This document shows positions 1 to 64,000 of a DNA stretch of 64,000 nt, piece by piece. The stretch lies in the IMG/VR virus record IMGVR_UViG_3300045988_111115, positions 1-64,000 of that record; one strand, given 5' to 3'. The notes beneath the pieces were generated by a model. That model made no database searches. It was not told the DNA's origin and saw only the letters and a list, made by a program, of their open reading frames with translations. The stretch comes from a virus. Position 1 is the stretch's first letter, and each line of letters opens with the position of its first letter. The translations under genes and the position numbers were made by a program.

Positions 1-56
1 TCTTTACTCTTCCCTACTCCCTACTCCCTACTCCCTACTCCCTACTCCCTACTCCT
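1..56. repeat. Tandem heptamer repeat (TCCCTAC/CCCTACT), about 7-8 units at the window edge, possibly a genome terminus
   Basis: Direct reading: tccctac repeated in tandem at 11-55, preceded by a degenerate copy. Confidence 0.8.
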
Positions 57-289
57 GAGGTGGTGGTACAAGTGTTGGTGAGTACACACAGTAGGTGGTG
101 TGGTACTTGGTGAAACCAAGTGTTAGAGGTAATTGGTGAGTAGCAGGAGAGCAGTATTTAGGGTGACAAAAGTACAGTATTCTTAGAGGAGAGGAATAGG
201 TGGTAGTACAGTACTTTTACACTAAGGGTAGGTACAGATTGGTAGGTTAGATTATGTTATACACTACTTTATATATCTCTATTATATGA

Positions 290-1400
290 AAGGTATAAAC
301 TCTGTTTGGAACTTTCAAAAGTACTGTACTTGAGTACTGTAATAGGTACATAAAAAGTACTGTACTTTTACGCCCAAAAGTACTGTATTTTAGGTCGAAA
401 AGTATTAACCACTTTAGAGGGTATTTTGACATCCTGAAAGTACTATGTTATAATTGTGTTATCAAATGATAAAGAAGCGAGGTAACTAAAATGAAGAACG
501 CATTGTATATAGTAAAGACACAAGATAACTGGTATCAATTACGTTGCTACCCTGAGCATATAGTTTTAGGGTGTGGTAAGTGTGTACAAGTACTACTGAA
601 CACTGCTAAAAGGTATGTACTAAGGTACAGAAAAAGCAGTAATTTTAAAAGGGCAGTAAGAAGTATGGAATACAACTATACTCTAAGAGAGGACGTAATG
701 ATTAGGAGACAGTACGAGTATGAACATAGAGATGAGTACTTGGACGGTTTATTACAGGACACTATCTCCTCCGCACTGATTAAAGTGAGGGAAGATACAC
801 CTTTAAAGAGAGTGAAGAAAAGGTTGGTTGGTATTAAACAAAGTACAGTACCTGTAGTAGAAAAGGTAGAACAAGAAGTAAAAAGTACACGTGGTCTAAA
901 GAGTACTATAAAGCTAAAGAGATTAAGTACAAAGTAAAGTACTATGCACTGTAAGAGTGAAGCCGTTTAAGTACTGTATAAGTACTGTATATCTGTTACA
1001 CCTGTAGAAGCATTTACACCCTGTATAAAGACCTATAGCAAGTACAGTACAAAGTACAAGAGTATTCAATCACTGATACAGTCACTAAGCGTTTAAAGCT
1101 AACATAAGTACAGTAGTACTAAAGTACTATAACATAACATAGAATACACTATAACAACACTGTAAGCCATTTTAAGCCGTCAATATTCAAAAGTACTGTA
1201 CATTACAGTACATCAATAATACTATATAACACGTTTTAGACCTGTTTATGACCGTTACAGACCTACTTTGAGCGTGTTACCCTGTAAATTAATACACTGT
1301 ATGCTCTGTATGTGCTACAGTGTATTTTTATTGTACAAGTTGTACAGTAAGTACAGTACTGAAATACTGTTGTATTGTATATAATGCTAAAACATATGAA
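290..1400. repeat. Dispersed array of at least 12 copies of the 9-11-nt motif (A)AAGTACTGTA(C) and its reverse complement
   Basis: Motif seen at about 318, 332, 353, 378, 968, 979, 1038, 1108, 1190, 1215, 1340, and also at 170 and 205. Confidence 0.7.
491..937 (+). CDS. Hypothetical basic (K/R-rich) early protein
   Basis: 148-aa ORF; no recognisable motif. Confidence 0.4.
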   Translation: MKNALYIVKTQDNWYQLRCYPEHIVLGCGKCVQVLLNTAKRYVLRYRKSSNFKRAVRSMEYNYTLREDVMIRRQYEYEHRDEYLDGLLQDTISSALIKVREDTPLKRVKKRLVGIKQSTVPVVEKVEQEVKSTRGLKSTIKLKRLSTK

Positions 1401-1426
1401 AAGCATAAAAAATATCGAAAAAAGTG

Positions 1427-1461
1427 TTGACTATTTCAAAAAATGTGCTATACTATAACCA
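1427..1461 (+). promoter_or_regulatory. Sigma-A-like promoter (TTGACT, 16 nt, TGcTATACT extended -10)
   Basis: gttgactatttcaaaaaatgtgctatactat read directly. Confidence 0.55.
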
Positions 1462-1986
1462 TAGACAACATAGAAACAAAAACATCAACGACAGCAACCA
1501 CTGTTATAGTTACGTCTATAAACAATGCACATTAGAAAACGCATAAGAAGTAGATTTGTTACGTCTACAGTATTAACAATAAGATAAGTTGACTGAGAAA
1601 AGCATTACACAGTTACTACAAGTACCATTAAAAGTGTTGTAGCAATGCTTAGCCGCTTTAAGTGTGCCGTAATAGCATAAACACCAGTAAATGACATACG
1701 GTAGCCAACCTGTAAGATTAGCAACCTGTACCACTACACAAAAGCAAGTACAGGATACGAAAACTCACAAGAAACTTGAAAAAATCTTTGTCACTCACTC
1801 TTAAAAATGAGTACAAAAGTGGCAGAGTGCATAGTGAATATGCACCCTGCACCATTTGTATGCAGTAATTATTGAGTGTATGGCACATTTAATAATTAGT
1901 GCGTACAAGCACTAAACAGTATGGCTATTACTACTAACCTGCTATACTGTATACTATTAAATCTAAGAGTGAGAAAGGAGTTCACT

Positions 1987-2415
1987 ATGAATACAGTAGA
2001 ACTAACACCAAAAACAAAGGCATTGACAGTTAAGAGCAAGGCTTTACTTGAAGTCAGTATGATGAACGGTCAAGTAACATTAGTAAACAATGAAAGTTTA
2101 AGACAGGTACTTCTGTACTGCTTACCTGCTCTAACAAAATTAGATGGCTATAATAGGTATGTAGACAGTGTTATAGATACAGTGTTTCATCGGTATAATC
2201 GCACGAACAAGGATAGAGAAGTTGTAGCAATCAGTTTCAATACTATTCAAGATATGGTGTGCTTGACCTTTATACTCAATGATGAGGAACAACCTTGTAC
2301 ACCTGCTCTATTAGAGAGTGGTACACCTGCATTCTGCTATGTACTTAATATAACAGAGAATTTGTTCTCAGAGTTCGGCTATTGTTACTTTGAACATTTT
2401 AAGCGTATAAGCTAA
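1987..2415 (+). CDS. Hypothetical early protein (ATG directly after the conserved leader motif)
   Basis: In-frame part of ORF 1921..2415. Leader AAGAGTGAGAAAGGAG at 1965-1980, 6 nt before the ATG. Confidence 0.55.
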   Translation: MNTVELTPKTKALTVKSKALLEVSMMNGQVTLVNNESLRQVLLYCLPALTKLDGYNRYVDSVIDTVFHRYNRTNKDREVVAISFNTIQDMVCLTFILNDEEQPCTPALLESGTPAFCYVLNITENLFSEFGYCYFEHFKRIS

Positions 2416-2651
2416 TGAATGAAAGGAAAATAGCAAGCACTATTGCAGATACACTTAATGTATTAGGTGTCAATCCTGCAAAAGTAGCTCAAGAACTAAC
2501 TAAGGAACATAAGTCCTTACAGAATACCTTTATGCAGGTCTGTTGTGAGTACATCAAGCAATGTGCAGGTGATAATTATAGCTTTGATGAACGAAACTAT
2601 TTTAACAAAACAGTAGCCTGTTATATTATTAAACAATGCCCCGAACTTTAA
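2415..2651 (+). CDS. Hypothetical small protein
   Basis: 78-aa ORF whose start overlaps the upstream stop (ATGA overlap). Confidence 0.4.
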   Translation: MNERKIASTIADTLNVLGVNPAKVAQELTKEHKSLQNTFMQVCCEYIKQCAGDNYSFDERNYFNKTVACYIIKQCPEL

Positions 2652-2751
2652 GTACTGAACAATAGGGTATGAGTGTTACTCGTACCCTATATTGAGTACC
2701 TAAGGTACTTAGATTTAAACACATACAAGAGTGAGAAAGGAGTTCATCATT

Positions 2752-3552
2752 ATGAACAAAAAGAACTTAACAAAGGCAGAGTTGAAAACAGTATTAGAGG
2801 GTTACGCAAATGTAGTTAAAGAAAAGTCTTTAAAAGACCGTATCAGCTACACTTTGAAGAAGTACAGCAATAGTACCAAGAAAACGGTACTTGACCTTAT
2901 ATCTGATATTGAAACTACGGTTGCACCACTACCTGTTGAAAATTCGGTAAAGAAGTTGCCTGCTAAAAAGACAAAGACTGAAAAAGCTACTGAACCTGAA
3001 GAAAAACCTGAGGAAAAGACAGCTAAGCCTGCACCTAAGAAGAATACTTCAAAAGGTAAGGCAAAACCAAAGCTATCTGCTCCGAAGAGTACTAAAGGTG
3101 CTACAGATAAGTCTGCTCCAATGGCGGCTATCTTCCCTGAGAAGATTGAAGATGAAAACATTGGCACGCTTGTAGCAGTACCTAACAAGTACCACACCAT
3201 AAAGGAACTTAGAGAAGCGATTGAAAGTGGTGAGAAAACTTTAGTAATCGGTGCGTACTTCCCTGTACCATTGATAAAGAAATATGGCTACTCAAACTTT
3301 AATGAAGCTAATGACCGAGTACCAAAGAAAGGTTTTGCTCACGACTTAGACCTACAGCAAGTTATCTACTGTTGTGAGGGTATAAATGCAGTATATGCTC
3401 TTTCGGACTATACAGAAGCAATGTTCGTGTATAGAGACCAAGAGTTAAAGCCTGAAAAAGTTAAAGACAGTACTACAGGTGATACAGTAGCTACACGCTT
3501 TGCCAACGGTTGTGAATTTGAACTTTATGAAGTCATTACCGAAGCAGAATAA
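2752..3552 (+). CDS. Hypothetical lysine-rich early protein (PAPKK-like basic repeats; possible DNA-binding)
   Basis: Leader motif at 2727-2742; ATG 2752. The ORF-track start at 2731 lies inside the RBS motif. Confidence 0.55.
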   Translation: MNKKNLTKAELKTVLEGYANVVKEKSLKDRISYTLKKYSNSTKKTVLDLISDIETTVAPLPVENSVKKLPAKKTKTEKATEPEEKPEEKTAKPAPKKNTSKGKAKPKLSAPKSTKGATDKSAPMAAIFPEKIEDENIGTLVAVPNKYHTIKELREAIESGEKTLVIGAYFPVPLIKKYGYSNFNEANDRVPKKGFAHDLDLQQVIYCCEGINAVYALSDYTEAMFVYRDQELKPEKVKDSTTGDTVATRFANGCEFELYEVITEAE

Positions 3553-3556
3553 GAGC

Positions 3557-3581
3557 CGAAACACCCCTTTTGGGGTGTCTG
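3557..3581 (+). terminator. Stem-loop aacacccc-tttt-ggggtgt, a terminator-like hairpin
   Basis: Perfect 7-8 bp GC-rich stem read directly; no strong U-run. Confidence 0.45.
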
Positions 3582-3661
3582 TATAAGCTGACTACTTATG
3601 CACTGATGATGGCAAGTCATTAGAACTACTAAAACAAAAGAGTGAGAAAGGAAGATACACT

Positions 3662-4138
3662 ATGACTAAAAAAACAGACACTAAAAGTCCGCTTGTAAGA
3701 CAACACATTGAAAAGGTTGTACTACAGTACAGAAACGGAAAAGTTAAGAACTATAACTTGTATAAGAAAGGTATTGGCTTTCCTGCTTTGACCTGCAAAG
3801 GTACAGTACTTCCATATTGGTACTTTAGTAACACTTTAGGTGCTAAGCTGAAAAGAGTACTTAATGGCATAACAAAAGTTACAGTAGGTAAGATTAATAC
3901 CTCTGTATCTGAATACTATACATTAATTTTTGCAGAGCTTAACAAACTACTTGAACAAGACAAGTGGTGGTATGATAGTTACAGTGAAAGAACAGCAAGA
4001 CTATGGGAAAGAGTAAGTAAGCTGTACAGAGAGGTACAAGAAGAGTACTTAGACGACTTGGAAATACCTGAATTGGTACAACACTTCTACAACCATATGC
4101 GACCTGCAAAACCCTTTTTTGATTGGTCGAAGAATTAA
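3662..4138 (+). CDS. Hypothetical early protein
   Basis: Leader motif 3638-3653; 158-aa ORF. Confidence 0.55.
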   Translation: MTKKTDTKSPLVRQHIEKVVLQYRNGKVKNYNLYKKGIGFPALTCKGTVLPYWYFSNTLGAKLKRVLNGITKVTVGKINTSVSEYYTLIFAELNKLLEQDKWWYDSYSERTARLWERVSKLYREVQEEYLDDLEIPELVQHFYNHMRPAKPFFDWSKN

Positions 4139-4236
4139 GTATTGCAACACAGGGTATAAGTACAGTACTTGTACCTTGTATGGAGTATTTAATACTTCAA
4201 GAAAAACATACACTAAGAGTGAGAAAGGAACATATT

Positions 4237-4662
4237 ATGAGTAAAGATGGAATTAAGCTAAGTAAAAAATACGGAGTAAACCCAACTATACCAATCTGTT
4301 TTTGGTGTGGTGAACACAAGAACGAAATAGCTTTATGCGGTCATATTGGTAACTACAGAAAAGGCGAAGACTTTGAAGCACCAAAGAACTGCATACTTGA
4401 CTATGAGCCTTGTGACAAGTGCAAAGAAACTTGGGATAAAGGCGTCGTATTGATAGAGGTAGACACCAAACCACAAGCGGAGGGTCAGCTCCCTATACAA
4501 GACCCTTACTATCCCACAGGCAGATACGTAGTAATGGAAAAGTCCTCTGCTGAAAAGACTTTTAAACCTGAAGTACTTGAAAAGGGACTACTACTTGTAC
4601 CTCAAGAGGTATTTGAACAGATAGTACCTCAAGAGGATAAAGACACCAAAGACAACGAATAG
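4237..4662 (+). CDS. Hypothetical Cys/His-rich (zinc-finger-like) early protein
   Basis: Leader motif 4215-4230; ATG 4237; CFWCGEHKNEIALCGH and CDKC clusters. Confidence 0.55.
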   Translation: MSKDGIKLSKKYGVNPTIPICFWCGEHKNEIALCGHIGNYRKGEDFEAPKNCILDYEPCDKCKETWDKGVVLIEVDTKPQAEGQLPIQDPYYPTGRYVVMEKSSAEKTFKPEVLEKGLLLVPQEVFEQIVPQEDKDTKDNE

Positions 4663-4857
4663 GTCGTATACTGTTAGAGTGTATTACTGAATAGGTAGTA
4701 CACTTTATAGAGTATAAGACTTTAGTAGTGGGTCTGTACTCAATCCGTTAAATATTTTGAGCAGGGTACTAACGACCTCACTCAGTTAGTACCTTGAACA
4801 AAGTACTTAACGGTACTTTGGAACTACTATACTTAAGAGTGAGAAAGGAGAAACACT

Positions 4858-5178
4858 ATGAAAATTATAAGACCTAAGAAATTGGTACAACCACCTGTAG
4901 AGGAGAAGCCAAAGCAAAGAGTGGTAGATGATGATAGCTACCCTGACTTATTAGAGAAAAAGGAATTAGTACTTGGAGATACTAATAAGTTAGTGTTTAG
5001 TGTAGCAAGGGGAGGAGAATATGGTCTCCCTATGATAGACATTAGGCACTACACCGATACAAGTAAGTATTCAGGTCCTACTAAGAAAGGTATTAGACTA
5101 CCACTTGAAATGCTCTATGACTTCTTGGAAATACTTGAGGAAATTGATACCGAGTGTGACGAAAATGGAATTGAGTGA
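4858..5178 (+). CDS. Hypothetical early protein
   Basis: Leader motif 4835-4850; 106-aa ORF. Confidence 0.55.
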   Translation: MKIIRPKKLVQPPVEEKPKQRVVDDDSYPDLLEKKELVLGDTNKLVFSVARGGEYGLPMIDIRHYTDTSKYSGPTKKGIRLPLEMLYDFLEILEEIDTECDENGIE

Positions 5179-5508
5179 TAAGGAATTTAATGAGTACCCT
5201 CTGACTGTAAAAGGTTGGAGGGTCTTATTTTTTTGTCCTGAGATACTATGGTATTTTAGGTCTACACACTGTACAGTAAGTAACTATGGTTGGTAATGAA
5301 TAGCTACAGTAGTGGTGAGAAGTACATAGGTTTTGGAGGCTTAACACTTGATATAATCAGTATCTTGGCATTATATATGATTTTCATAAAATTCTATAAA
5401 AACTATTGACAAGTAGTATCGTATGTGATACAGTCTATACAGTAAATGAGCGACAACACATTTACAGTCATAACACTACTAACTGAAAAATGAGAAAGTG
5501 AGAAACAA

Positions 5509-5655
5509 ATGAATATTGAAACATTAAACAAGTCCGCACAAGTGTTATGTGGGAACTGTAAGCAGTACCGCATATATGCAAAGTGCAATACAGTTTGCAT
5601 AGATTGCCCCTTACATAGAACGCTTGAAGTCTTGAAAGCCTTGAATAACAAGTAA
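5509..5655 (+). CDS. Small Cys-rich (CxxC...CxxC) zinc-ribbon-like protein, 48 aa
   Basis: Variant leader (gagaaagtgagaaacaa) then ATG 5509; followed by a hairpin terminator. Preferred over the antisense ORF 5403..5672. Confidence 0.45.
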   Translation: MNIETLNKSAQVLCGNCKQYRIYAKCNTVCIDCPLHRTLEVLKALNNK

Positions 5656-5664
5656 TTTAAAAAT

Positions 5665-5698
5665 AAATGCACTGTGAGTTGTCAACAGTGCATTTATA
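5665..5698 (+). terminator. Rho-independent terminator-like hairpin (aaatgcactg...cagtgcattt plus T-rich run)
   Basis: 9-bp perfect stem read directly. Confidence 0.5.
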
Positions 5699-7224
5699 TT
5701 ACTTATAAGTTGGATAGTGACTACTCAGTACATAGAGGTATTGAGGTGTTACTCAGATACTTCTCACTGAGGTTATACTGACTTGGGTAATGGTGGGTAG
5801 TACTTCTGCTCTCTGATATAGTGCTATGGTTTGGCTTTGACAAAAAAGGTTGGTCTTTCTGAAATAGACATAAGCAAGATACCTTAGGGAGGTACACTAC
5901 TGTATTAGTGGCACTATGTAGCTTTTGGTGAGAATAGCGACTAAAGGGAGGTCAAGGCTATTACTAAGGTACTATAGACCTATATAGCTACTGAGGTAAA
6001 GATGATTGGCTCTACCAAAGTTACTGCCCTATTCCGAAAGGTAGAGGTGATTTGATGGGCATTTCAACAAAAGTCCAAATAAACTAATATGCTAAAGACT
6101 TCACAGATTTTCAAGTGACTTTGCTAAAATGCAACTTTTGGGTTAAAATTCCCAAAAAGCCGAAAATTCACAATATTTTAGGTCACATTAGGTCACACAA
6201 TGCTCCTATTTGAGGTCTCAAAAAGTTATATAATCTTAGTATAAGCATTACTAATAGACATATATAGGTCTTTCATAATATAGGGCATTTTAAGTGTTTT
6301 CGCCTTACTAATTCGGAAAATTTTAAGCCTTTTTTCAAGTGTACTATTTTAAGCCCTTAAAAATCAAAATAAGCACTTTTGTTATTGCATTTGCTTTAAA
6401 TACTTCAACTACTTTAAACATCACATAATAAATGCAGTCAAGCATAAATAACAAATTATTCCTTGATTTGTGAATGAAATAACTTAAATATTGCATTGAT
6501 TTTCTTTCTTTTGTATTTGTTCTTTGTGTTCTTCGCTTTCATTCTTTAACTTCTTTCTTTCCTGCTTTTGTTCTTCAAACAAAACTTGAAACTTAAATTC
6601 AATTTTGAAATTTTTATAAACTAAAACTAAGATTTTCAGTGAGTAGTAAAACTACTTTATGTTTGTATACAATTCACATAACAATACTTGATGTTTGCCT
6701 TGCTTTGTACTTGTTCACAACAACTTCAAAATTAAAACTAAAATTTATTTTCTTTGTCGCACTTGCAAACTTCTTATTTTAGGTTATACAATGAATAACT
6801 TATGTAAAAAAATTGCATATAATCAAAACAGACCCCACCCTTAAACCGCCTTACTTTAGTCCGCCTGCTGAGCCACACACCATAATATTGGTGATAAAAT
6901 TGAGGGTAGGAGTGTACCATAAAATACAGTACTGTACAGAGGTTGCGTTGTGCAAAAGGCGAGTAAGCGTGGTGTAAAAATATTCTCGGTGTATAAAAAC
7001 AGAGGTGTAAGTGTACCATAATTAAAAAAGAGTGTATAAAGACCTAAGGAAAGTGCCCTGAGAAGAGCAGAAACAGTTCTAAAAGACGGAATAAGTAAGA
7101 AAAGCTAAATTTACACTACTAAGCACTATGGATAGCATAAAAGACCTGAAAAGACCTAAAGAGAATATACTAAAATGCTAAGAATTTAAGCAGAAAGTTT
7201 TAAGTGCAAGGGTGCTTGCACTAT

Positions 7225-7250
7225 GAGTATATACCTTTAGGTATATACGA
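7225..7250. promoter_or_regulatory. 21-bp perfect palindrome GTATATACC-TTT-GGTATATAC (operator-like), copy 1
   Basis: 26-mer identical to 48438-48463; followed by an AT-rich tract and TGtTATAAT at about 7352-7360. Confidence 0.6.
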
Positions 7251-7392
7251 ATATAATTATATATAATATATTATAATATAGTTAATATTACACATCTAAG
7301 TGAAAAATGGAGGCGGTGTCCAATTTGCAATAGTGCTTTGACAGTGTTATAATGTAGCTACACCAAATGAAGAGAAAGTGAGGTATATAAAA

Positions 7393-7818
7393 ATGAGGTT
7401 TGGAGTACAGTTAATGCAGTTGTTCAAACAAGCCCTTGAAATGAACAAACAGTGGGACGTAAATAAACACCCAATAATACTTATTAAGATAAGAGATACT
7501 ATATTGAGATATACAGGTTGTGAGATACGGTTCAAGTTTAACCCTGTAGACAATTTAGGAGTAGCAATAATGCTTGATGATATATTAGTAGAGGGTTGTA
7601 ATGAGACGTTTACAGAAGTGCTTGAGAGTGTACAAGGTAAGTACATAGGCGGACCACTTGACTTTAATATTACCTCTGCAATGGCAAATGATTTTAATGA
7701 AGCTATGTTGTTAAAGACAAGTGGTAGAGTAAATGCAAAACCTGTAATGACTATATGTTCAGATGAGGAGAAGCTAATAGTAGAAGATTTCATAGTGGAG
7801 GTAGAGTATGATGAATGA
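7393..7818 (+). CDS. Hypothetical protein
   Basis: ORF 7378..7818; ATG 7393 has GTGAGG RBS 9 nt upstream. Confidence 0.5.
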   Translation: MRFGVQLMQLFKQALEMNKQWDVNKHPIILIKIRDTILRYTGCEIRFKFNPVDNLGVAIMLDDILVEGCNETFTEVLESVQGKYIGGPLDFNITSAMANDFNEAMLLKTSGRVNAKPVMTICSDEEKLIVEDFIVEVEYDE

Positions 7819-8233
7819 AGAGTTTAAGAGTTGCTTTTACTGCAAGTACTATAAAGACGGTAAGTGCTTGAGACTGACCGAAGATATAGACTTTGACTAT
7901 GGTTTTGATGTACTGTTTGATAAGTATATCAGCGAAAGTGATATTGATATAAGTGCAGAGGAGCATTTAGTAAATGTACTGTCTATTGAAGAGGTGATAA
8001 AAGGTATTATGAATGTACTTGACCGTAACAGTGTAAGAGTAGGTATCAAGAAAAGAGTACAGATAAAAAAGGACCTTAGTGAGTTGTTGAATGGGTATTA
8101 TGAAAAGTATATACAGGGCAGTGCCGAGTTCGCAAGTGATACAGTACTGAATTTAAAGAATGAGAGAGGGTTAATAAACGAAGTAATGCAGTTAGAGGTC
8201 GAGCCGACTTTCTGCTGTAAATATTGGAGGTAG
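7808..8233 (+). CDS. Hypothetical protein (CxxC...C motif)
   Basis: 141-aa ORF with start/stop overlap to neighbours. Confidence 0.5.
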   Translation: MMNEEFKSCFYCKYYKDGKCLRLTEDIDFDYGFDVLFDKYISESDIDISAEEHLVNVLSIEEVIKGIMNVLDRNSVRVGIKKRVQIKKDLSELLNGYYEKYIQGSAEFASDTVLNLKNERGLINEVMQLEVEPTFCCKYWR

Positions 8234-8415
8234 TAGTAATTAACATAAAGTGTTATAAAGAATTGTGTATGTACTATGGAGTTGCAGAGTTTAAAAACTC
8301 TCTAAATGCTGTTATGGGTGATATTACATTCTATCAGTATATCAAGAGTACTTATACAGAAGAGGAAATAGAAAAGTGTAAAGTAGTTATAAGAAAGAGA
8401 GGTTACATAGTATGA
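8224..8415 (+). CDS. Hypothetical small protein
   Basis: 63-aa ORF, translationally coupled. Confidence 0.4.
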   Translation: MEVVVINIKCYKELCMYYGVAEFKNSLNAVMGDITFYQYIKSTYTEEEIEKCKVVIRKRGYIV

Positions 8416-8618
8416 AAGTTTGGGAGTTAATAGCAGAGTTAAGCAAGTACCCCGCAGGGTATGATATAGAGGTAGAAATGGTAGAGGAGGACTATACAGT
8501 AAACACTATTAAAGAGAAAGGCAGTCCCCAAATATCCGCAGTGAGTGCCGACTTAGAGAGTATAGAGAGTTATTCAGCAGGTGAGAAAATCACCCTTACA
8601 GGTAGTTTTCAGTATTAA
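8412..8618 (+). CDS. Hypothetical small protein
   Basis: 68-aa ORF with ATGA overlap. Confidence 0.4.
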   Translation: MKVWELIAELSKYPAGYDIEVEMVEEDYTVNTIKEKGSPQISAVSADLESIESYSAGEKITLTGSFQY

Positions 8619-8628
8619 GGAGAAATAA

Positions 8629-9063
8629 GTGATGAATAGAGCAGAACGACGTAAAATGAAAAAACAAGGGTATAATGAACAAGGTAAGAAAGTCTATAAA
8701 TTGACACAAGACCAATTAGATGATATAGTAGTAAAAGCAATAGAGTTAAAGCGTGCAGAATTGGTGGAACAAGTAACAAGTACTGTAACTAATACGTTTT
8801 TACTGTTTTGCTTAGACGTACTACACTGTAAGTTTAATTTCGGTAAGATGAGATTGAAAAGATTTAAGTACTTTATGGACGAGCTGAGCGAACTTATCAC
8901 TGATGAAGATTGCAAGACAGAGGAAGTCCGAGAAGCACTTGAAGAGAAAGTAGACTTGGAGTTTATGTACCGTTCAATTAAGCCAAATGAAATATATACT
9001 GAAAAACATTGGGGGGACTATGAGCAAGTTACACCTTACCCACAAGAGAACAAGGAGGAGTAG
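8629..9063 (+). CDS. Hypothetical protein
   Basis: 144-aa ORF; AAGGAG RBS at 8617-8622. Confidence 0.5.
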   Translation: MMNRAERRKMKKQGYNEQGKKVYKLTQDQLDDIVVKAIELKRAELVEQVTSTVTNTFLLFCLDVLHCKFNFGKMRLKRFKYFMDELSELITDEDCKTEEVREALEEKVDLEFMYRSIKPNEIYTEKHWGDYEQVTPYPQENKEE

Positions 9064-9065
9064 TA

Positions 9066-9233
9066 ATGAGTACTTATAAGCATAAGTTACCTAATGTGGA
9101 GATTAAAAGCAAAGACAATAATGTACTTGTAATTAAGGATAATCAGTTGCTGTTTAAGCAAGAGAAAACAAAGCAAACAGTGGCAATAGCAACTGCACTG
9201 TACTTTTATCATAAATACGGAGGATTGCTTTAA
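9066..9233 (+). CDS. Hypothetical small protein (55 aa)
   Basis: Below the ORF-track cutoff; ATG 3 nt after the upstream stop; read manually. Confidence 0.3.
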   Translation: MSTYKHKLPNVEIKSKDNNVLVIKDNQLLFKQEKTKQTVAIATALYFYHKYGGLL

Positions 9234-9244
9234 TAAGTACATTT

Positions 9245-9541
9245 ATGCACCGCAGAATAGGAGAATATGTGATGAATAACAAGAGAATAGCATTGAAAGG
9301 TAGACCTTTTAGCCGATTGACTGATGAAAAGTTAAAAGAGTATCAGGAGATGTTTCAAGATTTTATAGGGTGCTTCAAGTATGAAGATAAGGAAAAAGAG
9401 GAGTTAATGCAAGAAGTTTGGAAGCTACTTTCAGACGAAGAAGTTGACCGTTGGAGTACTCAAAAAGTGATAACAGAAGAGCCGAAAAAGCCTGAGGTAT
9501 TTCCTAAGTTAAAGATAAGACACTTAGTTAAACGTAGGTAG
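9245..9541 (+). CDS. Hypothetical protein
   Basis: 98-aa ORF. Confidence 0.45.
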   Translation: MHRRIGEYVMNNKRIALKGRPFSRLTDEKLKEYQEMFQDFIGCFKYEDKEKEELMQEVWKLLSDEEVDRWSTQKVITEEPKKPEVFPKLKIRHLVKRR

Positions 9542-9570
9542 TTGACAAAAATTCATAAATGTGTTATACT
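9542..9570 (+). promoter_or_regulatory. Sigma-A-like promoter TTGACA-17-TATACT with TGn extended -10
   Basis: gttgacaaaaattcataaatgtgttatact read directly. Confidence 0.6.
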
Positions 9571-9574
9571 TTTA

Positions 9575-9960
9575 ATGCTGATGAAGTGATTTCTACTATT
9601 GCTAATCGCACCATTCCGATTGGTCGGACTTAAAATAGCAAAGTCCGACCCACCTCAAAGCACAAGATACAGGAAAGTTAAGTGACGTGGTAAATATAAC
9701 ATTGAATGTATGTTTCCTTTATATTATTCAATTTCCCCCCCAAGTTTTAAACTGTAGGTTACTACTTTTGGTCTCCCCTATGGACCTACTTAACTTGACA
9801 TTTGACACTTTCTCGGTGTATGTGTTTTAAGTATCTCAAAATGTGTATCTTGTGTTTTGAGGTGGGTAATCCACCATTGGTGTTTTAGTTGTTTTGGTTA
9901 TAGTAGTCACTATCCAAGGGAATACCTCGTAGCTGAAAAGCTATGGGGTATTTTTATTTT
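9575..9960 (+). ncRNA. Candidate structured RNA of about 380 nt (ncRNA or attenuator/riboswitch-like leader) between promoter and intrinsic terminator
   Basis: No ORF. 9-bp hairpin at 9622-9650. 20-nt long-range complementarity 9651-9670 with 9845-9864 (one G.U). 13-bp stem plus U-run terminator at 9921-9960. Confidence 0.45.
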
Positions 9961-9979
9961 ACAATGAGGAGGAATTGAA

Positions 9980-10366
9980 GTGAGTAATGAAAAGTATGCC
10001 GTAGGGCAGAAGATGTACTCTATTGTCAGAAGTGATGAGATAGCAGAGTACCAAATAGTAAGAGTAGGTAGAAAGTACCTTACTGTAGCACAGGTAGATG
10101 AGAAAAGACAAGTAAGTTATGATGTAAGACAATTTTATGTGGAAGACCTTTATGAGAGAGCCGAAATGGGCACACCTCAAATACTGTTTGCAAGTCGTGA
10201 AGAAGCACAAGAGTATTTGGATAGAAAGCGTATAGCATTTAAGCTATTTCACCATTTTGGAGACTACTATGCAAGTCTCACAAGGTACTCTGCTGACGCA
10301 CTTAGAAAGATTGAAAAGATAGTAGATGAAGAAGAGGAGAGACTTGAAAATGCAGATAAGAGTTAA
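9980..10366 (+). CDS. Hypothetical protein
   Basis: GTG start after a GAGGAGG RBS; 128 aa. Confidence 0.5.
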   Translation: MSNEKYAVGQKMYSIVRSDEIAEYQIVRVGRKYLTVAQVDEKRQVSYDVRQFYVEDLYERAEMGTPQILFASREEAQEYLDRKRIAFKLFHHFGDYYASLTRYSADALRKIEKIVDEEEERLENADKS

Positions 10367-10907
10367 TGAGATATACCGTCATTGTTCAGGGTCTTTTTAT
10401 ACAGTACTTGCAGTATCAAGTTTGAGGGTAAGTAACACAGAGAGCAGAGATATAGTGGTACTAAAGAAGTTATCAGCTAAAGGCGAAGTAGTTACATATT
10501 ACATAGAGGACTTCTTAGCAGAGATAAGTGACACTTTAGCAGATATGTTGGGTCAGAAGTTTAAGTTTGTACAAGTAAAGGACGCTTGCTTTAGCCTTGC
10601 AGAGACTACCACAGAAGCACTTGTACAGGAGTTAAAGTCACGCACTGATAACCCTTATGCTAAAGAGGAAGACCCAAAAGTAATTGAAGTACGTTATGAG
10701 ATAGGAGTTTATCGTCCTTACCCTAAAAAACAGAAAGAGCGTAAAGGACAGTATTACTTTGATAGCTTCTTATCCTTTGACACTAAAGAGGAAGCTATTA
10801 CACATATCAAAAACTACTTTCATAATAATGGGCAGATAGTAATTGCAAGAGTAACAAGAGCAGAGGAGACATCTGTTAGGGAGTTAATTGACAGTACTCT
10901 AATGTAG
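10350..10907 (+). CDS. Hypothetical protein
   Basis: ORF 10326..10907. ATG 10350 preferred because of the GAGGAGAG RBS 8 nt upstream. Confidence 0.5.
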   Translation: MQIRVNEIYRHCSGSFYTVLAVSSLRVSNTESRDIVVLKKLSAKGEVVTYYIEDFLAEISDTLADMLGQKFKFVQVKDACFSLAETTTEALVQELKSRTDNPYAKEEDPKVIEVRYEIGVYRPYPKKQKERKGQYYFDSFLSFDTKEEAITHIKNYFHNNGQIVIARVTRAEETSVRELIDSTLM

Positions 10908-10972
10908 TGCTATAATGCAGACAACACATAATGCAATGTATAACTAAAGCGTATTAGAAAGGAGAATTTAAC

Positions 10973-12079
10973 GTGAGAAGAATTAATAGTGTAGGAGGTG
11001 CTGTTCCAAGAGTACCTGAGGGAACTTTAATAATGCCACATAACCCTCAGTGTTTAGACACTCTTTGGGGAGATGCACTTGATATTCAAATGAAGTGTAA
11101 AGATGTTATAATTGAAGACAGTGGCAATTCTAATCGCTTCTGTTTTTCGTGGTATGTAAATTCAAATGGAGACTTTGTAAAGAGTTTAGACTTTGTTCCT
11201 GATGATGTAATTACTTTAGGAACACCTGTAGATGATAATTATTGTGACGAAGTACACAGAGCATACCTAACTAAATGGTCTTTCGGACAGTTATGTAACA
11301 AAGCAGGAGTACCTACGAGATATATGGATAAGTGTATAAATTCAGGTCTACAACACCTTGTACCTGCTAATATCAATGACTTCTTGATATTTCAGAATAA
11401 AAAATTACTTATCCGTTTGTACAATGACGAAGTAAGAGGTATTCTCGGAAGTAAGTATGTAACTCTTGATACACCTGATATAATTCAGGTAGTTGCACAG
11501 TCACAGTTCCTAAGTGGAGCTAATATAAAAGGTTATGTACTTGACCCAACAAGATTGCACTTACGTTTAGTAATGAATGAGCCTTTAACAGTACAGGGAG
11601 AAGATTTATTCCCTGGTGTTGCTATTACAAGTTCAGATGTCGGTAAGAGTAGCTTAAGAGTACAATTTTTTGTGTATAAAGAAGTATGTACTAATGGACT
11701 TATGTTACCTATTTCGCAGTCTTTAGTCTTTGAGCAGAAGCACATAGGTATAGCTATTGATGAGTTTGCAAGGGACTTAAAAGATAATTTGAGCCAATGT
11801 TCTAAGTATGCCTCTAATGTAAGTGAGAGAATAGGTAAGTTAAAATTTGAGCAAGGACTTAGCCGTAAAGAGTTATCACACCTGTTAAAAATGGGTGCAG
11901 ATAAGACCTTGTTTTCTGAACAAGCTATTGAGGAAGTACTTGACTTGTCTTACTGCAACTACTCACCTACACAGTGGGGTCTGATAAATGCTATAACACA
12001 GTATGCTCAAAGGTTTACTATTGAAAGACGTGTACAGTTTGAAGAGTTTGCAGGTAATTTATTGTATCGAGATATTTGA
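10973..12079 (+). CDS. Hypothetical 368-aa protein, no recognisable motif
   Basis: GTG start after an AAAGGAG RBS. Confidence 0.5.
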   Translation: MRRINSVGGAVPRVPEGTLIMPHNPQCLDTLWGDALDIQMKCKDVIIEDSGNSNRFCFSWYVNSNGDFVKSLDFVPDDVITLGTPVDDNYCDEVHRAYLTKWSFGQLCNKAGVPTRYMDKCINSGLQHLVPANINDFLIFQNKKLLIRLYNDEVRGILGSKYVTLDTPDIIQVVAQSQFLSGANIKGYVLDPTRLHLRLVMNEPLTVQGEDLFPGVAITSSDVGKSSLRVQFFVYKEVCTNGLMLPISQSLVFEQKHIGIAIDEFARDLKDNLSQCSKYASNVSERIGKLKFEQGLSRKELSHLLKMGADKTLFSEQAIEEVLDLSYCNYSPTQWGLINAITQYAQRFTIERRVQFEEFAGNLLYRDI

Positions 12080-12136
12080 CGTTTGAGGTAGTCTGTTATA
12101 TAATTAGTACATAAAACGAGTAAAGGAGAAATGCTT

Positions 12137-12490
12137 ATGCAAGAACAACTATATAACAGACTTATTTCAGATTTAAAAAAGTTGGGTATTCCTTTGAACT
12201 TTGAATTAGAAGTAAAGCCATATAGTAAAAGTTACTATGGGAGATATAACCCTAACACAAATAAGATAACGGTTTATGCCTATGAGGACAAGAACTGTAC
12301 AAGAGTATATTCCTATGATAGTCTTTTGGATACAGTGATACACGAATTTACACATTATATACAGTACACTAACCCAAACTATAAGCGTGTTAAAGGCATA
12401 ATGCACGACAGTAACTTTTGGGTGCTGTGCAACTACTTTAAAGACAGAATAAAGAGTATTAAACTATGGGAGGAGTTGAAAGCAAGTTGA
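12137..12490 (+). CDS. Small putative zinc metallopeptidase-like protein (HEFTH = HExxH motif)
   Basis: VIHEFTHY motif. ATG 12137 has AAAGGAG 9 nt upstream; the ORF-track start is 12131. Confidence 0.45.
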   Translation: MQEQLYNRLISDLKKLGIPLNFELEVKPYSKSYYGRYNPNTNKITVYAYEDKNCTRVYSYDSLLDTVIHEFTHYIQYTNPNYKRVKGIMHDSNFWVLCNYFKDRIKSIKLWEELKAS

Positions 12491-12711
12491 GAAGAGAGTT
12501 TGTAGAGGTAAAAGAAAACCGCTTCTTTAAAGTACTAAACTATATACTTAGTATAGTAGTAGCTTTTATAGGGGTGTTCACTTGCATTACTACTTTCGGA
12601 GCAGTAATTTTAGTGCTTATATCACTATGTCAGCAAGATATGGTAGGTGCTTTGATGTATTCTTTAGTAAGTCTATCTGCAAGTATAATAAACAAATTCA
12701 TATATTCATAG
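12466..12711 (+). CDS. Small membrane protein (two hydrophobic segments)
   Basis: 81-aa ORF with hydrophobic stretches. Confidence 0.4.
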   Translation: MGGVESKLRREFVEVKENRFFKVLNYILSIVVAFIGVFTCITTFGAVILVLISLCQQDMVGALMYSLVSLSASIINKFIYS

Positions 12712-12722
12712 GAGGTAAATCA

Positions 12723-13019
12723 ATGAGTGAAAGTAAAAGTAATTTAGGTATCATAATAGATACCGACCTTGATACATTCAAGGAGGATATGATACAAAGA
12801 CCTATAGGACAGCTTATGTCTTTAAAGAACTTGCTAAGTTTAAAGTATAATCAGGTCAAGAGTGCTTCAACTGAATTGACTAACCAAGCTGTTAAGTTAG
12901 GCAAACAAAAAGACCCTGAGTATGTGCAAACACTACAGGGAATGAATATAGCTATGTTTAAGATAGAACAGAAAGTACTGTTTTTAAATGATAGGATAGA
13001 CGATTTAAGGGTAGATTGA
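12723..13019 (+). CDS. Hypothetical protein
   Basis: In-frame within ORF 12582..13019; ATG 12723 after GGAGGT. Confidence 0.45.
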   Translation: MSESKSNLGIIIDTDLDTFKEDMIQRPIGQLMSLKNLLSLKYNQVKSASTELTNQAVKLGKQKDPEYVQTLQGMNIAMFKIEQKVLFLNDRIDDLRVD

Positions 13020-13108
13020 CACTGAAAATACAGTGTGATATAATAGCTTTACAATGCAAAAAAGCATTATAAATACATTTAATACAATAATATAAGGAGG
13101 TACTTAAT

Positions 13109-14200
13109 ATGTACAACAAGATGAGTAAAGAGGGACTATTTAAAATTCGTGAGGGTATTGATTTGATTATCAATGCTATGAATGAAAAAGACACCGCAGA
13201 CGTTACACCTGTCGAGACAAAGAACGTAAACAAGAATGAAACAAAAACGGCTGATGTACCTAAAGCACCTAAGAAGTCAGCACCTGCACCAGAAGAGCCA
13301 ATGGCACACTTTGATAAAGAAGACCTTGACAGTATGGCATACAACGACCTAAAGAAACTTGCAAGAGATTTGGGTGTATCAGGAGCAGGCTCAAGAGATA
13401 AGATTATTGACCGTATTTTGAGTATTGACCTAAATGCTAATGAAGACGGTGAAGTCTCAGTAAGAGAAGAAGCAAAGGAAGAAGCACCTAAGAAGAGTAA
13501 GGTTGCTAAGAAAATTGGGAAGAAGTCTGAACCTGTTGAAGAAGATGAAGAGCCTGAGGAAGAAGAAGTTGACCCATTGTATGCCCAAGTAATTGAGGCC
13601 ACAAAGGAAATGAGCGTTGAAGAACTCGCAGACACACTATCTGATGTCGGTATTTCACCTAAAGGCAAGAGACAGGCACTAATTGATAAAATTTATAAAG
13701 CAGTACAAGACGGTACTCTATCACTTGATGATGAAGAAGAGGACGAAGATGAAGAGCCTACAGATGAAGTCGAAGAAGAAAGTACTGAAACAGTTGAAGA
13801 CAACAGCGACCTTGAAGATGAAGACGGAGACGAAGATGATGATGTAAATGACCCCGCTAATATGACTACTAAGAGAAAGAAAGCCTGTGAGGAGTACGAA
13901 GACAGTATTACAAACGGCTTTAAGAATGGCGAGTTAAGTGTACAAGAACTTAAAGATTTTTGTACCGAGTTTTACGGAGAAGAAAATGCCGAAGTCATTG
14001 ACGACCTTGAAGATGAGGAACTTCTTGAATACTACATTGACGCAGTTAAGAGAATGATTAATGACGACGGAGAACTTATTGAAGACGGAGCATATGAAGT
14101 GAATGGCGAGTACTTCTGCTGTGGTAGACCTCTACAGTATGCCGAAGATACAAACAAGTATATTTGTGAGATATGCGGAGAAGAATACGAAGCTGAATAA
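13109..14200 (+). CDS. Highly acidic protein with two SAP-like helix motifs and a C-terminal CxxC...CxxC zinc ribbon
   Basis: D/E-rich throughout; LKKLARDLGVSGAGSRDKIIDRIL and LADTLSDVGISPKGKRQALIDKI; CCGRP...CEICGEE. Confidence 0.6.
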   Translation: MYNKMSKEGLFKIREGIDLIINAMNEKDTADVTPVETKNVNKNETKTADVPKAPKKSAPAPEEPMAHFDKEDLDSMAYNDLKKLARDLGVSGAGSRDKIIDRILSIDLNANEDGEVSVREEAKEEAPKKSKVAKKIGKKSEPVEEDEEPEEEEVDPLYAQVIEATKEMSVEELADTLSDVGISPKGKRQALIDKIYKAVQDGTLSLDDEEEDEDEEPTDEVEEESTETVEDNSDLEDEDGDEDDDVNDPANMTTKRKKACEEYEDSITNGFKNGELSVQELKDFCTEFYGEENAEVIDDLEDEELLEYYIDAVKRMINDDGELIEDGAYEVNGEYFCCGRPLQYAEDTNKYICEICGEEYEAE

Positions 14201-14221
14201 TGCCGAGTACTTGAATACAGA

Positions 14222-14255
14222 GGGTAATAGTGTAAGTGCTATTACCCTTTAGTAC
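14222..14255 (+). terminator. Rho-independent terminator (gggtaatag...ctattaccc plus T-rich)
   Basis: 9-bp perfect stem read directly. Confidence 0.55.
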
Positions 14256-14275
14256 TTTATAGAGGAGGAATTAAA

Positions 14276-14854
14276 ATGTATACACTGTATGCAAATAATA
14301 ACTTAAGTATTGATGTTATCTCTGTTGCAAAAGACGGTCTTAAACTGCTTGAAGATAACGACACGAAAGCTAAAGAGCAAGGTTATATACCTGTTTATAT
14401 GTCAGTAGCTATACGCAGTACAGACAATAATATAATTGCTTATACAGAGGATATAACCTCTACTCAAAAGATGTTATGTAAGTCTACTAAGATATGTTCA
14501 GAATATCCTAATAAGTTGGATAAACCACTGTTTGATTATGTACTGCTCAATGCACAAAAAGTACTAAGAGAAATAACAGACCTTGACAACTTATCAGGTG
14601 GTGAAGCTAAGTTAGCTTTAAAGACTTTTCCTCAATGCGGGCAAGACAGTTATTTCAAAGTGCAAGATGAGGGAGTACATTTTATGTGCTATGTAATTAT
14701 GGAAGAGAACTACTTTCATAATGAGTATAAGACACAAGAGGGTTATACTAAGATGAGCATTTATGACCTTGATAAAGATACTCTTGACCCTGTATCTAAA
14801 GTGTTTTTAAAGCACTTTACACACGTACAGAAAGGGGGAAGTGCAAATGTCTGA
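14276..14854 (+). CDS. Hypothetical protein
   Basis: 192-aa ORF with GAGGAGG RBS. Confidence 0.5.
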   Translation: MYTLYANNNLSIDVISVAKDGLKLLEDNDTKAKEQGYIPVYMSVAIRSTDNNIIAYTEDITSTQKMLCKSTKICSEYPNKLDKPLFDYVLLNAQKVLREITDLDNLSGGEAKLALKTFPQCGQDSYFKVQDEGVHFMCYVIMEENYFHNEYKTQEGYTKMSIYDLDKDTLDPVSKVFLKHFTHVQKGGSANV

Positions 14855-15230
14855 TAACTATACTACAACAGGCACGTTTACAAACATTGATATAACACAC
14901 AAGCCAAAACGTATGCAGGGAGAAAACTTTAAGAATACACCCTTACATATAGGCTTAAAAGATGAAGACCAACCTATTACAGCAAAGGAGAAAGGTACTG
15001 TACCTACATACATTACACTTGAAAGAGCCATAGCATACTTTGAGGAGCAGTCTAACTCTTTAACCCCTGAGGGTAAGTTCTATAGTGCCACTGCTGATTG
15101 GTTGAAAGAACTCTTAGAGATAAGAGCCAATAAGGTAGTAAATGTTACAAAAGCACTTGTAGCAACAGCAAAGGATAAATTTATAGAAGACCTTGCTACT
15201 ACTAATGAAAGTGGGGGAAGTAAAAGATGA
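14847..15230 (+). CDS. Hypothetical protein
   Basis: ORF 14841..15230; ATG 14847 after a GGGGGAAG RBS. Confidence 0.45.
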   Translation: MSDNYTTTGTFTNIDITHKPKRMQGENFKNTPLHIGLKDEDQPITAKEKGTVPTYITLERAIAYFEEQSNSLTPEGKFYSATADWLKELLEIRANKVVNVTKALVATAKDKFIEDLATTNESGGSKR

Positions 15231-15814
15231 AAGCTGAGATTAAGGTAAATGATAAAGTAATTGAAGTAGAACTAACTACAGAACAAATACAAGAGTTAGG
15301 ACTATTTGATGAGCCAAAGAAAAAGAAAACGGGTTTTGAGCCTACATCAATAGGCGGAGACTATTATATTATAACAACTCATAATGTTGAAAAGCATATT
15401 AATAGAGGGAATGGAAATGATATTCAGAATCGGGCTTCAGATAACTATTTCACAAGTTATGACCTTGCTTCTGATTTAAGAAGAGCCTTTCATCTTAATC
15501 TCCGAATGTTAAAGTGGCAAGCAGAAAATGATGAACCTGCATATGCTTATGACATAGAGGGCTTTGCTTTTGGCCGTTATATTATAACTTACTTCTATAA
15601 TGCTAATACCTATACAGGAGACTTGTGTCCTAAGTGTGTTAAGCCTGAATACAGTTCACCATTTATGGTGTACTTTAGTTCTGAAGAGAAAGCGTGGAAA
15701 GCTATAGAAGAGTTTAGAAGAGATTTAATATGGTATCACGAAGCATTTAAGTGTAGAAGAGATACTATAACCGAAAGTGATATAAGAGTGAAAAATGGAG
15801 GGCAATTATGTTGA
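15227..15814 (+). CDS. Hypothetical protein (CPKC motif)
   Basis: 195-aa ORF with ATGA overlap. Confidence 0.5.
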   Translation: MKAEIKVNDKVIEVELTTEQIQELGLFDEPKKKKTGFEPTSIGGDYYIITTHNVEKHINRGNGNDIQNRASDNYFTSYDLASDLRRAFHLNLRMLKWQAENDEPAYAYDIEGFAFGRYIITYFYNANTYTGDLCPKCVKPEYSSPFMVYFSSEEKAWKAIEEFRRDLIWYHEAFKCRRDTITESDIRVKNGGQLC

Positions 15815-16680
15815 GGAAGATTATACCCTTAGTCAATAACCTAAGTAAGCTTTATATCCTTAATGAAGAGGGTGTACCTTGTTTTGTACACTCTAAGGAA
15901 TACCCTAATGTTGCAACACAACCAATAGTGCCACGCTTCAATGGTTATACCTGTGTTGAAGACTATATGAAAGATGATATAAAATACATAGTACCTATGA
16001 CCGCAAAAGAGATTGAAAGCAAGGAAGAGCAGTTAGAAAAGTTGCAGAGTAAAGACTTCTATGTTGAAGAAAAGTTTGACGGTACAAGAGGTATAATGCA
16101 CTTTTATACTTGTGACCCAAAAACACTTAGAGAAAAGTACTACCCGAACTATAAGGAAGATGAAAAGCAGTATCTAAGTGTATGCCTGTTACAAGGAAGC
16201 TCGATTGTAGACGGTAAACGCAGAATTTATGACTACTTTCTGACACACTCTAAGTCTAAGGATAGAGTAGACTTTTTAAAGCAAGAGTATGGTATAGGAG
16301 GGTATACAGGTTATCCCATATCTTGTAGCTTTAACAGTAAAGGTTTTACTATAGATATGCCAAGTGACAAAGAGATAAATGGACGTTATAGTAAAAGCAT
16401 AACTTACACGTGGAAAACTATTGCCGAAGAGATACAACACCTGATAGATATAAAGCACTACTATGCACAAAAGGGTTATACAAGAGTGTTCAGTAGACGT
16501 GAAAGCAAAAAGACAGGTTGGCTCACTGAGAATACAGATAGTGTACCACAGCTAAGAGATTTAAACCGACCTGAACTTGCAGGTACTATAATTGATGGTG
16601 AGATGTTTATACCTAATCAACCTTTTAAAGCTGTAGCAAGTACCCTAAACTGTAAGTGGGTAACTAAACTGTTACAATAA
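15808..16680 (+). CDS. ATP-dependent DNA ligase, 5' exon or N-terminal fragment (motif I KFDGTRG, motif IV IIDGEM). The frame stops at the insertion boundary
   Basis: EEKFDGTRG is the KxDGxR adenylation motif and DGEMF is motif IV. Motifs V and VI are absent here and found in ORF 19216..20232. Confidence 0.8.
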   Translation: MLRKIIPLVNNLSKLYILNEEGVPCFVHSKEYPNVATQPIVPRFNGYTCVEDYMKDDIKYIVPMTAKEIESKEEQLEKLQSKDFYVEEKFDGTRGIMHFYTCDPKTLREKYYPNYKEDEKQYLSVCLLQGSSIVDGKRRIYDYFLTHSKSKDRVDFLKQEYGIGGYTGYPISCSFNSKGFTIDMPSDKEINGRYSKSITYTWKTIAEEIQHLIDIKHYYAQKGYTRVFSRRESKKTGWLTENTDSVPQLRDLNRPELAGTIIDGEMFIPNQPFKAVASTLNCKWVTKLLQ

Positions 16681-17200
16681 ATATAAACAAATCTGCACAA
16701 ATTTGTGCAGTGGTATAGATTTTATTAAGCAGAAAGCCCTTTGTATCGAGAAATCGGTGCAAACTCAGTGTTAATTGCTTTTAATCCCTAAAGCCTTACA
16801 CCTAAACAGTAATCCGAAAGGATAAACTGAACGGTACGAAAGTAGAAAAAACGTAAGGATGGCATATGGTGAAATAAAAGTACCTCAGTGTTAATGATAG
16901 GACAGATAATTTCTGACGTGACACATTAAAAACGGGTATCCTAAGTGCTTAAGCAATGGGTGTTTAGCAGCGAAAGCCCTAAGTCTTTTTATAAGATATG
17001 GGACACGTTCAACGACTATCTCCTTGAGGGAGAGTAAAACCACAAGCTAATGGTGGAAGAAAAATACTGCCCCACACTACTATGTGGGTGAAGATATAGT
17101 CTACGCTTATGTGAAAGCATAAGAGGTCTGTCGGTAACGATAAGACTGCTATAAGGTTGCGACTTATAGTGAATGAGATAAATATATACATATTTAATTT
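16681..17200 (+). ncRNA. Group I intron catalytic core (P4: aattgctttt 16773-84 with aagcaat 16951-57; R gttcaacgactat 17007-19; P8 hairpin 17071-88; S aagatatagtct 17091-102)
   Basis: Matches R consensus GUUCA.GACUA and S consensus AAGAUAUAGUCY; P7 gacta:tagtc; 18-nt perfect palindrome 16693-16710. Confidence 0.65.
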
Positions 17201-17261
17201 ATTTATATAAATCTATTGACAACAATATAAAATTATGATACCATAGATATATAAAAATAAT

Positions 17262-17897
17262 ATGGTGGTGAATTTTATGGAATTGTTAAGCATAGGTAAA
17301 TTTGCTAAAACTGTAGGAGTAACTACGACAACATTAAGAAGAATGCATCAAAGTGGCGAGTTAATTCCTGCACATATTTCAAATGGTGGAACAAGGTATT
17401 ATTCTACGGAACAATTAAAATTATTCCAATCAAGTAATAATGAAAGAATAGTTATTGGTTATTGTAGAGTAAGTACTCCATCACAAAAAGACGATTTAGA
17501 AACACAAGTACAAAATGTTAAATCATATATGTATGCTAAGGGATATAAATTTGACATTATAAAAGACATTGGTTCGGGTATAAATTATAAAAAGAAAGGT
17601 TTAAAAGAACTCATTAATAGGATAGAAAATAATGAAGTTTCTAAAGTTGTAATTTTATATAAAGATAGGTTGATTCGATTTGGATTTGAATTAATTGAAT
17701 ATTTGTGTGAAATTAATAACGTAGAAATAGAAGTTATAGACAATTCGGAATGTAGTAAAGAGAAAGAATTAACAGATGATTTAATTCAAATTATTACAGT
17801 TTTTGCGAATAGATTGTATGGACAACGTTCAAAGAAAACAAAACGACTTATTAATGAGGTGAGAAACAATGCTGATAACAAAGAAAATCAGACTTAA
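17262..17897 (+). CDS. tnpA: IS607-family TnpA: serine recombinase with an N-terminal MerR-like HTH
   Basis: LSIGKFAKTVGVTTTTLRR HTH; IGYCRVSTPSQKDD catalytic Ser motif; alternative start 17277; upstream TTGACA at 17215. Confidence 0.8.
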   Translation: MVVNFMELLSIGKFAKTVGVTTTTLRRMHQSGELIPAHISNGGTRYYSTEQLKLFQSSNNERIVIGYCRVSTPSQKDDLETQVQNVKSYMYAKGYKFDIIKDIGSGINYKKKGLKELINRIENNEVSKVVILYKDRLIRFGFELIEYLCEINNVEIEVIDNSECSKEKELTDDLIQIITVFANRLYGQRSKKTKRLINEVRNNADNKENQT

Positions 17898-19047
17898 ACC
17901 GACAACTGAACAAGAAATATTATTTCGTAAAAGTGCTGGTGTATCGAGATGGGCATATAATTTCTTTTTAGGTGAGAATGAACGAATATACAGAGAGTAT
18001 ATTGACAATGGAAAAGTTGGTAAGAAAAGCATTAGCGAAGGTGATGTTAGGAAATACATAAATAATATATTAAAACCAACTACTCATTCTTGGCTCAAAG
18101 AAGTTGGAAGTAATGTAATGAAACAAGGTGTTAAAGATGCCAGTCTTGCATTGCAAAGATATTTTAAAGGCTTGTCTGGAAAGCCCAAATTTAAGTCCAA
18201 ACATAAAGACAGACCGAGTTTTTATGTCAATTATGAAAGTCTTTCAAGAAAACAAGGTGGTTTTCAAGGAGAAAAAATAGGCTTTGTAAAAACATCGGAG
18301 GCACTTCCTAAACTAAATAAAAATGAAAAATATTCAAATCCAAGAATAACGTTTGACGGAAAATATTGGTATCTATCTGTTGGCTATGAAGTGCAAGAAA
18401 GCACAGTGGAATTAACAGACGAAAGTTTAGGAATAGATTTAGGAGTTAAAGATTTAGCAATTTGTTCAAACGGAAAGGTTTATAAAAATATAAACAAAAC
18501 TCAAAGAGTTAAAAAGTTAGAGAAGAAACTAAAACGTGAACAGCGAAAATTATCAAGGAAGATTGAAAATAATATTCAATCATATAAATCAAATAGAAAC
18601 CCTATATACAAAAGACCTTTGAAAGAATGTCAAAACATTCAAAAACAAAATCGTCTAATACGAAATATACATAGAAAACTTGCAAATATTCGTCAAAACC
18701 ATTTACATCAAACAACGACAGAGATAGTGAAAACCAAACCATCTCGAATAGTTATGGAAAGTTTAAATGTAAGTGGAATGATGAAAAATAAACATTTATC
18801 AAAAGCAATACAACAACAAAAATTTTATGAATTCAAAAGACAAATTGAATATAAGTCAAAACTAAATGGGATTGAATTCATTCAAGTTGATAAGTTTTAT
18901 CCAAGTAGTAAAACTTGTAGTTGTTGTGGAAATATCAAGAAAGATTTAAAACTTTCGGACAGAATGTATAAATGTGATGTTTGTGGTCTGGTTATTGACC
19001 GAGATTACAATGCAAGTATAAATTTAGCAAATTATGAAGTTATATAA
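17869..19047 (+). CDS. tnpB: TnpB (OrfB) RNA-guided nuclease; RuvC-I/II/III acidic residues and C-terminal zinc finger present
   Basis: GIDLGVKD (D), VMESLN (E), CSCCG...CDVCGLVIDRDYNASINLA (D plus Zn finger); 29-nt overlap with tnpA. Confidence 0.85.
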   Translation: MLITKKIRLKPTTEQEILFRKSAGVSRWAYNFFLGENERIYREYIDNGKVGKKSISEGDVRKYINNILKPTTHSWLKEVGSNVMKQGVKDASLALQRYFKGLSGKPKFKSKHKDRPSFYVNYESLSRKQGGFQGEKIGFVKTSEALPKLNKNEKYSNPRITFDGKYWYLSVGYEVQESTVELTDESLGIDLGVKDLAICSNGKVYKNINKTQRVKKLEKKLKREQRKLSRKIENNIQSYKSNRNPIYKRPLKECQNIQKQNRLIRNIHRKLANIRQNHLHQTTTEIVKTKPSRIVMESLNVSGMMKNKHLSKAIQQQKFYEFKRQIEYKSKLNGIEFIQVDKFYPSSKTCSCCGNIKKDLKLSDRMYKCDVCGLVIDRDYNASINLANYEVI

Positions 19048-19234
19048 ATTCACTTAAAAGAATTATATAACTATGTACCTATCGCTATTAGGGAATTTAC
19101 GTCTATGGAGTGTCATAACAAATGAAAGTAGCTACGGCAAAATCAGACACGTTGAAGTAGAAAGTCTTAATCGTGAGATAAGGCACAGTATAGATTTATA
19201 TAAATTAGTTGTAATTTGTATATGTTTATCATAG
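19048..19234 (+). ncRNA. IStron 3' segment: candidate omega-RNA scaffold and intron 3' end / 3' splice site
   Basis: Non-coding 187 nt after the tnpB stop; stem-loop-prone sequence (cacgttgaag...cttaatcgtg); abuts the ligase exon 2. Confidence 0.4.
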
Positions 19235-20232
19235 CGGATAAAGCTATAACAAGACAGCTTGAATTAGGTGGTGTAGTATTCCACGCTTTTGATATACTTT
19301 TCTTTAAAGGTATTGACTTACGTAAAATGCCTTTGGAAAGACGTAAAGTGTATCTGCATATAGTATGTGATACTTTAAATTCACCTTTTGTGAAAGAGGT
19401 AAAGTACTATGATGAAGACGGAATAGTAGTACCCCTTTTAAGTATGTCTGATAGGGATAGAATATTGAATAACCCTGAACTATATCCGAATTTAGCTGAG
19501 GATATAAAGCACTATATGTCAAATGCACTGTATTATGAGGAAGATGAGAGTAATGACGGTGAGCCTTTACCTTTTAGAATTTCCAAAGCTTCTTACTATG
19601 AGTATATAGTCTTTACAGGAGGAGAGGGAGTAGTAGTAAAGCCTAAGACAGGTAAGTACTATCACAAAAGAGGTAGAGAGTATGAGAAGATAAAGAAGTT
19701 CCTAACAAGAGAATGTATTATCTGTGGTTTTACCCCACCTACACAAGCGTATAAGGGTAAGTTCCCTGATGATAGTTGGTCCTATTGGATAGACAATGAG
19801 ACAGGAGAAAAGCAAGACCCTGAAGAGTGTGCTAATATGTCAGCTAAGAAGTTACAAAAGACTTGCACACCTGTTACAAAGTACTACTTTGAAAATTGGG
19901 TAGGTAATGTAGAGTATGGAGTGCTAATCTCCGAAGATGAGATTAAGAAGTTACCTAAGAACAAAAATCACGATATTAGGACAGTCGAAGTATTGACAGA
20001 CTATAATGACAGAAAGTATCTAAAAGTACTTGTTGTAGGTGAATGTAGTGGTTTTGATGATGATGAGAGAGCGTGGTTTACTGAACATAAAGATGAAGTA
20101 ATCGGTCAAGTAATCGAAGTCAAAGCTAATGAGATATTCAGAGATACAGGTAAACTTAGACACCCTCGCTATTTGAGACTAAGACCTGATAAGTCGGCTG
20201 AACAGTGTACCTTTAAAGAGCATATACTTTAA
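19235..20232 (+). CDS. ATP-dependent DNA ligase, 3' exon or C-terminal fragment (AFDIL...PLERR, motif V EGVVVK, OB-fold region); exact exon start uncertain
   Basis: HAFDILFFKGIDLRKMPLERRKVYL and GGEGVVVKPKTGKYY; the open frame begins after the stop at 19201; the track ORF starts at TTG 19216. Confidence 0.7.
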
Positions 20233-20241
20233 ATTTTAAGC

Positions 20242-20257
20242 AAAGCTATTTACAAAT
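20242..20257 (+). promoter_or_regulatory. 16-mer AAAGCTATTTACAAAT (copy 1), identical to 31685-31700
   Basis: Exact 16-nt identity at two sites, upstream of the terminase and of the tape-measure gene. Confidence 0.45.
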
Positions 20258-20277
20258 TCGGTAAATATGTATATAAT

Positions 20278-20312
20278 AGTCCTGTAATAAATTCATTGCA
20301 GGACTATTTTTT
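20278..20312 (+). terminator. Hairpin agtcctg...caggact plus T6 (terminator after the ligase)
   Basis: 7-bp stem, 14-nt loop, U-run. Confidence 0.45.
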
Positions 20313-20337
20313 ATGCAGTATTTAAGGAGGAGTAACA

Positions 20338-22041
20338 TTGCGTAGACTAAAGATTGAATTTATATTTTTATTTATTTACATTTTAATTTTTGTAGATAGC
20401 CATTTGCAGAGGTTATCTAATTCTATATTTACACTAAAAGCAAATGCAGGTAGAGTAACTACAGCAGAGTTAGTAAACAGAATATATAGTTTTTGTGAAG
20501 TACTTACAGGTAAAGTGCTTTACCCTTATCAAGAGCAGTTCTCAAAGCGTGTTATACGTTCCATTTTAGAGAATGACGGTGAAGAAATAACATCATTATT
20601 CGCCCGACAGTCAGGTAAGTCTGAAACAATATCAGATACAGTATCAGGACTTATGGTTATACTTCCGATACTTGCTAATATGCCAATGTTCGCAGATGAT
20701 AAACGACTTATGATGTTTAAAGAGGGTTTTACAGTAGGTATATTCGCACCTGGACAGCACCAAGCACAAATCACATACAACCGTATCCGTTCAAGGTTGA
20801 CAGGTAAGACTGCACAGAAAGTACTGCACGACCCCGAAATTATGCTTAACTTCACTACTTCAAACGGTACTACTTGCTCATTAAGTAATGGCTCATTCGT
20901 TACAGCTATTTCAGCTTCCGACCAATCAAACATTGAGGGTGAAAGTTTTATGCTAATCATATGTGAAGAGTGTCAGGATATAAGTAACTTTAAGATAACT
21001 AAGTCTATTCACCCTATGGGTGCGGCTTACAATGCTACTATTGTTAAGATAGGTACTGCTACAACCTTTAAAGGAAACTTCTACTTTGCTATACAGAGAA
21101 ATAAAAAGAACGACGCTTTAAAATCTTCACATATCCGCAATCACTTTGAGTATGATTGGAAGATAGCCGCCAAGTACAACCCTAAGTATGCAAGGTATGT
21201 AGAGAAAGAGAAGTTGCGTTTAGGAGAAAACTCAGATGAGTTCAGAATGTCATATTGTCTTGAATGGATTATAGAAAGAGGTATGTTTATAGATATAGAT
21301 ATATTTGAACAGAATAATGGTGAGCCATTACTTGATAGAGTAATGTATGATAAAAAAGCCGTACATTGTGCAGGTATAGATATAGGTGGAGCAAATGATG
21401 ATACCATTATAACTGAATGTGAAGTAGATTGGAGTACACCTGTTATCAGTGAAACACGTACTGACCCTGAAACAGGAGAAGATATGATGTATGAGTGTTA
21501 CAACAGCTACTTAAAAGATTGGTTTTGTATCCATAATGTACCAAACCACGAGGAGCAATATCCTATGATTATAGACTACCTGAGCCACTTTAATAATGCA
21601 AGGGTGGTATGTGACGCTACAAGAGAGCGAAGTGTGTCAGATAGACTACAGGCAAACTTAAAGTGTGAAGTAATACCTTTTGTATTCACCCCAAAGAGTA
21701 AGTCGGAATTATACAAGACTTTAGAGCGTGAAATAAGTTCAGGTAGAGCGAGAGTTTGTATGTCCGAGAAAGCTAAGCAGTCAAAAGAGTATCAAGACTT
21801 TATACATCAGTTAGGAGACCTACAAAAAGGTTGGAGAGGTAGTAACCTTGTAGTAGCACACCCTGATGAAAAGGACGCACACGACGATTACCCTGATAGT
21901 TGGGCTTTAGCAGTATGGGGCTGTACTACTAAAGGGTCTACTACAGTACCTGAAACTTTTGGTAACAGCTTTACACAGAAGACACAAAATCAAATAAAAT
22001 CAAAAAGAAGTGCTAATAGACTTATGGCACGTAGAAGATAG
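20338..22041 (+). CDS. terL: Terminase large subunit (TTG start)
   Basis: Walker A-like ARQSGKSE; 567 aa; nuclease-domain acidic residues toward the C-terminus; position before the portal. Confidence 0.8.
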   Translation: MRRLKIEFIFLFIYILIFVDSHLQRLSNSIFTLKANAGRVTTAELVNRIYSFCEVLTGKVLYPYQEQFSKRVIRSILENDGEEITSLFARQSGKSETISDTVSGLMVILPILANMPMFADDKRLMMFKEGFTVGIFAPGQHQAQITYNRIRSRLTGKTAQKVLHDPEIMLNFTTSNGTTCSLSNGSFVTAISASDQSNIEGESFMLIICEECQDISNFKITKSIHPMGAAYNATIVKIGTATTFKGNFYFAIQRNKKNDALKSSHIRNHFEYDWKIAAKYNPKYARYVEKEKLRLGENSDEFRMSYCLEWIIERGMFIDIDIFEQNNGEPLLDRVMYDKKAVHCAGIDIGGANDDTIITECEVDWSTPVISETRTDPETGEDMMYECYNSYLKDWFCIHNVPNHEEQYPMIIDYLSHFNNARVVCDATRERSVSDRLQANLKCEVIPFVFTPKSKSELYKTLEREISSGRARVCMSEKAKQSKEYQDFIHQLGDLQKGWRGSNLVVAHPDEKDAHDDYPDSWALAVWGCTTKGSTTVPETFGNSFTQKTQNQIKSKRSANRLMARRR

Positions 22042-22055
22042 AGAGGAGAAGTAGT

Positions 22056-23582
22056 ATGTTAGGTTTTGAAAGAACAAGAAGTTTTAATGACCTGTCAAAT
22101 GCTAATTTAGTAGGTTTACAAGGAGAGTTAGACGCTAAGCAATCGGAGCGTTTGTCCAGAATAAGACGTTATTGGAACTTCTATGAGGGTTATCATTGGG
22201 AAGAACTTGCCGAGCAAGAGGGAACAGAAATGACAGTGAATTACTGTAGAGCCTTTGTAAACAAGTATGTGTCCTTTGAGTTAGGAGATAGCTTTACTTA
22301 TGGTGTACATAAGAACGCAGAAAACGCAATAGTAACACCCGACGGTAAAACACTATTTGAGTATATAGAGAGTGTTTGGGTTGATAATAAACAGTACAAC
22401 TTTTCTACAGAGTTCGGTCAAATGAAGTCTGTTACAGGCGAGAGTTGGGTACAAGTAAAATATGTAGCACAAGGTGAAGAGCCTGACCCATTTAACAAGT
22501 ACCCTAACGGTAGAATAAGATTGATATTACTACCTACTCATACGGTATTCCCTGAATATGCCGAACACGACAGAGACAGACTTGTCAAGGTGACTATAAT
22601 GTATATGTATGAAGCTACTGAACAACCGACCTTTTTAAGAGGTAAAGCAAGTAAGAAGCAAGTAATATATAAGCAAGTATGGACAGATAAAGAGTGTGTT
22701 ATTTACGACGGAGATAAAGAGCCACAGCATTTTGTAAACCGCTATGGATTTATACCTTTTGTTAAGACTAATAACCTTGATATAGCAGGTAAGTCAGAGG
22801 GAGTAAGCGACCTTGAAGACCTTATCCCTTTGAACACTGCATACAACTTAAAAGAAAGTAATATGTCAGAGATACTTGACTATCACGCAGCCCCTGTAAC
22901 CTTGGTATTCGGTGCTAAGATAGGTAATCTTGAAAAAGGTGCTAATAAACTATGGGGAGGTATGCCTAAAGACGCTAAAGTACAAAACCTTGAACTAAAT
23001 GGTGACTTAGGTGCAAGTAGACTATTTGCAGAAAACTTAAAGCTTGCTATGTGTGAGATAGGTGGTATGCCTGAAAGTACCTTAGGTGGCTCACAGGCTA
23101 TCAGTAATACAAGTGGTGTTGCACTACAGTATATGAATTTGCCACTTATTGACCGTACAAAGATTAAGAAGAACAATACAGAAGACGGAATAGAGAGAAT
23201 TAATGAGATGATGTTACTTGTATCACTATATGAGGGACTAATCTTTAAGCCTGAAAATCTGCCACTAAGAGAACTACTGTACACTGAGGTAGCTATCCCT
23301 GATACACTACCTAAGGACACTCTTCTTGAACTACAACAGATACAGATTGAAATGCAACTTGGTCTTGAAAACCGTAAAGGTGCTATGAGAAGATTAGGTA
23401 AAGAGAATATAGAAACATATATGATAGAGATAGACAGAGAAAGAGAGGAACACCCTGAATTTTATGGTAGTGAAAGTCCACAACTAAACAGTGGTATGAC
23501 TAACGGAGAAACACCAAAAGAGATGTACAATAAAGAAGTAAATGGTGAAAATAGAGGTCAAGCAAGAGAGACCGAATTATAA
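22056..23582 (+). CDS. Portal protein
   Basis: 508 aa directly after terL; conserved gene order. Confidence 0.7.
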   Translation: MLGFERTRSFNDLSNANLVGLQGELDAKQSERLSRIRRYWNFYEGYHWEELAEQEGTEMTVNYCRAFVNKYVSFELGDSFTYGVHKNAENAIVTPDGKTLFEYIESVWVDNKQYNFSTEFGQMKSVTGESWVQVKYVAQGEEPDPFNKYPNGRIRLILLPTHTVFPEYAEHDRDRLVKVTIMYMYEATEQPTFLRGKASKKQVIYKQVWTDKECVIYDGDKEPQHFVNRYGFIPFVKTNNLDIAGKSEGVSDLEDLIPLNTAYNLKESNMSEILDYHAAPVTLVFGAKIGNLEKGANKLWGGMPKDAKVQNLELNGDLGASRLFAENLKLAMCEIGGMPESTLGGSQAISNTSGVALQYMNLPLIDRTKIKKNNTEDGIERINEMMLLVSLYEGLIFKPENLPLRELLYTEVAIPDTLPKDTLLELQQIQIEMQLGLENRKGAMRRLGKENIETYMIEIDREREEHPEFYGSESPQLNSGMTNGETPKEMYNKEVNGENRGQARETEL

Positions 23583-23660
23583 AAGTTTGTACCAAACCTC
23601 TTGACACAGTAATTTTACTATGCTAAGATAAGTTTGTAAAAAATTTAAGGAGGAATTACA

Positions 23661-24461
23661 ATGAACACTAAAGGTAATTTTAAAGCAGAAGCAAAGGGAG
23701 CAATTAGACGTGTAATGTCAATGGTAGCACTAAGTGTATTTGCAGATGAGGGAGACCCTCAACCACCAACTAATACAGGTGCTACAAGTACTCAGCAAAT
23801 CAACTATGAAGAGTTGATTAAACAGGCAAGACAAGAAGAGAAAGATAAACTCTACGGTCAAATCAATACCCTAAAGGAACGAAACAAAGTATTAGTCGAA
23901 AGCAATAACGAAACACTTATTAAGTGTGCAGAGTTAAAGGCTCAACTTGAAGCAGAAATCGCAAAGCAGAACAATGGGGAAAAGACAGAAGAAGTACTAA
24001 AACTTGAAAAGCGTATCAGTGAGTTGGAAGATGAGAATAAGACTTTAAAGGAAAGTACACCTGATGAAGCTACTCTAAGACAACAAATTGAAGCCGAGTT
24101 TACGGTGAAAAATCACCTAAGCACAGTTAAGGAAAAGAACAAAGACAAAGTACTTGATGTCTTTATGGACGAGATTACAGGTAACACTGTAGAAGAAATT
24201 GATAACTCTTTGGCTAAAGCTATTGAGAAGTCAGACAGTGTACGTAAGCAAGTAATCGGTGATAAGCCTGACGGTAATAAGAAACCACAGATTGGAGAAG
24301 ACCCTAAAGACCCTAAGCAGAGTAAACCTGCAACACCACCTGTAGCAAACCCTAACGGCGGTAGTACAATGCCTAAAGGTTTTGACCCTGAGTATGTACG
24401 TGGCTTGCAACCTGGTACACCTGAGTATGAAGAGTTCAGAAAGTCATTAGGTCTACACTAA
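23661..24461 (+). CDS. Scaffolding protein (coiled-coil, charged)
   Basis: E/K-rich heptad-like sequence between the portal and capsid genes. Confidence 0.6.
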   Translation: MNTKGNFKAEAKGAIRRVMSMVALSVFADEGDPQPPTNTGATSTQQINYEELIKQARQEEKDKLYGQINTLKERNKVLVESNNETLIKCAELKAQLEAEIAKQNNGEKTEEVLKLEKRISELEDENKTLKESTPDEATLRQQIEAEFTVKNHLSTVKEKNKDKVLDVFMDEITGNTVEEIDNSLAKAIEKSDSVRKQVIGDKPDGNKKPQIGEDPKDPKQSKPATPPVANPNGGSTMPKGFDPEYVRGLQPGTPEYEEFRKSLGLH

Positions 24462-24497
24462 AGACCTAACACAAATTGAAAGGAGTTTAACAAAACT

Positions 24498-25529
24498 ATG
24501 AAAAGAAACCTATTAAAGATGATTATTACATTTATGCAGGGTCTGTTCTCAATGTTCAGTACACCTGTATTTGCTGACAGTGCTATGACAACAGCAGTTG
24601 TTGACGGTAGCGGTAATGTAAAGTTTACAGACGCTGTCCGTATGGTTTACTCAAAAGAAATTGAGTACAAGGCACTACCTGTTATGAGATTTATGCAATT
24701 CGCTCAAGTCCGTACTGAGTTGGGTGTAACACCTGGTCTGACGATAACAATGCTCACCTATAATAACCTTAAACTCGGTGGTGCATTGACAGAAATGACG
24801 AAAATGCAGACACAAGCTATGAGTGGCTCAACAAAGCAGATTACCGTACACGAATATGGTAATGCTATCGGCTTCTCAGAACTTCTTGTACGTTCGTCAT
24901 TTGATGATATTATGGCAAGTGCTACCACACTTCTTGGTCGTGACTATGCACAAGTCCTTGATTGTGAACTAAGAGACGTTGCCCTTGAGGGTACTAACAT
25001 AGTTTACTCAAAGGGTACTTCAAGAGCAGAAATTACGGCGGCAGATGTACTTCAAGTTAAGCAAATCAAGGACGCTATCGAAATTCTTGCTACAAACAAC
25101 GCACCAAAAGTTGCAGGTGCTAATTGGATATGCTTTGTTCACCCACACCAAAGCCGTACTCTAAGAGACGACAGTGCTTGGATAAACGCTTCAAATTATG
25201 GTGCACCTGAACAGCTATTTACAGGAGAAATCGGCAGAATTGATGATACACGTTTTATTGAAACAACCCTTATGTGTAATGGTGCTGTTGCTGAGGACGA
25301 CCCTGCATATGTTGCAGAACTTAAAAAGGGTGAGGGCGGAAACCTAACACCTATTTACCAAGCAGTTATTTTCGGAGAAGCTTATTATGGCATTGCTTTC
25401 TCACTTCCTGTTGAGTTGAGAGACAACGGTGTTGATGATTTCGGAAGAGAAAGAGCGTTGGCTTGGTACTCAATCTTTGGTGTAGGTAAGCTACACGACG
25501 AGTACGGTGTAGTTATTGAAACTGCCTAA
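24498..25529 (+). CDS. Major capsid protein (by position and size)
   Basis: 343 aa after the scaffold; strong GGAG RBS. Confidence 0.6.
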   Translation: MKRNLLKMIITFMQGLFSMFSTPVFADSAMTTAVVDGSGNVKFTDAVRMVYSKEIEYKALPVMRFMQFAQVRTELGVTPGLTITMLTYNNLKLGGALTEMTKMQTQAMSGSTKQITVHEYGNAIGFSELLVRSSFDDIMASATTLLGRDYAQVLDCELRDVALEGTNIVYSKGTSRAEITAADVLQVKQIKDAIEILATNNAPKVAGANWICFVHPHQSRTLRDDSAWINASNYGAPEQLFTGEIGRIDDTRFIETTLMCNGAVAEDDPAYVAELKKGEGGNLTPIYQAVIFGEAYYGIAFSLPVELRDNGVDDFGRERALAWYSIFGVGKLHDEYGVVIETA

Positions 25530-25553
25530 GAATTTAATAGGAGGTAAAGAGTA

Positions 25554-25865
25554 ATGGCAAAGATACCAAGTAGTAGAGGTAAGTCCTCTACAAAAGTTAG
25601 TGAAGACACTAACAATGTAACAATGGACGTTGCAGAGGAAGAGACACCCGTACAAGATACAGGTGTTACTATAGAGGGTTTAGAAGAGCAAGAGAAAAAG
25701 ACTGTTGCACCTATTCCCCCTAAAAGCGTTAAGATAAAAATGGCTATGAGCCATAGATGTAACATTGGTGGCACAGTATATAACCTTGAAAAAGGTAAGA
25801 CATATGTTGTACCTGAAAATGTTAAGCACATTCTAAGTAAGTCGGGTCTACTTTTACCTCTGTAA
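25554..25865 (+). CDS. Hypothetical head-associated protein
   Basis: 103-aa ORF in the head module. Confidence 0.45.
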   Translation: MAKIPSSRGKSSTKVSEDTNNVTMDVAEEETPVQDTGVTIEGLEEQEKKTVAPIPPKSVKIKMAMSHRCNIGGTVYNLEKGKTYVVPENVKHILSKSGLLLPL

Positions 25866-25891
25866 TGTGACAGTTAAAGGAGGTTGTCAAT

Positions 25892-26671
25892 GTGACTAAA
25901 GAGAAGCTGATAAAGTTTTTAAAAAGTTCTATTCACATTCAAGACCCCGACATTGGAAACGATAGCAAGTACTTGTCAATGACTGATGAGGACTTAGAGT
26001 TATATTTAACAGTCGCATTATCAAGGGACTTCTCTAAAGTAAGGTCTCTTGACGTTCTACCCGAAGCGTATGTGTACCCCTTAATTCTATTGGCGAAGAA
26101 AGAACTCTACTATACATTAGCAGTTATTGAAGCACCTCTTTATGATATGGGTGCTGATAACAATAACTACTTGAAACGTGAGCAGAGATTTAAACACTAT
26201 ATGGCATTAATAGAACAGGTGGATAAAGAATACAATCAGTATCAAGCTGATAACGAGACAGGCACTAATGGAACTCTAATCACTTATGATGTACTATTAG
26301 GTGATAGGTACTTTACTAAGAGATACCGAAACAAGGGTGTGGTGCCTGTCGTTTCTTTATATGCAGATGAAGTAGCTACAGACTATGTAAAGTTGTCTTG
26401 GGAGCGTGTTATCATAAACTTTGCAGAGTTCAGAATTTATCTATCAGAGAAACCAATTTACAATCCATACGATTTGACAAACCCAATAGATAAGGACGCT
26501 GTTCTTATGTTCAAAGTAATGGAAGATACACACAAAATGTGTCAAATAAACGACTTAAAACCTGATACTGAATACTACATCTGTATAGAATACATTGATA
26601 AGAGCGGTCTAAAAGGCTACAGTCAAATAGTCATAGATACTACCCCCGAAGAGATAACAGGAGGTGAGTAG
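25892..26671 (+). CDS. Hypothetical structural protein (GTG start)
   Basis: 259-aa ORF in the morphogenesis module. Confidence 0.5.
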   Translation: MTKEKLIKFLKSSIHIQDPDIGNDSKYLSMTDEDLELYLTVALSRDFSKVRSLDVLPEAYVYPLILLAKKELYYTLAVIEAPLYDMGADNNNYLKREQRFKHYMALIEQVDKEYNQYQADNETGTNGTLITYDVLLGDRYFTKRYRNKGVVPVVSLYADEVATDYVKLSWERVIINFAEFRIYLSEKPIYNPYDLTNPIDKDAVLMFKVMEDTHKMCQINDLKPDTEYYICIEYIDKSGLKGYSQIVIDTTPEEITGGE

Positions 26672-26673
26672 CT

Positions 26674-27114
26674 ATGGCTCACGACTATTCAGAGATACAA
26701 AACGCTTTCTTAGATGGTACACTTGAAATCTTTACTGAACTATTCACAGATAAAGTACAGCTTTATTTGTTAGATACAGAAAAGACTGTTGTTGACCCCT
26801 TGTATGAGGAGACATCTAAGAAGTGTTATAAAGAGCCTATAGACGTGGTAGCACAAGTAATTCTTTCAAGACAGCAAGGTGATAAAACACCCGAAGCAAT
26901 ACTTACCAATGCCGCGGTTAAGTTACCTGCAAAAGTACTTATAGATTTGAATATCCCCTTTGAGAGTAAAGAGGACCTAAAAGTACTTGAACAAAGTCGT
27001 ATAAAGTACAAAGGTACTACCCTACAAGTGAATGTTGCAGAGCCAAGCACTCTTGTAGGTGACACTTTTATCTTTGTTACTTTATCGTGTACTATGGTAA
27101 AGCAGAGGGGGTAA
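26674..27114 (+). CDS. Head-tail adaptor/completion protein (by position)
   Basis: 146-aa ORF. Confidence 0.45.
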   Translation: MAHDYSEIQNAFLDGTLEIFTELFTDKVQLYLLDTEKTVVDPLYEETSKKCYKEPIDVVAQVILSRQQGDKTPEAILTNAAVKLPAKVLIDLNIPFESKEDLKVLEQSRIKYKGTTLQVNVAEPSTLVGDTFIFVTLSCTMVKQRG

Positions 27115-27119
27115 ATACT

Positions 27120-27599
27120 ATGGGTCAGTACTACTTGAAAATGACAGGTCAATGGAAAGAAGCTAACAATGCTTTAAAAAAACTTGCTACCGAACTTAGA
27201 CCCACCCTTGTTGCCGAAGTTACAAGTGAGGGAGAGTTAGTACTTGATAAGTTACGAGGACATATCTACTCAGGAGACTTAGATTGGTCTCCCCTTTCAC
27301 CTGATACAATCCGTATTAAGAATGGCGATAGCACTATCCTTGTAGAGACAGGCACTTTAGCTAACTCTTTCACAGTACAAAAGTTTGACTTTGGTACAGG
27401 TGTTAATGTATTTGTAGGTATTCCTACAGGTACTTCTCACCCAAGTGGTGTAAGTGCTGATACATTGATGATGTGGATAGAACAAGGTACAAGTCGTATG
27501 CCTGCAAGACCTCTTATTGCACCAACACTTGATGAGGTTGCACAAGAGTTGCCAAGTAAGTGGACAGAAGTGATGAGCAAGTTTATGGGAGGACTGTAG
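27120..27599 (+). CDS. Head closure / neck protein (by position)
   Basis: ORF 27087..27599; ATG 27120 after a GAGGGGG RBS. Confidence 0.45.
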   Translation: MGQYYLKMTGQWKEANNALKKLATELRPTLVAEVTSEGELVLDKLRGHIYSGDLDWSPLSPDTIRIKNGDSTILVETGTLANSFTVQKFDFGTGVNVFVGIPTGTSHPSGVSADTLMMWIEQGTSRMPARPLIAPTLDEVAQELPSKWTEVMSKFMGGL

Positions 27600-27600
27600 T

Positions 27601-28224
27601 ATGAGTGAAAGTATTTGGAGTAGAGAGATTGAAGAGGGACTAAAGAACTTCTTTAATAGCTTTCTAAAGTATATTGATGAAGAGGGAGAAGAGCAACCTA
27701 TTTCAGTAAAAATCAGAAAGCCTGAGGGAGATTTTGACGAAGAAACCTACCCTGTAATTTATCTACAGAGTGAACAACAAAAACTTAGTACTGTAAGGTA
27801 CGACCCTACAAAGACTATCATAAGCAGGAATGAAGAGAATAACACAGTTATAGTAGAGGACGCACCTCTACCTTTTGAATGTGTATATCAAATTGACTTC
27901 TACTCACTGTATCAATCAGAACTTAACGAAATGCTACAGAAATTCTTAGCTTACACTCACGGTGGACGTTACTTTAACTTACCTGTTAAAGACCAGTCGG
28001 GGCATAATTGGAACTTACTTGTTATGAGACGTGGGGGTACAATGACACATAGAGACTATATAGGTAAAGACACAGTGTCTTTTCAGGGTTATACTCAAGG
28101 AGACGCTCGACTTTTTCACGGACTGTTTTATATAACTGTACATACACAGCTAAATGAAAATATCCGAGAGGAAAAGTACTATGTTACCAACAAAGAAGTA
28201 GTCAATACAGGAAATAATGATTAA
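27601..28224 (+). CDS. Tail completion / neck protein (by position)
   Basis: 207-aa ORF. Confidence 0.45.
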   Translation: MSESIWSREIEEGLKNFFNSFLKYIDEEGEEQPISVKIRKPEGDFDEETYPVIYLQSEQQKLSTVRYDPTKTIISRNEENNTVIVEDAPLPFECVYQIDFYSLYQSELNEMLQKFLAYTHGGRYFNLPVKDQSGHNWNLLVMRRGGTMTHRDYIGKDTVSFQGYTQGDARLFHGLFYITVHTQLNENIREEKYYVTNKEVVNTGNND

Positions 28225-28236
28225 GGAGGGTTTAAA

Positions 28237-28506
28237 TTGTTTGTAAAGAATAAACTAAACAGTGGTATTACTGTTGCACTTGCAGATAAAAGTATGTGTT
28301 TACTTCCTGCAAGTACTTCTAAGATAATTAAAGATGAACTCATTACAGATGAGTTTTACAGCCTTGAAAGATTAGGGTTTATATCTTTAATACCAGAAGT
28401 TAAGAAAGAGCCTATGGTTGCTGTAGAGAGTGCTACAGAGCCTGAGAAAGAGGTTACTTCTGAAACTACAAATACAAAGAAGACTAATAAAGGAGGAAAG
28501 AGATAA
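28237..28506 (+). CDS. Hypothetical small protein (TTG start)
   Basis: 89-aa ORF after AAGGAGGG. Confidence 0.4.
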   Translation: MFVKNKLNSGITVALADKSMCLLPASTSKIIKDELITDEFYSLERLGFISLIPEVKKEPMVAVESATEPEKEVTSETTNTKKTNKGGKR

Positions 28507-29981
28507 TGGCAGAGTATAATGCACCAGGTGTATATATGGAAAGTGTAAAGAATACTTCAAAGAGTATCACAGGTAATTCAAGTGATACTTTTGGCTTTGT
28601 AGGTGTTACACCAAGAGGAAGTATTGACGGACCTATCTATGTTACATCTTGGAATAATTTTATTGAAAAATGTGCAGGAGGTATTTCAAGTCCATTTATG
28701 GCAGACCACGACCTATCTTATGCGTTGTATGGCTTCTTCCAAAACGGAGGTACTAAAGCGTACATTTCAAGAGTTGTGAATAAGACTACTGCTAAGAAAG
28801 CAAAGGCAACAAATGAGGGCGAAACACTTTCATTTGAAGCTAAAGATGAGGGAGAATGGGGTAATCAGCTTACAGTCTCAATACGTGCTAATACCCTTGA
28901 AGCAGACCAATTTGATTTGGTTGTAAATCTTGGCAAGAATAATACGGTAGAAGTACTTACAGGTCTTTCAAATGACAGTACTAAGTATAACTATGCTTTT
29001 GATGTTATTAACGGTCAGAGTAGCTATGTAACACTACCTGATGAAGCTAAGAGTACACTTGCAGTTACAGACACACCACTTGAACTTACGGGTGGTAAGT
29101 CAGGTGTGGATAACCTTACAGACCTTGATTATGGTGAGGGTATTACACGCTTGAAGCAAGTTGATGAACTTGGTTTTATCTGTGTACCAGGCATTAACAC
29201 TGATACTACTATCGCTAATCTTAAAGCATTTGTTGAGGGTAAAAATCAATATACATTCGCTCTTATTGATATGCCTAAGAGTGTTATGACTAAAGAGGCG
29301 GCTATAGAGTTTAGAAAGAAAGTACAGTCAGATAGTATGGCTGTTGTTGAGCCTTATGGTTATGTTACAGACCCACTTTCAGCAAGTGGACGTTTGAGAC
29401 TTGTACCACCAACAGGACATTGGTGTGGTTATGAAGCTAAGAATATTCAGACAAACGGTATTCAGAAAGCCCCTGCCGGAACAGAAGCTACAATTTCAGG
29501 TTTTGTAAGTCTTGCAGTAAATTATACTGCTGACGACCTTGAACAGCTAAACCCTGCGGGTATTATTACACTTATTAACAAGAAGAACTATGGTATCGTT
29601 ATTTGGGGTTGCCGTTCCTGCTCTTCTGACCCTGACTATAAGTACGTTACAGATAAACTTGTAGATAACTATATTGACGGTTCTATCTATGACGGTACAC
29701 AATGGGCGGTATTTGAAGAGAATGACGAAGACCTTTGGGATAACCTTACTACTACAGTTACAGAGTTCCTTGAAACTTGTCGTCAAAGAGGTATTATCAA
29801 AGGTAATACATCTGCTACTTCATACTATGTAAACTGTAATGAAGACATCAATACGGAAGCTATGCAAAAAGCAGGTAAAGTTATTTGTGAATACGGTTAT
29901 GCTAAGAAGAAGCCTGCGGAATTTGTTATCCACAGAGTAGACCACCAAATGTCTTCTGGTGATACTTCGACAGAAGCCTAA
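28506..29981 (+). CDS. Contractile tail sheath protein
   Basis: 491 aa immediately upstream of a 164-aa tube-like gene, with the chaperone and tape measure downstream. Confidence 0.65.
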   Translation: MAEYNAPGVYMESVKNTSKSITGNSSDTFGFVGVTPRGSIDGPIYVTSWNNFIEKCAGGISSPFMADHDLSYALYGFFQNGGTKAYISRVVNKTTAKKAKATNEGETLSFEAKDEGEWGNQLTVSIRANTLEADQFDLVVNLGKNNTVEVLTGLSNDSTKYNYAFDVINGQSSYVTLPDEAKSTLAVTDTPLELTGGKSGVDNLTDLDYGEGITRLKQVDELGFICVPGINTDTTIANLKAFVEGKNQYTFALIDMPKSVMTKEAAIEFRKKVQSDSMAVVEPYGYVTDPLSASGRLRLVPPTGHWCGYEAKNIQTNGIQKAPAGTEATISGFVSLAVNYTADDLEQLNPAGIITLINKKNYGIVIWGCRSCSSDPDYKYVTDKLVDNYIDGSIYDGTQWAVFEENDEDLWDNLTTTVTEFLETCRQRGIIKGNTSATSYYVNCNEDINTEAMQKAGKVICEYGYAKKKPAEFVIHRVDHQMSSGDTSTEA

Positions 29982-29999
29982 AGAAAGGAGATTAAGTAA

Positions 30000-30494
30000 A
30001 TGAGCAAGAATACTATGATTAAAAACCTTTTAAGTAAGGTTGCTACACCTGTATCTGCTTCTCGTTCGGTTAAGAGAGACCCTCTACAGAAGTTTATGTT
30101 TGAGGTCTCTATACCAGGTATGCCAACAATGGGTTTTCAAAAAGTTGACGGTCTTGAAAGAGAAATCGCAGTAGTTGAATACTTTGAGGGTATGGCACAA
30201 CACGCTTACAAACTTACAGGACGTGAGAGTGTCGGTGAAGTTACTCTTGAAAGAGGGGTTTATGGTGATAACGTAGACGACGCTATGTTGGACTACTTCA
30301 AAAAGACACTTACTAACCCTGCTTGTAGGTCTACAGTAACTATCCGTTTGAAAGACCGTTTCGGTGCTACTCGTAAGACTTATAAACTTGCTGAATGTTG
30401 GGCAAGTAAATGGGAGGGTACAGACGCTGACGCTTCAAGTGATGATGTTGCTATTGAAACCCTTACCCTACAATTTGAGTACTTCCTTGACTAA
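30000..30494 (+). CDS. Tail tube protein
   Basis: 164 aa after the sheath. Confidence 0.6.
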   Translation: MSKNTMIKNLLSKVATPVSASRSVKRDPLQKFMFEVSIPGMPTMGFQKVDGLEREIAVVEYFEGMAQHAYKLTGRESVGEVTLERGVYGDNVDDAMLDYFKKTLTNPACRSTVTIRLKDRFGATRKTYKLAECWASKWEGTDADASSDDVAIETLTLQFEYFLD

Positions 30495-30514
30495 TAAAAG
30501 TTAAATAGTGTAAT

Positions 30515-30553
30515 AAAACCTCGGAGAAACTATTGATTTTTTCGGGGTTTTAT
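30515..30553 (+). terminator. Imperfect hairpin plus T-run after the tube gene
   Basis: aaaacctcgg...cggggtttt then tattatataa. Confidence 0.3.
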
Positions 30554-30592
30554 TATATAATGTGGGTATATTAATAATAAGGAGGGTCTTAA

Positions 30593-31468
30593 ATGCCTAA
30601 ATTAAAGAGAAATAGCAATTCAACCGAAACTATAACTAAGGGAGATTTTGCTAAAGAAGTAGAAGCACTTGAAGAGGAAAAACTTGAACTTCCGAGATGT
30701 GATGTCAAAGTCAATGAAAAGGGTGAGAGTGAAGAGTTTAAACTTCTTGCAGGTTACATTGATGAAGACGGTACAATGCACGACACCTTTGTTATCCGAG
30801 AAATGAACGGTAAAGACGAAGAAATTATCAATCAAGGTAATACTAAGTTAGTCAATGGTGCTAAAGTAATCAATACTTTGCTTGCACGTTGTGTTGTGCG
30901 TATTGGCAGTCTCTATAAGAAAGACTTTGCGTCTCAGAAAGATTGGGAAAACATCATCAAGAAGTTGTATATTGGAGACCAAGACTATATCCTGCTAAAG
31001 ATAAGGGAGTTGTCTTTAGGTAAGGAAATTGAGTGTAGTCACCAATGTCCTTATTGTAAGTCACAGATAACAACTTACGTAGACACGGACGAATTTGAGA
31101 TTATACCATTCAGTGGTGAACGAACAATTTACTTTGAGTTACCAAGAGGTTATACTGACACTAAAGGCAAAGTGTACTCATCAGGTACACTAAGACTTGC
31201 TAATGGTGTTGACCGAGAAGTTCTTACACCTAAAGCTAAGAAGAATATCGGTGTAGCAAATACCTTAATGCTTGCACGACTTGTCACCTTTGATAACGGT
31301 ATGCCTACAACAGAAGACGTTATACGTAATCTAACAGTTAGAGACAGGGAGTATTTGTTTAAACTAATGAACGAAAACGCATTTGGACCAAAAACGGTTG
31401 TTGAAGTTGAGTGTCCTGAATGTGGCGAAGAATTTTCGGGTAATCTGAACGCAGTTAATTTTATATAA
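30593..31468 (+). CDS. Tail assembly chaperone (G-like), with CxxC...CxxC zinc ribbon
   Basis: Located between the tube and tape-measure genes; CPYCKSQ and CPECGEEF. Confidence 0.55.
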   Translation: MPKLKRNSNSTETITKGDFAKEVEALEEEKLELPRCDVKVNEKGESEEFKLLAGYIDEDGTMHDTFVIREMNGKDEEIINQGNTKLVNGAKVINTLLARCVVRIGSLYKKDFASQKDWENIIKKLYIGDQDYILLKIRELSLGKEIECSHQCPYCKSQITTYVDTDEFEIIPFSGERTIYFELPRGYTDTKGKVYSSGTLRLANGVDREVLTPKAKKNIGVANTLMLARLVTFDNGMPTTEDVIRNLTVRDREYLFKLMNENAFGPKTVVEVECPECGEEFSGNLNAVNFI

Positions 31469-31653
31469 GCACGTTTTATGAGGACGATATACTCCCTGCT
31501 ATTTCATATGAAGTAGCACAGTATGAAATGCACGTATTGGCATACTTCTATCATTGGACAAGAGAAGATGTAAGAAGTGTGCCGAGACGTGAACGTAGAA
31601 CGTGGGTAAATCAGATACGTCGTCAATTAAAGGCAGAAAATAAAGCTAAATAA
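31459..31653 (+). CDS. Start-less ORF overlapping the chaperone stop in the -1 frame: candidate programmed-frameshift extension (G-T-like product)
   Basis: Open frame FYISTFYEDDIL...KAENKAK with no initiator; overlaps the last 3 codons of the chaperone; T-rich aattttatat at the overlap. Confidence 0.4.
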   Translation, partial: FYISTFYEDDILPAISYEVAQYEMHVLAYFYHWTREDVRSVPRRERRTWVNQIRRQLKAENKAK

Positions 31654-31684
31654 ATGAGAATTAAATTACTTCCTTTCTTTTACT

Positions 31685-31700
31685 AAAGCTATTTACAAAT
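31685..31700 (+). promoter_or_regulatory. 16-mer AAAGCTATTTACAAAT (copy 2)
   Basis: Identical to 20242-20257. Confidence 0.45.
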
Positions 31701-31727
31701 ACTTAGTAGAGGGGAGGTTTTTTATTA

Positions 31728-34700
31728 GTGTCACAAGTATTTGGACTTGGTTTAGTACTTAACTTCACTGATAATGCTACCGCAGGTATTAGTGCTACTG
31801 CACAAGCATTTACAGGACTTACTGAAAGTTTAAGTGCGAAGACCACAACACAAGCTATTACAGGAATAGCAAACACAGCAGAGAGTGTCGGCTCAAGTCT
31901 AACTAAGAGTATAACTGCCCCTTTAGGTGGTATGGTTACTATGTTAGCTAAAGCAGGTTTTAGTAGAGCAACTTTTGTACAACAGGCTCAATTCGCTTTC
32001 CAATCACTTATGGGTGGTGCAAAAGAAGCGTCAAGCTATATGCAAGAGTTAATGGACTTTGCTAAAAAGACACCTTTCAGATATGAAACAATTACAAATG
32101 GTGCACAGAGCCTTATTTCTTATGGTGTTGAAGCTAAGAAAGTAATACCTGTAATGACCGCCGTAGGAGACGCTATGGGTGGTATGGGTAAGACCCAAAA
32201 TGATATGGCAGGTGTTATAGATGTACTATCAAGAATTAATGCAGAGGGGTCAGTATCTGCATTACGTTTAAGACAACTTGCTATGAAAGGTATTCAAGCT
32301 GATAAGATTATAGGTAATATGCACGGTATTCAAACAATGGAAAAAGCACAAGAGTATGTAAAGAAGATGGACGCTTCACAGTTTCTTGACGACCTAACTA
32401 AGGGTCTTGAAGAGGGTACTAATGGTGTTTTAGGTATGACCGCCGCTTTTCAAGGTATGATGTCTAATATGAAAAATACTTGGGCGGGTGCAGTAGATAC
32501 CTTTAAATCTTCTATTACTAATGCAGGTCTTGAACTTATGGGTATGTATCAAGATGAGAATGGATTAACACAGTATACAAACCTTGATAAAATGACCCGT
32601 TCACTAAACAATATAGGTACTGCCGCTAAAGCAATAGCTCCATTATTTAAGCCTATGGTAGATACCATATTTTCAGGTATGGAGAAAGCTTCTGAAAAAA
32701 TACGTGACTTTGCACAATCATTACAAGGAATTTATAACACCGCAGTCGCTTGGAAACAGCTTAAAGAGGGTACTATTACCGCTGAACAGTTTGCCAATGC
32801 AACTTGGGGAGCTTCTAACGTTGTGCATAGTATGATAGAGAAGTTTAAAACCTTAAATGAGGAGTTTAATGGTGTACCTGCTAAGATTGCAGAAATGATA
32901 CCTAACATCTTAGGTATTGCTACTGCTTTAGGCCCTGTACTACTCATTGTTGGTAAGTTAGGAGGTATACCTCTTATAGCTAACCTTATTGGCTCAGCAT
33001 TTGATGTACTTACAGGTAAAGTACTATTTGACTTAGTACCTGCTGTAAAAGACTTTGGTACTACTTTAGTACAAGCAAAAGGTGATTTTGCCAAATCTAT
33101 TCAAGGTTTTAAACAAGCCGCACAAGGTTTTATGGAAATAGGTAGTGTAGCAGGTAGTGGAATGAAGTTAGTAGGTAGTGCAGTATCTTCTTTAAGTAGT
33201 AGTACACTAAAACCTGCTTTGAGTGCCACAGTACAGTTTGGTAAGAATGTAGGTAAAGCTTTAAAGACCACTTTTACAAGTGTAATACCTGAGTTAGCAA
33301 GTGGTGCTTGGAATAATGTACTTAATATCTTTGATACAATCGCACCTAAAGTGTCAAATAAGCTAAGTGCCTTAGGTACTGTTATTAAGACAGGTATGTC
33401 AAACGCATTTAAGGGTCTAAGGCAGAAGTCAGCAGGCTTTAATGCTATGATAGATTTCTTTAGCGAAACGAAAACAGCCGTACCTGTTATATTTGACGCT
33501 CTCAAGACCATAATAAGTTATAAAATGCAAAGTATAGGCGAAGCTATATCCAATGTCGTCAATGGAATAAAATCAAAGATTTCGCCTATTTTTAGTACTA
33601 TAGGAAGCACAGTATCAAAAGCCTTTAGTACTGTAGTAAATATAATGTCTACAGTAGGAGATAAGATAGGAAGTGCTGTTGGTAATATAGTACCTAAAAT
33701 ATCAAATACCACTTCTAAGATAGGAGAAGTATTTAGAGTTCTTGGGTCTGCGGTAGCTAATAGTTCTTTCGTAACCTCTGCAAAGGGTGTATTCGCTAAG
33801 ATAGGAGAGACTATCTCCTCAGGTGCTTCAAAGATAGGTAGTGCAGTAAGTACTGTAAAAGAAGCTACTACTACTCAGTTTGACGGTTTTGGTGGAGAGA
33901 TAAAGTCTAAGTTTGCAAGTGCCTTTAGTGGTGTTACTTCGGGTGTTGCAGAAAGGTTATCACCTATAAAAGATAAAGTAGGAACTGCACTTAGTGGTAT
34001 GGTTAGTAGGGTATCAAGTAATATGTCCGTATTTAATAGTGTACTTTCTTCTAAGTTTAATCAAGCTAAAGAGCCACCTTATGAATGGGCTGAGGGAGTA
34101 TCAGAGTACGTACAAAAATCTTTTGATTTAACCAAAGGTACAGATATAGCTACGGCAGTAGAGAGAGGTTGGTTAAAGTTAAAGGATACTACGTCTGAGA
34201 CTACAGAAGATATGTCAAGCAAGTTTACAGGTGCTTCTGGTAAAATTATGAGTGCCTTATTGAAAGCAGGTAGTGGAGGAGCAAAAGCACTTTCAGGTTT
34301 AGCTAAGGGTGCAGTATTCGCTACTAAAGGTTTGGCTACAGTAGCTAAGGGTGTAGGTAAACTTACTGTTGCCACTGCGAAAGTCGGTGCTAAAATGGCA
34401 GTAGGCTCACTTGCAATAGCAGGCTTCTTTGGGGCAGTAGCTATGGGTAGAAAAGATGTCGGAGAAATGACTAACGATATATCAAATAAAATGACTGCTT
34501 TCACTAATGGTATTACTAATGTAATGCCACAGCTAACCTCTATGATAACGAGTTTAACAACTCAATTTGCTTCACAGGCACCTCAAATGATTGCAGGAAT
34601 TAGTACTGCTGTTTCACAGTTATGCAGTGCTTTACCACAGGTATTTAACCAATTAGTTAGCTTGATACCTACAATACTACCACAGATAACACAAGTAGCT

Positions 34701-36719
34701 GTACAGTTAGTACAGGGACTTGCAGATTGCTTTGTAAATAATGCACCTATGATTATAACAGGTATTGCCACTGCTTTTACTGCGGTAACACAAAGTATTG
34801 ATACTTTATTGCCTACTCTGATGTCAGCAGGTGCTCAAATTATCGCCGCTTTGGTAAATGGCTTAGCACAAAACTCATCTGCATTAATATCAGGAGCAGT
34901 ACAAGTAATTCAAGCATTGATACAAGGACTTTCTACTTCCGCACCTATACTTTTAAGTGCAGGACTAAATCTTATCTTGCAACTTGGTAATGGTATTATG
35001 AGCAATCTACCGTTATTGTTAAATATGGCTATGCAGTTAGTATTGATGTTTGTAGAGGGTATTATGTCGGCACTACCTCAACTACTTGCAGTAGGTTTAA
35101 GTCTACTAATGCAATTAGTACAAGGTATTGTATCTGCTTTACCTCAACTAATTACAACCGCTATGCAGTTGATACCTGTAATTATAAACGGAATACTACA
35201 AGTACTTCCGCAGTTAATTATGGCAGGTGTACAGATAATTATGTACTTAATTATGGGTATAGTACAATGCCTACCTCAAATTATGGCACAAGCTATGGCT
35301 CTTATACCTATCATAGTGAACTCTATTATTTCTATGCTTCCACAGCTTGTTGATGCAGGTATTCAGATACTTCTTATGTTAATAAAGGGTATTATTGAAA
35401 TGTTACCTATTATGTATCGAACCACAGGTGAGATGTTTAAAGGTCTCTTTAATGCCATACGACATATTAATTGGTTAAAGTTAGGCATAAATATCATAAA
35501 GAATATCATAAATGGTATTCTAAGTATGGGTAAAGGTTTAGTAGATATAATCAAAGGTCTTATCACAGGTAAAGGTATAGATTTTTCTTCTGAGGGTCAA
35601 CAAGCAGGTAATTCTTATACCTCGGGTATTGAGAGTAGTGTATTTAACTTTGAAATGCCACAAATGGACGCACCTGGTTTAGACACAACAGGAGCAAAGA
35701 ATACCTTAGCAAGTTTCACTACTGATGTAGAAAGTACTGCACAATACGCAAATGAGACTTTAGGTGGAATACAAGTACCTAATTTTGAGACAGACGTAGA
35801 AGTAAACGGTACTGATAATGCTTCTGGGGTTATGGATAATATAGAACAGAAAGCAGGTACACTAAATGGTGTACAATGCAACCTTGAATTTAAAGCGGTA
35901 GACAGTGCTACACCTGTTATGGATAATGTAACGGCTACTGCAAATGCTGTTTCAGGTACTTCTACAAATGTAAATGTAAATGCCAATGACAACGCTTCGG
36001 GAGTTGTAACAGGAGTACAAAGTGCAGTATCAGGAGTTCCTGCTGAGCATACTACAGACCTAAAAGCCACAGATAATGCAAGCGGAGCGTGCAGTAATGT
36101 TACAGCTAAGGTAAATGCCATACCGAGAACACATACTACTATTTTAAGGGCTACAGATAGGGCTTCAACCTCTATTAATAAAGTTAAGTCGTTACTTAAC
36201 AACTTACCAAAAACTAAGACTATTACTTTAAATGTACAACAGAATGGTACAATTCCTCATAATGCTACAGGTACTAACAACTTTGTCGGAGGTATGACTT
36301 GGGTAAATGAACAAGGTGGTGAGTTGATTGACCTACCTAAAGGTACTACAATCATTCCGCACGACAAGAGTATCACTGAAGCAATGAACAGAGGTATGCA
36401 AATGGGGGCAGACGCACTTAAAGGATATATTGCTAATGACAATAACACAGAGCCTATAGTTCCTGCCACTATTGCAGTTAATCAATCACAGGATATAAGA
36501 CAACTTGCAAGAGCAATGGCTTCTGATAACAGTAATGCAAACGCAAGTCAAGGCAGTCCATCAAATACATATGATTACAGTGTTACTTTTGCACAAGGTA
36601 GCATAGTAATTCAAGCACCACAAGGTGGTAATGTAGCTGACTACAAAGAGATTGCGGAATACATTATGAAGTATGCAGAGCGTACACAGCAGAAGAAAGC
36701 TATGGCAATGAGAAGCTAA
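31728..36719 (+). CDS. Tail tape measure protein (GTG start)
   Basis: 1663 aa, Ala/Gly/Ser/Ile-rich helical repeats; lies between the chaperone and baseplate genes. Confidence 0.85.
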   Translation: MSQVFGLGLVLNFTDNATAGISATAQAFTGLTESLSAKTTTQAITGIANTAESVGSSLTKSITAPLGGMVTMLAKAGFSRATFVQQAQFAFQSLMGGAKEASSYMQELMDFAKKTPFRYETITNGAQSLISYGVEAKKVIPVMTAVGDAMGGMGKTQNDMAGVIDVLSRINAEGSVSALRLRQLAMKGIQADKIIGNMHGIQTMEKAQEYVKKMDASQFLDDLTKGLEEGTNGVLGMTAAFQGMMSNMKNTWAGAVDTFKSSITNAGLELMGMYQDENGLTQYTNLDKMTRSLNNIGTAAKAIAPLFKPMVDTIFSGMEKASEKIRDFAQSLQGIYNTAVAWKQLKEGTITAEQFANATWGASNVVHSMIEKFKTLNEEFNGVPAKIAEMIPNILGIATALGPVLLIVGKLGGIPLIANLIGSAFDVLTGKVLFDLVPAVKDFGTTLVQAKGDFAKSIQGFKQAAQGFMEIGSVAGSGMKLVGSAVSSLSSSTLKPALSATVQFGKNVGKALKTTFTSVIPELASGAWNNVLNIFDTIAPKVSNKLSALGTVIKTGMSNAFKGLRQKSAGFNAMIDFFSETKTAVPVIFDALKTIISYKMQSIGEAISNVVNGIKSKISPIFSTIGSTVSKAFSTVVNIMSTVGDKIGSAVGNIVPKISNTTSKIGEVFRVLGSAVANSSFVTSAKGVFAKIGETISSGASKIGSAVSTVKEATTTQFDGFGGEIKSKFASAFSGVTSGVAERLSPIKDKVGTALSGMVSRVSSNMSVFNSVLSSKFNQAKEPPYEWAEGVSEYVQKSFDLTKGTDIATAVERGWLKLKDTTSETTEDMSSKFTGASGKIMSALLKAGSGGAKALSGLAKGAVFATKGLATVAKGVGKLTVATAKVGAKMAVGSLAIAGFFGAVAMGRKDVGEMTNDISNKMTAFTNGITNVMPQLTSMITSLTTQFASQAPQMIAGISTAVSQLCSALPQVFNQLVSLIPTILPQITQVAVQLVQGLADCFVNNAPMIITGIATAFTAVTQSIDTLLPTLMSAGAQIIAALVNGLAQNSSALISGAVQVIQALIQGLSTSAPILLSAGLNLILQLGNGIMSNLPLLLNMAMQLVLMFVEGIMSALPQLLAVGLSLLMQLVQGIVSALPQLITTAMQLIPVIINGILQVLPQLIMAGVQIIMYLIMGIVQCLPQIMAQAMALIPIIVNSIISMLPQLVDAGIQILLMLIKGIIEMLPIMYRTTGEMFKGLFNAIRHINWLKLGINIIKNIINGILSMGKGLVDIIKGLITGKGIDFSSEGQQAGNSYTSGIESSVFNFEMPQMDAPGLDTTGAKNTLASFTTDVESTAQYANETLGGIQVPNFETDVEVNGTDNASGVMDNIEQKAGTLNGVQCNLEFKAVDSATPVMDNVTATANAVSGTSTNVNVNANDNASGVVTGVQSAVSGVPAEHTTDLKATDNASGACSNVTAKVNAIPRTHTTILRATDRASTSINKVKSLLNNLPKTKTITLNVQQNGTIPHNATGTNNFVGGMTWVNEQGGELIDLPKGTTIIPHDKSITEAMNRGMQMGADALKGYIANDNNTEPIVPATIAVNQSQDIRQLARAMASDNSNANASQGSPSNTYDYSVTFAQGSIVIQAPQGGNVADYKEIAEYIMKYAERTQQKKAMAMRS

Positions 36720-36739
36720 TCTAAGAAAGGAGAGATACT

Positions 36740-37441
36740 ATGGCTGAGATACCTTATTTACAACGTAGTGATGTTTGGACCTTTCGTAGTGATATTCCTG
36801 ATAGCATTTGGAACAAAATGCAAGAGTTACGCAATCAAGTGGGTTTAGACCCTCTTGAAGTAGGTGTAGGTGGTTGTGTTATTGTAGATAAACCCTCTAC
36901 TGTTTCTTGGAACTCGGAAGTATGGGAAAATGCCTATGCTAATCAGGAGACTAACTATAATAACTTTTGGAACGAAGCACGTAAAACAGACCCTTTACAG
37001 TTCAGTAAAGCACAGTATCACGGTTTTATTAAAAACCTTAATACACAAGAGATACGCAGATTTCAATTTAACCCCGAAAAACTTGAATATTCAAGAGGGG
37101 TTACTTACTCTGACAGTATATCACCTGGTATGGCTTACCCTGAAACACAGTTTAGTCACGGCAATATCCGAGAGTTTGAAACTGAGTTATTTATGTATGA
37201 CCCTTATTGTACAGGTCTTATTAAAGAGTATATGTGCTTCTTAGGTACTTTGCTTACACCTGAAACCAATGTTCCGAACTATTCAAGACCCCCTGAACTA
37301 CTGTTCTACTTTGGTTACTTTATAAGAAGATGTGTACTTACTAAGCTAAACATCTCTAATGAGTGGTTAGACGAGCAAGGTACACCTCTTATGACCCGTT
37401 TTCAGTTGACACTCAGACAAGTAGGAGTTGATGAATTATGA
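36740..37441 (+). CDS. Tail protein following the tape measure (distal tail / U-like)
   Basis: 233-aa ORF; synteny. Confidence 0.45.
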   Translation: MAEIPYLQRSDVWTFRSDIPDSIWNKMQELRNQVGLDPLEVGVGGCVIVDKPSTVSWNSEVWENAYANQETNYNNFWNEARKTDPLQFSKAQYHGFIKNLNTQEIRRFQFNPEKLEYSRGVTYSDSISPGMAYPETQFSHGNIREFETELFMYDPYCTGLIKEYMCFLGTLLTPETNVPNYSRPPELLFYFGYFIRRCVLTKLNISNEWLDEQGTPLMTRFQLTLRQVGVDEL

Positions 37442-37731
37442 GTATATATAAACACAGTAGGTACACAGAGACCTCCGCTTTTTATAGCGGAGGTACTGTA
37501 CTTACTTTCAACAGAAGAAAGAGACTTAACTTTAGTAATGCTAAAGGAGTATATTATACTTGGGGAGAGTATGATACTACAGATACTATTGCGTACAATA
37601 ACTATGGCAGTTCCAAGCTATGGTGGGTTATCTTAGACGCTAACCCTCAGTACCAAACAGAACTTGATATAAAAGTCGGGGATACGGTATTTATCCCTGA
37701 CAGAATGGAGGTATCAAACGTCTATGGCTGA
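37438..37731 (+). CDS. LysM-like tail protein (P2 gpX-like)
   Basis: YYTWGEYDTTDTIAYNNYG...VGDTVFIPD resembles a LysM fold; position. Confidence 0.5.
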   Translation: MSIYKHSRYTETSAFYSGGTVLTFNRRKRLNFSNAKGVYYTWGEYDTTDTIAYNNYGSSKLWWVILDANPQYQTELDIKVGDTVFIPDRMEVSNVYG

Positions 37732-39133
37732 GGAATTTGACAATAGAGAAACCTTTAATGCTTGGATAGCCTTTAGTATAAACGGTCAAGATGTAGGTTT
37801 TGAACGTAAGAAAGCCATAAAGAGCATAGAAATAGATGAAGTTGTAGACGGTTTTGATACTTGTACTATTAACATTGAAGACCCCGATATGCTTTATATT
37901 TCCGACGACTTGTACTTAGAAGACGTGCCAATGGGAATTGACTTAGGTTTTCATAACGGAACACCTTATAAAGTCAATTTCTATGGTTATATCTCTTCTA
38001 TAGACATAGAGTTTGGGGAGGACGGTATACCTAAGATTGAGTTGTACTGTATAGATAAGTCACACTTGATGAATAGAGTTAAAAACTCTCGTTCTTGGGA
38101 GAATAAGACCTCTAAGCAGTTAGTGGAGTACTTTGCTAATGAATATGGCTTTAAGTGCATAGTAGAGGAAGATTACCCTTTTAATGTTAAAGAGACACTA
38201 AGCCAAAGTAACCAAACTGATATTGAATTTTTACAGAACTTGGCGAAAGACGAAGTACAACCCTTTGTATGTAAGCTAATCGGAGACACTCTGTATTACG
38301 TCAAAAAAGGACTTTTGTCTACCCCTGTACGTTCTTTAAGCTACAAGCAATATCCTTATGAGATACGGAGTTTTAAACCTCAAATAAACAAAGAGACAAA
38401 AGAGTTAGAGACTAAGTATGCAAATTTAACCTCTAACAAGACTATAGACATAGGACTTGCAGATAACATAAACACTTCAAGAGATGTGCAGGGTTATCCT
38501 GTTAGTACTTCTGATGTACCTTTTGGAGCAGTTGCCTACAATGAAGACAGAAGAAACCCAAAGTCTAAGGATAAGAACTCAGATAGTCAACAGCAAGCGG
38601 ATAAACAAATGATTGAACTTGAACTTACTACCCTTACAGGTGAAGTACAGTTAAGAGCCTTTCCGAACTTACTACAACTTAAACCCTTTCAGACTGTGAT
38701 TATCAATGGTATAGGAAAGTACCTATCAGGACTATACTTTATAACCAATGTAAAGCGTTCTTTAAACAGTGAGGGTTTTAGTGAAAGCATAAGTGTACTA
38801 AAGAATGGTTTTGGAGATAGCTTGAAGTTAGCAGATAGCCAACTAAAATTACAATCTCCCGAAGATGAGCCACTACAGGTTTCAGCTTCACAACCTATTC
38901 AATTAGGTACTACAGTTCGTGTTTGTGACCTAACTGCAAAATGGGGAGGAGATGAAGACGGAGTTATAGTTCCTGCTTGGGTAAAGACAGAGACTATGAC
39001 TGTACAAGAGATGAACGGTGACTTGTGTTTGTTAATGCCAATAGATAAATGGATACACATAAGTTATCTTGTTTATGAGCCTGACAGTCCTTATAAAGTT
39101 TTAGACGAATGGACTGAAACATCATCAAATTAG
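37724..39133 (+). CDS. Tail/baseplate hub protein (P2 gpD-like, by size and synteny)
   Basis: 469-aa ORF between the X-like and V-like genes. Confidence 0.45.
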   Translation: MAEEFDNRETFNAWIAFSINGQDVGFERKKAIKSIEIDEVVDGFDTCTINIEDPDMLYISDDLYLEDVPMGIDLGFHNGTPYKVNFYGYISSIDIEFGEDGIPKIELYCIDKSHLMNRVKNSRSWENKTSKQLVEYFANEYGFKCIVEEDYPFNVKETLSQSNQTDIEFLQNLAKDEVQPFVCKLIGDTLYYVKKGLLSTPVRSLSYKQYPYEIRSFKPQINKETKELETKYANLTSNKTIDIGLADNINTSRDVQGYPVSTSDVPFGAVAYNEDRRNPKSKDKNSDSQQQADKQMIELELTTLTGEVQLRAFPNLLQLKPFQTVIINGIGKYLSGLYFITNVKRSLNSEGFSESISVLKNGFGDSLKLADSQLKLQSPEDEPLQVSASQPIQLGTTVRVCDLTAKWGGDEDGVIVPAWVKTETMTVQEMNGDLCLLMPIDKWIHISYLVYEPDSPYKVLDEWTETSSN

Positions 39134-39143
39134 GAGGTAAAGA

Positions 39144-39602
39144 ATGAAGAATACAGATTTAATGGGTAAGTTTCGTGCTAAGGTAGTAAATATAAATGAC
39201 CCAAATAGACAAGGCAGAATTAAAGTGTCTTGTCCTCGTGTTTTATTTGAAGCTACAAGTGCTTGGTGCTTACCTTGTATTCCTTGTGCTACTGACGGTG
39301 TAGGAGATTACTTTCTCCCGAAAGTCGGAGATAGTGTATGGATTGAATTTGAAGAGGGGGACATCTCTAAGCCTATTTGGAGTGGAGGTTGGTACTCTGA
39401 AAATCAAATTCCTATTTCAGCACAAGAAAGGGTTGACCTGAAAAGAGTAATAACGTATAATGGAAGTACCATAGAACTATCAGAGGGAGCAGTGAGTATT
39501 AGTAGTACTTCTACTGTCAATCTAAAAGTAGGTAGTAGTACTCTTTCTTTAGATAGTGGTAGACTATCCAAACTTAAACGCTTGATAGATAGAGCTGATT
39601 AG
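39144..39602 (+). CDS. Baseplate spike/assembly protein, gpV-like OB fold
   Basis: GKFRAKVVNINDPNRQGRIKV is a gpV/gp5 N-terminal-like motif. Confidence 0.6.
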   Translation: MKNTDLMGKFRAKVVNINDPNRQGRIKVSCPRVLFEATSAWCLPCIPCATDGVGDYFLPKVGDSVWIEFEEGDISKPIWSGGWYSENQIPISAQERVDLKRVITYNGSTIELSEGAVSISSTSTVNLKVGSSTLSLDSGRLSKLKRLIDRAD

Positions 39603-39604
39603 AG

Positions 39605-40015
39605 GTGATTTATATGCAAGCTACATCTTCTCTAATGGGAATTAGCTTTCCCTTTAGAATATCCAACTCAGGTGGTGTTGCAACGTCTACTGTAAGTACT
39701 GTAGATATTTCGCACATCATAGAGAAAATTAAAATAGTCCTTACTACATATGTAGGAGACAGAACTATGGAACAAGGTTACTGTTCACAAGTAGATACAC
39801 TTGTATTTAAGGACAATGAAACTGCAACGCATACTTTACTTGAATACCACGTTGAAAATGCTTTAAGGCAGTTACAGGACGTTATATCTGTATCTTCTGT
39901 AAGGGCACACGGAGAGGGAGAGTATATGTATGTTGACATCAAATTTAAACTCTTAGAATACGACAGAGTTTATTCTCTAAGTAATGTAAAGGTAGGTGAA
40001 ATAACGAATGAGTAA
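39605..40015 (+). CDS. Baseplate wedge protein, gpW/gp25-like
   Basis: 136 aa between the V-like and J-like genes. Confidence 0.5.
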   Translation: MIYMQATSSLMGISFPFRISNSGGVATSTVSTVDISHIIEKIKIVLTTYVGDRTMEQGYCSQVDTLVFKDNETATHTLLEYHVENALRQLQDVISVSSVRAHGEGEYMYVDIKFKLLEYDRVYSLSNVKVGEITNE

Positions 40016-41708
40016 ACCTGTAATTGATTATACTAATGTAGACTATGACGGATTTAAAAAAATGATGATAGAGGGTCTTAAGGACACAATGCCTGAGTAT
40101 ACAGACACCTCTGAAACCGACCCTGGCATTATTATCATTGAATTACTTGCAAGAGGTCTTGATATTATTAATCATTATCAAAATGTACAAGCTAATGAGT
40201 GTTACTTATCCACCGCCGAAAGAAGAGAAAACGTAAATACTTGGTGTGATATGCTTGGCTATATCCCTAAAGTTCCGACCCCTGCAATACATACAGAGGT
40301 CATTGCTATTTCCGACTTAAACACACAGATTGAAAAGTTTACATCTGTACAAACCAAAGCGGCAGATAGCATAACACAACCTATTTACTTTTCTACTTTG
40401 GACGACCTAATTCAAAAGAACAGTGAGGGTAAGTACACTAACCTTTTAGGATATGAACTTTCTGATGGCAGTATTGTAGATACCCTAAAAGACTTACCAG
40501 AGGACGACACTCGAACAGTTAAGAACTACTTGTTTTTAGTGCCCGTAGTAGAGGGAAGCAGAATAAATGATGAGCAGTTAGGGTTAAGTGACGGTACTGA
40601 AAATCAAGAATTTGTTTTGAATAACTCACCTGCTTACATTGATGAGTATGACGATAACTTAAATAGTATCGGAGGTAACTTACTTGAAGTATCAGTCTCA
40701 AATAGTGATGGTAGTGCCGAATATTGGTTTAGAGTAGACAACTTTATGAACAGTGGTAGTGATGATAAACACTATATAGCAAGAGTACTTGAAAATAACA
40801 GTGTTCAAATTATATTCGGTGATAATAAGTTTGGTAAGATACCACCTGCAAACAGTGTTATAAGAGCGTCTTACATCAATGGTGGAGGTACTAAAGGTAA
40901 TGTAGGTAAGTTTACTATTACTGAAATGACTTCGGCAGTAAGTACTGTATCTTATCTGTACAACCTTGAACAAGGTTCTGAACATAGCTTTTATAAGGGC
41001 AGAAGTACTAAGTATGCCGATAGATTAGGTACTAATACCGAGACTATACAAAGCATACGCAGAAATGCACCAACACACTTTAGAACTTTGTGGGGTTGTA
41101 TCTCTGTAGAGGACTATTCAGCAAAGCTATTAGAGTTATTTACTCAGGTAGAATTTGCAGATAGTATAAAAACACCTTTAACAGATACAGAAGATGATAA
41201 CCCTATTGACGGAGTTGACGTTTACTTTGTGGTAAGAAACACCGAGACACAACTACTTGAAGAGGGTCTTACTGCTTTATCTGCTACTGCACTTCAACAG
41301 GTAAGAAGTATGTATGAAGAGCGACAGCTTGTAGGTACTCACGTAAACCTTAAGAAGACTACTTTCTTACCTCTTAACATCACCGCCGAAATGTATACCT
41401 TTGAGGGAATGGCAGATACAGAGGAAGACAAAGCAATATTCCAACAAACCGTCACAGAGGTTAAAGAATACCTGAACTACTACTTTAACAAAGCAGGTAA
41501 GTTTGATTATACAACCACAGCTTCAATTATTGATATAGAAGCGGACGTAGTAAAGAATATTGATAACGTAAGGTCTTTCCGTATAAGGTCTGTAACACTG
41601 CCAAATGACCTTAAAGCACTACAAACGTGGGAGACTGATGATGTAATCATACCTTGTAAACACGGACAGATTATAAGCCTAAGTGATGTTTCAGTATCGA
41701 GGAGGTAA
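40008..41708 (+). CDS. Baseplate protein J-like
   Basis: 566 aa; synteny V-W-J-I. Confidence 0.55.
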   Translation: MSKPVIDYTNVDYDGFKKMMIEGLKDTMPEYTDTSETDPGIIIIELLARGLDIINHYQNVQANECYLSTAERRENVNTWCDMLGYIPKVPTPAIHTEVIAISDLNTQIEKFTSVQTKAADSITQPIYFSTLDDLIQKNSEGKYTNLLGYELSDGSIVDTLKDLPEDDTRTVKNYLFLVPVVEGSRINDEQLGLSDGTENQEFVLNNSPAYIDEYDDNLNSIGGNLLEVSVSNSDGSAEYWFRVDNFMNSGSDDKHYIARVLENNSVQIIFGDNKFGKIPPANSVIRASYINGGGTKGNVGKFTITEMTSAVSTVSYLYNLEQGSEHSFYKGRSTKYADRLGTNTETIQSIRRNAPTHFRTLWGCISVEDYSAKLLELFTQVEFADSIKTPLTDTEDDNPIDGVDVYFVVRNTETQLLEEGLTALSATALQQVRSMYEERQLVGTHVNLKKTTFLPLNITAEMYTFEGMADTEEDKAIFQQTVTEVKEYLNYYFNKAGKFDYTTTASIIDIEADVVKNIDNVRSFRIRSVTLPNDLKALQTWETDDVIIPCKHGQIISLSDVSVSRR

Positions 41709-41714
41709 TGAGTA

Positions 41715-42443
41715 ATGATAACTGCTAAACAGTTTATAGATTATTTGTATTACAAGTGCTTACCTACTGAATGGACGTCACAAGATATGAATATCTACCC
41801 TGTAGCACCTTTCTATAGGTACTTACAGGCTCTTGTTGGTTATAGCTACAAAGACCCTTACACTGATGAAGAGGGTAATCTTATAACTCAACACATAGGA
41901 GGTTTTGAGCAAGTAATCAATAAGGCAAATGAATTTAATAGCTTGATAGACCCTGATACTTGCCCTTATGAATTTTTTCCTTACCTTTATCAAAGTTTTG
42001 GATTGAACTATGATAAAGTCATAGAGACAAAGACAACAGACGATGGAGAGACAATACCTATCTACTATCACCGAAAGTTCTTAAAGAACATAGGTGAATT
42101 GATGAAACGTAGAGGTACTATGTCAGGACTGAGATACCTTGTAAGAGTACTTACAGGGTTAGACTTTGTTTATACCTATGAACGTAAAGAAAACGGAAGA
42201 TTTCTACATATAAACCTACAGTTAAAGTCCATACAAGATAAAGCACTTAGTGAAGAGTACCTAAAGGTACTTGAACACTTTTTAACTTTGGTACTTCCGC
42301 ACTATATACACTTTGAAATAGGGTCAAGTATCGCTTACAGTGGTATCTTTATTAACAAGCTATTAAGACCAACAACAACTTACACAGTAGAATATAACTT
42401 AAAGTCTGTAGATATGGACGCAGACATAGAAAAGGAGGAATAA
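41715..42443 (+). CDS. Baseplate/tail protein I-like
   Basis: 242 aa after the J-like gene. Confidence 0.5.
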   Translation: MITAKQFIDYLYYKCLPTEWTSQDMNIYPVAPFYRYLQALVGYSYKDPYTDEEGNLITQHIGGFEQVINKANEFNSLIDPDTCPYEFFPYLYQSFGLNYDKVIETKTTDDGETIPIYYHRKFLKNIGELMKRRGTMSGLRYLVRVLTGLDFVYTYERKENGRFLHINLQLKSIQDKALSEEYLKVLEHFLTLVLPHYIHFEIGSSIAYSGIFINKLLRPTTTYTVEYNLKSVDMDADIEKEE

Positions 42444-42445
42444 CT

Positions 42446-45400
42446 TTGGCTACTTGGGAGAACAGATACATAACATTACAAGGACAAGAAATAATCAATA
42501 AAGTTGCTACAGGTAAAGGTAAGATTAAGATTACTCGTGTAACAACAAGTAGTGAGTGGTTTCCGTCAGGTACTGACCTTATCACTGTCACCAAACTTAA
42601 ACACGAAATGCAAGACTTTGGTGGTATCGGAGGTGTTAGTTGGAAGAAAGCACCTGTCAACGAAGACAACCCTAACAATACCGCTTATGTTATTGAAGCA
42701 CAACTTGACAACACAGTCCCACTTAAAGAGACCAACAGCAAAGGTAATGTTTTAGACAATACGGAGGGTTATAGTCTAAGACAAATCGGTGTGTTCTGTA
42801 AGTACATCAATGACGAAAATGTAGAGGGTGATGAAGTACTTATGTTATTTGTTGAGCCTTTGCATACAGACGCTAATACTGACTATGTACCACCGGATAG
42901 CTACCCAATACTTATGACCTATTCTTTGCAGTTTAACCTGTTCCAAGAGTTAGGTGATGGTGACGTATTTGTCCAAATGGAAAACTCAGGTGTAGTTACA
43001 AAGACCGAAAGAGACAAAGACCTTGCTAACCTAAAGACGAATAACAAGAATAGCTATTCCGAAGCTATTAATGAAGTTCACAAGGAAAGAGACGACTTAG
43101 AAGAAAAGACTAATGGTCTTATAGGAACTATAAACAAAGCGTTTAAGTGGAGAGGTAACTGTACAAGCACAGATGATTTAAACACATTTATAACATCTGA
43201 ACACATAGGTTTTTGGGGTGTACCAAGTAAAAATACTGCCCCTCAAAACTTGCCTGATATTACAGAGGGTACAAACCTTAACTTAACACTTCTAATTTGG
43301 GGCAATTCTGATGATGAAAGTAGCAACATTGTACAAGAGGTGTACTCTACAAATACAAGTGCTGTATATCGTAGGTATTATAAACGTACCTCAAGTACAT
43401 TTACGTCTTGGAATAGACATAAAGGATTGTTACTCGACCAATTTGCTTTATGGGCTGATAAGGCTACTGCTCTTTCAGAAGACCATATTCCGACTTTTAC
43501 ACCTGACGGTGAATTAAGAAGTACAGATATAGAGTTCTCCTCTTTAACTTCAAGATTTAGAGGAGTATGGAACAGCAACAGAAAACTCGAAGAAGCTACC
43601 ATAGCAGACTTAGGTACTTGGATAATAAGTGATGAAAGTGGTCCTACTGATATGCCTTTGAGTAAACATAACACAGAAGATTGCATACTTATCATACGAG
43701 GTGACACCACAAGTAAAAATGGTATGATACAAGAGGTGTTTAACACTTATGATGAGCATAGGTGTTATAGAACTTATGATAGAAACAACGGTTGGAGTTT
43801 TTGGAGATATGCTATTACTTCTTATGTAACAGACGAAGAAACAAGTGGTATACTAAAAGGCTATACCCTTACTCATACGGGAGATACTGCGGACGTAGAA
43901 TGGCAAGCCCCACCTTTTGCAGTATGTACTACTGAGGGTAATGTTGCAGAAAAAACAGTCTCTGTTCCAGGCTTTAAATTAGTTGACGGAGCAAGAATAG
44001 TAGTCCGATTTAGGTATAAACACCTAATAAATTCAAGAGCCTACTTAAATGTATCAAATACGGGAAGTAAATCTATATTTCTTTCAAGCACTTGGAGTAC
44101 TGCTTACGCTGTAGACAGTACAAATACTTGGGACGAGGGAGAAATGGTAGAGTTAGTATTTTATGATGGCTTTTGGTATGCAGTTGCTTCAAGTTTAAGC
44201 TTTACCCTAAATAATACACTACCTAAAATTACCCCTACAACTACCCTTGCTACTATATCTCAGGGAGAAGGACATCACACTATGTTAGGTAAAATACAAA
44301 AGGCTATAAGTAGCCTTATATCCCACCTAAGAGACACAACTAATCCCCATAGTGTTACAAAAGAACAAGTGGGATTGAGGTATGTACCAAATGTAGCAAC
44401 AAACGACCAACAACCAACATTTACAGAGGAAAGCACACGAACCAATATAGTAAGCGGAGAAAAGCTGAGTGTATTGTTCGGAAAGATTAAAAAGTGGTTT
44501 TCTGATTTAAAGACGGTAGCATTTACAGGTTCATATACTGACTTATCAAACAAACCAACGTCAATGCAAAATCCTTATTCTTTAACACTAACAATGAATA
44601 GTTCAGGAGCAACTTATAATGGTGGGTCTTCTGCAAGTTTTGCGTGGTATGCACCAACGAGTGGGGGAACAGCAGGGTATAATTTGATTAGTAATGGTAG
44701 TGGTGCTCCTGTATGGCAACAACCACCTTATGCGGTATGTAGCACATCATCAGGAACAGGTGCAAAAACTGTTTCTATAACAAATTTTAAATTAGTTACA
44801 GGCACAAGAGTTTCTGTGAAATTTTCAAATAAAACAAGTACAACACCTACACTCAACGTAAGCAGTACAGGAGCAAAAGAAATAAAATTAGTACAAACGA
44901 ATGGTACATATGTAAGTGTTAATAGCTATAATTCGTGGTCGGCAGGAGAAATTGTAGAGCTTATTTATGACGGTACTTACTGGGTGGCAGTTTCATCAAA
45001 TATGCGTTTTGTTTCAGGTGCTCAATCTGCAACAGTAATTGTAGGTACAACTTATTCTTCGGGATATTGTGATTATAGATGTGACGGTTCTAATGATGTA
45101 TCGATAATAAACACTGCTATACAGGACGCATATAGTCGTTTGTACAAAAATGACAGCGATTATACAGGTGTAGCGTATCCTAATCTTGGTGTAAAGGTAT
45201 TTTTTAAAGCCGGAGTATATAAGGTGAATGGTAATATATACACAGGTAATACCGCTTGGGTTTCAAATAATAATTATATAACGTTGGAAGGTGAAAGTGA
45301 AAATGCAGTAACTTTTGTAAAGACAACAGATAATAGTCATAGCCTTATAGATGCGACTGATATAAGTTTTGTATTTAAAAATATTAACTTTCATTTTGCT

Positions 45401-46192
45401 CAAGTAGCATCAACTGAAATTAAATGTTCAGGAGTTTCTTTTTATGATTGCAACATAACTCTTAGAACGGCAGGTTATTCGGGCGCTAGTTTCACATTTA
45501 TAGTAGCTCACAATTCAGACAATGGTGTCGTAAGAATGAATGGTGGTTCGTTTACTTTCATAACAGTATCCGGTTGGACGCCATGTATAACAGGTATCGA
45601 TTGCTATGGGGTTGATATACACAACTGTAATATACAACTTAAGAACGGGGCAAATTCAAACAATGTACCAAGTGGTGACAGTTTGGAATTGAATTTTATA
45701 TATCAAACACAATCAAATGCTATAAGGGGTACATATCCTAATATAATGAGCCATTGCACTTTTAAATGTTCGGGAAATACATCAATTATTGCGAGTACGG
45801 AAATAAGTATAACCGAAAGTGAAATTACGTTGGCGGACAAGAGTAGTAAAATCTCTCATTACGCCACAAGCAGTTCGCAGACGTTAAGAAATATATTCGC
45901 AAATAACAGAGTTCATTCAACCGGTTCATATGTGTATATGCGATTTGGAGTGATAACATGTAATTCATTCGGCAGGGCAGATACTTACGGTTTTGTTAGC
46001 TCGTCTTACTCTTATTATTTATACAATGAAGTTTGTTGCTCTATTACTGGTAATTTCTTTGTTGGTAGTTGGAGTTTATATTTAGGTTCAAGAAATGCTA
46101 CTGTAACAGGTAATATGTACAAGGGTTCACTGTCAAAGTCAAGTACATCAACAGGTACGGTTACTATGGCTAATAATGTTGCGGCAAATTAG
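42446..46192 (+). CDS. Tail fibre / receptor-binding protein with a conserved fibre motif, two duplicated roughly 100-aa domains and a C-terminal beta-helix-like region
   Basis: TNPHSVTKEQVGL fibre motif; WQAPPFAVCTTEG...ELVFYDGFWYAVAS repeated as WQQPPYAVCSTSSG...ELIYDGTYWVAVSS; Asn/Gly/Ser-rich C-terminal repeats. Confidence 0.7.
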   Translation: MATWENRYITLQGQEIINKVATGKGKIKITRVTTSSEWFPSGTDLITVTKLKHEMQDFGGIGGVSWKKAPVNEDNPNNTAYVIEAQLDNTVPLKETNSKGNVLDNTEGYSLRQIGVFCKYINDENVEGDEVLMLFVEPLHTDANTDYVPPDSYPILMTYSLQFNLFQELGDGDVFVQMENSGVVTKTERDKDLANLKTNNKNSYSEAINEVHKERDDLEEKTNGLIGTINKAFKWRGNCTSTDDLNTFITSEHIGFWGVPSKNTAPQNLPDITEGTNLNLTLLIWGNSDDESSNIVQEVYSTNTSAVYRRYYKRTSSTFTSWNRHKGLLLDQFALWADKATALSEDHIPTFTPDGELRSTDIEFSSLTSRFRGVWNSNRKLEEATIADLGTWIISDESGPTDMPLSKHNTEDCILIIRGDTTSKNGMIQEVFNTYDEHRCYRTYDRNNGWSFWRYAITSYVTDEETSGILKGYTLTHTGDTADVEWQAPPFAVCTTEGNVAEKTVSVPGFKLVDGARIVVRFRYKHLINSRAYLNVSNTGSKSIFLSSTWSTAYAVDSTNTWDEGEMVELVFYDGFWYAVASSLSFTLNNTLPKITPTTTLATISQGEGHHTMLGKIQKAISSLISHLRDTTNPHSVTKEQVGLRYVPNVATNDQQPTFTEESTRTNIVSGEKLSVLFGKIKKWFSDLKTVAFTGSYTDLSNKPTSMQNPYSLTLTMNSSGATYNGGSSASFAWYAPTSGGTAGYNLISNGSGAPVWQQPPYAVCSTSSGTGAKTVSITNFKLVTGTRVSVKFSNKTSTTPTLNVSSTGAKEIKLVQTNGTYVSVNSYNSWSAGEIVELIYDGTYWVAVSSNMRFVSGAQSATVIVGTTYSSGYCDYRCDGSNDVSIINTAIQDAYSRLYKNDSDYTGVAYPNLGVKVFFKAGVYKVNGNIYTGNTAWVSNNNYITLEGESENAVTFVKTTDNSHSLIDATDISFVFKNINFHFAQVASTEIKCSGVSFYDCNITLRTAGYSGASFTFIVAHNSDNGVVRMNGGSFTFITVSGWTPCITGIDCYGVDIHNCNIQLKNGANSNNVPSGDSLELNFIYQTQSNAIRGTYPNIMSHCTFKCSGNTSIIASTEISITESEITLADKSSKISHYATSSSQTLRNIFANNRVHSTGSYVYMRFGVITCNSFGRADTYGFVSSSYSYYLYNEVCCSITGNFFVGSWSLYLGSRNATVTGNMYKGSLSKSSTSTGTVTMANNVAAN

Positions 46193-46204
46193 GGGGTGAT
46201 TTGA

Positions 46205-46597
46205 ATGTTTGATATTAATAATTTCTATGATTTAGACGGTGTATTACATCTAAACAAGTATAAAATTGTAGTGAGATACTACGATAGTGTAGAAAAACAG
46301 ACATATGAAGATGTAACGATGTTTTTGAATGATGAAGGCTTGAAAGATATGAAAGAACAACATATTGCTAAACATCAACTATTAGAGTTAATCTCGGAGG
46401 AAGTTATAGATACATCCGACTATGAGTGGATGGAAGGATTGCCACTTCAAAGCGATAATCCGATTAAAGAGATTGAGGAGATTTATAACTATGGCAGTAA
46501 AGAGGCTTATGAAGCGTCTTTGCCTGAATATGCGGACGAGTTTATGCTTGACGTAGATGTAAGGGTAGCAATGTTAGAAATGGGAATAACAGAATAG
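46205..46597 (+). CDS. Hypothetical acidic protein (possible fibre assembly factor)
   Basis: 130-aa ORF after the fibre gene. Confidence 0.4.
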   Translation: MFDINNFYDLDGVLHLNKYKIVVRYYDSVEKQTYEDVTMFLNDEGLKDMKEQHIAKHQLLELISEEVIDTSDYEWMEGLPLQSDNPIKEIEEIYNYGSKEAYEASLPEYADEFMLDVDVRVAMLEMGITE

Positions 46598-46603
46598 GAG
46601 GTG

Positions 46604-46768
46604 ATGATTGTGAAACACGGGCGCTCTTATGGGTTGTGTAAGAAGATTGTAGCTGTTGGAAAAATGGGCAAAGAACAAATGCTTGAAAAATTTGATGTGC
46701 TTGTCTTGTCTGGTGGATTAACAGAAGATGATTACACAGAGTTGGTTGCAGAAATCAATAAAAATTAG
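46604..46768 (+). CDS. Hypothetical small protein (54 aa)
   Basis: Manual ORF after AGGAGG; below the track cutoff. Confidence 0.3.
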   Translation: MIVKHGRSYGLCKKIVAVGKMGKEQMLEKFDVLVLSGGLTEDDYTELVAEINKN

Positions 46769-46780
46769 GAGGACATTATA

Positions 46781-47065
46781 GTGGAAACAGAAAATGAAAA
46801 AGAGTTATGGGAGAGACTGACTGCGGTAGAACAGTCCACAAAGTCGGCGCACCACCGCTTAGACAGCTTGGACAAACTAACCGAGAGCGTCCACATCATA
46901 GCTACAGAAACTAAAGCAATGCGTGGGGACGTAAATGATATAACCGAACGTGTGGACGAAATCGAAAAACGTCCTACAAAGCGGTACGAAACAGTAGTTA
47001 CCGCCATTATTACTGCAATAGTAGGCGGATTGATAGGTTATTTTATTAAAATGTTGGGTTTTTAG
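46781..47065 (+). CDS. XhlA-like membrane protein (coiled-coil plus C-terminal TM), lysis-associated; GTG start
   Basis: Coiled-coil N-terminus and TVVTAIITAIVGGLIGYFIKMLGF transmembrane segment. Confidence 0.55.
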   Translation: METENEKELWERLTAVEQSTKSAHHRLDSLDKLTESVHIIATETKAMRGDVNDITERVDEIEKRPTKRYETVVTAIITAIVGGLIGYFIKMLGF

Positions 47066-47092
47066 CATTTTAAAATTAGGAGGTATGTAAAA

Positions 47093-47314
47093 ATGAAAGA
47101 TTGGTTTAAAGCGGCAGGAATAAGAGCAATCAAGACGATTGCACAGACAGCGATAGCAACAGTAGGTACTGCTGTTGCTATGGGAGACGTAAATTGGGTA
47201 TTAGTAGGTAGTGCCTCTGCACTTGCAGGAATACTTTCCCTACTAACATCTATTGCAGGTCTTCCTGAACTTGATAGCCCCAAAGAAGAAAACAAAGAAG
47301 AAAACAAAGAATGA
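47093..47314 (+). CDS. Holin
   Basis: 73 aa, two hydrophobic segments, charged C-terminus ([10 protein letters not shown]); precedes the endolysin. Confidence 0.6.
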
Positions 47315-47324
47315 GGTGTTTAGT

Positions 47325-48164
47325 ATGACTGCAATAGAAAAAGTAATACGAGTTGCAGAGAATGAGGTGGGTTATTTAGAGAAAGCGAGTAACTCACAGC
47401 TTGACAGCAAAACCGCTAATGCAGGTACAGCTAACTACACTAAGTATTGGAGAGACATCAAGCCTGACTATCAAGGTCAGCCTTGGTGTGCGTGTTTTGT
47501 CACTTGGTGTTTTGTAAATGCCTTTGGTGTTAGCAATGCACTTAAGCTATTAAAGCACTATCCATATGTTTACTGCCCGACTATGGCTTCTCTTTTTACC
47601 CTTAATTCCAACCCAAAAGTTGGAGACATAGTAATCTTTAAGCATAACGGTGAATTTACTCATACGGGTATTGTAACCGTAGTAGATGGAGACTACTTTG
47701 AAACAGTAGAGGGTAATACAAGTGGCGGTAGTACTATTATAGCTAATGGTGGTGGAGTATGTAAAAAGAGCTACTACAACAGTAACTTACCTGGAACTAA
47801 GTTTTGCACTCCTGAATGGAGTATTGTATCTAATGAAAGTGAGGGACTAACAGTGACACAGTATGAAGAGTTAAAAGACCTTATAACAAAACAAGGTACT
47901 ATTATTGCACAGCTTAAAGCTGAAAATGCAGTACTTAAAGAGGAAAACGTCAAGATAATGAATGTATTGGAGAGTACTTTTGTCTTTGACTATGTAGACG
48001 AAAATATGCCTGATTGGGCAAAACCTGCTGTTCTTGCCGCAGTAAAGAGCGGTGCTATTCAAGGTAAAGATGAGAGTGGCAGACTTGGTTTGAGTTATAA
48101 GGACCTAAGACAAATTGTAAGAGAGTACAGACAAGGTATTTATGACAAACCGTCAGTACATTAA
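47325..48164 (+). CDS. Endolysin with N-terminal CHAP domain
   Basis: GQPWCACFVTWCF CHAP Cys motif with downstream His; ATG 47325 after GAGGTG; the track ORF 47253 overlaps the holin. Confidence 0.7.
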   Translation: MTAIEKVIRVAENEVGYLEKASNSQLDSKTANAGTANYTKYWRDIKPDYQGQPWCACFVTWCFVNAFGVSNALKLLKHYPYVYCPTMASLFTLNSNPKVGDIVIFKHNGEFTHTGIVTVVDGDYFETVEGNTSGGSTIIANGGGVCKKSYYNSNLPGTKFCTPEWSIVSNESEGLTVTQYEELKDLITKQGTIIAQLKAENAVLKEENVKIMNVLESTFVFDYVDENMPDWAKPAVLAAVKSGAIQGKDESGRLGLSYKDLRQIVREYRQGIYDKPSVH

Positions 48165-48206
48165 TTATCAAAAATTCTAAAAGTAAAATGTATATCTATA
48201 TCTCAA

Positions 48207-48250
48207 TACCCCTAATAAGTCCAAAAAATGACCTTAGGGGTATTTTATTT
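48207..48250 (+). terminator. Rho-independent terminator (tacccctaa...ttaggggta plus TTTTATTTT)
   Basis: 9-bp stem read directly after the endolysin. Confidence 0.55.
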
Positions 48251-48437
48251 TGCTTCCCTTTAATTTATACCCCTAAAGAGGAATTTGTGTTTTAGAACTG
48301 ATTTTGAGTGTTTAAAGTCAATTTATTAAATTTTGCTGATTTTAATAAATTAGCCAAGAGAAATGACGGTGTTTAGAAGTTTTGAACAGTTTTAGTGAAA
48401 GTGCGGTGACGAACGAAGTGAGGAGTTCGCACTACAA

Positions 48438-48463
48438 GAGTATATACCTTTAGGTATATACGA
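48438..48463. promoter_or_regulatory. 21-bp perfect palindrome GTATATACC-TTT-GGTATATAC (copy 2)
   Basis: Identical 26-mer to 7225-7250; followed by an AT-rich tract. Confidence 0.6.
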
Positions 48464-48558
48464 TTGAATATTATATAATATAATAAATATATATATATAA
48501 TTAATATTAAATGTGTAATTCAAGATTACGCACACACGAGTATTAAGAAAGGAGAGTT

Positions 48559-48587
48559 TTGACAGAACTTTTGACGTATGATATACT
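48559..48587 (+). promoter_or_regulatory. Sigma-A-like promoter TTGACA-17-TATACT
   Basis: ttgacagaacttttgacgtatgatatact read directly. Confidence 0.55.
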
Positions 48588-48622
48588 TACATAGTATTTT
48601 AAAGTGTGAAAGGAGAATGCTT

Positions 48623-50185
48623 ATGAAGTTGAGTAGGCACATAAACCGTAATGTAACACTTACAGGTGTACAGACTTTGAATAACCCTACTCGTGAGGAA
48701 AGAGCAAAAATCAAAGAAGCATTGACTTTTGATAACCCTGCATATGCAAAAGCTAAAAGGTATAGTGCTTACGTGAGCAGAATTAGTCCTTATTTGCATT
48801 ATTTTGAGGAAGACAAGAAAAGTATCACTGTACCTCTTGGCTTTGATTTAAGACCCTTTTTAGAGACGAGAGACCTAACCTCTTATGACAAGAGGGTAGT
48901 TAAAAATGTTGTATACCCTCCGTTTCTGTTGAAGCTGAGAGAGACGCAAGAGGAAGCCTTTCATTCATATTATGCAACAGCAGGGTATAAAAATGCTCCG
49001 AGAAACATTATACAGTTACCTACAGGAAAGGGGAAGACTATTTTAGGACTACAAATAGCTTATGCACTTAGTCAAAGAACTTTGATTATAGTACACAAAG
49101 TAGACCTTTTGAATGGTTGGAAGAAAGATATACAGAAAGCCTTTGGGGGTAAAGTACAACCTCACATATTACAAGGAACTAAAAATGTAAGTTATGGAGA
49201 ACATATAACTATTACTACTATACAGACACTGAACAGACTATCGGAAAAAGACCTTGAAATGCTATCTACTAAGTTTGGGTTGATAATACAAGATGAAATG
49301 CACCATTGCCCCGCAAGTAGTTATTCAATTTCTTTGGCATTCCAAGCAAAGTACCGTTTAGGACTTACTGCAACACCCGAAAGAAGTGATGGTTTAGGTC
49401 ACGTAATGACACTATACTATGGAGATTTTGCTTATAAGTACAAGAACAAGGTCAACGACAAAGATATATTACCTGTTAAGGTTATATCTGTAACTGCACC
49501 TGTTTATTTTGACCCTATCTGTACTCAACAGACCAATGGTAAGTGGTTAATAGCAACAGATGAAGATTTAAAAGCAGGTGAAAGTACAGTACTAAAGAAA
49601 AATCAATCAAGAATATCAAATATTAACCCAAATTATAAACCTGACTTGGCATACGCTAATATAGATAATGCAGTAATACAGAATGAGGACTTACAGAGAG
49701 ACGTTGTAAAGAGAATTACAGAGGAACATAAGCAGGGACATAGTGTTGTTGTATTCTTTTCTCAAAAGGCACACGTTAAGCTATTTTATGACCTTTTAAA
49801 GCCTGTACTAAAAGATAAAGTGTTCACTTACTATGGTGATAATTCCGAAAAAGAAAACGAAAGAGTACTTGAAACAGCCGAAAAGATAAGAGACACAGTA
49901 ACTCTAACCACCTATGCAAAAGCTACAGAGGGAACTAATGTAAAACAGTGGGAAGTAGAGTTTTTAGTATCGTCCATAAACAATGGCAAGAATGTAGAAC
50001 AAGCTATAGGACGTATAAGACGTGTAGCAGATAATAAAATAAGTCCTGTAAGAGTTTATGACTATCAGTACTTATATTGTTATATACTTAGAGGTCATAC
50101 TTACAGCCGAAAAGAACGCTATAGAAAAATGAACTGTTTAGGTGAACAAAGTACAGTATCTAAGTCGATATTTAAGAGGGGATAA
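48623..50185 (+). CDS. SF2 DEAD/DEAH-box family helicase
   Basis: Walker A LPTGKGKT; DExH box QDEMHH; C-terminal QAIGRIRR motif VI-like. Confidence 0.75.
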   Translation: MKLSRHINRNVTLTGVQTLNNPTREERAKIKEALTFDNPAYAKAKRYSAYVSRISPYLHYFEEDKKSITVPLGFDLRPFLETRDLTSYDKRVVKNVVYPPFLLKLRETQEEAFHSYYATAGYKNAPRNIIQLPTGKGKTILGLQIAYALSQRTLIIVHKVDLLNGWKKDIQKAFGGKVQPHILQGTKNVSYGEHITITTIQTLNRLSEKDLEMLSTKFGLIIQDEMHHCPASSYSISLAFQAKYRLGLTATPERSDGLGHVMTLYYGDFAYKYKNKVNDKDILPVKVISVTAPVYFDPICTQQTNGKWLIATDEDLKAGESTVLKKNQSRISNINPNYKPDLAYANIDNAVIQNEDLQRDVVKRITEEHKQGHSVVVFFSQKAHVKLFYDLLKPVLKDKVFTYYGDNSEKENERVLETAEKIRDTVTLTTYAKATEGTNVKQWEVEFLVSSINNGKNVEQAIGRIRRVADNKISPVRVYDYQYLYCYILRGHTYSRKERYRKMNCLGEQSTVSKSIFKRG

Positions 50186-50250
50186 AGAATTTGACATTGT
50201 AAGTATTATATGCTATAATTACTGCATAACTAAATGAGAGGAGAAAAGAT

Positions 50251-50742
50251 ATGCCAATATCACAAGTAAAAACTATTGAGCAAAAGGTTAAGGAGTATGA
50301 CAATCTTCGTAAGAAGAAAAAACAACTTGAAGACCAAATGAAATTGCTTTCACAGGAGATTAAAGATTATTCTTCTATCTATGGTACTAAAGATGATAAG
50401 GGTAGTTGCTACGTTGATAGCCCTACATACACTTTTGGTACACAGTGTAAGAAGTCAATCAAGTTGAATGGCGAGAAAGCATTGGACTTCTTTAAGACAC
50501 ATAACCTTGAAAAGTACATTAAGACACAGGAGTATGTTGATGAAACTACTGTTGAAGCTTTAAGTCAAGACGGTACTATTTCATATGACGACCTTGAAAG
50601 TATGTGTAATATAAAAACTACATACTCTGTACTTGTAACCAAAAAAGAAGAAGTAACGGCAGAAGTAGAAGAACACGAAGTGGCTTCTATGCCTATTGCG
50701 GCTTCTAAAAAACCTAAGCTAAAGCTATCAAGGAAGAAGTGA
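50251..50742 (+). CDS. Hypothetical protein
   Basis: 163-aa ORF. Confidence 0.5.
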   Translation: MPISQVKTIEQKVKEYDNLRKKKKQLEDQMKLLSQEIKDYSSIYGTKDDKGSCYVDSPTYTFGTQCKKSIKLNGEKALDFFKTHNLEKYIKTQEYVDETTVEALSQDGTISYDDLESMCNIKTTYSVLVTKKEEVTAEVEEHEVASMPIAASKKPKLKLSRKK

Positions 50743-50749
50743 TTTAGCT

Positions 50750-51106
50750 ATGCCAAAGGTAAAGACCTCAGTAAAGCTACCTACAGGAGAAGTACTTGAA
50801 TTATACTATGTAAAGACTTTTGCTGACATTATAGGTAGAAGTACACAGACTATCAAGAAGTGGCATAGAGAAAACATTATACCTGATACATTTTTTCACG
50901 ACAAAGACGGTAGTAAACTTTATTCACGAGAGATGATGAATGTGGTAAAAAAAGCTATGGGAATATCCAAAGCTACAAGAGGAAGACGTTTAGACCTATC
51001 TCCGTTTAGTCCTACAGTCTACAGAGAGTGGGAGAAGTTAAAGCTAAAATACACAGGTAAGTACAATCCACAAGTACCTAAGAATTTTCAGAAAAGGAGA
51101 AGTTAA
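50750..51106 (+). CDS. Putative HTH DNA-binding protein
   Basis: YVKTFADIIGRSTQTIKKWHREN helix-turn-helix-like. Confidence 0.45.
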   Translation: MPKVKTSVKLPTGEVLELYYVKTFADIIGRSTQTIKKWHRENIIPDTFFHDKDGSKLYSREMMNVVKKAMGISKATRGRRLDLSPFSPTVYREWEKLKLKYTGKYNPQVPKNFQKRRS

Positions 51107-51108
51107 AA

Positions 51109-51447
51109 ATGCCAAAGTTGAAGAAAAAGAAGACAGAAGAAGTTACAGAGGAAGTTGTACAAGAAGAAACAACTACACCTGCTGAACAAGAGGAACAAAA
51201 GCAAGAGAACATAAACGAGGAAGAAGCACTTGCTCTTGCTAAGCAAGTTGAAGAGGACGAAAATAACACAGTACACACTGATAAGCTGAATAAAGCACTT
51301 AAAGTAGTACACGATAAGTTCGGTTTGGACGGATACAGTGTTATGTCTTTTAAAGACGGTGGCTCTAAAGTTGAGGTATCTGTAACAAACGGTGACTTTG
51401 ACCTTAAAATCACTATAAGGGATTGTGAGAATGAGGGAATATATTAA
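51109..51447 (+). CDS. Hypothetical acidic protein
   Basis: 112-aa ORF. Confidence 0.45.
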   Translation: MPKLKKKKTEEVTEEVVQEETTTPAEQEEQKQENINEEEALALAKQVEEDENNTVHTDKLNKALKVVHDKFGLDGYSVMSFKDGGSKVEVSVTNGDFDLKITIRDCENEGIY

Positions 51448-51460
51448 GGAGTGATATTGA

Positions 51461-51781
51461 ATGAAAAAGCTGAAAGCTAAGGCAGTAGAAAACGCAACAG
51501 TAACCAAAGGTAATAATAGAAAAGGTTTTGAAACTCTCAAAGAGGGAGTACCTTTAGACCACAGTGTAAAAAGTGAAGTAAATGCAGGACAGAAATTTGG
51601 CTTGTCAAAAGGTATCACCAAGAATATGGGTGACTACGAAAGTCTAAGAGTTGAGTGTTGGTTGTGTGATGAAGTACAACCGAATGAGACACCAAAAGAA
51701 GCCTTTAAGAGAGTTGATGAAACACTTAATGAGGTAATCGAAGAAATAGTATTCACCACTGTAGAGGACTACACAGAATAA
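51461..51781 (+). CDS. Hypothetical protein
   Basis: 106-aa ORF followed by a terminator. Confidence 0.45.
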   Translation: MKKLKAKAVENATVTKGNNRKGFETLKEGVPLDHSVKSEVNAGQKFGLSKGITKNMGDYESLRVECWLCDEVQPNETPKEAFKRVDETLNEVIEEIVFTTVEDYTE

Positions 51782-51782
51782 G

Positions 51783-51809
51783 GAGAGCGGTAATGCTCTC
51801 TTTTATTTT
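51783..51809 (+). terminator. Rho-independent terminator (gagagc-ggtaat-gctctc plus TTTTATTTT)
   Basis: Read directly. Confidence 0.6.
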
Positions 51810-51866
51810 GACTAAAATTTTAGTATGTGCTATAATTTATGAAAAGCATAAAAGAGGTGAGATACT

Positions 51867-52403
51867 ATGAAACGTAATATAGCTAAAACACAAGACCTAT
51901 TAAAAGGTTTTCGTAATTTGAGAAATCAAGTAGTAGAGCCTGAGGGTAAGAAATCAAAGAAAAAGCAGGGTAGAAGAAGTAATAAGCTGACTGCATATGA
52001 AAAATTTTTAAAGAAATATGTAGATTTAGAAAATACAATAGATACCTTTAGACCGATTGACTTGCTATTCTTCTTTCGTGAAAAAGCAGGTGAAGCAGAT
52101 GTAAGGTATGTAATAAGCAATCAAGCAAGAGACTGCGGAGTATTTAAGCTACTATTAGACAGATATGACCCTGAGGAAATCTGTTTAATGATTGAGTTTT
52201 TATTCCTGAGTGAGCAAGACTACTTAGACAAGTCAAGACTACAACCCACAGTACTTGCAAGCAGGTGGTGTAATACTATTTATCAAGACAGTCTTTTGTG
52301 GGTTGATGATAAGTATGTAAACCGAAAGAAAGGTTATAGCAAACCTGAAAGAGAATTTAATGCAAACAATAAAGATACAACACAGTTAGGGGGTTGGAAT
52401 TAG
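51867..52403 (+). CDS. Hypothetical replication-associated protein
   Basis: 178-aa ORF upstream of the DnaC-like gene. Confidence 0.45.
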   Translation: MKRNIAKTQDLLKGFRNLRNQVVEPEGKKSKKKQGRRSNKLTAYEKFLKKYVDLENTIDTFRPIDLLFFFREKAGEADVRYVISNQARDCGVFKLLLDRYDPEEICLMIEFLFLSEQDYLDKSRLQPTVLASRWCNTIYQDSLLWVDDKYVNRKKGYSKPEREFNANNKDTTQLGGWN

Positions 52404-53044
52404 TGAGACCACTAAGAACACACATTAACTATACAAGTCTTGATATTATAGGTATTCCTAAGAAGTTTCAGTCTATGACTTTAGAGGACTTCAATACCTA
52501 TGATACAGAAGAGTTAGAAGAAGTAAAAGACTATATGCAAGAGTACATCAATAAGTTTGATACCCATAAACTATATGAGATAAACGGAATACTCTTTTAT
52601 GGCTCAAATGGTGTAGGAAAGACTATGCTTGCAAGTTTAATACTAAAGCAAGCATATATACACAGATATTCTTGTAAGCGTATGACTTTTGTGGACTATA
52701 TCAGTATGTATACAAAAGCGTGGGGGTCAAAGTCTCCACAAGAGAGAGAAGACTTAACTTATGACTTGTTTGTTCAAGCAAAGGGCATTGAGTTTCTTGT
52801 GCTTGAAGAAGTCGGAAAAGAGATAGATAGTAAAGTAGCTATACCTATTTTGGAAGACTTGCTTAGATACAGAGAAGATAAAGGGTTAGTTACTATAATG
52901 TGCACTAATGTCCGACCATCTGTACTTGAAGAGAAGTACGGAGCAAGTATAATGTCTTTAATGAAAGGTAATATGTTCCCTATAACTATTGTAGGTAAAG
53001 ACAGAAGAGTAGCTAATACAGGAGGTAGAGATGAAATTAGTTAA
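52394..53044 (+). CDS. DnaC/IstB-like AAA+ helicase loader (TTG start)
   Basis: Walker A FYGSNGVGKT; Walker B-like FLVLEEVG. Confidence 0.65.
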   Translation: MELVRPLRTHINYTSLDIIGIPKKFQSMTLEDFNTYDTEELEEVKDYMQEYINKFDTHKLYEINGILFYGSNGVGKTMLASLILKQAYIHRYSCKRMTFVDYISMYTKAWGSKSPQEREDLTYDLFVQAKGIEFLVLEEVGKEIDSKVAIPILEDLLRYREDKGLVTIMCTNVRPSVLEEKYGASIMSLMKGNMFPITIVGKDRRVANTGGRDEIS

Positions 53045-53388
53045 AAGTGGCTTTAAGCTGAATAAAATTTATAATGAGGATTGCTTTAGAACAACCAAAA
53101 AGTTAAAAGTATACGTAAGGATAATCCTAATCAAAAGTATTATGAGAATATTTTTAATTTCATTGAAGCCAAGAATAATGACGGTAGCTGTCCTTATAAG
53201 GCGACGTATTCTACAGAATTATGTACCAAATTACTTGATATTTATGCACCTATCGGGTCAGTTGTTTATGACCCATTTATAGGTACAGGTCTACTGCTGT
53301 ATCTTGTATGAGGGAGGGTCTTGACTTTATAGGTAGTGAGTTATCTAAAAATCAGTGTGAATGGTCTGAAAACGACTTAAAGATATAA
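53031..53388 (+). pseudogene. Degraded DNA methyltransferase: N-terminal motif (LNKIYNEDC), internal deletion, frame change, C-terminal FxGxG-like motif (VYDPFIGTG) and a 1-nt frameshift before TAVSCMREGLDFIGSELS
   Basis: Three reading frames each carry methyltransferase-like segments. Total length is about 360 nt against about 800 expected. Confidence 0.5.
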
Positions 53389-53403
53389 GAATGAGGTGAT
53401 AAA

Positions 53404-53841
53404 ATGTTACACGGAGATATATCAAATATTATAGGTGCTACTATAGCTTTTAGATGTGAAGACAGCTTGTTTAAACCCAAAGAGGGTAAGTTAGTTGACT
53501 TCCTACAAAAAATCGCCCCAAGTACCAAGCAACGTTTTCTAATGGATAGTCTTAGTGAAGAGTACCTAAAAGCTATGGAGTACATCTATAGAAATACTGA
53601 ATATACAGTAGATTTGGTAATCAATGAAGATAATTATACACCGCACGTCGCAAGTGTACTTGAAGACCTGCCTTTTAACCGTATTATCAAAGTTAGAAAT
53701 GAGGGTAATATCAGTGCACGTTTGTTAATAGGTGATATAACTATTTATGTAGATGAGAGTACACAGCGTAGAGGTTATGTAAATAGTAAATATGCAGTAC
53801 CTCTGAAAGAACTAAGTAACTTAATAAAAAGGAGAGCCTAA
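53404..53841 (+). CDS. Hypothetical protein
   Basis: 145-aa ORF. Confidence 0.45.
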   Translation: MLHGDISNIIGATIAFRCEDSLFKPKEGKLVDFLQKIAPSTKQRFLMDSLSEEYLKAMEYIYRNTEYTVDLVINEDNYTPHVASVLEDLPFNRIIKVRNEGNISARLLIGDITIYVDESTQRRGYVNSKYAVPLKELSNLIKRRA

Positions 53842-53847
53842 AGAACT

Positions 53848-55170
53848 ATGAGTGAGAATTATGATATAGACAGAGGGTTTATATCTAAGTTGATAGAGAC
53901 TAAGGATATTAAATTAGTCAAAGAACAACAGATTAGACCCTCTTTCTTTACAGGAGACAGCAAGCGAGTTTTTGAGTACATAGAGCGAGTGTTCCGAGAG
54001 ACAGGAAGTATTCCTACTGAAAGGGTTATAGCACATCAATTTCCAAAGTTTAAGTTAGACCACTTAGACAATAAAGTCGGTAATGAAGAAGACTTAATAT
54101 TTTGGTGTAATGAACTTCGTACACGTACCCGACATAACCATTTAGTTGATACAGTACAGAGTATGGCTGATGAGTTAGACAACGGTGATAGTGAAGAAGC
54201 ATACAAAGTGATGAAGAAGTCTATAGCCTTTATAGAAAATGAAGTAGTAGGAAGTACTGCCGTAGATATTACACAAGATACCAAAGAGCGTAAACAAGTA
54301 TATTTAGAGCGTAAGAAGAATAAAGGTATAGTTGGTATTCCAACAGGCTTAGACCACCTTGACTATGTAGTTAAAGGTCTTAAAGGTGGTACTCTAACTA
54401 CTATACTTGCTAACACGGGTGTTGGTAAGACGTGGCTTGAAGTAATTATTGGTGTAAACTGTATGCTTAATAACTATACTGTATTACAGTTCGTAACAGA
54501 AATGAGTACTGAATTAATGAGGGACAGATATGAAGCCCTGCTCTATGCTAAGTGTTATGGAGAGATAAGTTATAATCAGTTTAAGAGTGGTGCTTTAACT
54601 GCCGAAGTAGAAAAGCAGTACTTTCAATTCTTAGATGAGGACTTGCCAAACTTAGAGCCTTTGTATGTTGAGACCGCTACAAGTGTTTCAGCTATGGAAG
54701 CTACCATAGAGAAGTTAAAACCTGATGTAGTACTTGTTGATGGTGTTTACTTAATGGAAGACGACCAACAAGCGAAAGATGATTGGCTTAGAGTAACACA
54801 CATCACAAGAGACACAAAGAAGTTAGCTAAGAGGTTAGACAAGCCGATTATTATAAATACACAAGCTGATAAGACTACAAGTAAAAAAGGACCAAAACTT
54901 GATAGCATTATGTATACACAGGCTATTGGACAAGATAGTGATGATGTTTGGGGATTGTTTAGAGATGAAGTAATGATAAATGAAAAGGAAATGAGACTTG
55001 ACGTACTAAAGCAACGTGAGGGTGTATTAGCTAAAATAATGATGAATTGGAATTTTGATGTAATGGACTTTACAGAGATTTATTCCGAGAACTCAAAAGC
55101 ACCAGACAACACACAAGACGTTGAAAGTAATGTCATAGGTATCGACAATTTAGAAGATGAGGAGGAATAG
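53848..55170 (+). CDS. Replicative DNA helicase, DnaB-like
   Basis: GIPTGLDHLDYVVKGLKGGTLTTILANTGVGKTW (Walker A in a DnaB context); 440 aa. Confidence 0.75.
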   Translation: MSENYDIDRGFISKLIETKDIKLVKEQQIRPSFFTGDSKRVFEYIERVFRETGSIPTERVIAHQFPKFKLDHLDNKVGNEEDLIFWCNELRTRTRHNHLVDTVQSMADELDNGDSEEAYKVMKKSIAFIENEVVGSTAVDITQDTKERKQVYLERKKNKGIVGIPTGLDHLDYVVKGLKGGTLTTILANTGVGKTWLEVIIGVNCMLNNYTVLQFVTEMSTELMRDRYEALLYAKCYGEISYNQFKSGALTAEVEKQYFQFLDEDLPNLEPLYVETATSVSAMEATIEKLKPDVVLVDGVYLMEDDQQAKDDWLRVTHITRDTKKLAKRLDKPIIINTQADKTTSKKGPKLDSIMYTQAIGQDSDDVWGLFRDEVMINEKEMRLDVLKQREGVLAKIMMNWNFDVMDFTEIYSENSKAPDNTQDVESNVIGIDNLEDEEE

Positions 55171-55172
55171 CA

Positions 55173-55367
55173 GTGAATATAAGTAGACCTTGTAAATGTG
55201 GTTTTGAGCCACATACTACAGAAAGTTGTTATCAAACTGACTGCAAAGGTTATAAAGAAAGAGAGTTAAGGTGCGCTATACTTGAATTTAATAATGAATT
55301 TAGCAAACTACAGCATAAGTATGATGAAAGGGTACGCAAGCTACTTAATTTGAACAAGAGAGGTTAA
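55173..55367 (+). CDS. Hypothetical small protein (GTG start)
   Basis: 64-aa ORF. Confidence 0.35.
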   Translation: MNISRPCKCGFEPHTTESCYQTDCKGYKERELRCAILEFNNEFSKLQHKYDERVRKLLNLNKRG

Positions 55368-55373
55368 AAGAAA

Positions 55374-56384
55374 ATGGGTAATCTATTTACTAAAGACCAA
55401 GTAGAAGACTTATTGAACTATATAGGTGTAGACAAGATACAACAGTGGAAAGGTGATAAGATAAACTTCTGTTGTCCTATTCACGGAGAGACACACCCGT
55501 CTTGTGGTATCAATATTGATTACACTAATGAAGATAGAGATATTAGTCACGGGCAAGTGTTTAACTGTTTTGCTTGTAATAAGAGTGGTAATTTAGCGTG
55601 GTTTACTTTTCTGTCTATGCCCGATAAGTTTAAAAACTATTCTGAAGCAGTAAAGTTCTTAGAGCAGAGATATGGTGTAAACGTAGACCAAGTACCTAAA
55701 CATAAAGGTAAAATACACTTGTTAAAGCGTTATGGTGAACTTACAGAGAGTACTGCAAGAAAAGCACTACCTTACTATAAGTTAGCACCTTTCAGAAGTG
55801 GTAAAGAAACTTATGAATACTTTTATAGTAGAGGGTTTAGTAAAGCTGAACTCATAGAGTATGAAATAGGCAGAGATATTGAGAAAGAGACAGTAACTAT
55901 ACCTGTATTTTGGGAAGACCATACTCTTGCAGGCATAATAGGCAGATATATTGACCCGAACAGACCTAAAAATTACAGGTACGAAATTTACAATGAATTT
56001 AGTAAGAGCAGTGTATTATTTCCTTTAGATAAGGTAGAGCCTGAGAATAATACAGTAATTCTTGTAGAGGGTCAGTTTGACTGTATGATGATGAGAAAGT
56101 GGGGTTATAAGAATACTGTATCGTCTTTAGGCAATAAGCTGTCTTATGCTCAAAAAGAACAGCTTAAAAGCATATGCAGTACAGTTATAGTATTGTATGA
56201 TAATGACGAAAGAGGAATAGCCGCTATAGACAGAGCAAGGAAAATGCTCAAAGACAGTTTTAAGGTAAAAGTATGTGATTATACAGGTGTTGTAGGTAAA
56301 GACCCTATAGAGTGGGGAGAAGAACAGACTAAGCACATACTAAGTACAGCGACATTAATTAAGGCAAAACTGTATAAGATTTGA
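55374..56384 (+). CDS. DNA primase (zinc-binding domain plus TOPRIM)
   Basis: CCPIHGETHPSC...CFAC zinc finger; ILVEGQFDCMMM TOPRIM acidic motif; YDNDERG. Confidence 0.7.
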   Translation: MGNLFTKDQVEDLLNYIGVDKIQQWKGDKINFCCPIHGETHPSCGINIDYTNEDRDISHGQVFNCFACNKSGNLAWFTFLSMPDKFKNYSEAVKFLEQRYGVNVDQVPKHKGKIHLLKRYGELTESTARKALPYYKLAPFRSGKETYEYFYSRGFSKAELIEYEIGRDIEKETVTIPVFWEDHTLAGIIGRYIDPNRPKNYRYEIYNEFSKSSVLFPLDKVEPENNTVILVEGQFDCMMMRKWGYKNTVSSLGNKLSYAQKEQLKSICSTVIVLYDNDERGIAAIDRARKMLKDSFKVKVCDYTGVVGKDPIEWGEEQTKHILSTATLIKAKLYKI

Positions 56385-56467
56385 CAGTATGCCTATTTAA
56401 TGATATAATATAAGCAACCCATTCTTGAAATAGTAAGGTTAATAAGATTAATAAGGAGGTAATAACA

Positions 56468-57229
56468 ATGGGTTTATTTAAGTCAGGCTATAAAGCCGTA
56501 GAAGATGAAAAGAAGAGACAAGAGAACAGAAGAAGTTTATACCGCTTCTTTGTAACAGGTGACGGAGCAGAAGCAGACATTCGCTTCTTGACAGACATAC
56601 CTATTACTTTCTCGGAACACAGCATTAAGACAGTGAGAAATGGCAAAGAGTATTATGATAATGCTATTTGTACGGCAGACGAAAGTCCTTGTCCTCATTG
56701 TGCTAACGGTGAGAGACCGTCATTCAAAGGTGCTTATCTAATTTGGGATAACAGAGAATTTGAAGCTAAAGACACGAATGGTAAGAAGAAGAAAGTACAC
56801 GGCTCTCTTAAGTTGTACGTAGCAGGTACTAAAATACTGTCGCAGATACAGCGTTTATACTCAAAGTATGGACTACTTGACAGAGAGTACACAGTAGTCC
56901 GTTTAGGAGAGGGAACAAGTACTACATATACTTTTGAAAGAGGAGATAAGTTAGAGCCTTTAAGCACTAAGGAAATAACAGAAATGCTCCCTGAAAATCT
57001 AAGAAAGATATATGACGGTACAGAGGACAGTCTTTTAAAAGTTGTTGAAAAAGTCCTTGAAAGTGAAATATCAAACAATGCCAACAATAATTCACCTGAC
57101 AAAGATAGAGACGAAGAAGAGGACGAGAGAACTTATAATAAAAATCTTGTAAGTGCAGATGAAGACGAAGAAGAGGAAGAGAGACCTAAGAGAACGTCTG
57201 CAAAGAGCATTTTAAAGAGAAGAAAGTAA
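56468..57229 (+). CDS. Hypothetical protein with Cys cluster and acidic C-terminal tail (possible gp32-like ssDNA-binding protein)
   Basis: CTADESPCPHC and a DEEEDE...DEDEEEEE tail; position in the replication module. Confidence 0.4.
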   Translation: MGLFKSGYKAVEDEKKRQENRRSLYRFFVTGDGAEADIRFLTDIPITFSEHSIKTVRNGKEYYDNAICTADESPCPHCANGERPSFKGAYLIWDNREFEAKDTNGKKKKVHGSLKLYVAGTKILSQIQRLYSKYGLLDREYTVVRLGEGTSTTYTFERGDKLEPLSTKEITEMLPENLRKIYDGTEDSLLKVVEKVLESEISNNANNNSPDKDRDEEEDERTYNKNLVSADEDEEEEERPKRTSAKSILKRRK

Positions 57230-57247
57230 TTTGATAAAATAAGGCAT

Positions 57248-59434
57248 ATGTGTTATTATAATGATAGCACATATGCTTTTATTAATTATGAGAGAAAGGA
57301 GATAAAGCATTTGAGTTTTTATTATAAACCTGTAATGACTTCCTCTATGATAGTAGATGAGTTATGGAAGTTGAAGTCTTTAGCCAAAAAGATGAACTCT
57401 ATAGAGGAGTTTGCATTTGATACAGAAACAAATACTAAAGATTGGGTAGTAGCAGATAATGATGTGTTTAGAATAGTAGGCATATCTATTTCGTGGGGTT
57501 TTAACAACAACTACTACATTCCTTTAGGTCATAGACGTGATGAAGATTACTATAATCAACTCGAAGAAGAGGTAGTAGTGAAGTACTTAAAGCCTTGCTT
57601 TGAGAGAACAGATGTAAGAGTAATTGGACACAATTTAAAGTTTGATATGCACGTTATGAGCCGTATTGGTATTCACATTCAGACAGCCGATTTATTTGAT
57701 ACAATGATAGCAGAATGGCTTTGTGATGAGAATACACCAAACGGACTTAAAGGCTGTTCTATGAGACGATTAGAGATAGCACAGACACACTTTGCAGAGG
57801 TTACGAATACAGTACCTAATGAAGTTAAAAAGCAGTTCGGACTAAAAGCAAGTAATAAAGCTACTATGGACTTAACCCTGATTGAAGATTGTGCACCTTA
57901 TGCTTTAGCCGATAGTTTTTATACGTGGTGTTTGTATGTAGGCTATCTTGATGAACTGCACAAAGAGAAAATGGATAAAATCTATAGTAAAGTGTACAGA
58001 AAGTTTATAAGAGTACTGTACACTATGGAGGAACAAGGTGCTAATGTAGCTGTAGACCGACTTGAAGAAATGGACGTTGAGATAACTAAAGACCTTGAAG
58101 AAATGCTCGCAAAGATGTTTGATTTAGTAGGTATGGAATTTAACCCGAATAGTAATAAGCAGTTACAAGAGTTACTGTTTGGGTATGTTAAAGACGGAGG
58201 TACACCTACTAAGTTAAGTGATGTTTCTTTCGGTTTCAGACAAATAAGTGCTACTAAAAGTGGTGCACCTCAATGTAACTCAGATACCATTTGGACACTC
58301 TCTAACTTAGAGTTTAAGAATAAGCGAAAAAAGCAAGGTGTAGAATTTTGCAAGCTACTTAATGACTATAAGAGGTTAGGAAAGTTAGCAAGTGCCTTTG
58401 TGAGAGGTTTGAAGAAACAGTTATATAGTGACGGTAAAGCACACCCTACCTTTAATATCATAGGTACTGATAGTGGTAGAATTTCTTGTTCACGTCCTAA
58501 TCTACAACAGTTACCAAAAGCAGGTGATGATGATAAGTACCAAATTCGTAGCTTGTTTATCGGAAGTGACTATGTATCAGATAGTGAGGGAAATTGGGTA
58601 AGTGATGATGTCGAAGAAGCATATAACCATAGGAATTTAGAGATAAAGCGTAAGAAGATAGTAGCACTTGACTTTGCTAACCTTGAAATGCGAATACTAA
58701 CCCACTTTAGTCAGGACCAAAACCTACTTGATATGTTTAATAACGGTGATGATACTCACGGTAGTACTGCTGTCAATATGTTTGAGTTAGATTGTAACCC
58801 TGATGAGGTAAAGAAGAAGTACCCACATTTGAGACAAGCCGCAAAGGTAATTAACTTCTTGTTAATGTATGGAGGCTCTGCTCCGACTTTGTATAATAAC
58901 TTAAAGGGAGACCATTATAACCCGATAGATTTAGGAGATAAGAAGTATTTAGAGATGTACCACGTAAAGAATGGTAAAGATGTCGCACAAATCTATATTG
59001 ATAAGTACTTTACCTCTTATGCAGGTGTAAGCACCTTTATTAAAAACCAAAGACGATATGCACACCGCCACGAGTATGTATATACCCTTTTAAAGAGGAA
59101 AAGAAGACTGCCGAATATAAATTCATACAGTCCAAAGGACGTGTCCTATTGTGAGCGTTTAGCCGTTAATGCGTGTATTCAAGGTAGTGCCGCAGATTTA
59201 ACAATGTCTGCTCAAAATCGAGTTTTTGCAGACCATTGGTACGAAGAACACGGAGTACATATGATACTTCAAGTACACGACGAATTGGTGTTTGACTGTC
59301 CTGAAAAGTATGTAGATGAGTGCATAGAGAGGACTAAGCACTATATGGAACACGCTTTTGGAGATAACGTAAGTCTTAATCTACCTATGAGGGCAGACGC
59401 AGACTTTGGAGACAGTTATCAAGAAGCAAAGTAA
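57248..59434 (+). CDS. DNA polymerase I (family A) with 3'-5' exonuclease domain; true start may be TTG at about 57309
   Basis: FDTETN exo I; RQAAKVINFLLMYGGS (K...YG motif B); VHDELVFD motif C. Confidence 0.85.
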   Translation: MCYYNDSTYAFINYERKEIKHLSFYYKPVMTSSMIVDELWKLKSLAKKMNSIEEFAFDTETNTKDWVVADNDVFRIVGISISWGFNNNYYIPLGHRRDEDYYNQLEEEVVVKYLKPCFERTDVRVIGHNLKFDMHVMSRIGIHIQTADLFDTMIAEWLCDENTPNGLKGCSMRRLEIAQTHFAEVTNTVPNEVKKQFGLKASNKATMDLTLIEDCAPYALADSFYTWCLYVGYLDELHKEKMDKIYSKVYRKFIRVLYTMEEQGANVAVDRLEEMDVEITKDLEEMLAKMFDLVGMEFNPNSNKQLQELLFGYVKDGGTPTKLSDVSFGFRQISATKSGAPQCNSDTIWTLSNLEFKNKRKKQGVEFCKLLNDYKRLGKLASAFVRGLKKQLYSDGKAHPTFNIIGTDSGRISCSRPNLQQLPKAGDDDKYQIRSLFIGSDYVSDSEGNWVSDDVEEAYNHRNLEIKRKKIVALDFANLEMRILTHFSQDQNLLDMFNNGDDTHGSTAVNMFELDCNPDEVKKKYPHLRQAAKVINFLLMYGGSAPTLYNNLKGDHYNPIDLGDKKYLEMYHVKNGKDVAQIYIDKYFTSYAGVSTFIKNQRRYAHRHEYVYTLLKRKRRLPNINSYSPKDVSYCERLAVNACIQGSAADLTMSAQNRVFADHWYEEHGVHMILQVHDELVFDCPEKYVDECIERTKHYMEHAFGDNVSLNLPMRADADFGDSYQEAK

Positions 59435-59445
59435 GAGGTGATACT

Positions 59446-59595
59446 ATGAAGAAGTTATTGAAGAAGATAGGTAAACTATTTTGCGTACACGAATTTGTTA
59501 CAAGAAGATATGCACCAAAGACAGCAGGGTATACAATGACCGAAGTAAGAAAGTGTGCAAAGTGCGGTAAAGTACTTTGGAAAGCATATTATTAA
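59446..59595 (+). CDS. Small Cys-containing protein (49 aa)
   Basis: Manual ORF after GAGGTG; followed by a terminator. Confidence 0.35.
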   Translation: MKKLLKKIGKLFCVHEFVTRRYAPKTAGYTMTEVRKCAKCGKVLWKAYY

Positions 59596-59600
59596 TACTT

Positions 59601-59629
59601 AGGGTAGCTAATGCTACCCTTTTTATTTT
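59601..59629 (+). terminator. Rho-independent terminator (agggtagc-taat-gctaccct plus TTTTTATTTT)
   Basis: Read directly. Confidence 0.65.
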
Positions 59630-59712
59630 GCAATTTGACAGATATATTAAAGTGTGTTATGATAATCATACAATTTGAAAAGATATGATTGTAGAAAGGA
59701 GTTGAAAGCCAA

Positions 59713-59931
59713 GTGAAAACGGCAAGAACGACTATTGAGACCAGTGTTACACTTATGGAAGAAGTCAAGAAGAAAGCTAATTCTAATAGTGAAAACATTG
59801 GAGACTTTATCACAAGAGCCTTGCTTAATCAACTTGAAGCTGAGGGTGATTTTGAAATTAGAGAAGAAGTGGAGGAAGAACTAAATGGCAGTTGTGAAAA
59901 GAAAATCAGTAACCAAAAAAGCAGAGCCTAA
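59713..59931 (+). CDS. Ribbon-helix-helix (CopG/Arc-like) DNA-binding protein (GTG start)
   Basis: N-terminal beta-strand TTIETSVTLMEEVKKKA followed by two helices. Confidence 0.45.
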   Translation: MKTARTTIETSVTLMEEVKKKANSNSENIGDFITRALLNQLEAEGDFEIREEVEEELNGSCEKKISNQKSRA

Positions 59932-60994
59932 AAAGGCTACTACACCAAAGAAGAGCAATCCTGATTTGAATAAGATTGTGGAGGGACTGAATAAGAAGTT
60001 CGGAGACAATGTAGTAGCAGTAGGTTTTAGCAAGACCTATGCACAAAGTAACAAAGTACAAAGAATACCTACAGGTAGCTTTACACTTGATATTGCTTTA
60101 GGTGGGGGACTTCCTTTAGGTAGGTACATTGAAATATCTGGTGCTTATTCTTCTACAAAAACCTCACAAGTACTTGATATTATAAGAGAAGCACAAAAAG
60201 CAGGACTTATATGTGCTCTACTTGATGTAGAGGGCACTACTGATGAGGTGTATTTGAAGCGTAAAGGGGTAGATGTAGATAACTTACTTTATTCAAGACC
60301 CGCAGGAATGGAGGAAGCCTGTGACTTGATGTTAGAGTTACAGAAGAGCGGAGAAGTACATTTAGGTGTAATAGATAGTATCGCCGCTATGTCTCCAAAT
60401 AAGGAACAAGAGACCGCAATAGCCGATAGTGTTCGTATGGGTATCCCTCAACAAATACTCGGAGAGTTTTTCCGTAAGTTTCAAGCAAACAATAATAAAC
60501 TTGATAGAGAGGGAAAGACACCTTTTACACTTATTGGACTTAATCAGCTAAGAGAAAAGATTGGTGCTTATGGTGACCCTGAATATACACCGGGGGGTAG
60601 AGCAAAAGGTTTTACCTGTAGTGTAGATATTCGTCTCCGTAGAGGAGATTGGATAGTACAAGGTACAGGTGTTGACAAAGAAATGGTGGGTCAAGTAGTG
60701 AAGTTCAAGATTGAAAAGAACAAGACCTATAAGCGTATGCAGTCAGGAGAGTTTGATTTTTATTTCAGTGAAAACAATGCAGGAGTACCTGTTTCATACA
60801 ATGATACAGAAAAAGAAGTTGTTGTATGTGCCGTTGAGTATGGTGTTATTGAAAGAGCAGGTGCTTGGTTTAAGTATGAAGACAAGAAGTTTCAAGGACT
60901 TGCTAATCTTGTTGATGAACTTAAAACCAATCCTGAACTACTTGCGGAACTGAAAGAAAAAGTAATGTACTTGAGTACAAGGGAGAACACATAA
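59885..60994 (+). CDS. RecA-family recombinase
   Basis: RIPTGSFTLDIALGGGLPLGRYIEISGAYSSTKT resembles the RecA P-loop region; 369 aa. Confidence 0.75.
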   Translation: MAVVKRKSVTKKAEPKKATTPKKSNPDLNKIVEGLNKKFGDNVVAVGFSKTYAQSNKVQRIPTGSFTLDIALGGGLPLGRYIEISGAYSSTKTSQVLDIIREAQKAGLICALLDVEGTTDEVYLKRKGVDVDNLLYSRPAGMEEACDLMLELQKSGEVHLGVIDSIAAMSPNKEQETAIADSVRMGIPQQILGEFFRKFQANNNKLDREGKTPFTLIGLNQLREKIGAYGDPEYTPGGRAKGFTCSVDIRLRRGDWIVQGTGVDKEMVGQVVKFKIEKNKTYKRMQSGEFDFYFSENNAGVPVSYNDTEKEVVVCAVEYGVIERAGAWFKYEDKKFQGLANLVDELKTNPELLAELKEKVMYLSTRENT

Positions 60995-60995
60995 A

Positions 60996-61268
60996 ATGTC
61001 ATTCGGAAGAGGTTATGCAGAGTTAAATACTCGCTTAGAAAAACGGTCAAGATTTACTATGTCGTGTTATAATTGTGACTATTTTTATCAGACCGCAGAA
61101 GATGAAGAAGAGGTGTGCCAAAACCCCAATGTATTACAGTATGATATGGTTGTATCAGAGAATAATATATACTGTAACCTTTGGACTAACTGCAAGGATA
61201 AGCAAGACCAAAAGTTACGCAGGGAGAAAGCAGTACCTACTGTAAAATCAATATTTAAGAAGAGGTGA
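60996..61268 (+). CDS. Hypothetical Cys-rich protein
   Basis: CYNCDYF...C...C...C; 90 aa. Confidence 0.4.
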   Translation: MSFGRGYAELNTRLEKRSRFTMSCYNCDYFYQTAEDEEEVCQNPNVLQYDMVVSENNIYCNLWTNCKDKQDQKLRREKAVPTVKSIFKKR

Positions 61269-61307
61269 GTACTTTGAATATAACTTAGACCACAAGGAGG
61301 TTAGCAG

Positions 61308-61784
61308 ATGAGTACTGTTAAGAAGATTTCCCAAAAGCAAGAAGCAAAGGTAGCTAAAGACCTTAATGCTAAGACAGTAGTAGCAAGTGGTGCTTTATGG
61401 GGAGCAAAAGGTGATGTCAGAAGTGATAAGTACCTTGTAGAGTGTAAAACCACAAGCAAGTCCTTTTATTCCCTTACATCAAATGTATGGGGTAAAATAA
61501 AACGCGAAGCTATTAAAGACGGATTGAGAGTACCTGCTATGTGTATTGAAGTAAAAGGGCAGTCTGTAGCTATAGTTGAGCAAGGGTTAGTTCAGGACTA
61601 TTTGACAGAACATTGTATAAAGATATATAGTGTAGATGTGCTTGCAAAGTCCTTTAGAGTTAGGGCAGATTATGATAAGCCTGTAGCTTATACCTGTATA
61701 GATAAGAGTTGGGGCAAACACCCTGAAAAACTTGTACAGATGGGTTGGGAAAACTTTGTAGCAATCGCAGATGATTTAATATAA
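61308..61784 (+). CDS. PD-(D/E)xK family nuclease (possible Holliday junction resolvase)
   Basis: GDVRSDKYLVECKTT resembles the D...ExK active-site arrangement. Confidence 0.45.
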   Translation: MSTVKKISQKQEAKVAKDLNAKTVVASGALWGAKGDVRSDKYLVECKTTSKSFYSLTSNVWGKIKREAIKDGLRVPAMCIEVKGQSVAIVEQGLVQDYLTEHCIKIYSVDVLAKSFRVRADYDKPVAYTCIDKSWGKHPEKLVQMGWENFVAIADDLI

Positions 61785-61805
61785 AGAATATGAGGTGAGT
61801 ACATA

Positions 61806-62702
61806 ATGGCTTTAAAATCAGTGTTTAGTAGTATGAAGAGAGAGGGTTATGTGATAAAGCCTTTGGACTACTACTTACTAACACTTAACAAAGAAGACAA
61901 TGACAGGGCGATTAATGTAAATGCTCCGTCACAGATAGGTAGCTGTTTACGTTCACGCTACTATGCACGAATAGGAGCAGAAGCAGACCCTAATACTGTT
62001 GACGGAAGACAGAGAAGAATATTTGATAATGGTACAGGAGTTCACGAGAGACTTCAAGCATACTTGAAGAAGCAAGGTATGTTACTTGCTGATGAAATAC
62101 CTGTTATTAATACAGAGTACAGCATTCAGGGTCATACTGACGGACTTCTAAAGTTATCAAGTGCTGAAATAGGAGTACTTGAAATTAAGTCCATAAACAG
62201 TAAGGGTTTCAGTAGCTTAAAAGGTGCAAAAGAAAATCATAAGTTACAAGGAATATCTTATATCTACTGCTTAGAGGAACGCAGAAAAGCACTTCACGAA
62301 AAGTATAAAAATATGCAAGCGTTCCTATTGGATAAGAAAGCGAGATATAAGTACTATGAACAGTTTTATCAACATTTAAAAGGCGGTACTAAGCATAGCC
62401 GAGATGAGAAAATTAAGTTTCAGTGTGACCTGCATAATCAGTCGGATAAAATACTTATGCAAACGAACATTCCTATAACTAAGGCAGTATTTCTTTATGA
62501 GAACAAAGATACACAAGAACTTAAAGAGTACCTTATAACTACCAAGTCTGAAGAGGGGGCAAGCTATTTGGACAGTATCTTAAATGAGTGTGCTCTTTTA
62601 AATAACTATGTGGATAAGAAGAAAGCACCACCAAGAGAGGGTACTAACCGTTCCTGTACACAGTGCCGTTGGTGTAACTATAAAATTGAATGTTGGAATT
62701 GA
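61806..62702 (+). CDS. Cas4/RecB-like PD-(D/E)xK exonuclease with a four-Cys Fe-S signature
   Basis: N-terminal CLRSRYY; GHTDGLL...LEIKS; C-terminal CTQCRWCNYKIEC. Confidence 0.6.
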   Translation: MALKSVFSSMKREGYVIKPLDYYLLTLNKEDNDRAINVNAPSQIGSCLRSRYYARIGAEADPNTVDGRQRRIFDNGTGVHERLQAYLKKQGMLLADEIPVINTEYSIQGHTDGLLKLSSAEIGVLEIKSINSKGFSSLKGAKENHKLQGISYIYCLEERRKALHEKYKNMQAFLLDKKARYKYYEQFYQHLKGGTKHSRDEKIKFQCDLHNQSDKILMQTNIPITKAVFLYENKDTQELKEYLITTKSEEGASYLDSILNECALLNNYVDKKKAPPREGTNRSCTQCRWCNYKIECWN

Positions 62703-62712
62703 GGTGCAAACT

Positions 62713-63252
62713 ATGCCAAACAAACTACCTAAAAAGCAGAAAATCAACCCACGTAAGATACAAGAGGACTATGCTTCACGCATAGAAAACTCATTACAGA
62801 AAGACGGAGTAGCCTTATTTGATGAGAAGTACTTAGATATAAATGAGGAGTATTTAAGACTACCAAGAGGGATTACAGAAGTAACATCTAAAGAGTTGGG
62901 AGAGTACCTAAATGCTTTCACGCAACAAAAGATGTACCTAAGAACAGTTGCAGGACGTGTCCTATTGTATATCGAAGAGTGCAGACGTAAATACTATGAG
63001 GTAAGTGCTGAGAAGTACAGACGTTTGTCAACGGATAAGATGTCAGAGACTGCAAAAGAGAGAATTATTTTAAGTTCCCCTGAGGTAAGACCCACTTACG
63101 AAGAGTATATGGACTTTAAGAATAAAGGAAAGATACTTGAAAATACAATCGCAAACATAGAAGATACAATCTTTTTGTTAAGTCGTGAAATATCACGAAG
63201 AACAGGAGATTTCGCAGAAGACAGACGAGAATATAATGTGTCAAGGAGGTAA
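62713..63252 (+). CDS. Hypothetical protein
   Basis: ORF 62608..63252; ATG 62713 after GAGGTG. Confidence 0.45.
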   Translation: MPNKLPKKQKINPRKIQEDYASRIENSLQKDGVALFDEKYLDINEEYLRLPRGITEVTSKELGEYLNAFTQQKMYLRTVAGRVLLYIEECRRKYYEVSAEKYRRLSTDKMSETAKERIILSSPEVRPTYEEYMDFKNKGKILENTIANIEDTIFLLSREISRRTGDFAEDRREYNVSRR

Positions 63253-63258
63253 AATTAA

Positions 63259-64000
63259 ATGCCAATCTTTAATAGGGGTGCTAAAGGAGTAACACCTAAA
63301 ATAGACACATCACCTATCACTTTAGATGATGTTCAAAAAGAAGCAGTTGAAACAACTTTTCACAAAGTACTTGTAGTAGCAGGTGCAGGTTCAGGCAAAA
63401 CAAGAGTACTTACTGAACGTGTTAAGTACTTACTAAGCCAGGGTGTAAATCCTTGTAACATAATTGCTATCACTTTTACAAATATGGCGGCAGAGGAAAT
63501 GAAAGAGCGTTTAAAGACAGTAGAGGGTATAGGAGACACTTTCATAGGAACTATACATAGTTTTGCTAATAAAGTTATGAGTTTGTCAGGAGAGACCTAT
63601 ACTATATTTAATGACAGTGTAGACCTTGACTTTCATAAGGAACTCATTGAGAAGTACTGTAAATTCTTAACGCTAAAGAAGTACTTGAAGTACAGAGACT
63701 TAAGAGAAGCAGTAGAACGAGGAGAACAAAGAGAAAGTACTTTAAACAACTTTTTAACACCAAGTGAAGTGGCAGAACTGCACTATATCGAAAGACCTGA
63801 TGTAGATAGGTGTGCAGACCCTAATATAATCAAGAACTACCCTGAAACAATAAAGACACTTTGTCTTGACAGAGGAGTGATTGACTTTAATCAGCTGTTA
63901 AAAAAGGCTACTGAGTACTTTAACTCAATTAAGGCTTTTCCTGAACACGTACTTGTAGATGAGTTTCAGGATATAGATAGCCTTGAAGCAAAGTTTCTAA
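63259..64000 (+). CDS. UvrD/PcrA-family SF1 helicase, N-terminal part (truncated by the window end)
   Basis: VVAGAGSGKTRVLTERV Walker A; FTNMAAEEMKERL; AAGGAGG RBS. Confidence 0.7.
   Translation, partial: MPIFNRGAKGVTPKIDTSPITLDDVQKEAVETTFHKVLVVAGAGSGKTRVLTERVKYLLSQGVNPCNIIAITFTNMAAEEMKERLKTVEGIGDTFIGTIHSFANKVMSLSGETYTIFNDSVDLDFHKELIEKYCKFLTLKKYLKYRDLREAVERGEQRESTLNNFLTPSEVAELHYIERPDVDRCADPNIIKNYPETIKTLCLDRGVIDFNQLLKKATEYFNSIKAFPEHVLVDEFQDIDSLEAKFL

Follow-up and report, generated by a model that had tools for sequence, protein, structure and literature searches.

The tnpB gene of this phage raises the question of whether its product is an intact RNA-guided nuclease and what such an enzyme does in a virus. 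The first-pass annotation had described it as apparently catalytically intact, carried on a lytic-type phage next to a tnpA gene at a ligase site, possibly mobile, and possibly of use in competition between phages. The window—the whole analyzed stretch of 64,000 nucleotides—places the gene in a wider context. The tnpB gene does not stand alone; it belongs, as a module, to a mobile element of a known kind, an IS607-type IStron, which lies in sense orientation within an ATP-dependent DNA ligase gene (Table 1).

Catalytic residues of TnpB and TnpA

Three Pfam domains are found on the TnpB ORF, each over its curated cut-off: HTH_OrfB_IS605 (2.8e-13), OrfB_IS605 (1.1e-17), and Cas12f1-like_TNB (1.4e-23). 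The RuvC triad consists of D190 (18436–18438), E297 (18757–18759), and D379 (19003–19005). D190 is located in the motif GIDLGVKD (residues 188–195) and aligns with D191 of ISDra2, D194 of ISFba1, and D189 of CboTnpB; E297 is located in VMESLN (residues 295–300) and aligns with E278 of ISDra2 and E290 of ISFba1; D379 is the second Asp of DRDYNASINL (residues 377–386) and aligns with D361 of ISDra2 and, in structure 8iaz of ISFba1, with the D371A position. The CxxC...CxxC zinc finger is formed by C350/C353 and C369/C372. The best solved-structure relative is 8iaz_A, the IS607 TnpB of ISFba1 (E = 3.3e-78), and the identity to the experimentally active CboTnpB amounts to 68% over 391 aa. The alignment to homologues confirms that the motifs RuvC-I, RuvC-II, and RuvC-III and the zinc finger had been assigned correctly; substitution of the true catalytic residues was looked for in the TnpB-family alignment, and these residues are present. 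TnpB looks catalytically intact, as first claimed, with a triad matching proven catalytic residues of its homologues. A TldR-like identity, that is, a nuclease-dead regulator, is ruled out by the intact triad.

TnpA combines a MerR HTH with a Resolvase domain and is 80% identical to the active CboTnpA. The Ser of its motif RVSTPSQ—S71 counted from the first ATG and S66 from the gene-caller start—corresponds to the catalytic S67 of CboTnpA; the catalytic Ser noted earlier is indeed retained. As sequence comparisons, the homology matches of TnpB, TnpA, and the ligase are far beyond chance.

The IStron and the interrupted ligase gene

Table 1. Coordinates of the ligase exons, the IStron, and its parts in the window.
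Feature	Coordinates	Strand	Basis
DNA ligase exon 1, ending in ...NCKW + G	15808..16660	+	ORF, Pfam DNA_ligase_A_M
TGGG: transposase target, TnpB TAM, 5' splice-site context	16657..16660	+	abuts left end in relatives
Whole group B (IS607-family) IStron, 2,577 bp, no target-site duplication	16661..19237	+	homology ends, copy comparison, collinearity
Group I (IA2-like) intron ribozyme, P1 to P9.2	16661..17176	+	RF00028, RNAalifold, group B description
5' arm of long AU-rich inverted repeat enclosing the ORFs	17177..17216	+	pairs with 19190–19230
Promoter-like site (tentative) upstream of tnpA: TTGACA, 17 nt, TG-n-TACCAT	17216..17244	+	TTGACA positionally conserved in c-st and Cbo
tnpA, IS607-type serine recombinase	17262..17897, likely start 17277 (206 aa)	+	Pfam MerR and Resolvase; CboTnpA 80%
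tnpB, RNA-guided RuvC nuclease, 392 aa	17869..19047	+	ORF, Pfam, structure and homologue alignments
Guide-RNA (omegaRNA/reRNA) scaffold, 5' limit predicted	19061..19237	+	RAGATH-18 match, layout
3' arm of AU-rich inverted repeat, overlapping the guide-RNA scaffold	19190..19230	+	pairs with 17177–17216
omegaRNA guide segment ATAAAGCTATAACAAGACAG, first 20 nt of ligase exon 2	19238..19257	+	family rule, guide = 3' flank
DNA ligase exon 2 (DKAITRQ... to stop codon)	19238..20232	+	joined ORF of 615 aa

The element carries, in this order, a group I (IA2-like) intron, the serine-recombinase gene tnpA, tnpB, and a RAGATH-18 guide-RNA scaffold. Its boundaries are exact: Homology to three known IStrons begins directly after TGGG and ends directly after CGG, ten prophage copies are 99.8–100% identical over TGGG + 2577 + A with different flanks, and related phages are collinear with the window apart from the 2,577-bp insert. 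The ends read ...AAGTGGG/TAAC......AGCGG/ATAAAG and the empty sites of the relatives TGGG/ATAAAG, with no base gained or lost. This agrees with the insertion rule of group B, namely a GG-ending site (AGGG, TGGG, or GAGG), a 3' end CGG, and no duplication. TGGG, encoded by the Trp codon TGG and the first base of an Asp codon, adjoins the left end in the window, c-st, CboIStron, SrISt1, the prophage copies, and L052, and has been demonstrated by experiment to be the TAM of CboIStron (bioRxiv 10.1101/2023.11.20.567912). A long inverted-repeat stem of >80% A-U around the ORF region is a hallmark of group B (PMC4227781); here, the two arms enclose the ORFs and form 38 pairs, 32 of them A-U (84%), at −34.5 kcal/mol. 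ORF A encodes the IS607-type serine recombinase and ORF B TnpB, as is the case for this group. The promoter-like site upstream of tnpA is tentative, such sites being no more frequent in the region overall than by chance. The element is an intact group B IStron and is assigned as a further example of a described kind.

Exon 1 of the ligase gene contains the KxDG adenylation motif and the DGE motif III. Joining 16660 to 19238 yields a ligase ORF of 615 aa, equal in length to the uninterrupted ligase of the relatives, and the placement of the element at a ligase site proves correct, with one exon on either side. Uninterrupted ligases, 12 of them distant and 10 near-identical, contain the junction peptide STLNCKWDKAI as one continuous stretch. 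Precise removal of the element restores the ligase gene, a regeneration characteristic of group B, with NCKWDKAI unbroken in these 22 homologues. The predicted spliced exon junction of the ligase mRNA is ...AAGUGGG/AUAAAGCU. The insertion would be tolerable to the phage because the element carries a group I intron at its 5' end, for which splicing is expected by analogy.

The core of this intron is matched by RF00028 at 16886–17123 with 47.0 bits (E = 8.9e-11), that is, 3 bits under the gathering score of 50. An RNAalifold consensus of four IStrons comprises 134 pairs, of which 38 show compensatory changes, among these P1 GGG/CCC and P3; the covariation extends over P3, P7.1/7.2-like hairpins, and P8 to P9.2. 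In P1, the exon GGG (16658–16660) pairs with CCC (16737–16739) and U16661 with G16736, both partners lying in the strand GCCC at 16736–16739. Group B IStrons have a group I (IA2) intron in which the last base of the 5' exon is a G paired to C in P1 (PMC4227781); the same holds here, with U as the first intron base. A 5' splice site after the canonical U was rejected since the conserved ligase frame is obtained only with a cut after G, in agreement with this known oddity of group B. Pairing of CUGCUAU (17146–17152) with the 3' end AUAGCGG as a 3' splice-site helix was also rejected, as no compensating changes occur in c-st, Cbo, and SrISt1. A profile of the four IStron left ends matches by nhmmer with E = 5e-163, a partly circular value as the window is among the four, and finds no further intron copy in the window besides 16661–17176. 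Rfam matched the group I intron in a search of 700 nt, but not of the 6-kb region (E ≤ 1) or the window (E ≤ 0.01). Its speed filters hide introns in long scans, so the lack of further introns in the window is weak evidence.

Guide RNA, empty alleles, and copies elsewhere

Immediately 3' of tnpB, RAGATH-18 (RF03064) matches at 19102–19163 with 73.5 bits (gathering score, 44.9; E = 6.7e-14). A pseudoknot-type long-range helix between CGCUAU (19083–19088) and AUAGCG (19231–19236), with two compensatory columns across four IStrons, stops 1 nt short of the element boundary; the scaffold terminates in GCGG. The cognate scaffold lies 3' of tnpB and reaches the transposon end, as is typical of IS607/RAGATH-18 TnpB, and its layout agrees with the ISFba1 reRNA and the Cbo omegaRNA. 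It lacks a segment of ~15 nt found in c-st and Cbo; SrISt1 likewise lacks it. The guide ATAAAGCTATAACAAGACAG matches the empty sites of ten related phages with 0 mismatches, each adjoined by TGGG. In the phage's own occupied copy, the guide-matching sequence is preceded by GCGG, and the occupied allele would be protected because this replaces TGGG at the TAM position.

The proposed comparison of related phages at the ligase site yields an uninterrupted 615-aa ligase in at least 11 distinct contigs of near-identical phages: ten with an identical portal and one found via the upstream 195-aa protein. In the ten compared, the ligase is 98.6–99.8% identical at the nucleotide level. Occupied and empty alleles stand at 1 versus at least 11 distinct contigs. 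Outside the window, the occupied allele was not found in IMG/VR, the JGI metagenomes, or the exact-protein index: The occupied 34-mer junction is absent from the former two, and the exact products of ligase exon 1 and exon 2 have no record in the latter. As the occupied allele is seen only in the window, there is no sign yet of spread by homing. The insertion may be recent and either neutral or slightly deleterious.

The element itself occurs elsewhere. Ten copies, 99.8–100% identical over 2,577 bp, are located at another site in SPbeta-like prophages of human gut metagenomes, and a 97% variant splits, in sense and in frame, a phage amidase (endolysin-like) gene as a third site. The near-identical copies at different sites indicate that transposition was recent. 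Together with the 97% copy, they suggest, indirectly, that the element is very probably still mobile, which supports the mobility considered earlier. Sharing the element with a prophage is a possible clue to the host of the phage. Among the GTDB representative genomes, no TnpB identical to that of the window was found, the best match being 69% in Hominimerdicola aceti.

The carrier has replisome and recombination genes of its own, and none of the scanned ORFs in the window, which covers 64 kb of a ~78-kb genome, was identified as an integrase. The description as lytic-type is plausible on these grounds but, at 64 of ~78 kb, unproven. Its UvsX-like recombinase, Holliday-junction resolvase, and Cas4-like exonuclease could be the machinery for repair at a cut. 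The closest isolated phage is Bacillus phage BCD7, with a terminase of just 48.8% amino acid identity; the phage collection contains no relative with a name.

Role of the nuclease and comparison with known systems

It is highly probable that an intact group B IStron has recently transposed in sense into the phage ligase gene and that TnpB serves as its nuclease module, in an element that would splice and home. TnpA would move the element as a double-stranded circle into TGGG of the ligase gene, the likely donor being a co-resident SPbeta-like prophage with an identical copy. The 5' group I intron and the 3' end of the element would then splice 2.6 kb from the ligase pre-mRNA, giving a 615-aa ligase and leaving the insertion largely silent. 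Unspliced transcripts would supply TnpB and the guide RNA, composed of the 3' RAGATH-18 scaffold and ~20 nt of ligase exon 2. The complex of both is predicted to cut ligase alleles having TGGG joined directly to the 20-mer, namely those left by excision and those of element-free co-infecting relatives; recombinational repair templated by the occupied copy may thereby re-install or spread the element. Splicing, transposition, cleavage, and homing are modeled on the 68–80% identical CboIStron, which provides an experimental precedent for each proposed step (bioRxiv 10.1101/2023.11.20.567912). The same work establishes selfish homing and transposon maintenance as the role of such TnpBs.

A contribution to competition between phages, as first suggested, finds support in the existence of element-free relatives with perfect targets, yet it may be a by-product, selfish homing being better supported. 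That TnpB is kept mainly as a weapon, with cleavage of the ligase of element-free co-infecting relatives lowering their yield, is unlikely. Perfect TAM and 20-nt targets do occur in at least ten circulating relatives and lie within a conserved replication gene; however, the occupied allele is rare, seen once compared with at least 11 distinct contigs that are empty, and the guide is fixed automatically by the insertion site and not chosen by phage selection. In phage PhiPA3, an intron-encoded homing endonuclease has been shown to mediate competition of this kind (PMC11620839), and a 2026 OMEGA review lists co-infecting phages among possible transposon-homing targets. With donor and target 99% identical, though, cleavage would be expected to end in gene conversion, that is, homing, and not in killing, and the identity of the element to the prophage copies marks it as a newcomer, not a co-evolved phage gene.

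This identity also bears on two further explanations. Zero differences from donor-type copies leave no time for selection in the phage, as expected of a silent or dead-end passenger: a very recent accident in which TnpB and guide are unexpressed or inactive, or in which poor splicing renders the variant mildly defective and transient. Such a passenger is quite improbable because every module is intact, the insertion is in sense and in frame as splicing requires, and the 97% variant, inserted likewise in the amidase gene, suggests persistence of such insertions. The occupied junction is, on the other hand, present in no other collection searched, and splicing of IStrons is known to be highly variable, with TnpB and omegaRNA acting as repressors. 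An assembly artefact, in which a repeat shared with a host prophage is misjoined into the phage contig, is hardly credible. The element has copies of 100% identity in further genomes from this habitat, and repeats of that kind do confuse assemblers, but both flanks come from one phage and are collinear with ten relatives, the junctions lie exactly at TGGG/ and CGG/ with no base duplicated or lost and the frame restored, and a chimeric join would not mimic the transposase rule at both ends.

A more far-reaching version of the recent IStron insertion with splicing and homing is possible, if rather doubtful: an RNA-guided "gene drive" that has just begun in a gut phage of virulent type, after a hop from a resident SPbeta-like prophage. 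The hop would have re-programmed the guide to the wild-type ligase allele, which all relatives with a readable ligase carry, and the TAM would be locked by the Trp-Asp codon pair, with no silent mutation possible. If so, the element would convert or exclude IStron-free phages in mixed infections and would parallel the classical intron homing endonucleases of T-even phages, but with RNA guidance and free re-targeting; the prophage copy, being identical, would also indicate the host of the phage.

IStrons and TnpB nucleases are well described and an intact TnpB is usual in IStrons, so the nuclease itself is no discovery. The value of the locus is that of a natural experiment: a conserved replication gene occupied in one phage, at least 11 empty relatives—the ten compared being ~99% identical—and, in prophages from the same habitat, a donor-type copy that agrees in every base. 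With an occupied and an empty allele in nature, it becomes possible to test whether TnpB drives homing between co-infecting phages, so far a conceptual idea only, and the same material could show whether a transposon jumps from a prophage into a superinfecting phage.

Group I introns with homing endonucleases are present in the virulent phages T4 (td/I-TevI), SPO1/SP82, and PhiPA3 (gp210). As with the IStron, a self-splicing intron occupies a conserved gene of DNA metabolism and brings along a nuclease that can cleave the allele lacking the intron in a co-infecting relative. In contrast, the nuclease of the IStron is RNA-guided and re-targets automatically at any new insertion site, and the element has its own transposase and, hence, is not bound to one homing site. 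ISFba1 TnpB with its RAGATH-18-derived reRNA (Ren et al. 2024, PMC11061315; PDB 8iaz) agrees with the TnpB system of the window in the RuvC triad and in the arrangement of the scaffold (5' flank, RAGATH-18, 3' flank, and ~20-nt guide); it differs in its TAM, AGGAG or GAGGG instead of TGGG, and no intron is described for it. CbISt3/ISCbt4 of Clostridium phage c-st (2559 bp) and SrISt1 of Selenomonas ruminantium (2583 bp) are group B IStrons (Tourasse et al. 2014, PMC4227781) and close in size to the 2577 bp found here. They share the GG-ending target, the CGG end, G as the last 5'-exon base, the IA2 intron, and the AU-rich inverted repeat, whereas the DNA identity is about 71–74%. The c-st copy resides in a large temperate phage-plasmid, whereas the carrier in the window looks virulent and the split gene encodes a replication enzyme.

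The closest studied relative is CboIStron of the Clostridium botulinum BKT015925 plasmid p1BKT015925, which has been shown to transpose, splice, and cut empty sites (bioRxiv 10.1101/2023.11.20.567912). Both elements have the module order intron, tnpA(Ser), tnpB, and omegaRNA, a TnpB of 392 aa, the TGGG TAM, and a ...CGG 3' end, and each is inserted in sense into a gene on a phage-like replicon. TnpB is 68% and TnpA 80% identical, and the DNA 73.5% over 93% of the element. The CboIStron scaffold ends in UCGG instead of GCGG and contains the ~15-nt 3' segment that is missing in the window. In addition, CboIStron splits an antirepressor-type gene—with Rha annotated upstream and Ant downstream—whereas the element in the window splits the DNA ligase gene of a myovirus-like phage.

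The IStron and its RNA and protein parts

The ORFs on either side of tnpA–tnpB are, as judged by Pfam, the two halves of a single ATP-dependent DNA ligase, with approximately 600 nt of noncoding DNA from the first half to tnpA and 190 nt from tnpB to the second. An intron, a serine-recombinase tnpA, a tnpB, and a guide RNA together make the element an IS607-type IStron, belonging to the class that Tourasse et al. (2014) named "group B." At the DNA level, it most resembles ISCbt4/CbISt3 in Clostridium phage c-st (73.6%); CboIStron, an experimentally studied IStron carried by plasmid p1BKT015925 (73.5%); and SrISt1 of Selenomonas ruminantium (71.4%). In an alignment of the ends, homology in all four IStrons starts directly after TGGG and ends directly after CGG and, hence, the element comprises 2,577 bp. 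Joining 16660 to 19238 yields a 615-aa ORF (...STLNCKW/DKAITRQ...), and STLNCKWDKAI is unbroken across the joint in 12 distant phage ligases from IMG/VR (~50% amino acid identity). The joined ligase also features an extra segment of ~120 aa after the adenylation motif (residues about 100–220), which is present in its four closest IMG/VR homologues (L004–L007) and absent from eight others (L008–L015).

The 5′ noncoding stretch matches the Rfam group I intron core at 47 bits (gathering score 50; E 8.9e-11) and has GUUCAACGACUA and GAAGAUAUAGUC, two conserved blocks. The left-end consensus fold of the four IStrons has 134 pairs, of which 38 show compensatory changes, and features P1, formed by GCCC with exon GGG and the intron's first U; P3 around the P4–P6 region; two hairpins at the places of IA2 P7.1/P7.2; and P8, plus three 3′ hairpins. 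The last base of the 5′ exon is G, because only cuts after G restore the ligase frame—a known peculiarity of group B IStrons. An inverted repeat of 38 pairs (84% A-U) encloses the ORFs. In the 3′ stretch, RAGATH-18, the RNA demonstrated as guide-RNA scaffold of IS607 TnpBs, is matched at full length with 73.5 bits (gathering score 44.9). A long-range helix, its strands on either side of the RAGATH-18 helices, has compensatory changes in c-st, CboIStron, and SrISt1; it fits the pseudoknot of CboIStron, in which the 3′ splice site is overlapped by the 3′ strand. Several metagenome contigs have a 53-aa ORF annotated as a gene wholly within the scaffold; this is most likely an artefact of gene calling in a structured RNA.

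TnpB carries HTH_OrfB_IS605, OrfB_IS605, and Cas12f1-like_TNB domains, each exceeding its curated Pfam cut-off, and matches the solved structures 8iaz_A (IS607-type ISFba1 TnpB; E 3.3e-78) and ISDra2 TnpB (1.3e-30). In the structure-search alignments, D190 of GIDLGVKD falls on ISDra2 D191 and ISFba1 D194; E297 of VMESLN on ISDra2 E278 and ISFba1 E290; and D379, the second Asp of DRDYNASINL, on ISDra2 D361 and the D371A position of the 8iaz construct. PMC11061315 describes how the matching residues act in catalysis. The zinc finger is formed by C350, C353, C369, and C372. CboIStron TnpB is 68% identical, its D189 aligned to D190, and its TnpA 80% identical, with S67 aligned to the Ser of the RVS motif. 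The TnpB and TnpA motifs named by the first-pass annotation are thus real and correctly assigned—the TnpB catalytic residues align with those of ISDra2 and ISFba1.

Positions of features in the window and in prophage contigs
Feature	Position	Strand	Remark
Joined ligase	15808-20232		
IStron	16661-19237	+	
GCCC of P1	16736-16739		
Group I intron core	16886-17123		
Inverted repeat	17177-17216 / 19190-19230		
tnpA	17262 or 17277 to 17897	+	MerR-HTH and resolvase-type serine recombinase (Pfam)
tnpB	17869-19047	+	392 aa
53-aa ORF	19073-19234	+	
Long-range helix	19083-19088 / 19231-19236		CGCUAU with AUAGCG
RAGATH-18	19102-19163		
Hammerhead match	3554-3621	+	between ORFs 2731-3552 and 3662-4138
Recombination module	59885-62702	+	UvsX-like recombinase, Holliday-junction resolvase, Cas4-like exonuclease
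Tape-measure insert	L016 3086-3577; L025 about 1460-1700		also in L018, L020, L023
Noncoding flanks of prophage IStron	L016-L025 4408-4792 and 7370-8012		
Intron-like match	L016-L025 4489-4678		just upstream of prophage IStron
Split tnpA	L021 5393-6029		86 + 122 aa

Elsewhere in the window, a type II hammerhead ribozyme is matched near threshold (34.4 bits, gathering score 37; E 2e-5 locally), with the CUGAUGA, CGAAAC, and GUC core elements intact.

Empty sites, further copies, and recent movement

An exact-sequence look-up of the portal protein retrieved ten distinct contigs, all of which carry an uninterrupted 615-aa ligase, so the presence/absence comparison proposed by the first-pass annotation finds ten near-identical phages without the element at this site. 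Their ligase DNA is 98.6–99.8% identical to the joined exons, without a difference from the window in the 40 nt on either side of the junction. The contigs are collinear with the window over 21 kb at 98.6–99.9%, except for a short flank of one near-identical phage, L035 (97.0% over 1.8 kb), and the insert is the sole large difference in the 21 kb compared. When the 195-aa protein encoded upstream of the ligase was looked up, it likewise led to uninterrupted ligases only. The empty site reads TGGG/ATAAAGCTATAACAAGACAG: TGGG, the TAM demonstrated for CboTnpB, and then the 20 nt of the would-be guide without a mismatch. In the occupied genome, GCGG precedes this 20-mer, with C at position −3, the position reported as preventing self-cleavage in work on CboIStron. 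No further TGGG site with guide-like sequence was found in the window.

In the assembly collection, 251 blocks list the exact TnpB sequence and 446 the exact TnpA; one contig with identical TnpB measures 3.04 Mb. Over TGGG, the 2,577 bp, and the following A, the element is 99.8–100% identical in ten human gut metagenome contigs (55–441 kb), with zero differences in six of the ten. These copies occupy a different, noncoding site, ...CCGAACCTTGGG/...CGG/A(A/G)ACCAAGTTG, ~385 nt downstream of a tape-measure gene, and the neighboring YomU, YomW, YomN, and a 2,920-aa NlpC/P60 protein indicate an SPbeta-like prophage. A variant of exactly 2,577 bp with 97% identical TnpB lies at 2293–4869 of L052, a 20.8-kb IMG/VR viral contig, in sense and in frame within an N-acetylmuramoyl-L-alanine amidase-like (endolysin-type) ORF after ...CCATTGGG. 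All three insertion sites are TGGG. The ligase and prophage copies show no divergence, whereas the phage backbone differs by 0.1–1.4% among relatives; the ligase insertion is therefore younger than the diversification of the phage lineage. Since the prophage-site guide has no match to the ligase, we infer that the jump was TnpA transposition and not TnpB homing. In prophage contig L021, tnpA is called as two genes because of a frameshift and tnpB is intact, which fits the published pattern of TnpA being first to decay in IStrons.

The prophage tape-measure gene is itself split in several contigs by an ORF-less insert of ~490 nt resembling the IStron intron (nhmmer E 1e-12 to 1e-15; RF00028 21.8 bits, E 0.008) and is unsplit in L017, L019, L022, and L024. 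The insert is probably a group I intron on its own, present in some copies of the prophage and absent from others. About 1 kb of noncoding DNA surrounds the prophage IStron, and its flanks, if rejoined, would make the hairpin CTTGG-GAAA-CCAAG. Just upstream is a weak intron-like nhmmer match (E about 2e-4 to 4e-4). This IStron copy may sit inside a further structured RNA or intron. A second IStron family (L036 and L053–L071; TnpB 69% identical) occupies a single fixed site, ...TTGCTGGG/...AACGG/AACGGCTAAAGC, in Hominimerdicola aceti and eight large IMG/VR contigs (45–116 kb), presumably one prophage lineage.

Carrier phage, mechanism, and known systems

The window encodes terminase, SPP1-type portal, capsid, sheath, tube, baseplate, tape measure, and endolysin, together with DNA polymerase, primase, DnaB-like helicase, loader, and SSB. 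All but two ORFs of at least 150 aa lie on one strand, and the nearest isolated phage is Bacillus phage BCD7 (terminase 48.8% amino acid identity). By its gene content, the recombination module could mend a TnpB cut with a co-infecting genome as template. The earlier label "lytic-type" agrees with the replisome and recombination genes, and no integrase or repressor was seen among the ORFs scanned in the window; with ~14 kb of the ~78-kb genome outside it, the label is reasonable but unproven.

In our analysis, the published IStron model is the best-supported account of the element: TnpA would move it from one TGGG site to another, the intron would take it out of the host transcript, and TnpB with its 3′ RNA would cut the empty joint, after which recombination would restore or spread the IStron. 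That joint is also the ligase allele of every relative with a readable ligase, so the model makes the concrete prediction that TnpB would cut it during co-infection. Because the flanks are 99% identical and the phage encodes a recombination system, homing is expected, possibly with marker exclusion. Inter-phage competition, as suggested earlier, is a possible consequence, for which the relatives offer perfect TAM and 20-nt targets; however, a selfish reading is simpler, as the element arrived recently, does not differ from prophage copies, and is rare in the phage population (one contig with it, at least 11 distinct contigs without). The ligase insertion is possibly a dead-end landing. An assembly artefact is very unlikely to have produced it, with two rule-conforming junctions inside a single collinear backbone.

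Already published are group B IStrons, one of them in phage c-st (Tourasse et al. 2014), IS607 TnpB with RAGATH-18 RNA (PMC11061315), the conflict of splicing and guide function in IStrons, and, as an idea, transposon homing into co-infecting phages; the interest of the present IStron lies in its clean natural trio of occupied, empty, and donor sequences, which makes the hypothesis of a phage-to-phage drive testable.

Follow-up and report, generated by a model that had tools for sequence, protein, structure and literature searches.

CboIStron, a close relative of the element described here, is carried on plasmid p1 of Clostridium botulinum BKT015925, in an Rha-family regulator/antirepressor region (Zedaveinyte et al., bioRxiv 10.1101/2023.11.20.567912; Mortman and Sternberg, NAR 2026, PMC13521648). 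Its self-splicing has been demonstrated experimentally, and the last 18 nt of the element suffice at the 3' end. The TGGG motif, the CGG end and a competition between splicing and guide-RNA formation have been shown experimentally as well, and the stability of the base of stem-loop 5 (SL5) decides between the two outcomes. Excision, cleavage and splicing all place constraints on the terminal CGG (bioRxiv 10.1101/2023.11.20.567912; PMC13521648). In this relative, one RNA end has been established as the intron 3' end, the guide-RNA scaffold and the recombinase site (PMC13521648).

Elements of this kind were surveyed as group B IStrons by Tourasse et al. in 2014 (CbISt3/ISCbt4 in phage c-st, SrISt1 in Selenomonas, and BcISt1; PMC4227781). 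TnpB guide RNAs had not yet been discovered at the time of that survey, and the hairpin that it described as "3' direct repeat plus 3' IR" is SL5. The present element shares with the group B IStrons an IA2-type intron in which the IS follows P9.2, a long inverted-repeat (IR) stem with over 80% AU and a direct repeat upstream of its 3' arm, and a U-G pair one position off the 5' splice site. At 2577 bp, its length is in line with the 2559 and 2583 bp recorded in that group, to which it adds a new insertion in an uncultured phage.

Together with its flanks, the RAGATH-18 RNA serves IS607 TnpBs as their guide RNA, and its structure has been solved for ISFba1 (Ren et al., Cell Res 2024, PMC11061315). 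ISFba1 has the same RAGATH-18 core, a 5'-flank hairpin loop pseudoknotted with the scaffold 3' end, a scaffold of ~187 nt followed by a 20-nt guide, and a RuvC D-E-D nuclease of ~390 aa. It differs in being a plain IS607 without an intron, so that its 3' flank has no splicing duty, and in its AGGAG motif.

Phage group I introns with homing endonucleases, such as the T4 td intron and I-TevI, offer a more distant parallel: a self-splicing intron resides in an essential or conserved gene, and the endonuclease cuts the intron-less allele, whereby the intron can spread in mixed infections. Here we describe a phage IStron whose right end very probably encodes a TnpB guide-RNA scaffold, takes its guide from the second exon of a DNA ligase gene and is subject to competition between splicing and guide-RNA formation.

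An IStron in a phage DNA ligase gene

We assign positions 16661 to 19237 (+) of the window, i.e., of the whole 64-kb stretch of DNA analyzed, to an IS607-family (group B) IStron that splits the ATP-dependent DNA ligase gene of a phage (Table 1). The element was ~72% identical to the CboIStron locus (NC_015417.1) across 97% of its length, and it was inserted at a TGGG inside the conserved STLNCKW/DKAI motif of the ligase.

Three independent lines of sequence comparison fix its boundaries: conservation, a 98.1% identical copy and empty sites. The TGGG adjoining the left end, the same motif as the TGGG of CboTnpB/TnpA, was invariant in four elements, in the 98.1% identical copy (L032), in 12 uninterrupted ligase homologues and in six empty sites. 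At the right end, conservation among four elements in unrelated contexts stopped exactly at CGG. This arrangement follows the group B rule that the insertion site ends in GG and the element in CGG (PMC4227781). The copy in L032 spanned exactly 16657-19237, with a different flank beyond the right end, and lay in an amidase-like gene of another, unrelated phage, a location that points to recent mobility. Finally, the BLAST match to an empty site broke at 16660 and resumed at 19236. Since GG is present on both sides, the boundary has a 2-nt ambiguity: exon 2 begins at 19238 or, with the common GG counted to the other side, at 19236. The preliminary description of this DNA had placed the terminal G of the intron (omega-G) at 19234 or 19237; the end of conservation, the L032 copy and the transposon-free alleles agree on 19237 and rule out 19234.

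Table 1. Features assigned in the window, with the basis of each assignment
Feature	Position	Strand	Basis
DNA ligase exon 1, end ...AAG TGG G	15808..16660	+	ORF, Pfam DNA_ligase_A_M
TGGG, transposon-adjacent motif (TAM)/target motif adjoining left end	16657..16660	+	Conservation
IStron, IS607-family (group B)	16661..19237	+	CboIStron homology, L032 copy, empty-site BLAST
Group I (IA2-type) ribozyme part of IStron	16661..17175	+	Alignment, RNAalifold
5' arm of long AU-rich IR stem, partner 19189-19231	17176..17216	+	RNAduplex
Promoter-like site before tnpA, TTGACA-17-TACCAT with upstream TG	17216..17244	+	Consensus scan
tnpA, serine recombinase (MerR HTH + Resolvase)	17277..17897	+	Pfam; mechanical ORF start 17262
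tnpB, RNA-guided nuclease, 392 aa	17869..19047	+	Pfam HTH_OrfB_IS605, OrfB_IS605, Cas12f1-like_TNB
Stem-loop 1 (SL1) of precursor guide RNA; tnpB stop codon inside	19038..19072	+	RNAalifold
Stem-loop 2 (SL2; CCUA/UAGG); loop 19083-19088 (CGCUAU) is PK-1	19078..19092	+	Covariation
RAGATH-18 motif, core of IS607 TnpB guide-RNA scaffold	19102..19163	+	Rfam RF03064, covariation
Stem-loop 4 (SL4)	19164..19184	+	RNAalifold, 6 right ends, compensatory pairs
Stem-loop 5 (SL5), AU-rich terminal hairpin	19190..19229	+	RNAalifold
PK-2 (AUAGCG), pairs with PK-1, directly before terminal G	19231..19236	+	Covariation, RNAalifold
Terminal CGG of right end; G19237 is last scaffold base and intron terminal G	19235..19237	+	Invariant
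Predicted guide AUAAAGCUAUAACAAGACAG, also start of ligase exon 2	19238..19257	+	First bases past element end
DNA ligase exon 2	19238..20232	+	ORF, Pfam

Both protein genes of the element were well preserved. TnpA was 80% identical to CboTnpA, with the catalytic serine (S67 in Cbo) at S66. TnpB was 68% identical to CboTnpB, to whose D189 it was aligned, and its RuvC triad (D190, E297, D377) and CxxC...CxxC zinc finger were intact in the alignment to CboTnpB and 8iaz. The latter was the best PDB match of TnpB (E 3e-78), and we take it to be the ISFba1 TnpB/guide RNA complex. The candidate promoter upstream of tnpA was the best-scoring site (10/12) in a consensus scan in which the number of sites was not above that in shuffles; its TTGACA recurs in Cbo and c-st, and it may drive transcription.

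A guide-RNA scaffold at the right end

A non-coding, stem-loop-prone tail of 187 nt had been proposed to follow tnpB. Its structured, non-coding character was borne out by the RAGATH-18 match and the fold z-score, but the tail measures 190 nt (19048-19237). Comparison with known TnpB omega-RNA scaffolds came out positive: the RAGATH-18 model (RF03064) was matched over its full length (1-71) with 73.5 bits (E 7e-13) against a gathering score of 44.9. This was the sole Rfam match above gathering score in the 64 kb, and no second RAGATH-18 copy was present in the window. The motif starts directly downstream of an IS607-type tnpB, whose stop is at 19047, and on the same strand. A mechanical 53-aa ORF (19073-19234) overlies the scaffold RNA, and its frame is broken by indels in relatives; we therefore read the segment after tnpB as structured RNA rather than coding sequence.

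Covariation was evaluated in 20 right ends. With the predicted partners, 95.3% of cells were paired, versus 37-43% when the partners were slid. Compensatory changes affected 21 of the 26 scaffold pairs, the pseudoknot included, and the observed score was reached in 0 of 500 shuffles. All four stem pairs of SL2 had such changes (95% of cells paired), as did the stems of RAGATH-18 (95-100% paired). The pseudoknot between 19083-19088 and 19231-19236 was paired in 89.6% of cells, with three pairs changed on both sides, and its 3' strand stops one base short of G19237, the last base of the element. RNAalifold applied to six close right ends recovered SL1, the pseudoknot helix, RAGATH-18, SL4 and SL5, with compensatory pairs in SL1.

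Folded as a single sequence, 19036-19257 had a z-score of -2.88, and 2 of 200 shuffles folded as well. The minimum-energy structure gave 19101-19195 a non-RAGATH pairing, which was set aside in favor of the covariation-supported fold. Another pseudoknot candidate, CUAUG (19103-07) with CAUAG (19230-34), lacks conservation in Cbo and was discarded; covariation identifies the SL2 loop as the partner instead.

The scaffold starts slightly upstream of 19048, given that SL1 includes the tnpB stop codon. In Cbo, SL1 and SL4 are dispensable, and TnpB cuts just past the position homologous to the end of SL1 (bioRxiv 10.1101/2023.11.20.567912; PMC13521648). By analogy, TnpB would process the present RNA just after SL1, and production of the RNA and its binding by TnpB can be expected here too. 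The RAGATH-18 match, the covariation of scaffold and pseudoknot, and the intact TnpB together uphold the proposal of a TnpB guide-RNA scaffold at the right end of the IStron.

The predicted guide and transposon-free alleles

That the guide is read from ligase exon 2 agrees with the end of conservation at 19237 and with the different flank of the L032 copy. The guide length of 20 nt was taken from the ISFba1 optimum (PMC11061315). The predicted guide occurs once in the window, where no second match was found.

Six transposon-free alleles of the same phage region, from six samples (ERR3153805, ERZ27293504, ERR13362161, ERZ10621178, ERZ27268458 and DRR875195), matched the guide at 20/20 positions directly after a TGGG. 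These empty sites were located via protein search and contig look-up; scanning viral_contigs for exact occurrences of TGGGATAAAGCTATAACAAG, the empty-site sequence, gave zero matches. The allele with long flanks (L057) was 99.4% identical to the window, and in this one genome pair the first differences lay 1909 nt upstream and 205 nt downstream of the insertion, a spacing that we do not read as a sign of co-conversion, given the single pair. The empty sites with TGGG and a 20/20 guide match, together with the 98.1% identical sister element, are new here. They lend support to the suggestion, made before these alleles were found, that TnpB would cut intron-less ligase alleles. Cleavage of the empty ligase site is likely by analogy with the relatives, and we assumed TGGG specificity from Cbo; ISFba1-type IS607 TnpBs use AGGAG or GAGGG instead of TGGG (PMC11061315).

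Could the scaffold be real and the nuclease arm nevertheless idle? The element would then persist by clean splicing, and the match between guide and empty site would be a passive result of the insertion site. We consider this unlikely. The activity of this element is deduced from relatives with 68-80% protein identity, and tnpA is decayed in many group B IStrons (PMC4227781), but here both ORFs are full length with their catalytic residues. Public data contained eight 615-aa members of the ligase cluster versus one pair of 290-aa and 336-aa fragments, on three contigs; transposon-free alleles with perfect targets are thus the commoner form, so no population-wide sweep by the element has taken place. 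On the other hand, the occurrence of a 98.1% identical copy in an unrelated phage, where it occupies a different gene, suggests recent mobility, and compensatory changes have kept the scaffold helices, the pseudoknot among them, which would be unexpected without selection for TnpB binding. We thus favor a functional TnpB guide RNA.

The intron and the predicted long-range stem

The ribozyme part lies at the left end, upstream of tnpA. It was alignable over its whole length with the Cbo, c-st and Selenomonas introns (82% mean column identity), and RNAalifold predicted 143 pairs, 39 of them with compensatory changes. The predicted P1 joins G16658-U16661 to G16736-C16739 (GGGU with GCCC) through invariant pairs only. 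A search by eye for the internal guide sequence within the first ~30 intron bases had found no pyrimidine-rich partner for UGGG; RNAalifold placed it at 16736-16739.

For the Rfam model of group I introns (RF00028, Intron_gpI), a covariance-model score of at least 50 bits was taken as the criterion for membership. No match at E <= 10 was found in the window or in L032. The model also found no match in the validated Cbo intron locus and gave 49.7 bits in Selenomonas. RF00028 is insensitive to the group B IStron intron clade, and its miss carries little weight against a ribozyme, because the validated Cbo intron was missed too. No second intron-core motif was present in the 64-kb window.

The ribozyme part is followed by the 5' arm of a long AU-rich stem, as known from group B IStrons (PMC4227781). 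Pairing of 17176-17216 with 19189-19231, roughly 40 bp, had an energy of -34.2 kcal/mol (RNAduplex) versus -11.2 +/- 3.0 for 500 shuffles, 0 of which were as low. Its 13-bp core (17177-17189/19218-19230) contains a compensatory change relative to Cbo. The 3' arm of this stem consists of the SL5 bases, whose local hairpin reached only -10.9 kcal/mol as opposed to -34.2 with 17176-17216. An overlap of the scaffold with the 3' splice site, with the two functions in competition, had been anticipated, and the homology of the whole element to CboIStron argues for it; splicing at the boundaries given above is probable on the same grounds.

Pairing of 19189-19231 with the intron side, and the fact that Cbo splicing needs only the last 18 nt, would fit a segment that is only the 3' end of a group I intron (the IR stem, P9-type elements and the terminal G) with no guide-RNA role. 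However, the IR stem takes up only the last ~49 of the 190 nt; the rest matches RAGATH-18 and covaries as SL2 plus pseudoknot, neither of which has a splicing role. Moreover, PK-1 mutations in Cbo leave splicing intact or raise it, tnpB is intact, and the same scaffold follows more distant tnpB relatives (TnpB 31-60% identical; right ends compared). What the covariance model returned was a scaffold, not group I P9 alone. We regard a purely intronic role as very improbable and retain the dual role of intron end and guide-RNA scaffold.

The predicted spliced ligase

Joining 16660 to 19238 produced a 615-aa ORF that was 100% identical to a natural protein (P0001). Removal of the element restores the ligase reading frame with no scar, and the DNA of the empty site is identical. 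In all 12 uninterrupted ligase homologues the motif reads CKWDKAI with no gap. A database look-up of the exact exon-1 ORF product yielded no record. We propose to correct the ligase annotation to one 615-aa gene, rather than two fragments.

The preliminary description had put the 5' splice site after U16678 and the 3' site after G19234 or G19237, so that 16661-16678 would be ligase exon; both joins are in frame and a U at -1 is the group I norm, but we give this reading practically no credence, since five elements whose flanks are unrelated conserve 16661-16678 as part of the element, CKWDKAI is ungapped in twelve uninterrupted homologues, the natural 615-aa protein corresponds to the 16660/19238 join, the empty sites are without these 18 nt, and in group B the 5' exon is not U-ended and the U-G pair is shifted by one (PMC4227781), which fits U16661-G16736. 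With a splice site after U16678 the protein would gain VTKLLQ plus S or Y, six or seven residues that are absent from the 12 homologues and from the natural protein. The homologues, the 615-aa protein and the empty sites instead place the boundary at TGGG/U (16660/16661).

Discussion

The argument for a splice-or-guide element in this phage is built on sequence anatomy, homology, covariation, exact boundaries and natural perfect targets, all of which were observed. From the experiments on Cbo and ISFba1 we infer RNA processing, TnpB binding, DNA cleavage, splicing and the competition among them. According to this model, the last ~166-200 nt of the element (about 19038 or 19072 to 19237) would encode the TnpB guide-RNA scaffold (omega-RNA/reRNA), composed of SL1, SL2, the RAGATH-18 core, SL4, SL5 and a pseudoknot of the SL2 loop with the six bases before the final G. 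The ~20 nt past the scaffold (19238-19257, the start of exon 2) would be the guide. Pairing of 19189-19231 with 17176-17216 would close the intron around the IS genes, with G19237 as the intron terminal G.

A single transcript could take only one of two routes, because the group I intron needs the same 3' bases. If the long-range stem forms, splicing would follow, restoring the ligase mRNA and severing the scaffold from the guide. If SL5 and the pseudoknot form instead, TnpB would bind and trim the RNA into a nuclease complex. This complex would cut TGGG+ATAAAGCTATAACAAGACAG, i.e., the empty ligase site. Such cutting would restore the element after excision by TnpA and would also copy it into co-infecting sibling phages that are without it.

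The mechanism is not new, having been published for IS607-family IStrons, and the present element adds no new principle, since the close relative already shows one RNA end with three uses. The two elements share their layout (group I intron, serine-recombinase tnpA, tnpB and guide-RNA scaffold, in this order), the left-end TGGG, the right-end CGG, SL1-SL5, a pseudoknot 3' strand abutting the 3' splice site, and an AU-rich SL5 that overlaps the 3' pairing of the intron. They differ in context, the present element residing in a phage DNA ligase gene rather than in a plasmid regulator region. SL4 is ~15 nt shorter here, the right end reads AGCGG as opposed to UCGG in Cbo, and the pseudoknot sequence differs, yet is compensated. 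Natural empty sites with perfect targets were found for the present element, which is known from its sequence alone.

Compared with phage introns of the T4 td/I-TevI type, the nuclease here would be RNA guided, with a guide copied from the flanking exon, so its specificity would be reset at every insertion. Mobility to new sites would be provided by the serine recombinase.

A bolder view, to which we give slightly less than an even chance, is that the IStron serves this phage lineage both as an RNA-guided gene drive and as a weapon against phages infecting the same cell. In element-free siblings the ligase gene would be cleaved by TnpB carrying the exon-2 guide, and repair with the element-bearing genome as template would copy in the element together with neighboring markers, with splicing keeping the carrier's own ligase working. 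Our literature search found no paper on a gene drive or weapon role of TnpB in phages, and the CboIStron paper (bioRxiv 10.1101/2023.11.20.567912) contains no discussion of phage hosts. If true, this would be an RNA-guided counterpart of the competition by intron homing endonucleases in T-even and jumbo phages.

The locus provides a natural test bed. The IStron appears complete and interrupts a conserved motif of a phage DNA ligase, near-identical transposon-free phages with a perfect target occur in several of the public samples, and a sister copy with 98% identity resides in an amidase-like gene of another phage. With this system it can be tested whether homing between viral genomes is driven by TnpB guide RNAs, how splicing and guide RNA are balanced in a host gene that each infection cycle probably requires, and what role such elements may play in gene exchange between phages.

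A guide-RNA scaffold downstream of tnpB

Between the end of tnpB and the resumption of the ligase frame, the DNA lacks conserved coding capacity. When the whole 64-kb window was scanned against Rfam at gathering thresholds, the sole match was RAGATH-18 (RF03064), which covered the full model at 73.5 bits (E 7e-13; gathering score, 44.9); a permissive rescan gave the same match. The fold of positions 19036-19257 was also more stable than those of shuffled sequences (z-score -2.88). Given a score so far over the gathering score and this z-score, the structured RNA feature after tnpB is real, well beyond chance.

RAGATH-18 with a 5' flank of ~40-50 nt and a 3' flank of ~60 nt constitutes the guide RNA ("reRNA") of IS607-family TnpB, which has a scaffold of ~187 nt, a 20-nt guide and two pseudoknots and for which a cryo-EM structure of the TnpB system has been solved (Ren et al., Cell Res 2024, PMC11061315). 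Among solved structures, 8iaz matched the window TnpB best (E 3e-78). We take this entry to be the TnpB-reRNA complex of Ren et al.

Covariation was examined in SL2, the RAGATH-18 stems and the pseudoknot, using aligned right ends of 20 distinct elements. Standard pairs filled 95.3% of the cells and fell to 37-43% when the 3' partners were slid by 1-3 columns. Both sides had changed in 21 of the 26 pairs, and the observed covariation score was reached by none of 500 shuffles. In the pseudoknot, the SL2 loop CGCUAU (19083-19088) pairs with AUAGCG (19231-19236); the partners are CGAUAC/GUAUCG in Cbo, the experimentally studied IStron of Clostridium botulinum, CGCUAC/GUAGCG in Selenomonas and CGUUAC/GUAACG in the viral contig L016. 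From the six closest right ends, RNAalifold independently recovered the same pseudoknot helix together with RAGATH-18 and three further stem-loops. The preliminary description had placed a TnpB guide-RNA scaffold between tnpB and ligase exon 2 and called for structural comparison with known scaffolds. Both the RF03064 match and the covarying helices, pseudoknot included, bear this out, and the published Cbo layout of SL1-SL5 plus PK-1/PK-2 is found in the window scaffold too.

Coordinates of tnpB, the RNA features and a promoter-like motif (window positions)
Feature	Position	Strand	Basis or remark
Promoter-like TTGACA-17-TACCAT with TG	17216-17244		just past the IR-stem 5' arm, before tnpA
tnpB	17869-19047	+	ORF; Pfam HTH_OrfB_IS605, OrfB_IS605, Cas12f1-like_TNB
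SL1	19038-19072	+	RNAalifold, six right ends
RAGATH-18	19102-19163	+	Rfam scan
SL4	19164-19184	+	RNAalifold, six right ends
SL5	19190-19229	+	RNAalifold, six right ends

In the 221-nt right end of Cbo, the processing site lies 42 nt in (bioRxiv 10.1101/2023.11.20.567912; PMC13521648); by homology, the mature guide RNA would start near 19072. The guide bases GCUAU (19243-19247) are complementary to AUAGC of PK-2 (19231-19235) and identical to the PK-1 core (19084-19088). They could form a small hairpin across the 3' splice site or let the guide compete with PK-1. This pairing is 5 bp long, appears in the single-sequence fold only and may reflect a chance match.

Element boundaries and the split ligase

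The window comes from an uncultured phage. After the ligase come first a terminase, sharing 49% identity with its counterpart in Bacillus phage BCD7, and next a portal gene; no tRNA genes were found in the window. The GC content is 36.3% in the window and 30.2% in the element.

Four independent lines of sequence comparison agree that the element begins at 16661, directly after TGGG, and ends at 19237. In an alignment of four elements with unrelated flanks, conservation starts directly after the invariant TGGG (16657-16660) and stops at the invariant CGG (19235-19237). Homology with a copy in another phage (L032) covers exactly 16657-19237. All 12 uninterrupted phage ligase homologues read STLNCKWDKAI gap-free across the site. 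The predicted 16660/19238 join yields a 615-aa protein 100% identical to a natural ligase, P0001, whose contig (L057) is without the 2577 bp and shares 99.4% identity with the window across ~5 kb on either side; BLAST matches between the two break at 16660 and 19236, GG being common to both. Element conservation, the L032 copy, the gap-free homologues, P0001 and the empty sites refute a 5' splice site after U16678, as originally suggested. Of the two positions offered for the omega-G, 19237 is upheld and 19234 rejected by the end of conservation, the L032 copy, the P0001 join and the empty site. The original observation is confirmed and its interpretation supported, with corrected boundaries.

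Gene callers split the ligase into 15808-16680 and 19216-20232 (290 aa and 336/338 aa), and in one source the 290-aa piece is labelled "hypothetical protein"; the gene in fact encodes one 615-aa ligase. A 9-nt string, CTAAACTGT, occurs both in ligase exon 1, shortly ahead of TGGG (16646-16654), where it encodes the conserved LNC residues of TLNCKW, and at the element start (16664-16672). Such flank-element resemblance was absent at the L032 and Selenomonas insertion sites, so the repeat is probably a coincidence.

A group I intron overlapping the scaffold

The left part of the element aligned full-length with the group I introns of Cbo, c-st and Selenomonas (82% column identity), and the consensus fold comprised 143 pairs, of which 39 showed compensatory changes. 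In this fold, G16658-G16660 and U16661 pair with G16736-C16739 (P1), the U-G pair sitting one position inside the intron. Group B IStrons have this placement and 5' exons not ending in U (Tourasse et al., PMC4227781). Because the P1 pairs are invariant, they are consistent with the P1 structure and do not prove it. Rfam Intron_gpI gave no match at E up to 10 for the window intron (16661-17175), its 98% twin in L032 or the validated Cbo intron; the Selenomonas intron scored 49.7 bits, just below the 50-bit cut-off. Since even the validated intron is missed, standard annotation will overlook introns of this kind.

Positions 19189-19231 pair with 17176-17216 at -34.2 kcal/mol (shuffles, -11.2 +/- 3.0; 0 of 500 as low), and a scan of the element for a rival partner found none near this value except windows overlapping this one. 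In the 13-bp core (17177-17189 with 19218-19230), a U-A to A-U swap distinguishes the window from Cbo. The whole pairing is what Tourasse et al. (PMC4227781) call the "IR stem". The same 3' bases form the local SL5 hairpin at -10.9 kcal/mol. Four of the final 18 nt are not as in Cbo: one change creates a G-U pair in the IR stem, another is compensated within that stem and two are compensated in PK-1, a pattern suggestive of selection on both folds.

In Cbo, splicing is repressed by TnpB and by the structure of the guide RNA; mutating PK-1 increases splicing and eliminates cleavage, adding GC pairs to the SL5 base eliminates splicing and preserves cleavage, and the terminal CGG is required for excision, cleavage and splicing (bioRxiv 10.1101/2023.11.20.567912; PMC13521648). 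Modelled on these experiments, a window transcript with the IR stem formed and G19237 presented would splice, restoring ligase mRNA and parting scaffold from guide; one with SL5 and the pseudoknot would be bound and trimmed by TnpB, giving a nuclease complex. The proposed competition between intron 3' end and guide scaffold for one RNA segment is supported, as the IR stem and SL5 use the same bases and the competition has been shown in Cbo. The Cbo and c-st elements, too, have TTGACA where the promoter-like motif of the window lies. If active, this motif would yield transcripts without the ribozyme, which could become only mRNA and guide RNA.

Relatives and probable movement of the element

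In distant-mode BLASTN, the element matched plasmids at ~72% identity across 97% of its length, including NC_015417.1 (C. botulinum BKT015925 p1), the c-st phage/plasmid and Selenomonas pSRC1. The first carries CboIStron, dissected by experiment by Zedaveinyte et al. (bioRxiv 10.1101/2023.11.20.567912) and Mortman & Sternberg (PMC13521648); the other two carry CbISt3 and SrISt1 (Tourasse et al. 2014, PMC4227781). The window TnpB shares 68% identity with CboTnpB, its D190 lining up with Cbo D189, and TnpA is 80% identical to CboTnpA and retains the catalytic serine. By sequence, the element belongs to a known, recently well-characterised IStron family.

A whole IStron copy, 98.1% identical, lies in frame in an amidase-like ORF (...KTDHW/GRNCLDS...) at L032:1789-4369 (IMGVR_UViG_3300029114_000038), with its own flanking guide, GCAGAAATTGTCTTGATAGC. 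As this phage is otherwise unrelated to the window, the copy suggests that the element moved between phages recently. Nine viral contigs (L016, L033-L036, L040, L044, L049 and L051) and Hominimerdicola aceti carry, at one common site (...AACGG/AACGGCTAAAGC...), a related IStron whose TnpB is 69% identical and whose left end is unlike the window's over the first ~80 nt. The shared site suggests a prophage-borne copy fixed in the H. aceti lineage.

Filled and empty ligase alleles

The predicted guide, ATAAAGCTATAACAAGACAG, occurs once in the window. The 12 distant uninterrupted ligases all keep TGGG (W-D codons) and have 3-7 mismatches to the guide over 20 positions. Six transposon-free alleles of the same ligase, from six different samples (L057:4834-4883 and contigs L058-L062), have TGGG and, right after it, match the guide at 20/20 positions. 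Going outwards from the site, the first differences between L057 and the window come after 1909 nt on the upstream side and 205 nt on the downstream side. The 90%-identity ligase cluster holds eight 615-aa members plus 290-aa and 336-aa fragments, which represent the split gene on 3 contigs. Filled and empty states thus both circulate, and the empty allele is a perfect predicted substrate, in keeping with the earlier idea that an exon-2 guide would let TnpB cut intron-less ligase alleles. The in-element bases preceding the guide are GCGG, with C at position -3, the position most strictly discriminated in Cbo (bioRxiv 10.1101/2023.11.20.567912; PMC13521648), so the carrier genome should be spared from its own nuclease.

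The idea of competition between splicing and guide formation is already published and is not new; what this element adds is the phage setting and a natural pair of filled and empty alleles.
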